From NCBI GenBank assembly GCA_025786725.1, contig JAHLTZ010000021.1, forward strand, positions 62,001 through 126,000: a stretch of DNA of 64,000 nt, given 5' to 3'. Positions 1-64,000 of the stretch are shown one piece after another (the first letter of the stretch is position 1; each line of letters begins with the position of its first letter). The notes under the pieces are model-generated. The model was given only the letters and a program-made list of their open reading frames with translations. It was not told the origin of the DNA and searched no databases. The position numbers were made by a program, and so were the translations under genes. This DNA comes from Syncephalis fuscata S228 (lineage: Eukaryota; Fungi; Zoopagomycota).

Positions 1-969
1 GTGAACCGGTTCGGTTGTACTTACATATTGATGCTGATTATTTGACGCAAAGCGAGCTACCGTTGGGCCTTCAAGCACGGCAGCGTTATCTGAATAGGCA
101 GATAATACGCCTGATGGATGTAAATTATACGTATTACGAATCATTTGGAACAATGAATAATCCATTGGTTGGTTGTCGATCGTCCATTCAGCACCAAATA
201 TCTTATGACGACAATGTTCTGAATTGACTTGAGCAAACATCATAAGTTCAACATCGGTAGGATTGCGATTAAGTGACTCTGGTTTACTACTAACAAATGC
301 TTCAACCAAATAGTCAATTTCGTCATCAGCCAACGCTAGGCCCCAGTTTTGATTAGCAGTAACTAAGGCTGATTTAGCAGCCACCAAATGCTGTTCATGG
401 CCAAGCATTTCGACGTGCTTGAGCGGACCAGGTTGGCCTTGCAAAAAGATAATGTTCTCTGTAGGCAATACATCGGTTACCGACTCGGTCATACGATCAT
501 GAAGATGGCCACAGATCGCCATATGGGTTGTTTTATCGATGGGATTTGCTTCGATCAAGTAAACGATACCACGTTCAATACGACGAACACAGCTGGAAAG
601 TTTACACAATGAAGCAATTTCAGATGCTTTTGATGACCAAGGAGAGATGGTACCAGGTCGTGGACAGACTGTAATCACTTGGTATCCATTAAGTTGACCA
701 TCACGATCGAGTGGTTTGCCGGCGATAAACGATTCAAGACAGGTACGCGCCGGGTCGACAGTCGTGTTGTCCCAGGCTGGTCCATAGGAAAGCAGTTCTT
801 TTAGAATACCTAGCTGCTCCTCGTTTAGTGCATCAACGCTCAAGTCAACGAAATGCACGTAGTAGGCCGCGGCAACATTTTTAACTGTAGGAATCGCATC
901 GCGTAACTTGTGGGCCAACAAGTTGCGACGAAACTCGGAAAGAGCAGGACTACCAGGAAGAACAAGCAT
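1..969 (-). CDS. ADE6: Phosphoribosylformylglycinamidine synthase (FGAM synthase, PurL), 5' part; runs off window start
   Basis: Manual translation from ATG at 969: [15 protein letters not shown]...[17 protein letters not shown]...RRIERG...LHDRMTE...[24 protein letters not shown]...[10 protein letters not shown], all hallmark PurL motifs; no intron in this stretch; not in the ORF track because the stop is outside the window. Confidence 0.97.
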
Positions 970-1607
970 GTTTTTATAATTACACGCACGTATACACACT
1001 TGGCCGCTATACAGGTAGGATAGTGTGGTAGAGCTACGTTTAGGTGGCAGTCTCGTTACAAATGCAGTAAAGTGGAACTAGAAACACATCCACTTGAACA
1101 AGTAGAAAAAAAATTCTGGTTATCTGATAGTAGATCCGATCGAGTTGATCTGAATTGATTTAGTTTATAAAGCATTGGCTTGCCTGATTGAAACTCAAAC
1201 AGCGGTTTATCATTTGGTTTTCGCTTTACTTATTCTCGCCAATATATACATCGTGAACTGTAAGGCTCTCTACTACTAATATATGTATTGTTTTTGTAGC
1301 TTATGTAGCCAGTTTGGCTATTGTAAACGTTGTGCCATTTTAATTTGCTGTGATATTAAAATAGCAATCAATTAATCCATTGTTCTTTATCCAAGTTTTT
1401 AACTTTTAGTAGCTGCAGCCCCACCAAACTCCGCAAGTCTTATAAACATCGCGAAACTTTGAAATTATAATATTAAACTGTAGTGTAATAATTGGAGTAA
1501 AAATCTAATTATACATTAAATTATCAGTTTTTTAAAGATAATACAAAATAGCTAAATGGCATATTTTTTAGTTATTAAACTATTATTTACTATATTAACA
1601 TAGAGAT

Positions 1608-2183
1608 TTATTCAAATACCAACGAAATGACTAACAAACTAATAATCGAATAAGCCAACAACGTATTGGATAAGCCAATTGCCGCTGCATTTGATGTTTT
1701 TTGATTTATTTTAAAAGCACTATCATTACCAAATCTATACTTGACATCGACAAAGGCCGACTCTGTAGTATTGGTATTATCCAGTACAAGACAATATTCT
1801 GTATTGGGTGACATAAGAGCGACAGGTGCCTTGACACCAATATTGCACGATGTATGACGAGTCGTGTTGGAAGTATCGTTTGAAACAGGACACGAGTTAT
1901 TAGCATCGTAAGTTGTGTTAAATGGTATTGATGGCGACGAAGGCGAGCTACTACGCTTAACCTTATCTTTATCGCGAACATAAGCCGACTTTTCAGTTAA
2001 CAAAATACTGCGTAACGAGCCTTTGTCAACCACTACAAAATAAGTTGCATAGGATACGGTTCCGTTACTGCATACGGCAGCCACTTGCCAGGGCAAAATC
2101 TCTAAAAGTTCTTGTTCGGCCCATACCGTAGTCATTAATAGCAGACTGATGACGGTCACCGACAATAAAGGAAATAGCTGCAT
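1608..2183 (-). CDS. Secreted, probably GPI-anchored Cys-containing surface protein of unknown family (~191 aa)
   Basis: First ATG at 2183 (MQLFPLLSVTVISLLLMTTVWA, signal peptide); 4 Cys, several N-x-S/T sequons; C-terminal SNAAA followed by a hydrophobic tail; intronless. Confidence 0.7.
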   Translation of the reverse strand: MQLFPLLSVTVISLLLMTTVWAEQELLEILPWQVAAVCSNGTVSYATYFVVVDKGSLRSILLTEKSAYVRDKDKVKRSSSPSSPSIPFNTTYDANNSCPVSNDTSNTTRHTSCNIGVKAPVALMSPNTEYCLVLDNTNTTESAFVDVKYRFGNDSAFKINQKTSNAAAIGLSNTLLAYSIISLLVISLVFE

Positions 2184-2543
2184 AGTGCTATTTATATTAA
2201 ACAATTGATACTAAGTCAAATACACACAAGAATAAAGCGAAAACAATAGCAACAATAAATAAAAGGTAAGATGATGGCTATAATAGAATGAAATGTGCAA
2301 ACAACACTACATAGGCGTGCAAAGGCGGATAGGCTGTAACTATACAGAGATAAACCAGCCAGTTTATTAGAGCATTTTAAGACAATAACATGAGCATTAT
2401 AAAATACATATTCTTTATAAAGAGTTTAGCCGTTTATGGTAAATAATTCATTTATATACATACGTATAAACATTAAATTATCAAACAATGCTTTCGATTT
2501 ATTCAATCTTTAATCGATGGGTCTTTATATCTAATAAATTGTC

Positions 2544-3746
2544 TTATATTCGTGTATCTGATCTTCTTTCAACTACTGCATTTCGCTTTACGACAAGCTC
2601 GTGCAAGTTATGAATAGCCTTGGTCAACGTGCTTAGATGCGCCACTAATAGCGCATCTTCGCTTTCCTTGTTATATTCCTTGTTCCAACTATCCCCTAAT
2701 TGAACAATAGGCATTTGTTGGCATAAACCAGCTATTTCGCGTAAAAAGTGCGTATCTTCTTCCAATTCTCCTTTTTGCACTGCTTTAACGTAATCACGTA
2801 GTAAACCAACACGATCACGTAACATCTGTACCGCGCCACGTTGATTTGTTAATTGCGATATTACTAAATACGTCATTAATAGTGCTATTATTTATATCTA
2901 ATAGCTACTTACATGCCGATTCTTGTTCGCCTGGTATAGCATTGCCTTGAGTACCAAGCTTGGCTACATGATCCACTGCTATACGCTCAGCCTCTCCTGT
3001 CTCAAGTGTATATGGCATCATACAGAATTGCGTAATCCATTCTCCATTTGCTTGCATCTCCGTTTCCGTGTCATATATGGTAGCCGGCAATGTACCAGTT
3101 GTCAAATTTACTTTCTTTGGATCTAATCGAAGATAAAGAGGGTTTTCATTGTACTCTTGCATCTGTCATCTTGTTAACTTGATGCCACCATTAGTTGACA
3201 TAATAGCTTACTCGTTGATGGATGTCCAAATCTTGGCTGCTTAACTCGTCGGTTGCCACCAAATACCATCCAAGTACATCAAAGTCAGGAAACACTTGCT
3301 TCACTAATAGCAAATAGTTAAGTTTATAATAGCCATATCTATAACCACTTACTCTGTTCAGCCTTTGTCAAATAGTATTCAGAATCAATGGTTTGTTTTC
3401 CCTCACTATTCTTGATACACAACAGCTCGTATGTAGTGTGAATACTGATTTCACGACCATTCTGCGTGCCATACAATGCACCGATAACTATATACAATAG
3501 TAAACTACTATTTACAGGCTCAACTAGCCATCAACCTACCTAATCGGTCTTTATTGGTATACTGCATTTGTGTCCGTGTATAGTGGTCACTCATATTTAG
3601 CAAAGCAAGCGGATGTCTATCGCTTCAGTCAGTATACAATCATTCATTTTGGCGGTCACTTGCAAGGTCACTTGCAGTCCCGAGCTGCTTAGATTGCTCG
3701 ATAGCAACGATGTGTTGGTATCAACATCCATTCGAGAAGCCTCCAT
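2544..3746 (-). CDS. CSN6: COP9 signalosome subunit 6 (MPN domain), multi-exon
   Basis: Spliced LQVTL-HPLALLNMSDHYTR, GALYGTQNGREISIH, QVFPDFDVLGWY, ENPLYLRLDP, YTLETGEAERIAVDHVA, AVQMLRDRV; first intron (3617-3663) is GC-AG. Confidence 0.93.
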
Positions 3747-3818
3747 GATGAGAATCTGTAGACAATAGGAAAAAGTGGTATGACGTAGCAGGTTCAAAGG
3801 CAAAAAAAAACTGTTTAT

Positions 3819-4426
3819 TTATTGTAATATTGACAAGTTAATAATGATATCAACTACGGGGCAGATACTGGATTAAGGTTATAGGAACCAGTACGGCGAC
3901 CATCACCACCTTCAAGCTTCTCCAATCGTTGTACTTTTCGTGTAGACCTTCTCGTGCTTCCTTTATAGCTTGATCTAATTGTACTTGATCTAAAGCGTTT
4001 ATTATTAGCTAATAGGCTATCTATCTATCTATCTATCTATCTACCTTGTTTATCATATCTGTTGCATTTCGCTTTGGTAAACGTACAAAGAGATCACCTA
4101 GATTCAGCCATACTTTTTTATCTATGTATAATGTATCTATTAGTTGGTTTCATAGACCAATAGTTTCATTAATAGTCACCTTTACTTTCTTGCATACGAT
4201 TTAGAGCAACGCGATTGTCATTACGCCGACGATCATAGTCAACCAACTATTTTATAGTGTTAGCAATAATAGGCATACTATTCCATTCCAAATACTTACC
4301 AAGTGTTTCTCCAATAGCAACTCTTCAGCAAGTTGCTCAATCTTTTGCATATCTAAACGTTAGTATTACTGGTTATTATACTGTTCATTATAAGTAGTCA
4401 TGCAACTAACGTTCAAGTGTATCCAT
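3819..4426 (-). CDS. PDRG1: p53 and DNA damage-regulated protein 1 (prefoldin-like), multi-exon; one apparent -1 indel at ~3935
   Basis: MDTLEHMQKIEQLAEELLLEKHLLVDYDRRRNDNRVALNR..KVWLNLGDLFVRLP..DQVQLDQAIKEAREGL; adding one A restores EKVQRLEKLEG..SYNLNPV, resembling the PDRG1 C-terminus (stop 3819). Confidence 0.85.
4017..4040. repeat. (CTAT)6 microsatellite in a PDRG1 intron
   Basis: Directly visible. Confidence 0.9.
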
Positions 4427-4505
4427 TGATAAGAATAAAAATAAGAAATGTTACGTTGTTGCAAATATCAAACTTTTCATTATTTATCTTTTTTTACTCG
4501 TTATT
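4427..4505. promoter_or_regulatory. Very short divergent promoter between PDRG1 and CCDC43
   Basis: 79 bp between the two divergent ATGs (4426 minus, 4506 plus). Confidence 0.65.
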
Positions 4506-5466
4506 ATGGATGCTTTTGTTGCTCAGCAATTGGCACTTATCTCGATTGATGACGAGGTTAGTCATTTATACAAGTAATTTACTAGGAATATCAATAGCTT
4601 TATTTTCATACAGGCAGTGTGTGAGTATGTTGCTCGTCTAGTTGAAGACGGTGATATCGAGGAAGAGGAACGACGAGAAGTAGTAAGCGAATTCCTTAGT
4701 GCAAGCACGGTAAGAGACTATCTACACTCCTTGTATGAATAGAGCTGTATTTTATATTAATATAATACTATATAATATAGGAAGAGCCTGTTGAGGCTGT
4801 TGTTGAGGCCCTGTTTGCTGAATGGCGTCAGCGTATTGCAAAGGTGGATGAACAAGCTGATGCTGCACGCCAACAAGCATTTCTAGAAGCACGCGGTAAC
4901 TATTTAGTAATTAAAGCAATTATATTTATTACTAATAAATTCAATAGAACGTGAAAAGAAAGAGTTAGCTATGGATAAACAGGAAAAGCAGAACACTGAT
5001 AGTAATAACGGTAATACAAAAACCAACCACCACTATCCCACAGGAGAAAACACATGAAGAACGCGTACGTCGTAACCAAACACTTGCTCGTTATGGATAT
5101 GGCGAAGAGTTGATTGAACAAATTGACGATGAAGATGAAGCAACCGCAAAAGCTGCAGCAGTAACAGCCGCCATGCTTCAAAGTGGTAAACGTTCTAAAA
5201 AACAATCCCGTGGAGCCAATGCAGCAGGTAAACAGCAATTGTTAATATATACTAATGGCTGTTATTAATAATACTATAGATATAATGGCCCTAATATAAA
5301 TCGAGCGATTATTGAACAAACCGAACGCGTTCAACGAGAAACACTACGACAGAATCATCAGAAAAAGGTTGAACGTGATCGTGATCAATTAGAAAAGCAG
5401 AAATTAAATAAAGAAACCGATAAAAAGAAGAAACAAACGCAAAAGCAAGAGAAACGTCGTATGTAA
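4506..5466 (+). CDS. CCDC43: Coiled-coil domain-containing protein 43 homologue, 5 exons; apparent homopolymer indels at ~5020 and ~5290
   Basis: MDAFVAQQLALISIDDE-AVCEYVARLVEDGDIEEEERREVVSEFLSAST, ERVRRNQTLARYGY, C-terminal KKKKQTQKQEKRRM*; GT-AG introns. Confidence 0.8.
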
Positions 5467-5585
5467 TACGTATTTACGTATAATTTATATAAAATAAAAA
5501 AGTTATTTTATTACTTAATCATGAATAAGAATACAGCAACCGCATCCATAATATTCTATCATTATTTATGCTTTACCCATCATTA

Positions 5586-8500
5586 TTAATAGGGAAAAGC
5601 TGATAGATCAATATTTGCTGGTACATTGTCATCATCTGCCTCTTCTTCTTCCTCCTCTTCTTCTTCGATATCACCTTCTTCACCGTCTTTATGCGTATTT
5701 GCTGATGGTTCGTCATTAGAGGTAGCTATCTCCTTATTTGAGTCTACCACTTTTGGTTCACTTTTATGAGATGACCGTTTAAATAAACGACCCAGTCGTC
5801 GAGACTTGCCTACGCCATAATTACTATAGCTATTCTCCTTATTCTCTTCGTCATCATCATCGGCATCGTTAGCAGCATCACCACCAACAGCAGCAGCATC
5901 ATCAGTATCAGACCAAGAAGGTGCAGTTAATTGTTGTTGGTTATCATTTATATTATGATAAGTATAATCATTTGGTAAATGATTAGGCAATAGTTGTTCG
6001 TTTAATTGATGTTGAATTGCATTGGCCGTTGTGGCTACTGCATCACTTAATGGCTTATGTTCATCGTGCTCATGTGATGACGTAGTAGTATTGGCTATTG
6101 GCCCTGTCTTTTCTTCTTCACGAACTTGTTTCCGACTACGCATACGTACTAGACTGCCAATAACGCTTAATCGAGAACTACTACTGCTACGTTTAGGAGT
6201 AGGATTAGCTGTAGAATTGGCGGTATTAGTCGTGGTTGCTGGTAGCGATACTGGCTTGTCATCCAAATTAGTAACGGGTTCTTCTTTGTTGCCTATAACA
6301 GCAGCCGCACTAGAAGTTGAACCTGGTGGTTTATTCAATACAGCCGGTGCTGATGCTGGTGGTTTGACGGATGGTACCTCGATATCTGGTAATGGTGTCT
6401 TCCAGAAATTATAATCGTTATATTCATCTTCTAATTTGGTGGTGACAGGTGGAAAGATTTGATCTACAATATCGTTCAACGATACATATCTAATAACGAT
6501 AGGTGTTAATGATCAATATACATAATTGATCTAATACATACGATGATCGGAATCCCGGTAATAGTTCTCGCCTTACATCTCCATTATAATCGATAGTAAA
6601 GATACGTGATGTTGGTACATCCACACTACGATACGATAAAGCATCAGTAATACGATTACCGAAACCGGAATAGAATGGATTCTCATCATTAAATAGACGT
6701 TTAATGTCACGTAAACAAGCCATTTTAAATACTTCTGGTTTACGTAAAATGACTTCTCTATTTAATATATAGTATATTAATATATTTATAATATTATTAG
6801 ATAATGATGATTTTACCTGTGGAATGAAGTAAATAGTCGATCTGGTGACATAACTACTGGTCCATCTGGCAATTGATACTGTCCTTGCTCAACACTACGT
6901 AAATAGTCACGAGTAGAATCAGCCTATAAAACAATGATAACAACATTATTAATTTATTCATTCATTATATCTATCTATCTATTGATATATAACTTACTTG
7001 ACCAATGGCTCTTGAAGTAAGATACATAATACGATATCCATTGCGAACAATATCTGTATATAACTTGGCCACACCAGGATGAGTCCAATCCTTACCCACC
7101 ATAGTGAATAGATGACCCAATGCATCGGATCTATTAAGAATAGAATTAATCTACTATTGACCAATTGATATCTATAAACTTACTTGGTAATAGTGCCATC
7201 AATATCCGAGACAATTAGTTTAATATTATGTTTCCAAAAGAATATCTTGGCCGAACATTCAGCATTGCCTGTAGCCACTTTAAATGCAATGGTATTAGAT
7301 CCAGATTTCAAATTGAGTTGGGTCTAGTGATTATTATTATTATTATTATTAGAATGAATATACATATAATAGCTAGCTATTTACCAATTGTTCTGAAGTA
7401 AGACGTAACGTTTTAGCATAAGACATTGGATGTCGTCTCTAATAAATGAATAAATAAAGTAAATATTATTATTATTATTAAATAGTCATATCATTTACCT
7501 GAATACGTCGACTAGGCATAGGATGGGCCATTCTTGTATTATTGTCATCTTGAAATACGGTTGAAGACGATGCTGCTGGCGGTGGCGATGTTGTTCTACT
7601 CCACCAAGTCCTCCAACCACCTGAACCTTCTTGTGGCTGTTTTCTTTGTTGTTGTTGTTGTTCCTGATCCTGTTCATAGAAAGTAGGAGGCAATAATTTA
7701 CTATTGGCAAATGCTGTAATAGTCTCTTCAGGTAATGCCCGTTGAAATACTAATAATGACATAATAACAGGTGCAGCAGTCATCCAACTATAATAACTAC
7801 AATTTATATAATAATATTATATTAGTCAATTAATATATATATATATATATATATAGTGTATTAATGTTACTTACCGTTCATTATAACGCACAACCATACG
7901 ATGATCATAGAGTAGTGTTGGATGTTCGCGGAATGTATCATAATCAATAGCATGATGATTAAATAATCGTTCATTATTTAGCTAAACCAATATGTTAATA
8001 CATATATCAATACATATATATATATATATCATAAATGAATAACTTACTTCATCTTCATTCAGTTCACCAAGTCCACATAATGATAGTTCAAATGTATGTT
8101 GTACGCCATCCACTGTAAATGAATGAGGTGTACGTGTCACCGTTTTAGATGAATATTCAGTAGGTTCATCGGCCCATTCATCATTTCCAGTCTTTTCCGG
8201 TAATTGGCCCCAACTCCAACGCCATTGATCTTCAGATTCAATACCACGATCATGATACTAATAGGTAAATATTAATATTAATATTAACATTGATATTATA
8301 ATTATAGATAACTTGCCTCAATTTCGGTATCGCTTAATGGACTGGTGGATCGTTGAAAGGGTGGCATCCTATTAAATTAATGTCAATATTAATATTATAG
8401 TTTATATGATTAATATTTACATTTTATGGTTCTGTAACTCATGTAATTCTACTTCCGTATCTGAAGTGGGTTCCCGTAATCGATCATCTATTGAATTACA

Positions 8501-9829
8501 TATAAGTTGAATCCTACCTATTCTATCGATTACTTACTTGTATCTCCACCTTTTAGATTAACATTAGGTAAGGGGCGGAAATGTGACTGAGCTGACTTTT
8601 CTGCCGCCACTTCATCAAATACATCTGACTGTTGTGTAATACCTGTACTGTTTGATTGACGTCGTTCTCTTAATTGTCTATCAAATTCACCGCCTTGTTC
8701 TAGTACACGAGGTGATCGATATGGCTCATACATAGTGAATGCATGTCGTGGATTTTGATGTGGCATGGGCCATTCTCGTTTTTTTTCTTCTTTGTTATGA
8801 TAGCCCTTCGTATCTAATATAATCTCGCCATCTATTTAATTATAGAAATTATTGATAATTAGTAACTGTACTATTATAGACAGCTGTTACTTGCCTGTAG
8901 TATGTAGATGCGGATCAGGTGTAGTAGATTTGGCATCTACATCAATAGTTACTAATTACCAAATGTTAATAAATGGATATTTATAATATTTAAATTACTT
9001 ACAATGATCATTTTTGTTGCTATCAAGTGTTAATGGCTCAGTTATGGTTGGATCATTTATCTATTATTTATATCAATATAATTAGTTTCTATTATAATAT
9101 AGTTATTTACCAATGAATCAGATGCGGTATCTTCTATATTTGAAGGCAAATTAATTCTTAATTCTGTTTCTTTTGTGCCGCCCACAAATAATCCACTCGG
9201 TTTCGTGGTAAATGTTGTCATCACTGCGGTATTAAGCGGTGACATTATCGTTTCCAAATCAGATTCTTGAGCACTATGAGCACTGACATAGCCATCTAAT
9301 CATATTATTAATATATATATATATAATATAGGGATGTCTATTTATCTATTACCTTGATCGTCATCATCGTCATATTCGTAACCTTGTTCACCGTGTGGTT
9401 CATCAAATCGATAGCCACCATCAGCCTCTAGATCAAGAAAGTCGGGTTCATCATCCATGGTCATGGGACGAGCAATAGGCGATGTTGTATACTCGGCTGG
9501 TACAGGCATCTATGAATGTCGACATTATTACCATCTCAATGTTAATTATAGATATGACTTACATCAGAAGCAACGACAAAAAATGCTTCTCCTTGATCGC
9601 CCAGCTTCATTTGAAAATCGGTTAGTTCTCCATTGACCCGTACTTCCACCACTTTATCTTGCGGTCGAAGAAGACGCAGCTTGCCGAACCGTACATGGAA
9701 TGGCGTGCATGACAATTCGCCATTAGGCTGTTCTACTACAATAACATCGATAGCACCCGATAACGTGGCCGGATTAAGGTCCTTGTAGAATTCAGTTACT
9801 GAAGATAATGCACGCGTTACGAAGTTCAT
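5586..9829 (-). CDS. PAH1: Lipin / phosphatidate phosphatase (Pah1/Ned1), ~15 introns
   Basis: N-LIP domain NPATLSGAIDVIVVEQPNGELSCTPFHVRFGKL; catalytic SDIDGTITK near 7185-7210; LGHLFTMVGKDWTHPGVAKLY; FYSGFGNRITDALSY; EYNDYNFWKTPLP. Confidence 0.96.
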
Positions 9830-10440
9830 GATGCGCTATTAACAACAGTGGCAGTAGAGATAAAGGTTCAGACCAAGTAATAAACAAGGTCGTTACACGA
9901 GAGTTCTACACTCCAGTAATAACAATAATAGGAATACTAATACTGAATGACTATGACTGTCACCAGCACGATAGATAAGCTGACAGACTAACTGACAGGT
10001 AGGTAGACAGATAGGTAGATAGACTGACAGATAGACCGACCAACTAACGAGTTGGTTAAAAGTAGTTAGTAGATATCGTTATTGCCTAGTTATCACAAAT
10101 AAAGAAAGAAAGATAGACCACAAATTGATTTTACGCTTTCTCCTTCACCTATTAATGTAGAAACAACAAGTCAATGACACATATCAACGACGGCTAACCT
10201 GACTGCCGAAGTCACCTTTTGTGTGTGTGATGTTTGAGTGAGTGAGTGAGTAATTAGTTGAATATTAATTGGTGAATATTAATAGAACACGTGAGAGTCG
10301 TCATTAGTGGTCTGGTCAGATGTTGAATTCAATATACATCAATGTCTACGTTCACTCCTTCTATTTTTATATTCTATCTATCACTATTTATTATTATTGT
10401 TATTATTATAAGTATTATAAGTATTGATAGTTATTCTATA

Positions 10441-13351
10441 ATGCAATTCCTATTAAAATATGCTTTTATTCGATCGAAAGACAATAGTCTTGATGGAGGG
10501 TCGTTTATTGTAAAAGGGCGTCTATTTCTATGGAATTTATTTTGTTGGAGTGTTGTAGGATTATGGACAGTTAGACTAGAGCATTTAAGTGCTAGTGCTA
10601 AAGTAAATCGCATTAAAACATCTTCTATGACTGCTCAGCGTCAAAATGATTTAAAGTAAGCATGGAAATATAGCGTGTTTAAGTAGCTAATTCATTAGTA
10701 ATAGGCTTGAAGTACGCGTAGGTTATACTGGTATAATTGTCATTGTATAAGTCTAAACTTAATAATATCATAGGAAATGTTTTATTTTGCATTCGATAAA
10801 TATATGACGCATGCGTTTCCGTTAGATGAAGTAAATTGATATTAGTATTTAAATTCTAATGACTTATTGATTATAGTTGAAACCATTAAATTGTACAGGA
10901 AGAGGGAGGGATTATGTTAAATGGTAAGTGTACTATTTAAATAGCTAAATATCAATTAATACGTAATAATATGTACTGTATCATACTTGTAGGGATAATC
11001 ACGATAATGACGTATTAGGCGATTATTCATTAACTTTAATTGACACTTTGGATACATTAGTGGTAAATATTAATTACGTAATTTATTAATAGTACTTTAA
11101 TTAACATACATATATATTATCTAGGTATTGAAAGATAAAGCATCCTTTTCACAAGCCATTCGTATGGTCATTGAACACGTTTCATTTAATCGTGATAATC
11201 GAATTCAATTATTTGAAACAACCATTCGTGTATTGGGTGGACTAGTAAGTTACGATCTACCTAACCGGTTAGAGTAATACTAATAGATGCTAATAGTTAT
11301 CGGCCCATTTACTGGCTACTGATAAGCGATTTGGTTTTGATCTTGATTGGTATAATGATGAGTTATTGAATATGGCTCATGATTTGGGTGTACGTTTAAT
11401 GCCGGCTTTTACTGAATCGCCTACGGGAATTCCCTATGCGCGAGTAAGTATATTTATAGAGTTGGTGAATGATAGAGTGTTTTAATGGTCATTAATAAAT
11501 GATAGGTTAATTTAAAATATGGTGTACCCCCAAATGAACTCACGGATACATGTCCAGCTGGTGCAGGCACGCTTATTTTAGAATTTGGTATGCTTTCTCG
11601 ATTGACGGGTGATCCACAATTTGAGGTAAATAATAGTGACTAGTATAACTAGTTAGATAATTAGTTAGATAACATTATAACGATTAAATAAATAGCAAGC
11701 GGCTCATCGTGCTCTTGAAGGATTGTGGTCACGTCGATCAAAGCTTGGTCTTGTAGGAAGTGTGTTGGATGTAATCACGGGTACTGTAGGTAGTGAAGTG
11801 CTTGTAATACTAATGCTAATACTATTGAAATAACGATTTAGTGGATAAATCGTATATTTACAGTTGGAGCGGGTGTCGATTCGTATATTGAATACTTGCT
11901 AAAAGCCGAAATCTTATTTGATGAACCGTTATATGGACAAATGTTTGAGGACATTTATCGATCAGTTATGTTGAATTCCCGCGACACTCAAGGCTATCTC
12001 TATTTATGGATTGATATGCATACACAGAATTTGCGTACCCAGTTTATTGACAGTCTAGGGGCGTTTTTTCCTGGTTTACAGGTAATGCTGAATACAATAT
12101 CTATATGAAAGCTTACACTCTTTATATATATATGTACAGGTACTTGATGGAGATGTTGATAATGCTATACGAGGTCATCTGGTATATTACGAGATATGGA
12201 AAAAATATGGACTATTACCAGAACGCTATAGCTTCCAAGAACGCAAGCCAGCTATGGAGCAATATCCATTGCGCCCAGAATTTGTTGAATCAACGTATTT
12301 CTTATACCGAGTAAGTGGTTTTATAATGTTAAAATGTTTGACCATTCACTGTTGATTAATGACGTTTTTAATAGGCCACTAAGAATCCATTTTATTTAGA
12401 GGTTGGCGAGATGATTGTTAAAAGCTTGCAAGCTTATGCTCGTGTCGACTGTGGATTTACTACCGTAGAAAATGTTATAACTAAACAAAAGGCAAATCGA
12501 ATGGAAAGTTTCTTTCTTAGTGAAACTTTAAAGTATCTTTATTTGCTATTTGATGAAGGTATTTGCATACACACATATGAATCTTTTCGTATCAATGGTG
12601 ACTAATGACATACTAATTAGATAATATTATTAATCATAGTGATGTTAATTTTGTATTTACCACTGGTAAGTAATATAAATACACTGCACTTTTATTGATT
12701 GATTAATTACTGATATAAATGGTCGATTGACTGATAGAGGCACATATTTTCCCTATTCCTCACAAGCATAATGCTAGTCTATATCGACGACCTCGTTCAA
12801 GTCGACCGCATTATCAACAGCCTCGATTGACCGAACTTTATTCTAGTGTATCATTACCACGTACTAAAGTCTGTCCTGTATATCCACCGCGGAATGAAAT
12901 AGTTAGAAACTATCGATATCGTCAGGATCTTGATTGGATTCGTGCAGTGATTGGTGGGCCATTGAAGCGTGTATCCGGAGAGGGCCAATGCACTATGCCA
13001 CATGCCTTGGGACCTTGGGAATTGGAACGAGACACGAACGATAATTTATTAGCTTCAAAAGCGATAAAATCATCAAATAAAGATACATCGGATACTATAG
13101 CCAATTATCATAACTCAACGATAACTAAAAAGCCAGAAGAAAGATATCAAAAGCAGTTATCAGCAAAACAACGACGTTTATACGCTACATGGATTCGTTC
13201 AAATACCATGGCCTATTCGCAACTAATGGCTGCTTACCAAAATGCCGATGCACGTCTTGTATGTATTCCTGCTATTAGCGTACTTTACTCGCCCCACCAG
13301 CTTATATCGAAGCGACATCATCGCCCGATAACTGGTAAGATATCAAAATGA
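10441..13351 (+). CDS. MNL1: GH47 ER degradation-enhancing alpha-1,2-mannosidase-like protein (EDEM/Htm1/Mnl1 type), ~12 introns including a 13-nt microexon (10705-10717)
   Basis: [53 protein letters not shown]-like [57 protein letters not shown]; start could alternatively be 10342. Confidence 0.9.
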
Positions 13352-13483
13352 TTATACTAATATATAATAAAAGCATTTATTTCATTAATTACTAGGTGCA
13401 ATTTAATGTAACCATTTTACACAAATGATCACAGTGTCAAATCATCAAGTAATTAATGTCCTATTTTTGTATACTATGATTAT

Positions 13484-14273
13484 TTAATATTGAACCATTG
13501 AGTAAACGGGAGCATCCAATTGTTTGGCACCCTCAAGGAATGCTAGTTCAATAATAAACAGGAATGAATGGATATGGCCACCGGATTTCTTGACCAATTC
13601 TCCAGCAGCGGACGCGCTTCCGCCTAAATATTAATTGATAAAAGTTTTTAAGCTATTATTTATTTATACTACTCACCAGTGGCAATAAGATCGTCGATTA
13701 CAATTACATTTTGACCGGGTTGAATAGCATCATCTTGCATTTCAAATATATCCTAATAGCATAATATTTGACATAAATATATAAAGATGTATAATTGCTA
13801 CACTTACAACGCCATATTCTTTGGTATATTCCGCACTAAAACAAGTGCCTGGTAATTTGCCTCGCTTGCGCACTGGAACAAACGCCGCGCCCAATTGACA
13901 AGCAAGCATGGGTCCTAATAAAAATCCACGTGCATCCAATCCTAATAATGACGCAATCAATTAATACCTGCGCTTCGATAATCTATATTAGGCTGGGCAA
14001 ACCACTTACCAACGACCATGTCAATCTTTGAAAGATTATTTTTGCAATAGCGTTCAAAATGACCAATCAATAGCTTGACAGCCTCGGGATCCTTAAAGAT
14101 AGGGAAAATATCTTGAAAGAGAATTCCCTATTGCCGAGTTGAGTCATAGTTGGAATAAAACTTTAATAAATTCTTTAACAACAGCCTACCTTTTGAGGAA
14201 AGTCAGGGAATGGACGAAGCATTCCCTTGATTTTCTCCACTTCCTGTTCGTGTTGCTGTTGTTGAGCGGTCAT
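13484..14273 (-). CDS. APT1: Adenine phosphoribosyltransferase, 5 exons
   Basis: [47 protein letters not shown]-binding [13 protein letters not shown]. Confidence 0.96.
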
Positions 14274-14523
14274 AACTGCTATTGAACTAAAAAGAAAGAA
14301 ATGACAAACGGATAGCTACGACTCAGTGGTAGTATAGGCAAGATTTGGTATAAAGAGAAAGAAAAATCAATTAATTTTAAGATGCGATGCTGAATCTTAA
14401 AAAGATATCAGCTGCATAGTAATTATTATTTTGCTGCTAATATGTATTCTGATAATGACTTTTTTATAGCACTGTATATTAAGAAAAAACTGTAAAAACT
14501 GTTCTTTTTTATTTTGTTAAAAT

Positions 14524-17500
14524 AAAATGATATAAAATTAAGTGATAAAGAAAATGTATGAATATTGGTGGTAAAGTATAATGTAGGTGTATCCGATTAA
14601 GGGAACCAAATTGTAATTTACAAAGAGTATAGACAATAGCAAAAGGATAACTTTTCAGAAATTGTTTTGATAGAACATAGTATGACTGAATAAGTGCAAA
14701 GATTCAAACTATTCAACAAATGTAATTATTAATAAACAAACAGCTTTATTAATATAGCGTGTTCAATATATGATAATTAATTAGTTTGCTTAGTAATATT
14801 AAATGGCACATAATGTAAACCACAGACTTTAAAAAAAACTGAATATTTGAATCTACTGTACGGAGAATACACTGTATTAAATATTATATTTAGATAAAAT
14901 TATTGACATTCTTTATTATGAATTGCTATCTAATTTATTAAAAAACAGTAGTCCAAATAAATAACAGAATAATGTTAAACAGTGTCCATATTTAAATTGT
15001 TTAACTCCTAACTGTTCCATAATATGGGACATAAACAGCACGGTTCGATGGTGACCCATTAACTCCTGGACTAGGATCAATTACGATATACCCGGAATAC
15101 GGCTGTATCTTATTCTTTGGAATGTTTCGCTTTATATTAATATGTATCCTGATCTCGGCTGTCTGGTATGGTTGTAGATTAATAGGTTTTGGAAGGAAAC
15201 AGTTGTAAGTACATCTGTTTTTGGCGACGAATTGCTAATAGATGTTGATTTTGGACCTCTAGCATTTGAAATATATGAAAAACTACACGATAGTGCTGTG
15301 GCGGATTGGGATGAAATTTTGATCGGCACATTTACTGTATTGATATAAGTATCTCCATATCAATTGAAGATGGCTCAACGCGAATGTTTTTAGTTTCCAT
15401 TAGTTTGCTAAGATTAATCATGCCAGCACCTTGATATTCCACAGGAGCGTAGTCATTTAGATTGCTATTTTTGACTGGAACTGCGTTGTTTTGTAATATA
15501 GTTTTCATAGCTTTAAAGCCAATCGAACTATATCGATTAAGCTCAACCATCAATGCAGCTGCACCAGCAACATAGGCAACAGCAGCTGATATATTGCTGA
15601 AATAAGGTTTGCTTAGTTGTTTATAAATTGTGCCAGTGTAAACGTTGTAGCTTGGTGCCAAAATGTCAGGATAGTGAGGCGGTATGGATGGCTCGTTTTG
15701 CAATCCAGTTGTGTCAGTAGTAACATTACCATCCTCAATGTAACCATACTTTTTTGCAAAAGTATATTTGTACCCACGGTTATTTCTATAACCTTCTTCT
15801 ATAAATAAAGCATCTTTTTCACTAATATTAAATAAAGGCATATCGCATTCCTTTCTTGTTTTAGGACCGTTTACAGTGATAAGGGCAGTCATTTCTAATG
15901 CCTTAGCAAGCTTTAGCAAGGCCTCAATTTCTGTTTTTTTATACCAAATAAGCGCAATGCCTCCTTGATGAAACCCATTAAAATGTTCATCTGATGTACC
16001 TATAGGATTATTGGGAAAGATATCTACTTCTTTACCAAAACCATAGTTCATGTTTGAACATGTAGACGTAAACTCGATACGACGTCCAGTTGTTTTTTCT
16101 TCAAACCAATGCGATAGACGGTATTTTTGTTTAGCGCCACCGACTTTTAATACAGGAAGGCCTTGGTATGAAAAGAATTGCTGGCTTAAAAAATTATTAT
16201 TTGTTGCTGCAGCAATCATAATCACATCTTTTACTCCAGCAATTATTATCATTTGTCTTAGCTTGGCGCTGTTTTCATCTATAACGGCAATTTCCGGCAA
16301 TACAATAATTTTCATTTGATCATTGATTGCAGCTGTTAGAGCTTGCAACACCAATAAGGTTGAAGTTGGACCTTGGCAGTTAAATACGCGATAGGTGCCA
16401 AGTGTCGCCTCGGGCGCAACTCCAGTAAAATAATCGGTTTTTGCAACGGCAATCCCAGCCATGTGCATGCCAAAATTATTGCAATAAGGTAACTGTTTAG
16501 ATTTGTTATTGCTTTTTACAAAATCGCGATAATAGTTATAATTTCCGTTAAATGCATCAATACCTTGATCAATCCCACTGTCAATGATTCCGATTTTCAC
16601 GTCTCTTCCTTTGAACTCTGCGTCGTGAAGTGCCTTAATACCCGTGGGCACATAGTAAGGCGTTACACAAACTGGCTTGCCGGTGATTTTGGAACTAATA
16701 TAAGGACGGTTGTGAGTAATTTTAGTGCTAAAATCATCTTCATGTGTTATGACGCTGTTTACGGCAAAGTGATGTGTCGAACATAATAGCAATAGTGTAA
16801 AAATCGATAATATTCGCCCTTGTCTTGCTATCATTACCATGATCAATTATCGTATCGAAAGTACTTGTATAGAAAGTGTTGATAAAAGCGAATAAAAAAC
16901 GAGACGCTGTAAAAAAATAATGTATTTTGAATAGGTACCTGGTAGTTATTTTCAAATTCAGATAATACCATAAAGAAGTACTGATATGCGCTAAATGATA
17001 TGTTAGATTATCAAACAGATACTTAAACGTGTATCCAAATAGTGTTAACGATAGAGAGCAGTCAAATAGAAGCCACCAGTGATTTGATTTTTGTTTAAAT
17101 GTTTAGTTTTGGTAATTGCCATGCAATATTATTTCTTCTTTAATCAACCACCACAATTTATATATATTTATAGAACCATCTGCCCGTGGTATTATACGCC
17201 AATAGAAATAGCTTGAAATCAACCTATATTCTAAATTATAAATACGCTATTATATACAGCTATATACATAGTTTGAAATCAACCTATTTAATCATTTGCT
17301 TGCTATTTAGTATATCAATTCCATCTATTTCATTGCATATATATATATGTTTTCATATTGTTTCAGCAATACGTAAAAGCAGTAAGATTTATTAATAAAC
17401 AAATAAGCAACTTATACAACAGATAAGATGGTTTGAATGCTAATATATGTGCTATGGTAACTGATGCCACGCACCATCCAGTCACATGTTCAATAAAACG

Positions 17501-17582
17501 CATTTCTGGTTCAATTATACAGATAGTATTGGATGTAGGTATTTGGCCTTTAAATAACAAAAAATAGTTAATAGATTATTTA
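14524..17582 (-). repeat. Left arm of a ~3.06-kb near-identical inverted duplication (partner 26316-29376)
   Basis: Reverse complement matches the partner throughout (mirrored ORFs in the track; boundaries traced by eye). Confidence 0.95.
15001..16840 (-). CDS. Secreted S8 subtilisin-like protein (PA-like insert and C-terminal Fn3-like domain) with catalytic His replaced by Phe; two -1 frameshifts near 15355 and 15195
   Basis: Signal peptide; KIGIIDSGID (Asp), CNNFGMHMAGIA (canonical CNGHGTHVAGI), FTGVAPEATLGTYRVFNC, PDILAP, SNISAAVAYVAGAAAL, APVEYQGAGMIN; after frame repair continues to YSGYIVIDP..RAVYVPYYGTVRS* (stop 15001), ~613 aa. Confidence 0.88.
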
Positions 17583-17668
17583 TAAAAGATAAAATGCATA
17601 ATGATATACCAAGCAGTTAATAGCGAAAATGATCATTTATTGGATGTTGATGCTGTGCAGCTAAAAAT

Positions 17669-18901
17669 TTATATTGACGATTGAGAAATTGGAGCTAAAC
17701 TGTCTAGTAAATCTTTGGGCGCCTTTCGCCGTTCCAATGATATAGCAAGTAGATCACTCAATAATTGAGGAAACATTGCCAAGGCTTCTTTCTCTATATC
17801 ATTCTCGGCCCATTTAAGAATATCAAGTGGAGTACAGGTGTGTTTCTTGTTGTTATACACGTATAGCATGCGCTCCTTTAACTTGTCAGCGGGCCATAGC
17901 GTCATTACCATTCGCTGCTTATCTATACCATATGGCGGTATTTGCATAAATACTCGATATAAGCTTGAGCCTAATCCCCAGCTATCCAGAAGTCGCATTT
18001 CCATTGGAGCGGTAGGATTATAAAACTCGGGAGGACAAAGTCCAACCATACAAATAGCCGATCGCTTTTCATCACCAGTAAATACAATTGAATTGTCAAA
18101 ATCAATAACTTTGATTTCTATTACTTCAGCTTGAATTGGTTCAGCATTAACAATAATATCTACTAGCCAATGAAGCGTGTTAATAATGGCGATCCAATGA
18201 TTATAATATTGCTAAAAAATTAAAAGTTCAACTTACTTTCTAATTTAAGATCACGGTGTGCAACATGTGCTTCGTGCATAAATGCCACACCTGTTAAACG
18301 TGTTAGTCTATCAATAGTTTACCACGTAGCAACTTGCCTGATAATATCTGGAAAAAAATGCTTTTAAGCTGACGGACCTTAGCGGTATCCATAATTCTTA
18401 AATGGTTGTATAGGTCTACGGATTTACGGAAGCTTGATAACACCATGCATTTGTAGCCGTTTTCCGTTTCAAACTTTTCATAAAGTTCCACGACGTGATT
18501 AGCCATAAGTGCGTTTTTTGGCGTCAGTTTATTTTTAAGTGCATTTAGTGCCTAACATTACATTTATTAGTAGCTAAAAGATCTGCTAATATGCTACCTA
18601 CCGTAAAGGCCTTTATTTCTGTTTCAAACAGATTTTTGTCTTTAATACATTTTAAAAAAGCTGGTTTATCAGTAGCGTAAAGACCTTTTGCAGTATAAAG
18701 ATCGTTTGATTTAGTGCCCGCCAGTTTTTCTGTAAGCATTAGTCTTAGATCTTTAGGTAGAATAGGTTCTACTGAACGCCGCTCGAGCAAAATACGATCT
18801 TTTCTGTGATATTTATATGGCACAGTTGCTTCCACACAATTTATGCTATTGACAGCAAGAATAAGTCCATAAGCAAGGAATAGTCTAGAAAGTAGCAGCA
18901 T
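17669..18901 (-). CDS. Ser/Thr protein kinase-like protein with N-terminal signal peptide, 4 exons
   Basis: MLLLSRLFLAYGLILAVNSINCVEA signal; AFLK, ETE, HVVELYEKF, GVAFMHEAHVAHRDLKLENI, KVIDFD, CPPE, DSWGLG, PPYG; introns 18552-18601, 18291-18337 (GC-AG) and ~18160-18236. Confidence 0.9.
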
Positions 18902-20082
18902 AGTGTTGTTTAGAATGTCCGTTATTTCTGGTTTGACAAAATGTATGAATCAAGGTTAGGAAGAAGATATTGGAATGCAAATGCAGCACTGTTTTTATTA
19001 AATATACTAAATGTTGAACAGCAGACGATACTGATTGTAATTGCGGGGTAAGCCGGAGATAACAAAATGAGACTGCCTTGTAAAGCTATCTTTTGCCATT
19101 TTATGAAAGTCAAAACAAAGCACGTGGTATTTTTAAAATAATATTTAGCAATTTCCCTATATATTATCCACGTTCCAATATGTTTGCTATATTGACAATT
19201 TTAAATGCTCATGGCTATTTATAACAAGTTTTTATAAGTTACGAATATCTTGTTTTGGAGCAATAGGTTGAGAACTATTGCTTTTCAAACTGTGCAGATG
19301 TGCAGCTGTTACATTCTGATACGATTATTACCAGAAATTTGGTTGATTAGTATAAATTGTAAGTTTAATTCGATGTTTCGTTGGTTCTATTATAAATGTT
19401 TTTGCAAATATTACATAATTTTTCAACACATTGTATAAATATTTATTCTATCGTCTGCATGTATAACATAAATACATAGCTACTATGCTTATTTTCTCTA
19501 TTCTATTTACCATGATTATGTCAATTCGTCTTTATTAGTATCCTTAACTATGTAATACCGATTTTATTTATATGATGTTAAATGTTTTAGTTATAAAAGT
19601 ATTATACATAGCCAATAGCTGTTGATATATAAATATTATTTTCATATAGCAACTTAAGAATATTTTACTTGGCAGTGACCGATTTATTCACAATCTTTCT
19701 ATGTACAATGCTTTACTTTTTAATTTGTATTATTTGCTATTGCGTATTATTCCCCTTGTTAATCAATTAAATATGGTTTTTTGTAAGTAGTAAATACTAT
19801 AATTAGCTATATTTAATACAATTAATTTTATAATAGCTATTTTAACAATACTAGCGATGATTTATTTAGCTATTTATCTTATTTATATCTAGCTATTGCT
19901 ATTAAACAATTATCAGCCATAACTGACACCTTTGTTTTAAATGCACGTGACGACATAAGCCAATCAAATTGCCATACGCACACGCAATATATCTACGTAA
20001 CAAACAAAATACACTAGTTTAAAACAGTTACTTTATCTTTTCTGTTTAATTAGCGTACAATTTTATTTCATTCGATAAAGAC

Positions 20083-21710
20083 ATGGCATCGCCACTACTG
20101 ACAACAACAAAGGTGCTGCAGTCATTATCCGAGATATTGACGGGTGGTGAAGCTGGCTCGTCAGGCCAAATAGTAGGCGCGGGACTGCAATCTAAACAAG
20201 AATTATTGGCGATTACTGTTCATACTATTTTAGTCTTGGCAGGCTTTCGTTTTATCGGCATTGGTGAACAAGGTAAGTTATATTTAATGTATCGTTATCG
20301 GTTCTAATATAGCGACTTTATTGATAACTTAGAACAAACGACACTGCCTACAAACTGGAACACGGAATCCAAAGATAGTTGGACTTTTCGATATACTCGA
20401 CCTGATACGCAAAAGACATTTCTAGTACAATGTTTGCAGCTTTTTGACAATTTGCTTGTCAATGGTACAACACTCGAGGTAAGTCGAAGGGAATAGACCT
20501 ACTAGCAAGACGTCAACCTTGGCTACATAGGATCGAAAAGTGGCCACGTTAGAGTTGAAAGTGGACGAATTTATACGCAAAGAATTGGTTTACCCTATTA
20601 AATCGTCACCTATACCTGAGGCAAGAGATGGGGGGTTTGATGGTTTGTTTACCTCAGAACGACAGCTAGAAAGATTAATTGAAGAAAGCATGAATGAACT
20701 GGCTATAATGTAGGTAATATTGAAATGTCAACATAGAGTGAGCTAACTATGTACAATATTAGAAAAATGGCACATTCAAGCGAGGGAAATACCGGTGGTG
20801 CAGGCTCTTCTGCTGCAAGAGAAAATCGATCGGTACAACCACCACCACCTTCATATGAGGAGTTGTACCCTCACGATTCATCAGGAGATAAGTAAGTAAT
20901 TTGGTGTTTATGTAGACTACGTAATATATTGATTATTTTTAGTGGTAGCAATTTTGGCTCAAGCAGTATTGGTGCAGCTGATTTAGATCCATTGGCCGCT
21001 TCGCCAATGGTAGGCGGACCAGGGCAAGTACCGACAATAGTATTAAATAGACAGTAATTCTAATACGTGTTATTTGATAGAGGTTTAAGATTACCAGGAA
21101 CGTCCGATCGCTATTATGGCAGTGGTGGTGGCATGCATGTTGGACCAGAACATCCAATATTTAGGCCGGGTGGGGATACACTTCCAGATATTGACCAAGG
21201 ACAGGGCATATTTGGTGGACCACAGCATCTACCACGGTAAGTAACTGTAGTAATAAGTATTTATTAAATGGAATCTTATTAAGGACGGATAATAATATTA
21301 TATCGTTGCTTATTAGTGGATCCGTTCCACCTGGCGCGCGATTTGACCCGATTGTTCCATTTGGACCGAATCCATCTGGTCCACCTCGTCCTGGCCGTGG
21401 AGGAAGTAGGGGAGGCGCACCATTTGGACAAGGACGAGGAAGGGGCGGACCAGGAAGAGGCGGCGGTAGCCTTGGTCCATTCAGGTAGGTACTCAATCTA
21501 CTTTTAATACAAAAACAAATTTAGTAGATATTGATATGCACGATGCAGCTTTTAATATCAAGATATTTCTATGCTAACCAACCATTGCTTGTAGTGGAGA
21601 TCCTGACAATGATGAATTACCACCGCCTTCTGTAAGCTAAGCATTTCATTTAAACTATTCTTATTAATGCCATTATTTTATATTAGGATTATAACAATAT
21701 GTTTATGTAG
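20083..21710 (+). CDS. PSMF1: Proteasome regulator PI31 (PSMF1/Fub1), multi-exon
   Basis: FP-domain LAITVHTILVLAGFRFIG, LPTNWN..SWTFRY; IGAADLDP, GGMHVGPEHPIF, VPPGARFDP, GDPDNDELPPP, C-terminal DYNNMFM*. Confidence 0.92.
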
Positions 21711-22081
21711 CGTCTTTTAAACATAGTATGCAATTTGATCATGTAGCTGAGCTGTAATCAAGCAATAATGATTTGTAATTATTATATATGTCAAATTGCC
21801 ACGTAAACAATGATATAAATGTATTGAATGATTAAGTAATATCAATAAATAATAGAAGTACTAAATATAATATTAGTTAAATATTACGTATAATAAAGAA
21901 ATGCCATTTAGCACCAATACTCATTATCATAGAACATATAAACAGTCAAAATACTGAGTATGATAAAGAAAAACTATTTAGCACAAAATGTCGTTAACAT
22001 CATGTTCAATAATGTAATTACAGTAAAAGATGTCATTTATAATAAAAGTAAATGGATCAAAGGAAATTATTAAAACAAAAA

Positions 22082-24235
22082 TTAAAGTTTAGCACTAGCA
22101 TGGGCCGATGTGCCAGCGTTGGCTTTAGCACGCGCACGGCGACGTTCAACACGAGCACGGGCAGCATCTAGCACAGGGCGTACTGTGCTGTCGTAAGCCG
22201 GATAGACATCGGTCTGGTTGGCCGGTTCTTGTTCTGCCATTGATGTCATGGCTTCGTAGACCTTGCCATCAGAGCGCCCAAGCGCCGAATGCAATAAATA
22301 GTCTGGAAGAGCAAAGGCATCGACCAAAGCAACTGCATTTGGACGCAGTTCTGTCAGCAGTGCACGAACCGTGTCCCGCACTAGACTAGCCTGTTTAGAT
22401 GACATAAAGCCATCTTCGAAAAGATCGGCCAAACAGCTCTGCTCAAGCGTATGTAAAGCGAAAAGCGAGGAAAGCGCACAAAGTGGCGCACGCAAGTCTT
22501 CAGGAATACCAGGACGATGGGCCACATTAACAAAGTTGCGTACTAGTAATAGCTGGCAATGTGCCTCCGATGCACGATGAATCTCTACAAGCGATTCGTT
22601 CCAGGTACGGCCACGCGGCCCAAGCGATTCGGCAGCAAGTTCAATGAGGCGAGCAGCACGATGTGTGAATGCGGCAATTTGCACCTCTGGTCGACGCAAG
22701 TCCTCAAGTTGATTGACCTTCCAGGTGACGGGTCCGGGCGACGTATGCTTAGCGATCAAGTAATGGCGTATATAAGCAGCTGTCTGGTTCTGGACCGTTG
22801 GCTTTCGGTTCTCACCAGCGGAGGCGGCACCACCAGCACCATTTTTCTGCAGTTCTTGCACGACCGACCGGAAGGTCTTAAGCAAATAGCGCGTGGTTTG
22901 CTGAGTCAAAATATAGTTGTCGCCTTCCCAGGTAACATTTGGCAAGACATCAGCGTAGAAAGTGGTTAAGCCAGAGAATGCCGAAAAGCCATGGCCGCCA
23001 CAGGCACGGCGGCACGTCTCGGTACCAGCAATGGCAATGTTGCTAGTAAGTGATTTAAGGCCTGACGAACTAGCGTGGATATCGGCAAGCATTTCAAGAT
23101 CGCCATCACGTAGCTTTTGTGTAAATTCTTCATACATTCGCATCATCCATTGTCCGGTAACCATTAAAGCGTAGGCTTGGGCAATGGCTGGGAAAAGACG
23201 ATACTGTAGCGTTGTGTAGTTAATGACTTGCATTTCTTCACCAGCAGCCACTGCTTCCTCAGTGGCGCCGGCATCGGCAAACTGACGACGTACCGCAGCA
23301 TACCGTGTAGCAATCGTGGTGGCGCGGGCCAAGTACAAGCCCACACCGCGTACAATGCTAGCACGTACAAACACCATTGTACCGTAGCCGAGTTTGGCAT
23401 TGGGCGGCTTGATGTAGTCGCCTTCAGGCGTGACACGAGCATATTTAGATAGCATATGATCGCGTGGAATACGATAGTGATCAAAAAGCAAATAGCCATT
23501 GTCAATCGTATTGACGCCAAATTTAGGACCTATGTCGCCAACGGTAATGCCAGGCAACGGACGATGATCTTCCAATGAACGAAGTGGTACGAAAAACGTA
23601 TGAGGCCCGTGGTCGCGGCCTTTAGTGACAAGTCGCGCCACGACAACGGCATGGGTGGCGGCCAATCCCAAAGAACCAACCCACCACTTGCTAGAAGTAA
23701 GTGTAGGTGAGTGAAATTCAAATTCTTGCGTTTCTGGAATATAGGTTGCAACTGTCTCGAGTCCTTGGACATTACTTCCATGACCCAGCTCAGTTTGAGC
23801 GTAACAACCAATAATCTCGTAGTTTAATGCTTTGACCAAAAAGCGACGACGTTGGTCACTGTCACATTGACCTTGGAGTGTTGGGATAAACATGGCGCGG
23901 TGAAGCGTGAATGGGCCAGACTCGTCGATTAAGTACTCGGCCACAGCAATATCTTCATACGTCCAACGATGCTTCATCATCAGCTCAACGAGTCGTTTCT
24001 CTTTGCCAAATGCATGATGCAAACGCTCTTCACGGCTGCTGTAATAGCGCTTACTCTTATCGAATGCCGGATCGTTCTCAATTATTTCAAGAAGACGCGT
24101 CTGGCGTTCTAAATGTTCTTCGCCATAAAGAAAATGAGAAAGTTTGCTTGGATCAAATGATGCTTGTTGACGTTCCCGTGCTAATAATTCAGTGCCTTGC
24201 GGTCCAGAAGGTTTAAGATTTTTTGGAAATTTCAT
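22082..24235 (-). CDS. POX1: Peroxisomal acyl-CoA oxidase, intronless
   Basis: 717-aa ORF with GCYAQTELGHGSNVQGLET, SSKWWVG, GDIGPKFG, CRRACGGHGF, TWEGDN; C-terminal PTS1 -AKL. Confidence 0.97.
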   Translation of the reverse strand: MKFPKNLKPSGPQGTELLARERQQASFDPSKLSHFLYGEEHLERQTRLLEIIENDPAFDKSKRYYSSREERLHHAFGKEKRLVELMMKHRWTYEDIAVAEYLIDESGPFTLHRAMFIPTLQGQCDSDQRRRFLVKALNYEIIGCYAQTELGHGSNVQGLETVATYIPETQEFEFHSPTLTSSKWWVGSLGLAATHAVVVARLVTKGRDHGPHTFFVPLRSLEDHRPLPGITVGDIGPKFGVNTIDNGYLLFDHYRIPRDHMLSKYARVTPEGDYIKPPNAKLGYGTMVFVRASIVRGVGLYLARATTIATRYAAVRRQFADAGATEEAVAAGEEMQVINYTTLQYRLFPAIAQAYALMVTGQWMMRMYEEFTQKLRDGDLEMLADIHASSSGLKSLTSNIAIAGTETCRRACGGHGFSAFSGLTTFYADVLPNVTWEGDNYILTQQTTRYLLKTFRSVVQELQKNGAGGAASAGENRKPTVQNQTAAYIRHYLIAKHTSPGPVTWKVNQLEDLRRPEVQIAAFTHRAARLIELAAESLGPRGRTWNESLVEIHRASEAHCQLLLVRNFVNVAHRPGIPEDLRAPLCALSSLFALHTLEQSCLADLFEDGFMSSKQASLVRDTVRALLTELRPNAVALVDAFALPDYLLHSALGRSDGKVYEAMTSMAEQEPANQTDVYPAYDSTVRPVLDAARARVERRRARAKANAGTSAHASAKL

Positions 24236-24840
24236 GCTGGCAGTTAAGTAATAGAAATGATATGAAGAAAAATAAAATAAAAGGGCAGTTGCTGTTTAAT
24301 ACAGGTGTAGTTACGTGCAGTCTACTTATTTAAATAGTAGCATTAGATCGGCATCATTAAACAGATCTTGCCGAGAAGCATGAATGGAATTTGTTCCCTT
24401 TTTTGTGAAACCTGCACCATTGTGATTTGTAGGTCTGATGATCACTGCTGTACGTCGGCAACACTAGCGCCGACAAAATGGCCAATCATTGGCTTTGCCT
24501 TTAAAAAGTCATGTGCAGACTCCACGTGTTTCCAAAGTTCGTGGTAAAAAAGATTGATATAATTTGGTACTCCGTTAAATTGATATAATAAATTCGGCTT
24601 CTCTACACATCAGTGCCAACACGTGAAATCAGATGCAAGTACATATAAGTAATAGTATCTATGGCGACCGGATATGCATCGGTAAGTAAGAGTAGTTGCA
24701 TTTGCTCGGAAAATAAAAATTAATTTGTTTGTGTAACATTTGGCCACACATAGTAACACTATCAGACTCAGAATATATTTATGCATTGGTTAATTGCTAA
24801 TATTGCCAATTTATAATAATGCTTTCATTTATTGCGTATT

Positions 24841-24878
24841 TTAACAAAAAAGTTGTAATAAAGGCATGGCTACTATTT
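24841..24878 (+). repeat. 38-bp dispersed repeat (inverted copy at 50037-50074; shorter copy at 25170-25190)
   Basis: TTAACAAAAAAGTTGTAATAAAGGCATGGCTACTATTT vs reverse complement of 50037-50074 TTAACAAAAAAGTTGTAATAAAGGCGTTGTTACTATTT (35/38). Confidence 0.75.
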
Positions 24879-26315
24879 GACATTCATTAAGCACATGTAA
24901 GTATTGCTACCTATATTTGCTTCTTATTGATATGTAGGTATCAACACTTATTTACTCACCTAAATATTATAATTTAATTTTAGTTTATTTACTGTTAAAC
25001 TGATGCGTGACCTTTTAAAAGTGCTACATATAAGCTGATATTTAACATGTCTCTCAGTTTGAATTTTCCAATCACGCTACTTGCTCATGTGCAGCATTAT
25101 AATAATTATAAATACAAAGTAACAAATATTGTAGACAATTTCAAAGTTGTAAATTATTTGTTATTTATGTTAACAAAAAATTGTAATAAATACAATCTAA
25201 TATAGTTAATAATAAACAAGCGTACAATTTAATAATTTAGACGGAATGCATCGTTAGCATTGTGGGAGCTGTATACAGATGCTTGTATATCATGCTTATT
25301 AGTTGAATAAATAAATAAAATTGCCGCTTTGATAGCAACACCTAGTATGGAAATACACACATCAAAGTCCCAAACGAGCAACTTGAAATAGTTGCATGTA
25401 TTTAAATTTTGAGAATCTACCGTAGCATATGGTTTTCATGTCAATTTTAGAATCTTCCAAGTATTTTGATGACAACATTAACTAAAGTCTGCTTCATCAC
25501 AGCCTAAATCAAAAGTAATTAGAATAATACTTTTCTCGTCACTTTCTCCAATTATAAAAAACTTCCATATAGTCTGGTAGATTATAAAACTTGCCAGTAG
25601 CAAGATCTATTATTTAGTGTCGGCTCTTCTTTGGTTTTAATTTTAGGCCTGCCAAATGACCGGATATTATAGTACTGCTAAATCATATGGCAATCATTCA
25701 TATTACAAGGCATTCTAGCAGTAACCCAATTCTTATCAGCGCATGCTGGTATATATACATATTATCGTTAGTGCGTAAAACTGTATAGTGACTGTCGATA
25801 AATAAAGTTCTATATAATATGGACCTACAAATGGCTTAACAAGTAGCAAATTTATAGAATCTTTTGTTTCAAATTTAAAATCTCATGTGGACAAATAAAG
25901 CCAGCATTTTCAAAATATATGTTGCCAATTGCTATAAAAAACCGAGGTGCATCTCCAACTATAGGTGGCATGCAAAGGTTGGATTTAAATGTGGCCATGG
26001 CAATACGTGCAGTGCAGATAAAAATGAAAAGTCATCTAAAATATCTAATAGATTGTAGCGTCCAAACAAAAAATAGTAATATATAACGTATTACAATGCT
26101 TAGTGTCGCACCATTGTCTTAAATGGGCTCTTACTGCAAAGTTTTTTGAACCTTTTGAAAATTGCACAATATATTCAAGATACATGTCTAAAATACATTT
26201 TTTTAAAAATTAAAATATTTCAATTGGTTGATTCAATAAAATTACGTTTACTATTTATTTAAATAATATCAGCGATTCATTTTATTAGCTGCTTTATTTA
26301 TTTCTATTAGTTTAT

Positions 26316-29300
26316 TAAATAATCTATTAACTATTTTTTGTTATTTAAAGGCCAAATACCTACATCCAATACTATCTGTATAATTGAACCAGAAATGCGT
26401 TTTATTGAACATGTGACTGGATGGTGCGTGGCATCAGTTACCATAGCACATATATTAGCATTCAAACCATCTTATCTGTTGTATAAGTTGCTTATTTGTT
26501 TATTAATAAATCTTACTGCTTTTACGTATTGCTGAAACAATATGAAAACATATATATATATGCAATGAAATAGATGGAATTGATATACTAAATAGCAAGC
26601 AAATGATTAAATAGGTTGATTTCAAACTATGTATATAGCTGTATATAATAGCGTATTTATAATTTAGAATATAGGTTGATTTCAAGCTATTTCTATTGGC
26701 GTATAATACCACGGGCAGATGGTTCTATAAATATATATAAATTGTGGTGGTTGATTAAAGAAGAAATAATATTGCATGGCAATTACCAAAACTAAACATT
26801 TAAACAAAAATCAAATCACTGGTGGCTTCTATTTGACTGCTCTCTATCGTTAACACTATTTGGATACACGTTTTAAGTATCTGTTTGATAATCTAACATA
26901 TCATTTAGCGCATATCAGTACTTCTTTATGGTATTATCTGAATTTGAAAATAACTACCAGGTACCTATTCAAAATACCATTATTTTTTTACAGCGTCTCG
27001 TTTTTTATTCGCTTTTATCAACACTTTCTATACAAGTACTTTCGATACGATAATTGATCATGGTAATGATAGCAAGACAAGGGCGAATATTATCGATTTT
27101 TACACTATTGCTATTATGTTCGACACATCACTTTGCCGTAAACAGCGTCATAACACATGAAGATGATTTTAGCACTAAAATTACTCACAACCGTCCTTAT
27201 ATTAGTTCCAAAATCACCGGCAAGCCAGTTTGTGTAACGCCTTACTATGTGCCCACGGGTATTAAGGCACTTCACGACGCAGAGTTCAAAGGAAGAGACG
27301 TGAAAATCGGAATCATTGACAGTGGGATTGATCAAGGTATTGATGCATTTAACGGAAATTATAACTATTATCGCGATTTTGTAAAAAGCAATAACAAATC
27401 TAAACAGTTACCTTATTGCAATAATTTTGGCATGCACATGGCTGGGATTGCCGTTGCAAAAACCGATTATTTTACTGGAGTTGCGCCCGAGGCGACACTT
27501 GGTACCTATCGCGTATTTAACTGCCAAGGTCCAACTTCAACCTTATTGGTGTTGCAAGCTCTAACAGCTGCAATCAATGATCAAATGAAAATTATTGTAT
27601 TGCCGGAAATTGCCGTTATAGATGAAAACAGCGCCAAGCTAAGACAAATGATAATAATTGCTGGAGTAAAAGATGTGATTATGATTGCTGCAGCAACATA
27701 ATAATTTTTTAAGCCAGCAATTCTTTTCATACCAAGGCCTTCCTGTATTAAAAGTCGGTGGCGCTAAACAAAAATACCGTCTATCGCATTGGTTTGAAGA
27801 AAAAACAACTGGACGTCGTATCGAGTTTACGTCTACATGTTCAAACATGAACTATGGTTTTGGTAAAGAAGTAGATATCTTTCCCAATAATCCTATAGGT
27901 ACATCAGATGAACATTTTAATGGGTTTCATCAAGAGGCATTGCGCTTATTTGGTATAAAAAAACAGAAATTGAGGCCTTGCTAAAGCTTGCTAAGGCATT
28001 AGAAATGACTGCCCTTATCACTGTAAACGGTCCCTAAAACAAGAAAGGAATGCGATATGCCTTTATTTAATATTAGTGAAAAAGATGCTTTATTTATAGA
28101 AGAAGGTTATAGAAATAACCGTGGGTACAAATATACTTTTGCAAAAAAGTATGGTTACATTGAGGATGGTAATGTTACTACTGACACAACTGGATTGCAA
28201 AACGAGCCATCCATACCGCCTCACTATCCTGACATTTTGGCACCAAGCTACAACGTTTACACTGGCACAATTTATAAACAACTAAGCAAACCTTATTTCA
28301 GCAATATATCAGCTGCTGTTGCCTATGTTGCTGGTGCAGCTGCATTGATGGTTGAGCTTAATCGATATAGTTCGATTGGCTTTAAAGCTATGAAAACTAT
28401 ATTACAAAACAACGCAGTTCCAGTCAAAAATAGCAATCTAAATGACTACGCTCCTGTGGAATATCAAGGTGCTGGCATGATTAATCTTAGCAAACTAATG
28501 GAAACTAAAAACATTCGCGTGGAGCCATCTTCAGTTGATATGGAGATACTTATATCAATACAGTAAATGTGCCGATCAAAATTTCATCCCAATCCACCAC
28601 AGCACTATCGTGTAGTTTTTCATATATTTCAAATGCTAGAGGTCCAAAATCAACATCTATTAGTAATTCGTCGCCAAAAACAGATGTACTTACAACTGTT
28701 TCCTTCCAAAACCTATTAATCTACAACCATACCAGACAGCCGAGATCAGGATACATATTAATATAAAGCGAAACATTCCAAAGAATAAGATACAGCCGTA
28801 TTCCGGGTATATCGTAATTGATCCTAGTCCAGGAGTTAATGGGTCACCATCGAACCGTGCTGTTTATGTCCCATATTATGGAACAGTTAGGAGTTAAACA
28901 ATTTAAATATGAACACTGTTTAACATTATTCTGTTATTTATTTGGACTACTGTTTTTTAATAAATTAGATAGCAATTCATAATAAAGAATGTCAATAATT
29001 TTATCTAAATATAATATTTAATATAGTGTATTCTCCGTACAGTAGATTCAAATATTCAGTTTTTTTTAAAGTCTGTGGTTTTACATTATGTGCCATTTAA
29101 TATTACTAAGCAAACTAATTAATCTATCATATATTGAACACGCTATATTAATAAAGCTGTTTGTTTATTAATAATTACATTTGTTGAATAGTTTGAATCT
29201 TTGCACTTATTCAGTCATACTATGTTCTATCAAAATAATTTTTGAAAAGTTATCCTTTTGCAATTGTCTATACTCTTTGTAAATTACAATTTGGTTCCCT

Positions 29301-29376
29301 TAATCGGATACACCTACATTATACTTTACCACCAATATTCATACATTTTCTTTATCACTTCATTTTATATCATTTT
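26316..29376 (+). repeat. Right arm of the ~3.06-kb inverted duplication (partner 14524-17582)
   Basis: Near-identical to the reverse complement of the left arm; about 11 substitutions and several 1-2 bp indels noticed. Confidence 0.95.
27060..28897 (+). pseudogene. Second copy of the His-less subtilisin-like gene; five frameshifts as assembled (two shared with copy 1), may be intact in vivo
   Basis: ORF pieces 27054-27701, 27685-27984, 28057-28566 and 28569-28766 almost identical to copy 1; private indels at ~27699 (-2 A), ~27934 (-1 G), ~28033 (+1 C), all in homopolymers. Confidence 0.7.
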
Positions 29377-30486
29377 CTGATTTAAAACTATGTATTTTGT
29401 ATCAATAGAAATAAAATAAAATATTATAGTGTTGAGCATATAATACTTAGATTGAGTCATATCTCTGGTATTAATAGTATTATAATACAACAACTTGCCT
29501 TTGGCATTTAAAATAACACGTTTTATAAAAAAATAGCTGTTTATTCTAAATACACAAGAAAAAAACAACGCACTCCTATTTCATTGCAAAAATGTGCGCT
29601 ACATTGGAACAACATGCATCAGCTTCATTAATAATTTATAAATACACAGGTTTATTTAGTTTAATTGTGTGCCGTATACTACTCTCAGCATTATAAAAAC
29701 ATATTAAAAGTTGTAATAGATGGCTATACATAAACCAAGATGCATTAATAACTATATCTTACAAATTCTCGCTTCAATATCTAATACATTATATCAAATA
29801 AATAAAACTAGCCGTTATAAATACCATTTAAATAGCATAATTTACTAATTTAATGACTAAAAGTAAAAAGAATAATTAATTATTTATTTTAGTTTAAAAT
29901 TTGCCGAAATCATACAATAATAAAATTAAACATTAATGATAACTATTGTTGAAATATTTAAAGCATCAAAGAAGGGCTGTATCAACTAGTAAGCCATCTC
30001 GATATTAATTAGCGTGCAACTTAAATTCTGTACAACTTCCCACTTAATAAGGTAAAATGACTTTTTGCCACCAGAATAAATCCATTTCAATGTGCTACGG
30101 ATAATTGTAGTCAAGCACTTTCAATAACTTGGCTTTTCTTTGTTTCAATATTTCTGTGTTTCTTCCTTTAAGCACTAAATAGTATATACTGCTATTCCAC
30201 TATTTCTACACGTATATATAAATCCACAACATTTCAAGCTACAACAAATTGCTCCAACATCAAGCAACATCTCAAGCACGCTTCAAATCTTGATGTGGGA
30301 CAAACAAGAAAAATGCATGCTGGTTGAGTGCCAGGTTTTAAAATCGGCAAACAATGATAAATTTTACTATAACTTATGCTAAGTTCCATGGTTATTTGCT
30401 CATGCATACCTTGTCAATTGAGATGAGCGTTGGAGCCACACATTGACGCATTGTTCAACTTTTTCATAGCAAGACCGGCAGCAATT

Positions 30487-30712
30487 ATGTATTTGCTAGC
30501 TATAATTTCAACGATACTGCTTTTGGCACATTTACAAACATGCCATTCCTTGCACCAGTTGCCTACTGTCTTAGAATCACAAACAATTCAACAGCCAGCG
30601 TCGTTTCAACAAGATTAACAAAGTAATTGACGAAGCTAAGTATTTCGGTGCAACTATTTATCTCTTGACATTGTTGCAAGTGGGGCAAAACGCAATTGAA
30701 TTGTTAAAATAA
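30487..30712 (+). CDS. Candidate small secreted peptide precursor (43 aa as assembled, ~75 aa if one frameshift is repaired)
   Basis: MYLLAIISTILLLAHLQTCHS signal-like; overlapping +1 frame gives QRR-FNKINKVIDEAKYFGATIYLLTLLQVGQNAIELLK*. Confidence 0.4.
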
Positions 30713-31031
30713 GTAAATAAGAATTGCATATGTAATAATTAAAAGCTAAATGAAGTTTATTATGCACTAAATATCATTTCTTTTATTGGTTAAAAACAAC
30801 TTTTACAAATATTAATATTTACAAAGTAGTATTAAAATGACTATTTCCAATACTATATACAAATACAAAAATAACATGCTAAATTAATACTTGTATTATG
30901 TTGTTTTAATACGATTCAAACAATATAATACTCTAACTATTTAACGCAAGTAAATAACGGGTTATATAACTTTTATTTAGTTACAGTGTGATATATGACA
31001 CCAATCAAAGCAATTAAAATAATTTAATGCA

Positions 31032-32017
31032 TTAATTTATGGACTTTGCAGTGGCAATCTGAGATAGATGAAGCATATAACCGGTTTTTGGATGATACGC
31101 AGGACTAACATTTTTGCCAAAATTCTGACAATGCCTGACTAGTATTGTTGTAACGACCACCCTAAATGTATATAAGTTACTTGGAGGCAAGTAGTTGTTA
31201 TTACTTACCAATCCATAACAAAAAACGATTCGCTATTAATTTTGGTTATAGATAAAAGGACAAAAATAGAACAAGCGATGTTGCATGAAGTGGCCAAAAA
31301 CATTGTTTGTATTCCATCGCGCGCTAGCTGTTTCCATGCTTCCGATCCAAATAGACGATATTGTTTTAGGGCGATGTAACAAAAAATAGCCGAGAATAAT
31401 ACGTTGATTGGTACATTAATTGCAAACCAGTACCAAAGAAAAAACGGAGGATAATAAACTATGCAAGCAACTCGTTCTTCTAAACTACAAAAGCAACAAA
31501 AAATTATGAGGAAAGCATAAGAGAATTGCGCCAATATAATTGGTATACCAATATACAGTATCCATTTTTGTCGACAAAGTACTAAATAAACTTTTTGAAG
31601 AAGTATCAAACTATTACAAATCATTGCAAATGACATACTGAATCCAAGGATCCATACCACAATCCGGCAACTGATGGGTAAATCCATGTACATAGACATG
31701 GAAATAATGCAGTTTGCAATACCAAAGGCTGATGGAATCAAGCAGCACCAAGAGATCATGTTACGGGGCCGTGATATGACCATTCTACCGGCAATAATGA
31801 GATTGCGTCCGAATATAAAAAACATTATAACATGTATTCCAATCAGACCCTGTATACCAAGCAGCCGAAGACGCTGTTTAGCAATGTCACCAGTGGCTTC
31901 CATAAAGAAGTCGTATATGTTCATTTCGCCAAGTGGATGAAGACGAGCACCCAAGTGCTTTATGTCACTGTTTATCCACTTGTTGTAATCTGGGCTATTA
32001 TAATTAATAAATGGCAT
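31032..32017 (-). CDS. Orphan seven-transmembrane (GPCR-like) protein, copy 1, 2 exons
   Basis: ATG 32017 MPFINYNSP..LHPLGEMN; seven hydrophobic segments; Cys before TM3 (PISCR) and in ECL2 (VAC); GT-AG intron within DW, last exon VVVTTILV..QIATAKSIN*. Confidence 0.8.
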
Positions 32018-33814
32018 TGTGAGAGTTAGAGTATATATGGCGATAATACAATATAAAGTAGCGAATGTGTTGGTGTAAGATAGAAAGCACTGACTGAACA
32101 ATTAAAAATGTATGTGCAATTTAAGCGTGTGTTTCGTAGCCATCAAGCTCTGATTATAATATTGGCGAACCAGCGAGTTATTACAATAAACCTGTTATGC
32201 ATATCGGAGCCAACCACATAGGTCATGCTGTTGCCAAACTGGATAACAGCATGTATCTCATACTACTCACGAACCACATGATAATAAAAACATCAATGCG
32301 TATCAGTAGAAACACAGGCCTTGTTTACTGGATAGCTTTATAATATACTATAATAACACTATAAAACGCTTGAACTGATTTAACAATATAAAGCTATTAG
32401 CACTAACTAAACTAAAGATAAGTAAAGCCATTAATTTGATTGATTAGTATGTGCTATATGACCGTTAGTCATTAAGTAACTATACTTGGCGATGTATCGA
32501 TCTTAATCGATACTATTTGGCAAACCCGATGCAATAGATTAAATAACCAGTTTTTCAAGGCAAAATGCCAGTGCATTGACATGAAAGCCCAGCTTAATTG
32601 CACCAATGTAAGCAAATGATTACACAGTGAATTTTGGTTAATTTTTGATAGAAATGTATAATAGTAAAATAGAAATTTATGCAGTGTTAATTTAAGTTGA
32701 TATTCACAATGTAGTTTAATCACAAAAGACTGATGCGATAACAAAACAAGACGATATTGAACATGTTAAATCACCAAAGGTAGTTATAATTGTTTAAAGC
32801 ATGGGCATTTTAGCGATAGGCAATTTATTTGAATGCCGTAAACGCATGTAAACTTGCTAGGTTGCTGTGTAACACGTTTACTTCAATTATATGGGGCAAG
32901 CATCAAATCTGGTATATCATCCATAACAATATATAGTGAACAATCAATACTGTTGAAAATAGCGAATCACAGATTATATGCTGATGACTCACGCAAGTTG
33001 TTTTAGTTCCCAATCCAAATGGAAAAAATAGAATAATGCAGAAAACAGTCTTGACTGCATAATATGAGTAGACATGCCACTGTTGCGATGTCGTTAATAC
33101 AAAATCTTGCATAAAATTGTTAAATTTTCTCCATATGCCACTTATCATCATCAGATTATAATTTTGCTGTAGCATTTATTATCTTTAAATTTAGCGGTTT
33201 ATCAAATCGATGTTTTAGTCGATCTATGATTTTGCTAGCTTGAGATGATGTGTGATGCATCAGCAGAAAATGAGCATATTTTTATTCGACCACGTTATGC
33301 ACGCAGAGCAGCTATCATGCATGGGGCACAAAACCAGTAATGGCCTTTGCCGTCGTCTGATGTATTATTCAGGTTTATATTTTTATATCTTTACTATTCA
33401 AATATTCTTCTATAATTCCAAATATTGAGTATATCGATTTAGATTCAGCCAGTTTAAATAATGCTTAATAAAACTGTAGCCTCATTAAAGCAAAGCAAAA
33501 AATAAGATACCTTATGTAAAGCTTGCTTATTTTCTTATGTATATAATAGCTTTAGAATACATAATGTTGCTAAATTTGCATACTATTTATTGCAGAAAAA
33601 GGTCAAAGTGTTTATAGCTGTCGGAACATATGGAGTAAATGTAGCCATATTAACAGCAAAAATCATTAGTGGCTATAATATGTCATTTAATTACAGCTTA
33701 TAATACTATATTCATATATTTAATATTTGCTTCATTAGTTAAATAACTATAATGTCTAATGATTCAAACATTATGTATTGCACTAATCCAAAATAACAAA
33801 AGTAATTTAATGCA

Positions 33815-34798
33815 TTAATTTATAGACGTTGCAGTGGCAATTTGAGATAAATTAAGCATATGATTGGTTTTTGGACGATGAGCAGATTTGGTATTTTTGC
33901 CAAAGTTTTTAAAATGATTGACTAATATTGTTGTGACGACAACACTAATTGCATATAAGTTAAATCTAAATAATTGACTACAATCACTTACTAGTCTATA
34001 ATGAAAAACGTGTCAGCATTGATTTTATCTTTCAATAAAATAACGATAATAGAACAAATGATACTGCATAACGTGACTAAAAACATTGTCTGTATTCCAT
34101 CGCGCGCCAGTTTCTTCCATGCTTCCGACCCAAATAAGCGATATTGTTTTAAAGCGATATGGCAAAAGATGATTGAGAATAATATGTTAATTGGTACATT
34201 AATTGCAAACCAGTACCAAAGAAAAAACGAAGGTAATAAATCGTACAGCCAACTTTTTCTTCTAGACTAGTAAAAGTAAAATAAATAAAAAGGAAGGGAT
34301 GTGCGAGTTGTGCTATTATCACTGGAGTACTGATGTAAAGTATCCATTTTTGCCGACAAAGTGCTAAATAAACTTTTTGAAGAAGTATCAAGCCATTGCA
34401 AACCATTATAAATCCCATGTTAAATTGAAAAAGTCGTATTGTAATTCGGCAATTGATGGGAAGGCCTATAAACATACATGTAACTATCAAAAGAGCTATA
34501 TTACTAAGAACGGATGGTATTAAGCAACACCAGGATACTATGCTACGAGGTCGTAATATAGCCATTTAGTGGTAATAATAAGGTTGCGTACAAATATAAG
34601 AAATATTATAATATCTACTACAAGCAAAAATTGTATACCAAACAGTCGAAGACGCTGTTTAGCAATGTCACCAGTGGCTTCCATAAAGAAATCAAATATG
34701 TTCATTTCGCCAAGTGGATGAAGACGAGCACCCCATTGTTTTATGTCACTATTCATCCACTCATTGTAGTCTGGGCTAGTATAGTTAATAAATGGCAT
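33815..34798 (-). CDS. Orphan seven-transmembrane (GPCR-like) protein, copy 2; two apparent -1 homopolymer indels (~34566, ~34232)
   Basis: Paralogue of 31032-32017 (MPFINYTSP..LHPLGEMNIFDFFMEATGDIAKQRLRL, LQKVYLALCRQKWILY, FGSEAWKKLARDG), same intron position. Confidence 0.75.
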
Positions 34799-36520
34799 TA
34801 TGTGCCAATAGCATATATAAAAGTAATACGATATAAAATAATGAATATGTTGGAGTAAAGCAGAAAGAGGATAGTACAATTAAAAGAACTGATACGACTC
34901 GGGACCACGCTTCATAGTTGTCAAGGTCTGCTTACAATAGTAACGAATCAGCAGTTACAACAAACCTGTTATACATATTAAAAAACTGTCACATGGGCAA
35001 TGGTAATGCCAAACTGGATAGTATTGCGTATAGTACACTGCTCAGAATTATATGAAATAAATGCACCTGTGCATATTAGTAAAAACACAGGCCTTTTTGA
35101 CTACTTTTTCAAATATACCACAATAACATTACAAATCACTTAAATTTCTTTAACGCATAATGCTGTTAATATTACAACATAATTGAAATGATTTAACAAT
35201 GTAAAACTATTTGAATTAACTAAGTCAAAAGTAAGTGTATTATCTAATCATGCATACTATATGAACACGTATTTTTTTTCTAAATATCATAACAACTGTA
35301 TCGTATACTAATTTATGCTTAAAGGAAAGTGAAAATGTATTGATGCACAATAAAAACTGATTTAAAAGTGAAAAGAAAGAGCATAGTAGAAAGTCAGTGT
35401 AAACCACAAGATACTGAGTTAATAAAAATTAATTTAATTGACTCGGTAATTATTCATTATAATCAATTTTGTAAAATAAATGCCATACTTGAGTGCCAAT
35501 CTTGTGGCATAGTATAAAATCGCGATGTAATGACTGCTAAGAACATACACGATATCTTTACACACAAAGCAAAAAATAATTAAGAAGTCCGATTGAATTC
35601 AAACGTGAAAACAGCCAATTACCAATTTTTTACCGTGCGATTAATATGACTCTTTTGCATCTTTCCCCCTTTGACTCTCCAGTAAATAGAATCAGATTGC
35701 TTAAGTATTTAACTAATGTATTTTACACGCTTATACCCATAATAGTATAATAATAATAAACGGCAAACATTAATATCCCGACCCATACTGGAAAATTCCT
35801 GTCATGAATTAATTTATAGATTTACCGCAATAATCGGCTATATATATATTAGTAATTCCATATTAATCATAGAATAATCTACTGCTTCTTTAGATTTAAC
35901 GGCATTTTCCGTAATTGAAAAGAATATACTTTGAATATTAATGGCGATCGGAATAATATTCCGTTCAAAAATCAGATTTAGAAGGTAATTGTAGCACAAA
36001 CAAACCCATACACACATATATATATATAAATATTATAATAATACATTAACATACATATCAATAACACTATTTATATTGATATAAAATGCTATTTAAATAC
36101 CAACAACAAGCAAATCAGCAGTATTAGTAAAATCAGTCTATTAAACAAAAAATTGTAGTGTACTTGACAACAATTCCAATATTTATCTATAAATAATGAA
36201 CATCATGCTGTGTTTCAGCTACCAATTGTGTCATTTGGCATTAACGTTAATTAACTAATACTATTAATAGTAATATTAAAGAACAAACAATACTAGCAAT
36301 CTAATGATTGGCCATTTAATCCTATCCCGTCCAATTGATTAATGTCGATCAAAACTTGAACTGTAGTATGAGTCGATCCATTGAATAGACGTTATAATAT
36401 AGAGATTGACAATTTGAACATGCATAGAAGGAAAGAACATTTCAAAGAATTGTAACATTGAAGCCAGTTATTTACACTCAAATACACACACACTTTATAC
36501 AATTCACACTCACCCACACT

Positions 36521-36546
36521 CACACACACACACACACACACACACA
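36521..36546. repeat. (CA)13 microsatellite upstream of RIM15
   Basis: Directly visible. Confidence 0.9.
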
Positions 36547-37440
36547 TTAATACAATCCGTTTATTGATTCAATCATTTGCCTGTCTATCTACTCTTTTGT
36601 TCTCTCTCTCTCTCTTACACACCTCTCTTTTATCCGTTTGCGTGCGTATATGCATGTGCGTCAGTTATTCACCTTTCATCGCTTTCCTCTCTGCACTTAC
36701 CTTGCTGTGCGTTCACGCACGTCCACATTAGTTTACTGTTACTTATTATTGCAAACAGCCAAAGACAGTGCTGGTCAGGCTACGTTAGGTTCAATTAGTG
36801 TGAACGAGATATATAAGATACGCATTAAAGCCTATTTGGCACTTGTGTTGAGGCCACACACACACGCAACACGCACACAAGCACGCACATCAAGCAATCG
36901 AGTGGTTGGCCAACTTACCAACTGACCGATCGCTGTTGCTAAATCACTGTTTACGCAGGTAACTTTTACCTGTCATTGTATTAGTATTCCCAACTTGGTA
37001 AGCTTGTATCTTTATTAAAAAGGTGAGTTGGTGCCGTAAACGTGAATGGTCAAGGCGATCTTTCCATTAAGTTGAATTGTAGCGCGTGTATATGTTTGTA
37101 AAGCGTATGCGCGTTCCATCCGTCGACTTTTCTTTAAAACAATCGCTTAAAGCCGTAACTAATAGTCTTTCTTTCTTTTACAGCACTCTTTAAACAAGCA
37201 TACCAACGTTCATATTAGTTCTGAGCGGTGTGCATGGGGCTCTAACCTTTCTCGCTCTGTCTTTCTTCCTTTTGGGTGATTTGAAAGACGTGCGCAGTCT
37301 ACGTACAACAGTCAATTATAGTGACTGTACCCATCAACGGCGCTCTATAGTTGGCTTTTGATTAAGGTTTGTTTATTAATTAATAACATATAGCATTAAT
37401 ATTAATACTAACTAAATAACTATTAAAGAATAATCGAACG

Positions 37441-40400
37441 ATGTTAAGAAGAAGAGAGAAAAAGGCGGCAGAGAAACGAGCTGCCAAGCAACAGCAACAA
37501 GAACAGCAAGAACAACGGACTTCATCTTCCAAGTCCGTTGATGCTTCTGCTTCTTCTAGCAACATAGTAGCGTCTACTACTTCTACATCAACCACTACTA
37601 TTAAAACTGAAGGAACGGCATTAAAAAGCGATGACCGTTCGTCTATACCGGCTGTGCCGGTGGGCACCTTAACTACTCATGCACCAGCCACAGCTAGTAC
37701 AAGCAAAGGTACAAACCGTAGCGTTGAAGTGTCGCCACCTATGCTACAACGATCTAAGCTAGCTGGCAATACAAGCCCCACTAGTACTAATAGATCATTG
37801 AATCGTGATTCATCTAAATCTACATCGACTACTTCGGTGGCAACCCATCGATCACAGCCTTCGTTAACGGTCAAGACATCATTTTTATCGAGTGGCCATA
37901 CTAGTCAGAGTGCATCACTAACACCGGATACCTCGCAACGATCATTGGCACCGGTTTCCCCGCAACCTGTATCAGCTACTGCTAATACCACTCATCTACC
38001 GCCACATCGTCCAATACGACCCATCGATACATCTCATAGACGCAACTCATCCAACGTATCTGCTTTATCCAATCTATCTGTGAGTGCTATTATGAGCAAT
38101 TTTACAGGTGGTGTTAGTGGTAGTGGCAGTGGCAATAATCCTGCTAGTGGATCTGGTTATAACTCGCCTGTATCAGCTAGTCCACGTTTAAGATCCGTAC
38201 CTATTCCAGAGCCGTTACTTGTTCGTCCACGTAGCCGTGCATCAGTTTCTTCTAATGATTCAGATGCAGAATTGTTACTAGCCGCATCTAGTTCTACTAT
38301 TGCATCAGTTACCAATAGTGGCAGTAACAACAACAATCATGCTCGATCGCCATCTCGCCGCTTTCATCCCGGCAATTCAAGGCGTACATCTACTTCATCT
38401 CGTGGTGGCGGTGGCGATTCTCCTTTATCCGGTCCATTTTATACTAATAATTCAGCCAACGGATCAGCTGCAGATCTAAATGCATTTTCATCATTGCCAC
38501 CACCCATTATGCAACGACGACGTTCTTCATTAGCTGCCTCGGCTACTACACCCACTGCCAATAGCTTTCCCACCATTGATATGGTAGCCAATGCATCGGG
38601 TAGTCTTAGTGGTGGTGTATTGCCTGGACCACCCATGTCACGTCGTAGTATATCACTTAAACGGGCCACCACACCGCGGGCCATGTCAATACTTACTTCA
38701 GCCTCTGGTGAATGGGAAGGATTATCTGAACCACCACCTGTACTAGATCCAGTAGTGATCGACGCAGTACTTCGTAAACAACAACAACAACAACAGACAA
38801 GCTCTGTCAATAGCGCATTAAATACTATTCCTGCTTCAATAGCCAGTCCCAATTTGAATAGTAATAGTAGTAGTTCACGACGAGGTAGAAAGAGTCGACG
38901 TGGCAGTGTCTCTTCTGAACATAGTGTAAGAGATAAATCACGTGATACAGTATTAGAACAACAAATGGCCTATCAAGAATTACAACAAAAGAAAACACGT
39001 CGTAATACAAATGAAAGTCAATTAGAATATCTTGACGTATTTGCATCAGGCCACGATCCAAGTAACGGCATTGATATGACCTGTCCATCACCACAACCTT
39101 CAATGCAATTACTATCAGCCGCGGCAGCTGTATCTAATTTAACCGCCATATTAGCTGAAGATCCATCAGCTATAACTGCCAATAATATGACTCGTTCTAA
39201 AGAAGATGAAGAAGTAGTTGTTAATGATGATGAATATTGTTCATTTAAATCCTCTAATAATTCCAATATTACTATGGTGGCACCCACACCTAGACCAGCT
39301 GTATCACAACGCGTATTACCATTATTACCAACACCACCTACGACAACAACAACAACAACAACTACTACTACTACTACTACAGCGATTAATAGACGGACAT
39401 CATCATTAACACCGAATGATACATTAATGATTAAAGATTCTACTGTTAGTAATTCTACTGCTCCTACATCAAGATTAGCGCCAATGTCTATTGGATCAGA
39501 TAAAGATGCTTATATGGCAAGACGTACTTCTCCATTGTTATTTGACTCTATTCTATCTACATCGCCTTCATCCTCACAATCATCTACATCGGCGGCTATG
39601 GAAAGACAACGCTCTAAGGATATAGCAGCACCTACTATGGTAACCGTTACTAAAACACCATCTTCACCTCAACCATCTAGTCGTCGTTCTATTAATGTAG
39701 ATGTATTAAACACGAGTAAGTATTCGCATGATTTAAATGCCGAAGTGGCAGCCATTGCCAATAGAAGTGATCGATTAAGAGGATCTACCGGTTCACCTAT
39801 TCTATCCTCTTCAGCATCACCTTCACCTTCATCATCACCGTCATCTTCATCATGTTCAGTACCTAGAAGAACATCTTCTAGACCCAAAAGTATGGATGTA
39901 TCGGCATTAACACGTCCATCACCACTATCCTACTCGTTTACTTCACAAGATTCAACGTCTACAACTACTGGCCATGATCAATCAACATCTACTACTCATT
40001 TAACAGTAGGCGCACCACCATTAAGATCACCAGTTAAGAGTGGTAGTAATTATAATAATACAGCTACTAGTCCCACACCATTATCTTCATGGTATATGTC
40101 CAATAACAACACGGGTAACAGTAATACGAGTAACAGTAATACTGAACCATCGTTAAGACATAGAACACATCGATCGGCTACAGATCCACCAGCGTATATT
40201 CCCACATCTACACCATCACCATCACCATCTACACCATCATCTACTTCAACATCTACCAATATGAATGCTGTATCGCCTGTATCACCTGCGGCATCTACTT
40301 CACTAGTTATACAGAGAAATGTTAGTAAATTGACCAATACACCACGTTCATCGAGTCCATTATCGGGTAATCCACGTCGTCGATCTCAACTTGATATGAC

Positions 40401-43171
40401 AACGGGTAATCAAGTGGTTGTTGTAGGCACACCACCGTCACCATCACCATCACCACAACATGCTAGAAATAGTCTATCGATTGATACACAAGGTAAAGAA
40501 TGGATTACACAAATGACCTTTCATTCTGCTTCACCGCATAGTCCACCTTTACCTTTATCGGCCACCTCTTCAACGGTGTCCACTCCATCCAACCTATCAA
40601 CACCATTAAAATCACCTCGTTCACGTCGACACTCCACGATTGGTCATTTAAATAATCATGCTATGATGGCCGCGATGGCTACTGCTGCTAGTAGTAGTAG
40701 TAGTAGTAGTAATAGCAATGCTGCTCGATTAGCATCTACACTAACACGTCCTAGTAGCGGTAGTGGACATCGACGTATGCCATCGATGCCAGGTCCACCG
40801 CCACCACCCATATCTGATTTATCGGCACCTATTAGTCCGCGACAACGAGGACATTCAGCGGCATTACCATCTTCATTCTCTACTTCACCATTTATTCATG
40901 GTGGACACCATTTACCACGTCGATCGCGTGGATGGTCCATTGAACGTGGATTGACAGATGATGCCGTGATGGATGAACGATTTACTACTAGTACTGGTGG
41001 AAGTGGTACCACAAGTAGAATGATGCGTAGTAGTACCGGTGGTCGTAGAAGTAGAGCAAATAGTCGTGGTCATTCATCTACTATGAATTCAAATACGATG
41101 GCTACTTCAACGATATCTCATATGACATCAGTGCCATCTATCCATGCTATTCTATCTGAACATGATGCGTGTATTCCTGCCGATGCTCTACTAGAAGCAC
41201 TTGGTAAAATACAACGACGAGGTGAACGAGATAGACGTCCTTCTATATCCTGTGTGGCTGCATCGGTTGATGTACAACTAGATGATGATCGATATGCGGC
41301 TATTCTACGCTCTTCAAGATTAGGTAAATTGAATAGTTGGCCCTCGATTGCTCGTTCATTTAGAAAGAATAAGCAAATGAAACGAGCATCTACTTCTAAA
41401 TTACCTAAATCTGAACTGGCCCGTATTCCATGGACCAATTGGTTGGATGAATTAAATGAACAACAATCATTACCATCCTCATTTGTACATTTACCACAAT
41501 GGTGGCATAAAATAACAAAACAAAGTTTATTGCCATCTAATAAGATGCAATCAACGACATTATCATCTACATCTGGTATTTATCAACAACAAAGGTAAGA
41601 ACAATAACATTCATATTTATCTATTTATTTATCTATACTAATATATATATATATATATACTATTTTATTTAGTGGATTGGTTGAGGCATTGTCAAAGATA
41701 TTGGCTTCACGTTCCAATACTACTACTCAGTCTCATAAATCACAACCATCAATTAATCCCAACTATCCAGATGCTGCCACCTTTGAATTACCGCCTAATA
41801 GTAATTGGCAGAAACGACAAGGCAGAAAGGAAAAGTTATGGCGACAGGTTGAAAAGGCTAAACGGGCTTGTGATAATGAACTATCATGGATTATTGAAGG
41901 ATTAACTAGACATTTGGACAGAGAAGTTCATTGGAGTCATTCAAGTATGCTATCATCACCGGATATAGTATCGCCTTTACTATTATCCAGTAATGTTGTA
42001 ATACCTCAAAAGACTGAAGTATCTACAGAGGATAAAGATGACAGTAAAAATGATAAGAATGCCTTGGAAAAAGTAACTGAAGAAGAAGAGGATCATAGTA
42101 AACGCAACACTAATACATCACCATTATTATTTACACCATTTACACTACCGACTGCTACTCAAACATCTCCACCATCACTTTATGCATTTGAATCATCTGT
42201 TCCATCCACTTCACTTGGTAGTTTAGCAGATATAAATACAAATACTACCCAGATATCATCTTCACCTAGTACATCACCTTCATTGGCTGCTACAGCTGCT
42301 ACCGCTGCTTCTATTGTACGTGATGCTATTACTACACCACTATCCACTAGTAATACAGTATCTACAGTTACACCATTATCATCATCATCATCTAAGAAGA
42401 AGAAGAAGCGACCTCATAAAAAGAGATCCTCTAGTAAATCATCTACTTTAATGGAAGATAATGATTCAGTAGTAGTAGTAGTAGTAGATAAAAAGGTGTC
42501 TATTCCTACTAATGAAGCATTAGCGCCAATAGAACCAATTTCATTACCAAAACCATTGCCACCATCACCAATTCATTTAACCCATCAACAATTAAGATTG
42601 GCAGCCAGTGGACGTCGTCCAAGTGCACCTGGTCGATTATTGGCTGAACAATTGGCCCAATTTCATAGTGAACATCCACCACCCATTCAACCGCCTTCAT
42701 CTTCACCAATTGCCATGTCACGTCCACGTTTATTGCCTTCTCCACTACGTCATCCACGTTCATTGCCAGGTGCCTCTGATATAATAGCACGTTCATTGTC
42801 CCCTAAATCACCTAAATCACCCAAATTACCTAAATCACCACTAGCTTCACCTTCTGTATATCGATCACCATTTATACAGAATCTACAGGATTTAATCCAT
42901 GTCGCACAACAAGTGATACTAGCGAATGCAGAAGAAGCTGCTCGTTCCTGTGCCCATTACGCGGAACGGTTACAACGATTAATGGCTGGATGGCAAGCTA
43001 ATCCAGATTGGCAGGGTCGTGATTTATTGTTACGGGCTTTAATGGCCGTGGCTACTTTCTGTCGAGTGGTTGAAGTATGGGATGCAGAACGACAACCATT
43101 ATCGACACTGTCACCACCATGGACGCGTGATTATATTATGAGTGGTGTTCAATCACCGCCACCACCTACTA

Positions 43172-43203
<32 letters not shown>

Positions 43204-43798
43204 TTAATGGGTGGCTATCAAGGACCAAGTGGTATATCAATGGCTATGGCTAAATCCACCTCTAAACGTGGACATCATCGAAGAGATCGATCAAGAGCTG
43301 GATCGGGTTCTAGTATTAATAGTATGAATAGTGGCAGTGGCAGTCTATCCATGGCCTCTCCTCACCTACCACCAATACCATTATCGTTGATGAACTATAA
43401 CGGTTATAGTCAGGGTAGTTATGGATCACCTAGTAGTTCAGGTACTGCTACACCGGTATCCGGTACAACACCCTCCATGTTATCCACGGGTGGTGCAGCG
43501 ATGCCAGTTAATTTCCGTCGTCAACGTCGTCCATCAGTGGCCGTGCGGGTAAAGACACGTCGTCCACCACGTCGTCGTGCACCACGTCCACCAGGTAGTG
43601 GAACAACAACATCCAGCACCACTGGTGGACAGAATCGTGGTTTATTATCGCCACCACCGGTGGTTAATAAAGAAGACTTGATGGAACTGCGTACCAAGGC
43701 TGAAGAAGCACAACATACCAATATTCTAATGGAATTGACCCTAGATGATCTTACGATGCAATATCTAAGTCCCAGTTGGCAGTCAGTTATGGGGTAAG

Positions 43799-43836
<38 letters not shown>

Positions 43837-46800
43837 TAACAATGTATTAATATCTATATCTATAGATCTAATCCAGATGAAATGATGGGTACGGCTATTG
43901 GTCAATTGCTAACTACTATGGATGGTAATGTATTTGAAGAGGCCACTGAACGTTTATTACAAGATGACTCTCAAACTATTGAAGTCCAATTCCATTTATG
44001 GTGTGAATCTGAAGAGATGGATCAACAGGCCCAGAATACAAGCCTAGATCCTACTTCCTCTTCCTCCTCGTCTATTCTAGTCAATCAAATACCCACTGGA
44101 CGTGAAATGGAAGGACAAGGCATGCTAATGTATGACACACAAGGTATACCCAGCCATACATTATGGGTGATACGTCCACATGAACCAGATTCTATGATGG
44201 AAACAATGGGCTCTAATGAATTTGACCAAGAAGATGATCAATTAATAGATGGAGAAGCATCCACGACTAATACGGCCAATAATACTATCAACAATATAGA
44301 AACAGATGGCATGGAAGATAGCGACTATACGGTTGATTCATACAACAGTCCCATGATTATGAAACGACCAGAATTGCCCCTACCTCAACCACCTGTTCTA
44401 TGTCGGGTATGTGAACAATATGTATCGCCTATTATATTCGAACAACATTCATCGTTGTGTGTTGAAGTACATCGATCAGAAATGGAAGTACAATTGGTCA
44501 ATGATACATTAAGAGAATTAAAGAAGCAAATTAAGGAATTCTATCAAGAAACACCATCCACGTCTATGGCTACGAAGAAACCTTCTGTATCATTACCGAA
44601 TACCACAAAGCATAAGAGTAGCAACAGTACTCATACCATAACTGAATCATCCTCTACCGGTCAACAGCAAGATAATGGCAGTGTATCGATGTCACGTCGT
44701 TCATCCACGAGTAGTATTGGCAGTAATCATTCACTACAACAACACGCTCAACGCGGTCGTATGGGCAGTCTACAAGCTTCATTATTCCCGGCCGCTAGAG
44801 GAATTAGAGCCCAAATCGGTAAACAAAAGAAAGTATGGCATCGATTAATTGGTCTATTAAAAGAAGATAAAACAAAACGATCATCCACACTTGATTTACC
44901 ATCTTCACCAATTATACCCAATTTAAATACGGCCACACCAAGTACGAGTGGAAATGGTAGCCATTTACGACCACCTCAATTATCATTTTCACGTACACCA
45001 TCACAGCCCACGGTTGGTATATCCCATCTACCTTCTGCTGCTACTGGTACAGTAATAGGTGGAGCTAGTTCAACAGAAATAGCTGCTAGAAATGCTCGAT
45101 TGCTACGACGACATGGCCGTAGTACATCGATGCGTATTGGTGATGAAATTACGGCCGAATTAATGGCTGAACGACGAGCTGAACAACAACGTCAATTGGA
45201 AGAACAGGCGAATCGTCAAAAGGAATCAGTCATTAATTACTTTATTGCTACATTAGAAGCAGCTATTGCTCTACCAATGCCCGATATTAATATGTTATGG
45301 ATGGCTTCTTTACCATCGCCACAAGAACAAGTATCGGAAAAGAGTAGTTTGTTATTGACGCGGCATGAAAGTATGCGTCAATCAGCGGCTGAATTAAATG
45401 CGTGGAAGAAACCACCGACCTTTGATCCAATTCTAGAAAGAATAGCCGGTGATGTACAACAATATGTAGTGGCCAAGGCCCAAGCAGTAGAATCGATGAT
45501 TCAAGTAATGGAAAAGGCCGAACAGGCCCGTATTGAATGGGATGCCCGTTTATTAGAACAAGAACAATTGGAAGAGATGGCCAATGATACAAATGATAGT
45601 TCATGGCTATCCAATGAAGTAACCACCACTACTACCAATACTACTAATAATGATTCATTAGCAAAATCTTCTGCTATTCAACTGCCTACAACACCGCCTA
45701 CACCAATATCGAACAAAGTAACATCTACTTGGCGATTAGGATTGCATCATCAAGATGGTAAATCGGCCAGTACATCGATATTGCCCATTACAGCATCGTC
45801 TATTGCTGGTGCAGTGCATACTAATCCCAATGCAGCTACTCTATCCAGCTCACCCACGATTAAAGTATCGAGTCCCTGTGATGGTTCAAGTGTTGCAGCA
45901 CCCTCTACGATAACTGCTATGACTACGCCATCCGTTTATCCATCGACGGAACTACCATCTAAACCAGTAGATGATAACAAAATGGATAGTCAGAGTAGTA
46001 ATGAAGCATTGGCCTCTACCTTCTTCAATCGACCGATACCGCCTAAACGATCGAGTGAACGTCGTCCATCGAATGCGCGACCACCGGCCCTCACTATTGA
46101 TAGTAGTAACAACAATAGTAACACTACAATTAATAGTGATACCGCATCTACATCTCCACGTAAAACATCTATACCGGCCAATGTTACTATTCCAAAACGA
46201 TTTGCCGAAATGGAAACGATTAAATCACCGTTACATTCACCACGACATTTAACGCGATTCTGGGGACAAGCACCACCATCTACTACTACTACTACTACTA
46301 CTACTACTGCACCATTAACTTCTTGTTCATCTTCATCACTTGCTCTACCGCCAACATCAACGGGTAAAGATGGTGGTGGTGCATCTACACCTACATCACC
46401 TCTATTTACACAAACCAATGCCACTGCATCGAGTATATCAACGACAGCCACGGCATCTACACCATCGATGTCGATGATGTTGGGTAGATCAAGTGCCCCT
46501 AGTATTAAAGACTATGAAATCATTAAACCGATTAGTAAAGGGGCTTTTGGATCGGTGTATCTGGCCAAGAAACACGCCACTGGTGACTATTATGCCATCA
46601 AAGTATTGCGTAAATCCGATATGATTGCCAAGAATCAAGTAACGAATGTCAAGGCAGAGAGAATGATATTAATGATGCAACGTGACTCGCCGTATGTTGT
46701 TCGACTATTCTATTCATTCCAGAGTCGTGACTATCTCTATTTAGTTATGGAATATTTAAATGGTGGTGATTGTGCAGCATTGATTAAAACACTAGGTGGA

Positions 46801-49300
46801 TTATCTGAAGATTGGGCTCGTAGTTATTTGGCCGAAGTAACGCTTGGATTAGAATACTTACACTCACTAGGTATCATTCATCGGTAGGTATAAATAGCCA
46901 CGATTAATAGTAAATACTAACTGCATTTATATATAGTGATTTGAAACCAGATAATTTACTTATTGATCAGGATGGACATGTAAAGTTAACTGATTTTGGT
47001 CTATCGCGTTTGGGTTTCCTTGGTCGACGGGCTCAAGGCGAATCCCAAATGGATACATCGACTAACTCGTCCACACCGGGTCGGGCACCTTCAAGAGATA
47101 CAATGGCGGCCACTTCACCAATGGACACCTCTTCTACCAGTGACTATACGTCATCTGCTACACCGGCCACTACTGCCTCTTCATTGCCCTATCCACAATC
47201 CTATTTTAACCTATTAATGGACCAAGAAAGACGTGGATCACTTGGTAGTAGTGTATCAACGATGAGTAGTTCATTAACCACTGGATCTAATACACCAGTC
47301 ACTCCGGGTACCCCTATTGCTAATCAGTTTATGGATGATGCTGCATCGACCCCTACTTCATTAATATTGCCAACAGCAGCATCTACATCGACCACGGAAG
47401 ATAAATCACCGGCCCCACCTAAAACATTTGTGGGTACACCCGACTATTTAGCACCGGAATCTATTCTAGGTACGGGACAAGACACGATGGTAGATTGGGT
47501 ATGTAACATATAGCTATACTAGCCACATCCATTTACTAATACTCATTATTTCTAGTGGGCATTGGGTATTATTTGTTACGAGTTTCTGTATGGTATTCCG
47601 CCTTTCCATGCCAGTACACCGGATAAAGTATTTGAGAATATTTTAACTCGACAGATTGACTGGCATGAAGATGAAATGGAATTATCGCCGGAAATTAAAG
47701 ACTTTATGCAACAATTACTATGTATCGATCCACGACAACGTCTAGGCAGTCAAGGAGCCGAACAAGTAAAGGCCCATCCATTCTTTAAAGATGTTGACTG
47801 GCAAACAATTTGTACCGATACACCATCATTTGTACCACAGCCTGAATCGATGGAAGATACTGATTACTTTGATGGTCGTGGTGTAACTATGCCAGCTCCA
47901 GGCGAAGTTACAGAAGAAGATAATGGACTACAACCAGATACAGAAGAGGCGGTTGAAGCTGAAGAACCACTAGCAACAACAACAACAGCCACAATATCCC
48001 CACCACCACCATCATCATCATCATCATTAACGGCACCATTAGCATTACCCTCGGCATCAACACCGAATCTATCGGGAATAACCACCACAGCATCAGCAAC
48101 CACTGTATCAGTGCCTATGGGTGAAGGACTAACCTTACAAGAAATGACCGCACCGGTGGATGAAGATACCGCTGATTTTGGTACATTTGTTTACAAGAAT
48201 CTAGAAGCATTAGGCAAGGCGAATGAAGATGTGATTCGTAAATTGAAATCAGAACAATTAGCGGCTGAAGCGGCCACAGCAGCCACTATTCCCTTTCCAC
48301 CTGTACATGCCAATGCTAGTAGTAGTGGATTGGCAGAGATTCCATTACGTCGTACATCGTCACGTTCTCATCGTCGTTCACGTAATATTTCGGTATCCGA
48401 ATTGCCCATTCCTCTTGTATCATCACCATTAGCACGTGGTCCCTCTATTACTACACCGACTGGAGAAGAAGAGGAAGAAGAGGCAGAGGAGAAGAAGCAG
48501 AAGCAGAAGAAGGAGCAAAATGACGAGAATACTACATCGAATGACTGGTATGCACCATCAACATCAGCACAGACGCAAGGATCGTTAGGAGCAGTAGCAG
48601 TAGCAGCACCATCATCGTCATCATCAGATAACCATTTAGGATTACCTTCTTCGGCGGTCGATTCATTACGGAATGGTGCACCTCGATCGCGTGTTTCCTT
48701 ACCGGCCCGAGTTATTCCATTAAGAGTTCGTACCAATAGTATATCTACTGAAGCACAATTAGCATCTGTTCTGCCTAGTAATGCACTACCCGCACCAGTG
48801 GCCGTTACCACTTCTACTTCATCATCCGATGGTACGGCACTTGCTAAACTAGCGGGTCAACATCGAGCCAAGTCACAAATGGGTAGCAATTAAATAATGG
48901 TCCCTGGGATGTACTTATTGCCGATGATAATCCGGTAGCGTGTAAGATCTTGGAAACTGTACTTGGTAAATTGAACTGTCGTTGTGTTGTGGTACGTAAT
49001 GGTGCCGAGGCCATTCGATGTGCTATGGGCAAAGTGGTATTTGACATTATATTTATGGATGTGGTAATGCCTATTGTCGATGGTGAAGCAGCCGCCCGTA
49101 TGATTAAATCGACCAATAACGCCAATCGACAAACCCCGATTGTGGCAGTGACCGCTTATGAACATCCCATTCATTTAGCGCGAGTATTTGACGAAGTACT
49201 GGTTAAACCGGTAGATAAAGCAACTCTACAACACCGTCTACGCTATTTCTGTCAATTAAGACGTAATGTAGCAGCTGAAGTTGCTTCATCGCGTAACTAA
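37441..49300 (+). CDS. RIM15: Rim15/Cek1 (Greatwall-family) AGC kinase with PAS-like, C2HC zinc finger, split kinase and receiver domains; ~3870 aa; one apparent -1 indel at ~48890
   Basis: Exons 37441-41594, 41673-43793, 43866-46883, 46937-47498, 47556-49300; CRVCEQ..HSSLC; [52 protein letters not shown]..long insert..GTPDYLAPE; receiver [22 protein letters not shown]. Confidence 0.95.
43801..43833. repeat. (AT)16 microsatellite in RIM15 intron 2
   Basis: Directly visible. Confidence 0.9.
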
Positions 49301-49353
49301 CCAAAGCGATATATAGTAAGCACGAGTGAGTAAGAAAAAAGAAAATATGTTTG

Positions 49354-49444
49354 ATTATTATTATTATTATTACGATTATTATTACATTTCATATATTGTA
49401 TTATTATTATTATTATATTATTATTATTATTATTAGTATTATTA
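49354..49444. repeat. Imperfect (TTA)n tract in RIM15 3' region
   Basis: Directly visible. Confidence 0.8.
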
Positions 49445-49709
49445 GTATATTTGTTTATTTCAATAAAACAAATATAAAATATAAAGATGTTGAATATAAA
49501 AAATGCTTTATATATTAATAATAATCATAATGATTACCATGTTATTTAAAGTCGATAAGCACCAAGAAATACTAGCTTTTTTGAAACTAATCCGGTATAA
49601 TACCACTCAATCGTAGACTATGCTAAATGACACATATACTATATCATTAATACATTATATTAAAAAAAAGTTAGAGAAAACCATTTACAAAATACATATG
49701 GTTCACTTG

Positions 49710-50140
49710 CTAATTTATTGTAATATTGTCGATAGATAAGAGAATAGCGTTAAACATAGTTTATATTTGAATTGTTTAGCCTTTAACTGCTCTTTAATAC
49801 AAAACATAAATAGCACGGTCTAATAGTGGTTTATCGAATTTTGGATTAGGATCGAGTATAATATACCTAAAATATAATCATTCTGTATAGTTTTGTATAA
49901 TTATTGGTGCACTGATTTTTATATTGATCATACTTATCCGATATAGTCGTAAATTAATAAATCCTGGAAGGGAAACGGCGGCAACTATAGGTGTTCCTAA
50001 CGTACCGCTAGTAACTGCTCATTTTAACTTGCATAAAAATAGTAACAACGCCTTTATTACAACTTTTTTGTTAAGCTAACTCTTGTAGATCGGTTTCATA
50101 TATAAATTATAATGCTTATATTCTAAACATCTGGGTAAAA
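49710..50140 (-). pseudogene. Decayed 3' fragment of a third subtilisin-family paralogue
   Basis: Reverse complement gives YPDV..YNLY..IYK, VSLPGFINLRLY, YIILDPNP..DRAIYVLY and a matching 3' flank (CAGTTAAAGGCTAAACAATTCAAATATAAACTATGTTTAAC vs CAGTTAGGAGTTAAACAATTTAAATATGAACACTGTTTAAC near 28884-28924). Confidence 0.8.
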
Positions 50141-50268
50141 ATAACGACTATTATTTATATTTTAGTACACGATCAATATAGATTTAGACTATATATTAAT
50201 TAGCGCTTTATTATAAGCAATTCAATAATACTACAAAATGATTGTCATTATATTTAAAAATAGCTATT

Positions 50269-51879
50269 TTATTCTTCATCTTCGTCTTCAATATCGGGCG
50301 CTGGATAATGTAGAATGGCTGCCACACCAGTTAATTGGGCCAATTGCTCGCCGGTTACATGCTGAGTTGATAAAACAAATACTTTACCACCAGAAGCACG
50401 TACCGACTCAACTAGTCGTACATATTTTCTTCGTACATTTAAATCAAACGACCTAAATAGTAGCAGTGCATCATCATCATCATCAATAGTGTTATTATAA
50501 AAACTAATAGTACAGCAATAACTAATTACCGGAAAAGATTATCGGCAACCAGTAGTGTTTCAATAGCACCACGCTCATTCGCCTTTTGTATATGGTCCCA
50601 ACCATAGAATGCCCGTCCTTCATCCTTGCCCAGTGCTTCGTAAAAGCGTTCAAGTGCTCTAACCTCTCCCGCCGCTTTTGTGTCCGCCAAATGTGTTTGC
50701 ATGGCCGGTTGCCGTAGTACTTCTTCTAGTGCGTGTTTATGTCCACTCGAACAATGAGCTAAAACAAACTTTGATTTATTATCCAGTAGTGTTTTTAAAT
50801 CTTGGCGCTAATAGTTTATTAATCATCGTTAATAGTATATTCAGATCTATACAGTCTTCACCTACTTCTGCTTGTTCCATTATATATTGGAATAAATTAT
50901 CCTAAGTACATCAGATTATGTTTAAACTTTACCATTCTCTTATTAGCGCTAATTACCTTAACAAATCCCGGACTGGCCAAAAGGACGGCCTTAACACGAT
51001 CAAGCCGAATATATTTATTATGCCTTGTAATACTTGTTCGTAAAACTTTTTCAACCCCTAATAGAAGAACATAAATAAATAATGGCTATTAGAGCATAGT
51101 GTCATAATATATTGATTTCTACTTACTTGGTCATGTGCACCAGCAAATCCTTTACGCTTGCGTGGCACACTCGTCTCTATACGCTGTCGTACCACAGTCA
51201 TACTCGATGTAACTAAACATATATTTGCCAATCCTAAACGATAGTCGCTACTTATTAATGCAATTCAATCGTAGGCTATCAATAACTTACCCTCTTGCAA
51301 TACAACAGCCGCCAAATCTGATCGATTATCAACATCACACGCTTCATTAATACGATCAAAGGCCATTGAGTCCCATTCAACCTTAGTGATCGAGAAATTA
51401 CGATGTAACTCTAAATCCAATGTATGATATTGCCCCAACTAATTGATTGATTAATTAATTAATCGATTAAACAGTCTTATATCTTAGTAACTGCGTATCC
51501 ATTTCATCATCGTAATTACTATTACCTTGACATATTGATTTTCAGCCACATTGGGTCCATTAATACTTAAAACACACTCTTGCGCATCAAATTCAGTTCG
51601 CTCCACTTTAAGTGTTAGTGTGGTACGCACGCGCTGACTAGTGGTAGAGCCAGTCTCTGTTACATTCTGAACCCGTCTAATACATATAATAAATACAAAC
51701 TGATAATACAGTAATAACTACGCTATTTAATTGAATAGTAATTACCGAAATGCAGTCGCTTTGACTAAATCTCCTGGTAGAATAAGATTGTAAATGTGCC
51801 ACATATCTTCCTGTTCCTCCGGGTAAAGAGTAACTCTTCCTGACCGGTCCTTTTCAATATGTTTGCTAATAAGCCGCAT
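50269..51879 (-). CDS. DOM34: Pelota/Dom34 ribosome rescue factor, multi-exon; one apparent -1 indel at ~51015
   Basis: [97 protein letters not shown]. Confidence 0.96.
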
Positions 51880-52096
51880 TGTAAATATATATATATATAT
51901 ATATGTAGACAAGTGTTTACTACAGTCAATGAATCGTAATAAGAAAAAAGAGACAAGTGTAAATGTGTGTAAATGTGTGTCATTGTTTGCTATTATTAAT
52001 ATTAACAAAAATAACCAACTTTAATTAATTTGTCACTCATTATGAAACAAGTATTAACTAACTAACTAACAAACAAACAAACAAATAATCAATTCT

Positions 52097-52281
52097 TTAA
52101 CACAGTGGTACTAATTCAACAAGATCATCATTTGGTGTAGATCGTGGCCCTGAAAAAAGTTGTAGAATCGTTTCATAGACACGACTACGTTCTTGTAACA
52201 CTCGAGTATCTTCTATTGATTAATCAATCAACATATTTAATATATAAGATAAAAATTAGTTAATTACCTGATAATGACTTG

Positions 52282-52315
<34 letters not shown>

Positions 52316-55300
52316 AGTTTTGAAATAACAAAGCGGCCAATGATCGATAATTCTGCTCACTGGTTGATAATTGATGATTAGTTACGGCATAAACTTTTGT
52401 TTGTAAATAACAAAGTGCAGCTGTTTTGTCGCCCTTTCGACACATTTCAATAAAACTGTATATTATATATCAATATTACAATTAATAGTTGAATCAATCA
52501 TACATACCATTGTTGTCTTAGTAAATATTGTATTTGACGGGCCACTACCGGATAAGTTGATTGACTAGTTTGTACAAGTATTAAAGACCAATTAAACTAT
52601 ATCGCTGTCATATTAATTACCTATGAAGATGCAGTTCCCAAAGATCGTTTAATCGTTTTGCATCATCTTTATCAATGTTGGGATTACCGCCGAACATATA
52701 AAGGACCTACAAATAGAGGTCAACCTTTTGATTATCACCTTCCACTGTAATTACCTCGCCAATTGGATCATATACTGTTTGGAAGGCATAACGAGGCTGT
52801 GGTGCTAATGGTGATGCCGACTTGGTTGATGCATCGATAGTAATAGGATTATTATCGTAAACAGGCATCCATTTACCAGTAGCAACATTAAATATCCATA
52901 CTTCATTATAGGGAAAGTCAACCTCATGGTTAGATGATGGAGAAGTGGCTGAATGTCTAACAGTGTGATGTCGTAAATGATGTTGATGTTGATCACTATT
53001 TGTACTAGATGTACCGCTAATAGCTGATGAATTTGATACAGTTTCACGTCGATCCCACGTAAAACCGGTAATAAAATGAATTAATCCACGATCAACATCC
53101 ATAGTAATTCGTTGAGCAGCATTATCAAGAGGCCAGCTTGATTTGCTTAAACAATCACTTAGATCAATAATGGAATCGTGTTTGATATCATAGACTTGAA
53201 TCGATTTGCTGTATATTTATATGAATAAATATAATCAAGTGTTAATATATGGATATAAAGGTTTAAATCGTGTTACTTACATAAGTGAGGCACCACTACG
53301 TTGACCAGAAAACAAATAAAGCAGTTTATCTTTTGAATCCAGTGTTATCGAATGAGCCGATCGAGCCTTTAACCAGTCGCCATGTTGTACTTCTGATAAT
53401 GGTACATCATCACTGTAATAGATCACATTGTTATTGCTATTATATGATCATATAAGTATAGTTGTAATTGCTTACCATAGAATACGCCATTGATTCTGGC
53501 AAATGTTATAGGCATAAAGACCGGCATAAACCGGTAGACTAGAATTAGGCGGCAAAGGAGAGGAAGAAGCGGAGCGTACAATACGACCGCCAGATATATA
53601 CAGCATACGATCCTCTGTATCAATAATCATTTGATGATCATATAGTAGTGGAGGTCCTCCAGCTGCCTATAATCGATTGTTAGCTATTGTTATTATTGTT
53701 ACTGTTATTGTTATTAAATGGTAATTACTTGTGTATCTTTTTGAACACAACGCCATGTTCCAGATTTTATATTAAAGGCATACAAAATAGGCTGAACATC
53801 TGAAACGGTAATTGGCGTCTTTCTTTCAACAAATCGACCAAATACATATAATTCTTCAGCTAGTGCATCATAGGACATTTGATGGCAAGATGAAGGTGGC
53901 GGTCCATTATAACTATTGGCAACACCAGTATCTATTAATACTTGTTATTAGAATAAATAGTAACTTACTTGGAAGCTTGCATATGTATCAAGGTCCAACT
54001 ATGAGTCTTGATGTTATAATACCATAAATCATTAAGATTCTGAGTACCATCCCATCCTCCAAATAGATAGATTAATCGACGCTGATACAAAAGAGTTAGA
54101 AACGTGTAATACCAAGTATTAGACTAGTTAGTTGTATCACCTTAACATCAATACACATTTGATGTCCACCGCGGGCACATGGTATAGTGTTATCAGCTAT
54201 AATAAAGCATTAATATGGAACAGCTACACTAGATCGATTATATTACCAGATCGATTCTTTTGTAAACATGTCCATTCCGAGTAATAAGTGACGGGTAACT
54301 TTTCCGGTTTCCTTTTGTCTAACAAGTCAAGTACGATTTGTTCGGCCATTACCCAATCTCCTTTAACCACCTAGTTGATTATAAATACCAATTATATTAA
54401 TTAACAAGTTAGCTGCTATATTAAATGGTTATTTATTCTATTAATTTACCATTGCCTTATAGAAAGCGGAAAAGTCTGGTTCACTCAGTTTAATAGTGGA
54501 TTCGGTTAATAAAGTGTTGAATGATTGCTTAAAGCCTCGTTTCTGTAAATATCTTAGACATATTCGAGTTGCTTCTTCTTCACATGCCTAGTTTAATTGA
54601 ATGTTAATATCGTTAGATAGTATACTTGATGACTGACCTGTCGATAGTCTTGTTGTATTGAATGTATATAATCTGGTTGATCAATACCATGCAGTGCAAT
54701 ATACCAAATACTTAGGCTAGCACCAGGTCCCCATGCTGTAACTGGCTCAATACGAATATAACGACATGGCAATAGATAGGCGGCAGGCATATTCTCATCA
54801 ATCTCCTCGTCTTTGCCATCCTCGGCACGATTACGACCAATTCGAACACGATACCGTAACCGAAATGTTTCAGTACCGTGTCATTACGTAATCCTACGCA
54901 TTATATCGTGTCATTTATTTTGTACGATTAATCTGAATCTACTTACCATCATGCAGTAGCAGAGGCATATAATCACGAGTAGGACCACCATAAACACGAA
55001 ACTCTCTCAAATTACATATATGTTCTAATGAAGTCGTAGGATGTGACGATGTTGTTGGCCGAGTCAATGCAGGAGAAGATAAACGATGGGTATGCGTTCG
55101 TTCAGTAGAAATACCATTTGGTATAGGCGGTATTAGTGTATCAATAGGATCCAATGTATCCGCATTCGTATCAGATGAGGAAGCAGTTGTCGTACGATTA
55201 TTATTGTTATCGTTATTAATATTAGTATTATTGGTTATTACATTAATAGGTGGCAATAAAGGTACATGAACATCATTATTAGTGTCATCGTTGTTATTAG

Positions 55301-55510
55301 TGGTAGCAGCAGTAGTGGTAGCAGTGGTAGTAGGACCGGCAATTGTATTACGCCATAAAGCATCAAGATCAGAGTCCAAATTAGCCGGAATGTTATTACC
55401 CGTAATGACAACACCATTTCGACGATTTTCACGACGCGTTGGCATATTAGATCGTCGTACCCAGCGTTGACGTTGTGATGGTCGTTGTTGTTGTTGTCGA
55501 CGACGTGTTG

Positions 55511-55546
<36 letters not shown>

Positions 55547-56241
55547 GTGTTGTATTTAACGTATTGATGACCGGAGTGAATTCAGATGATGTATTAATAG
55601 TACGCAGTGATTGGATTAATGATTGCAAAGAAGCAATGGATTCAGGTGACAGTGAAGTATTGGTGGATCGACCATATCATCCGAGTCGTAGTATTCCGTT
55701 TCATAAGTGGCCGTCACATCGTTGGCGTCATTTGATAGATTAATAAATGACAGGTTAGCAAAGTTGGATGGATTATTAGTGGTTGGATTAGCAGTAGTGG
55801 TTATAGTATCAATTTCAGAAGAGGCAGATAAAGAGGATATAGGAGAAGTAGAAGCAGAAACTTTGCAACGGTTAGTGTAGAATAATTATAGTCAGTTTAC
55901 ACGGTTACCTTTTTTATGTTTGCCAAAAGTGATTGAATCTAAATGTGAAATGTTAATGTTGTAAGTCTATAATTTATGTAATTAAAGCCTATTAATAAAT
56001 AAGGATACAAATGACAGCAGGCCGATCTAAACGTAATGTGATATGACGTTGACCTCGTGTAATATCTTGTTGCAGGTTAATATCCCGTGGTAATGAACAA
56101 TTATCGATGTCGATATCATCACTGCCAAACATTAAATTGTTACGATAATCTGCTTCAGTTGAAGGTGTTGCTATTCTGTTTGTATTAGCTGTATCGACTG
56201 TTGTTGTTACTTCTGTTGTTGTTGTTGTTGTTGCTTGATTT

Positions 56242-56273
<32 letters not shown>

Positions 56274-56684
56274 GTCATCTTCATCATCTTCATCGGTTGA
56301 TGTTGGAGTGGCCAATACCGCTGTATTGCTATTTGCACGACTATTGATATTGCTACCACTCCGAGTAGAATATGCTTGTGGTAAGTTTGGCTGATCGGTT
56401 GAAATACACGGTCGACTCGACATGGATTGTCTATGAGCCGGTATTGACCATCGTGATGCTTCATTATCAATATCATTGATCATAACATTCTCTGGACGAT
56501 ATTCAAGTGTATAGTCTGATGCTCCATCAATACTGTAGGGCAGGCGTACAATTCGCCCTGGCAATTGTGGTAGTCGACAGGCTAATGACGGGAGGCGAAG
56601 AGTATATTGTTTATGTAACAATGTACTCTCTCCTTCTTCTTCAGTCTTATCAGATTGCCTATGTTCAGACGCTGCGTCCGACAT
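52097..56684 (-). CDS. MKLN1: Muskelin (discoidin-LisH-kelch; CTLH/GID E3 subunit) with large low-complexity inserts; apparent -1 indels at ~55665 and ~54877
   Basis: YRPENVMIND..SRWS, HITLRLDRPAVI, ITFGKHKK, HICNLREFRVYGG, GLRND, CRYIRIEPVTAWG..SIWYIALHG, RICLRYLQKRG, PCARGGHQMCID, GGWDG, GGPPLLYDHQM, PRYAFQTVYD, DLVELVPLC*. Confidence 0.9.
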
Positions 56685-57929
56685 TCTGCCCTGTATACGC
56701 TGGTCTTATACCTTTACTGACCTGTAGACCAACAAGTATTATGGCAATACTATGGCAATAACAACAATTACGCTTAGTAGTGACTGTGTCTGTCTGTCTG
56801 TATATATATATGTATGGCGAGGATATTCTATAGTGATGGTAGCAACAGCAGTAATAACAGAGGTAAAGAGTAGACAACTATATACGCTCAATATACGCAG
56901 ACACTAATATGCTCGTGTTTAGTAACAGTAGAATGACGAAGGAACAAGTTGTGTGCATACGTGAAACGCGCGTTCACTTAATGGCAAAGGCAACGATATT
57001 ATTAATGAAATAAAACTGTTGTACTCACATGCAAATGCCCCTCAATTGGCTATTACGGTTGTTATTGTTGTTGTTGTTATTAATATTATTTTGTTGCTAT
57101 TAAGGTAACTAACGAATAAGTATTTTAATTGATTGAATTAAATTAAACACTATTTGATTCAGTTATTAACGATACAAATATAAAAAGTGCTAGTTATAGT
57201 AGAAATCATGTTGTAAATGATATATAATTATTTGGATAAGTTAATTACCACGGTGTTGATGATGACGCGTGTAACACATTAAAATTACACAGAACCATGA
57301 TAATTCTATTGTCAGTATGTTTATCATTATTTCTGAGATTCAATTGGTTATAGATATCAAATAATAGATTGCTAGAATGCTAAGATTGTATATTTACTAC
57401 CAATATGGTTGTCTTTATTTTATTGCGATAACTCGTATCAACTGATTACTAATAAAATCTACACTATTATAATAACGCTGATTATAGATGCTTTTACGCT
57501 TATAGCCAGTAAGCAGCACAATCTATTATCCAGTTTATTGTATAATTAGTATATCACTTGGCTGTTTCGTATACCAATCTTAAAGCTAAAAGAGTAAAAT
57601 ACTATAGATTTAGTTGTCGATTTACCAGTATTACAGATGAATGCAGTGTGTTTTGCATGTTGATTGTTAGTCGGCTTTTCTGACACATCATTTCTCATAG
57701 TTTTAGAGACTCTACTTGCTAATAGGCTATTAACGTTTCAAAAAACAATGCGCTATTGTACTCCGATAATATTTGGCAATCAATGAACATATTTAGTCAA
57801 GATTTATGTAAATGTTTATTTTTTAAGTATGCCTATTTTGCGATCTGTCAAAGTCGTAAAAATAAAACCCGAGAAAATTGCTTGTATATTCGGATATGCA
57901 TGAAAATATGTATAAATAATATTGTTATT

Positions 57930-58580
57930 TTATGGATTGCAAATTCTACAACCCAGGCTGATTTTTTTTCCTTTTTCTTTGTGTGTGTTATGTTTGTATA
58001 TATCGCTTAAAACGCCAACTGTATCTTCTATAACCATGCTAGTGACGGTTATAGTCTTCTCAATAGTTATCGTACTTATGGCCTCGGCAGGTTTTCCACT
58101 CTTCACGATAATTTTTGCTGCTTTTTCGTTGCATGCCTTTGTTCCAGCCTTGGCTGCAACCTCAACCACCTTGCCCATAACTCCGCTGATAGCTATCTCG
58201 GCCCAGCGTTCCTCTAAAGACTCCATAGCTTCTATTGTAGCTTGGTCATTGGTTTTGGTTTGAAATCTTCTGGCTGTAATAAAAATGCTGATGCTGATGA
58301 TCATTGATGGGGTAGTGTAGGCAGCAATTACACTGCCAACCGCGGCATCGTATCCACAGTCTGCTATAAATCTAAATAATTCTTTTGAATAATCATTGTC
58401 GGCTACTTCTTGTGCGCTTCTTGCAGCTATAGAAACGGTGGTTCCTATAATCAAAGCTAGCAAAGATCCAGCATATATGGATACTACGATCCCAATGACT
58501 AGCTTGCTTATGTATAGAACGCGTGTATAGAATTCATTTTGTTGGTTAATAGTGGGGCTTTTTGATGTGTCGCGTTCCAT
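57930..58580 (-). CDS. Orphan membrane protein (2-3 hydrophobic segments), intronless
   Basis: 216-aa ATG ORF in AT-rich DNA, hydrophobic stretches (LVIGIVVSIYAGSLLALIIG, MIISISIFITA), TATA-like TATATAAA ~110 bp upstream; C-terminus may be affected by an A8 run. Confidence 0.6.
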   Translation of the reverse strand: MERDTSKSPTINQQNEFYTRVLYISKLVIGIVVSIYAGSLLALIIGTTVSIAARSAQEVADNDYSKELFRFIADCGYDAAVGSVIAAYTTPSMIISISIFITARRFQTKTNDQATIEAMESLEERWAEIAISGVMGKVVEVAAKAGTKACNEKAAKIIVKSGKPAEAISTITIEKTITVTSMVIEDTVGVLSDIYKHNTHKEKGKKISLGCRICNP

Positions 58581-60776
58581 TATGTTAGGAATATGCTAAT
58601 GGTACTGTCTAGCAGTATAATGGATAACATTAAAAATCGTTGCTGATGGTAGTGTAGTAAATTTCGCAAAATTTTCATGAGTGTCTATCATTTATATAGT
58701 GACCTAACAGTCCACGGGCCTTCTTCCTGTAACTGTCCGACATAATGCAAGAGATTAGACGGTTACACACAATCATTTATATATTCAAATAAGCATGGAG
58801 ATTTTCAAACTGTTATTAAAAGGAGTAAAAATATCATGCTTAGACAACCACTAATAGGCAGCCGAAACTTTAAGGTCGTCATTTTACTTCGTTTTTTTGT
58901 TGTAACATCAGATTGAAACACTGAGCTACCAACCGTTTTGAATGTCCACGTGCTTAATTAACATACATTGGTTGAATATCCTTATCGTATTTGTTCTCTA
59001 ACAGGTATACAAAACGACCTTTTGTAAATGCTGATCGGACATTGAATTATGCGCTATATTCATAATTGAAGCAATTTATGTAATAAGTATTAGGCATAGG
59101 TAAAAGGGGTTGTTATTTGATACATTTCAAAACAATAATCATCAATATATTTGGTTGGTTATTGTAATTATACACAATACCATACTAGCCAACTGGATTT
59201 GTTTCAGGAATGAATGATTTTAAACCGTATTAAAGGTATCCATAACAATGTTTACATGGCTTGTAGGAGTATACCAAATAAACCTTGATTAACCATATAG
59301 ATTTAAAGTATTTTTTACGAAGCAAAGAAAAACAAACATCTAGGCTATATAAAATGCCAATGTTTTGTAATTCTGAATATACCAACAATCCCTGTAACAA
59401 TAGCCCCATCATCAAACTGAGCACACAAGTGGGTCCATTGTGTTGTTTTATGGTTTAGAGAACTAAGACTGGTTTACACACAACACCACGTATTTGTACA
59501 AAAATACCAGTTTGATATACTACGGTACTACAATAAAATTGATACCCTTTGTTTGGGACGCAGATATTACCCTTGAAATCTTGGAGAGAGAAAGGCAACA
59601 GTACTACCGTCACTGTTACTATAAAGCCAATGGGTTCATTAACATGAAATTAACAAGGCAGTGCAAAATAGTATGTTTACTTATAGCCAATATGGCTTTA
59701 TAATTTAGATATTACACTATCCATATAGATGACAAACAAACTAGAGCAAGGAACTAGTCTACACAATAACATGCCATTCATTTATTAATGTGTACACGCC
59801 TCAAACCATCGCGTGTATCTATAACTATTGAATTATATTGATATTAACTATATAGCTCATAAAGTACACCTATTGGTATCTCAACTTGTGACAGTACATT
59901 TTGTTATTTTTATAATAAATGAGCAATCTATCGCAGCCTTGAACAAAATAATATTAATATTAAATATAGGTTATATTATTAACAACGCTGTTGATACTTA
60001 TGCGACAAATAATTTATATGAAAATACAATTTATGTCAGTTATATTACAGCGATAATATTGTTTTTTCATTTATTTATTTAAAAACTCAATGTCTACAAA
60101 TTATACTAAATACAATGTTCATCAATTTCATTAATGGCCAAGATGTTTTTGTTTGTTTATTGACATTGTATCTAGATTTTAATAGGTAGCAATCAATATC
60201 AGTCTGTAGAGCCATGGAAATTGTAATTAATACGATAAAAGCTATTGCTATTATAATATACATATTCTCAAAGTGTTTGTAAAATCTGTTTAGTTTTATT
60301 TGTGCTATAGTTTGCGATAAAAGCAAAGCAATAGTTTAATACTAAATATCATTGATTGTCAATGTACTGATACGGCATATGGCTATGTCAACTTTAATAT
60401 TCTTTTACTTTTGGCATTCTAGCAAATACAGTTGATGGTCTTAATGTATTTTTAATAAGAATTCGCCTCTACAGTTGTTCATACAGCTATCTACGATATT
60501 GCTCCCACGATAATACTGCCAATTAAGGTGGGGAATGAAAAGACCTTTTCTGTCATGTTTACTTAAATTATTTTTCCACGTTATGATATCCACGCCACTT
60601 TGCTGCTTTTGAATTTATGGCCTGGTCTTTTTACAAACCATAATGCCATCACGGACAACGTCATTAATGACTGATATGCCTTATAAACTAACTATAAGTT
60701 GGTGTCAATAAACAATATACAAACTGCAATGATGTCATCACTATAAGTCGAATCGCTAAAATTAGGGCCAAAGGAG

Positions 60777-60915
60777 TGCTGACTCATCTTTCTCCAAAGC
60801 TCATGTGGTGCTCATGAAAGCAGTCAAAGCTCAGATGACAATTGGCCCACACCACCCAGTGGCATTTTTAGCAACGTGGGTCGTTTCCATTACTCATCTG
60901 CTTGGAATATAAATA
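60777..60915 (+). promoter_or_regulatory. GST promoter: bZIP sites (TGCTGACTCAT 60777-60787, TTACTCA 60890-60896) and TATA box (60908-60915)
   Basis: Motifs read directly 140-280 bp upstream of the GST ATG; function inferred. Confidence 0.45.
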
Positions 60916-61052
60916 GGGCGTGTTTATTGCGTTGATTCAAGCAATACTCATCATCAGCACCACACTCATCAGCTTCCAGGCTAGTTTACTATTCTCATCA
61001 GCACAACAACAGTGTCTTCGGTCGAATTCAAACTATTTCCAAGCAACCAACC

Positions 61053-61715
61053 ATGACTATCACAAGCAAGCCTGTCGTCACTTACTTCGAGTTGGACGTC
61101 CAAGGTCTTGGAGGTGCCATCTACATATTATTGTCCGATGCCGAGGTTGACTTTGAAAAGAAGACTTTCCCCATGGGCGAATGGATTCCAGTTAAGGAGA
61201 AGCTTATTGCTACAGGTGCATCGCCCAACGGTACTGTGCCAGTCCTAGAACTTGATGGCAAGACTTACGTCCATCAGCTGCCAATTCTACGTCTGCTTTC
61301 TCATCGCCTAGGTAAGTGTGAATGTGATGCTGCTAAACTATACATTTGTACTAATATCGTCTGCAGGCAAATACAACGGTAAAGACATCGAGGAAGCTTA
61401 TGAAATTGATTCATTCGCCGATTTGCTTGTCGATTTCTTTAAGGCATGGGCCACAAGTAACTGGGGTGATGATGCCGCAAAGAAGACATTTGCTGTAGAG
61501 AAAGAGCCCAGATATCTTGCTGGCGTTGAGCGTTTCTTGGCAAGCACAACGGTCCCTACATTTTGGGTAACGAGCCATCCTACGCCGACTTCAAGCTTTT
61601 ATCCGTTCTACTGGATACCAAGTCAGATCTCAGCAGCTATCCACACATCAAGACGTTCTCGGAAGCCATCCGTAGCCGCCCTGGCGTTCAGAAATACTTG
61701 AGCACATTAGCATAA
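61053..61715 (+). CDS. Glutathione S-transferase, 2 exons (intron 61312-61366); one apparent -1 indel at ~61541
   Basis: VVTYFELDVQGLG, SPNGTVPVLELDGK..QLPILRLL, YNGKDIEEAYEIDSFAD; repaired C-terminus GPYILGNEPSYADF..YPHIKTF..RSRPGVQKYL. Confidence 0.92.
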
Positions 61716-64000
61716 ACGTTCATGCATTGTTATTGTTTTTTATCAACATGCTGACAATGTCTTTGCCATCATCAATACAATAAAATACTGTTATTACTTT
61801 GATAATGATGGACAGCCAATGGGAAGATGTATGTGATTACAATAGCTTACATGAAGCAATATATTCTATCAAATGTATATATTACAACATGATGGATTTG
61901 GCATATTTCAATGCTATGCATACTACACTGCTTTGTAAATTAAATTCTGTTGTTAACATAATCATATCAAATCTACTTTATCTGTCTGTAGCAATGATTT
62001 TACTAAAACTATTGTTATTATAATGCTAATCGTTAAACAGAATGCTATTCATATATAAAGATTCAGTTTATTTTCTATATATTTAATCAAATAACTTTCA
62101 TATATATATACCTTTGATAATGCTATAAAATGTGTATTATTATAATAAAGAGCACTATTCAAGCTTGATTATGTTTTATTCTATACTTTATCATAGTGAC
62201 AATCAATGACCACGTATCTTCAAGATTACATTTTATTTGAGTTCTCCTATCTTCGAATGAGTTGATTTTAAGTACTTCACACTGGAACCTCTGTCTTTAA
62301 ATGCTATTCAATGAAGAATACCATCTCAAAAGCGTGCAATTATGAAATTAACAAACTGTACACAAATATTAATTTAATCTTTACAAAATAATACTAAACT
62401 AAACAGTCAAGCTATATAAAAGCCGCCTTTTCTGTATTTTTGAGTATACTAGTGATTTATGTAACAGTAGTATCAACATCGAATTGAGTATATACATGGA
62501 TCATTTAGTATATTATAAAGCTCATAAAAATAGGCTGGTCTATGTATAACAATAAAATATGTACAAAAATATTAATAAAATGCATCAAAGCTGTTGTTGC
62601 ATTGCTGCTATGCGTTGTTTAGTATGTATACAATATTGAGGACTGTGTCAATTTTAAAAAAATCATAGGTTTACTACTATAAGCTTGCGCAGTTGAATAG
62701 GGGCAACTAGATGCAATTTTGTTGGCAAAATAATGCTTTTATTGATTAAAGACTGGATAAATCAAAGCATTAGCCAAAACTTGATATATAGATAGATTGG
62801 ACGGCGTAGTTTTCAGATGGTCTTGCTTTTCACCGAATATATACCTATAGTGTATTAGAATAGTGGTTTGATTGCACTACCAATGCCGATGTCTTGAAAC
62901 CATCGATTATTCTGTATTTACAAATAAAGATATTATATATCGTATAATTAATGTATAGCCAGTTAATACACCATGCTACTTACTGCCTATATTAAGTTGT
63001 TGATAGATAGAAATATGGTATGTACTTAGCACATAGTTGATACAAATGTAATATCATTTATGCATTATTAATATTAAATCTTTAATACACACAGCAAAAA
63101 ACATATAGCCAAAAAGTAAGCAATTGATATATAGCACAACTTACCTCTTACCAATATAAATGATCAAAATACGTAGTAATGATGTATAATTAGTGCCTAT
63201 TCAATTAAGATAAAATGCTGCTTACAAGCTATCATGTTAATTTGTTGATGCACACAGTAGATAGTGGGCAATTAATGCATAGTTTATTATTATACAATGC
63301 AACCTACAATATAATATTGCCATTAATTGTATACAAACTAACTACGCACTATGCACTTTGCCTATTTATAATTATATAATAACCAATATAATTAATATAT
63401 AAGCACTAATAGTCTAATTGAACTACTAGTTTAATATATTTAGATATATATTAAGCGCAAAGTAAAATCACTCGACAGCTGCCGTTCAGTTCAGTTATAT
63501 ATTAAATTTTAGTCAGTCTTTCGGTTTACTCATCTTCTAATCAATGATATCATTATATCACCAGTAAGGCCAAACTTAGCTGTGTTTATTCAACTATGCA
63601 ATTTTTAGTAATAAATACATGGTTCCATATTAATTATATTTAATAAAGTTATTATATTTATGTATACATTTATTTGCATTCAACAAATAAGCATAATAGC
63701 ACTAAACTTTACAAGCGTGTTGTATTATGAGTATAAATTGATACAACTACAGCGATAATTTTATCTAAATAATTAAAAGTTAACTGCCCTAATAACTAAT
63801 TGTTTATTATATATGCAAATAGTGATTCAACTGTTTTAGAAAAAACTTTAGCTTTCTATACTAGTTGATTATAAACGATTTATTCCAAAGATATGCGTAC
63901 TTTGAACAAGTTTTGTGCTCATTTAAACAAACGCAGAATATACACCACTAATACAATCAGATATGCAAATTAATATTTTATATATGTATAAATTGCTGAA

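Follow-up and report, generated by a model that had tools for sequence, protein, structure and literature searches.

A gene on the minus strand of the Syncephalis fuscata genome (contig JAHLTZ010000021.1) was found to encode a complete, true eukaryotic protein-kinase domain behind a predicted signal peptide. The gene lies at positions 18901..17669 of the stretch of 64,000 nucleotides that was analysed (hereafter the window). Sequence comparisons place its product in a family of kinases and pseudokinases with signal peptides that is specific to the lineage of zoopagalean mycoparasites and has expanded heavily there. The protein is probably a kinase of the secretory pathway that is exported in soluble form, most likely at the haustorium-host interface. 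The initial annotation had proposed an effector that a parasitic fungus delivers into host cytoplasm, and the source is indeed such an organism: S. fuscata is an obligate mycoparasite (Zoopagales).

Translation of the open reading frames and exons of the window gave a gene of four exons that runs from ATG to TAA (17669..18901, minus strand, as are all features of the gene given below). Upstream stops precede the ATG at 18901, which is the first in-frame ATG. The deposited product (P0023, 358 aa), named "kinase-like domain-containing protein [Syncephalis fuscata]" at NCBI, is 100% identical to the translations of all four exons, whereas the model supported by homology comes to about 352 aa. All full-length analyses were run on P0023 as deposited, and the searches with exons were made singly. 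Exon 1 (18602..18901, 100 codons) corresponds to residues 1-100 of P0023 with a 100% match and ends at the donor gtaggt. It carries the signal-like N-terminus, a linker, strands beta1-beta3 with the motif AFLKC, and the start of helix alphaC. After a GT-AG intron of 50 nt (intron 1, 18552..18601), exon 2 (18338..18551, 71 codons plus 1 nt) runs from the end of alphaC through beta4, beta5 (which carries the invariant C135), and alphaD into the first part of alphaE. Intron 2 (18291..18337) has a homology-supported GC donor (CAG/GCAAGT) and is followed by exon 3 (18237..18290, 54 nt), which encodes the end of alphaE and the catalytic loop up to H-R-D-L-K-L-E. Intron 3 (18160..18236) begins with gtaagt and ends in a tandem acceptor, ctagtag. 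Exon 4 (17669..18159) contains beta7-beta8, the DFD motif (18095-18103), the activation segment, the PPE and DSWGLG motifs, and the C-lobe up to the TAA stop.

The DNA of the window is AT-rich, mainly 31-42% G+C. Two inverted-repeat arms of about 3 kb each (14524-17587 and 26311-29376) are 97-100% identical in seven collinear blocks and enclose a unique segment of 8.7 kb, and the near end of the kinase gene lies 82 bp inside this segment. An S8 subtilase gene is present in each arm, seen as an open reading frame at 15332-16846 on the minus strand and as two at 27054-27701 and 28057-28566 on the plus strand. An intronless open reading frame at 22082-24235 (minus strand) encodes an acyl-CoA oxidase of 717 aa with four Pfam ACOX domains. 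The G+C content of this block is 49.6%, compared to 31-38% in its neighbours.

P0023 matched the Pfam family Pkinase (PF00069) with 56.9 bits (cut-off 31.7, E 2.8e-15), and the same family was matched by all 38 aligned relatives. Exon 4 alone gave a weak Pfam match (E 6.6e-4). A structure prediction from the single sequence reached a pLDDT of 39.8 and was replaced by an AlphaFold model based on the family alignment (pLDDT 85.3, pTM 0.81), which has the bilobal fold of a kinase. When this fold was compared with Foldseek, a probability of 1.00 was obtained to Sky1p, DCLK1, ULK1, and CDK2, and the Atlas neighbours were all kinases.

As the initial annotation had read from the letters of the gene, the catalytic Lys of the AFLK motif and the Glu of alphaC are intact (K84 and E95). 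H188-R189-D190 and D215-F216-D217 are present as well. The codons for the beta3 Lys and for the Cys that follows it, C85, which is invariant in the family, occupy 18647..18652. The description of a degenerate Gly-rich loop and of DFD in place of DFG also held: the turn between beta1 and beta2 has a single Gly and no GxGxxG, with the hairpin still modelled (strands 54-56 and 68-75). It had further been suggested that these two alterations may make the kinase constitutive or atypical. However, the glycine-rich loop is missing throughout the family, and DFD or DFN replaces DFG almost everywhere in the 38 aligned proteins. Both traits are shared by the whole family and therefore say nothing specific about constitutive activity of this gene.

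The deposited product and the homology-supported model differ at two splice sites. In P0023, intron 2 starts at an in-frame GT at 18322, which adds five residues to helix alphaE. This insertion is absent from every relative, and alignments show a gap of 4-5 residues exactly at this place. The GC donor at 18337 lies in an otherwise ideal context and splits a Gly codon after its first base, and the introns of paralogues interrupt the same Gly codon in the same phase. An alternative acceptor at 18212 was rejected, since by eye it reads into a stop codon.

The second difference concerns the catalytic Asn. When the first AG of the tandem acceptor of intron 3 is used (intron end 18163), as in the deposited product, the catalytic loop reads HRDLKLE-I-D and lacks this residue, whereas the second AG (intron end 18160) gives HRDLKLE-N. 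We regard the second AG as supported by homology, because the homologous intron of paralogues splits the Asn codon A/AT, exactly as the second AG does here, and because almost every relative in the family alignment (38 proteins) has Asn in this column of the catalytic loop. On these sequence comparisons, HRDLKLEN appears to be the homology-supported reading, although this is short of proof. The earlier statement that HRDLKLEN is intact thus stands in part: HRD is present and the Asn fits the homology, but the Asn requires the second AG and is missing from the deposited protein.

If the first AG were used, the product would be a pseudokinase or a binding protein; many of the dead paralogues presumably also act through binding. 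This is the form represented by P0023, and half of the aligned family lacks at least one catalytic residue (the full set of K, E, D, N, and D is retained in 19 of the 38 proteins, and the rest have lost one or more). Nevertheless, we consider it improbable for this gene. In addition to the Asn column and the position of the paralogue introns, all other catalytic residues have been kept, even the Arg of HRD; P0023 is the only HRD member among the 38 aligned proteins, the others having HGD, HSD, HTD, or HND. The form produced by the second AG looks catalytically complete. It would contain all five catalytic residues (K84, E95, the Asp of HRD, the Asn, and the first Asp of DFD) and would probably be an active Ser/Thr kinase without a canonical Gly-rich loop.

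The predicted signal peptide comprises codons 1-25 (18827..18901). Its n-region contains R6, the sole basic residue within residues 1-25, followed by an uncharged hydrophobic core of 11 residues (h-region, L7-V17) and a polar c-region that ends in V23-E24-A25. In the model from the family alignment, residues 2-22 form a helix, the stretch 23-41/42 is of low confidence (disordered), and the kinase fold begins at about residue 50. A scan of the whole protein revealed no second hydrophobic or transmembrane segment, no N-glycosylation sequon, and no C-terminus of the HDEL/KDEL type. The initial annotation had described a signal ending in VEA followed by a bare kinase domain without a transmembrane segment, and the sequence does contain such a domain behind a signal-like N-terminus.

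The same arrangement recurs among the relatives. A signal-like N-terminus was present in 27 of 32 full-length family proteins. Among 81 unrelated long kinases that the same search had listed, it was present in 8, with signal-likeness scored by one simple heuristic. It is kept as a feature, not as a sequence, across paralogues and two genera. These comparisons indicate that the pairing of signal and kinase is not a product of chance.

The hydrophobic stretch might also be an uncleaved membrane anchor or an artefact of annotation, in which case the kinase would stay inside the parasite cell. L2-I20 can be read as a mostly hydrophobic span of 19 residues, and basic residues are clustered 13-25 residues downstream of it. 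We consider this explanation very improbable. R6 precedes the uncharged core, which is only 11 residues long, the polar c-region behind it leads to V-x-A, and the 27 relatives that share the feature have clearer ends of the AxA type. Moreover, the Cys pair described below is invariant, some paralogues have Ser/Thr-rich linkers, and the start codon is the first in-frame ATG past the upstream stops. Entry of this predicted signal-bearing kinase into the secretory pathway is well supported, albeit indirectly.

A short pro-region ending in a dibasic, Kex2-type site had also been proposed. The motif LERR is present at codons 39-42 (18776..18787) and would be accessible, since the linker is disordered. 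However, a second LERR occurs at residue 337 inside the fold, the pattern [KR]R is found three times in P0023, and a dibasic pair is present in the linker of only 6 of 29 relatives. LERR was therefore rejected as a significant pro-site, being unconserved in the family and no more frequent than chance. Kex2-type processing at this motif is possible, but it is not supported beyond chance.

The family is large in the genome of S. fuscata itself, searched as an assembly of 29.4 Mb. The best matches of exon 4 in its own genome reached only 28-30% identity, and a profile of nine C-lobe exons gave 81 matches at E<=1e-5, some of which come from duplicated contigs and some probably from ordinary kinases. 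Family copies with identical scores and coordinate offsets were found on the contigs C68/C340/C337, C35/C193, C1/C76, C90/C97, and C207/C306, which suggests that they are uncollapsed haplotypes or very recent segmental duplications. Because copies are repeated across contigs, the raw match counts overstate the number of genes. We inspected 26 of the matched loci. Nearly all of the first exons consist of a Met with a hydrophobic signal-like stretch, a variable linker, and a beta3 strand with (P)AF(L/I)KC. These paralogues share the intron positions and phases of the window's gene: one intron follows the start of alphaC, another interrupts the Gly codon that precedes (V/L)A(F/Y)(M/L)H, and a third splits the Asn codon. 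On one contig (C328:346456-350545, loci L006, L023, and L037), at least three genes of the family lie in a tandem cluster. One of them encodes P0017, the nearest relative of P0023, and one downstream piece of this cluster has an in-frame TGA.

Some relatives have Thr-rich or Pro-rich repeat linkers, which are typical of extracellular proteins. The S. fuscata proteins P0015 (455 aa) and P0126 (474 aa) have long repeats of the Thr-rich TATETVTA type or the Pro-rich PPPLPPRN type between the signal and the kinase domain, and these resemble mucin-like or proline-rich extracellular spacers.

A C-lobe profile of 23 rows was searched against 1.84 billion representative proteins and gave 27 matches at E<=1e-30. 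The members that were looked up came from S. fuscata, S. plumigaleata, S. pseudoplumigaleata, and Thamnocephalis sphaerospora, besides a few unnamed metagenome fragments. At the top of this search stood a protein of the diatom Nitzschia sp. (P0001, 1418 aa) and one of the chrysophyte Epipyxis sp. (P0003, 1802 aa), each with five matched stretches; they may contain several kinase domains or result from the fusion of gene models. A family that combines signal and kinase, as the initial annotation had envisaged, is thus found in the genome of S. fuscata and in related Syncephalis and Thamnocephalis. Both in its own genome and among the 1.84 billion representatives, the nearest relatives of P0023 are signal-bearing kinases of these two genera and not an ordinary cytosolic kinase.

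Within this family P0023 is divergent. Its identity to any relative is at most about 30-32%, and in a word-index search it found itself as the sole match; the same kind of search with exon 4 alone gave no match, within a length window that excludes full-length relatives. To the Thamnocephalis proteins P0031 and P0079 it showed 28% (E 8e-23) and 26% identity (E 1e-19), respectively, each over about 240 residues. With such members in Thamnocephalis, a restriction of the family to one species or one genus was rejected. A quick maximum-likelihood tree split the family from three ordinary kinases with an SH-aLRT of 98 and placed P0023 within the family clade, on a long branch, as sister to P0017 (support 88). 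Because it lacks a close orthologue and sits on a long branch, P0023 could be drifting. The motifs of the family are all recognizable in P0023, namely (P)AF(L/I)KC, the Cys pair, (I/V)DFD, PPE, DSW-LG, and an Arg in the C-terminal region. In the 38 aligned proteins, C85 in beta3 and C135 in beta5 are invariant wherever these columns are covered, and together with P239, E240, D254, W256, and R340 they make up a set of positions that are invariant or nearly so.

According to the mechanism that we propose, the N-terminal 25 residues would serve as a cleavable signal peptide that is cut near A25/T26, as their anatomy and the family-wide occurrence of the feature suggest. Entry into the ER would be co-translational, and a disulfide between C85 and C135 probably braces the N-lobe. 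The conservation of the two Cys residues and their positions point to such a bond: in the model they lie in neighbouring strands of the N-lobe (79-86 and 134-139), and in kinase structures the position after the catalytic Lys and the position three before the gatekeeper face the same side. The kinase, with a mass of about 37 kDa, would then be released from the cell in soluble form, perhaps after trimming within the disordered linker. Soluble release is expected because neither a retention signal nor a membrane span or a GPI-type tail is present. The protein would most likely belong to the secreted arsenal that the parasite uses at the interface between haustorium and host, and its site of action might be the lumen, the interface, or the interior of the host cell. 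As ATP is scarce outside cells, catalysis there is not self-evident. Action within the secretory pathway or within the host is therefore favoured.

A related possibility is that the kinase phosphorylates the parasite's own secreted proteins, in the ER/Golgi or in the extrahaustorial space, and does not reach the host cytoplasm. A comparable case is Fam20C, a kinase that acts in the Golgi. The expected anatomy would be the same, i.e., a signal, the Cys pair, and no retention motif, and inspection of the alignment revealed no recognizable host-translocation motif common to the linkers of the family. There is also a precedent in WNG1, a secreted kinase that is active without a Gly loop and whose substrates can be parasite proteins secreted along with it (PMC6442604). 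On the other hand, both an ER/Golgi retention signal and a membrane anchor are absent, and a family that is this large, diverges rapidly, and includes dead kinases looks more like an arsenal directed at the host. We hold this restricted role to be unlikely. Location in the lumen of the secretory pathway or at the parasite-host interface as such fits as well as delivery into the host cytoplasm. Under the preferred reading of a kinase exported in soluble form, the protein is a plausible candidate tool for host manipulation, judging from its sequence and its relatives.

One could go further and regard the family of Syncephalis and Thamnocephalis as the fungal counterpart of the apicomplexan secreted kinome, in which active kinases and pseudokinases, dozens in all, would be exported and brought to bear on a fungal host by way of haustoria. 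In such a system, the present gene would be the only active member of the RD type (HRD), and the choice between the two AGs of TAGTAG could produce one active and one dead isoform from the same gene. We consider this extended scenario unlikely as a whole.

Apicomplexa, oomycetes, and bacteria are established sources of secreted effector kinases. In the literature on Zoopagales genomes and mycoparasite effectors that we searched, no published description of secreted effector kinases in true fungi was found. Likewise, the literature searched on kinases and secretomes of Syncephalis, Thamnocephalis, and Piptocephalis yielded no description of a signal-peptide kinase family, and secreted kinases are absent from the single-cell genome paper (PMC6784888) and from the 2026 survey of mycoparasite effectors (PMC13188720). 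The signal-peptide kinase family of these mycoparasites is apparently undescribed. As a conserved and expanded set, such kinases of haustorium-forming mycoparasites would add a new class to the candidate effectors of fungi, and they would represent convergent evolution with the ROPK and FIKK systems. Moreover, concrete structural hypotheses follow from the invariant pair of Cys residues and from the absence of the Gly loop.

The initial annotation had compared the protein with the secreted kinases of Apicomplexa. This comparison holds as an analogy only. Like the ROPK of Toxoplasma (ROP18, ROP17, and the pseudokinase ROP5), the proteins described here form a parasite-specific, expanded family with signal peptides and a kinase fold that has apparently active as well as dead members. 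They differ in that the N-terminal extension subdomain of ROPK is not seen in our model, in their fungal lineage, and in the route of export, which is by the rhoptry in ROPK and would be by classical secretion or the haustorium here. Kinship with ROP kinases was rejected. ROP5 appeared only with exon 4 alone (E 0.01-0.04 over 43 residues), no ROPK was among the best 60 PDB matches of the family profile, and the fold matched ordinary kinases. The FIKK kinases of Plasmodium are likewise exported, parasite-specific, and expanded, and lack a canonical Gly-rich loop, but they carry a PEXEL-type signal and their own FIKK motif and are apicomplexan.

The nearest solved relatives are the CAMK-like kinases ULK1, DAPK1, and RAD53. 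The family profile came closest to ULK1 and DAPK1 (E about 1e-27), and in the comparison of folds ULK1 gave a target-normalised TM of 0.72-0.74. However, these three kinases are cytosolic and have no signal, they possess GxGxxG and DFG, they lack the Cys pair at the position after the catalytic Lys and in beta5, and their identity is below 20%.

Two further secreted kinases can be compared as analogues. CRN8 of Phytophthora infestans is a secreted kinase effector of a haustorium-forming filamentous parasite and is active in host cells (PMC3426532). It is an unrelated, modular oomycete protein with a CRN N-terminal translocation region and acts on a plant host, whereas the 25 residues between signal and kinase domain of P0023 contain no CRN region or LFLAK-type motif. 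WNG1 (With-No-Gly-loop) of Toxoplasma is secreted and active, and acts on co-secreted proteins in the parasitophorous vacuole, outside the parasite cytosol (PMC6442604). It resembles the present protein as a secreted kinase without a canonical Gly-rich loop, but it is apicomplexan and specific homology to it was not found; moreover, in P0023 only GxGxxG is lost, while the hairpin of beta1 and beta2 is still modelled. As analogues, CRN8 and WNG1 are the closest published systems that we found.
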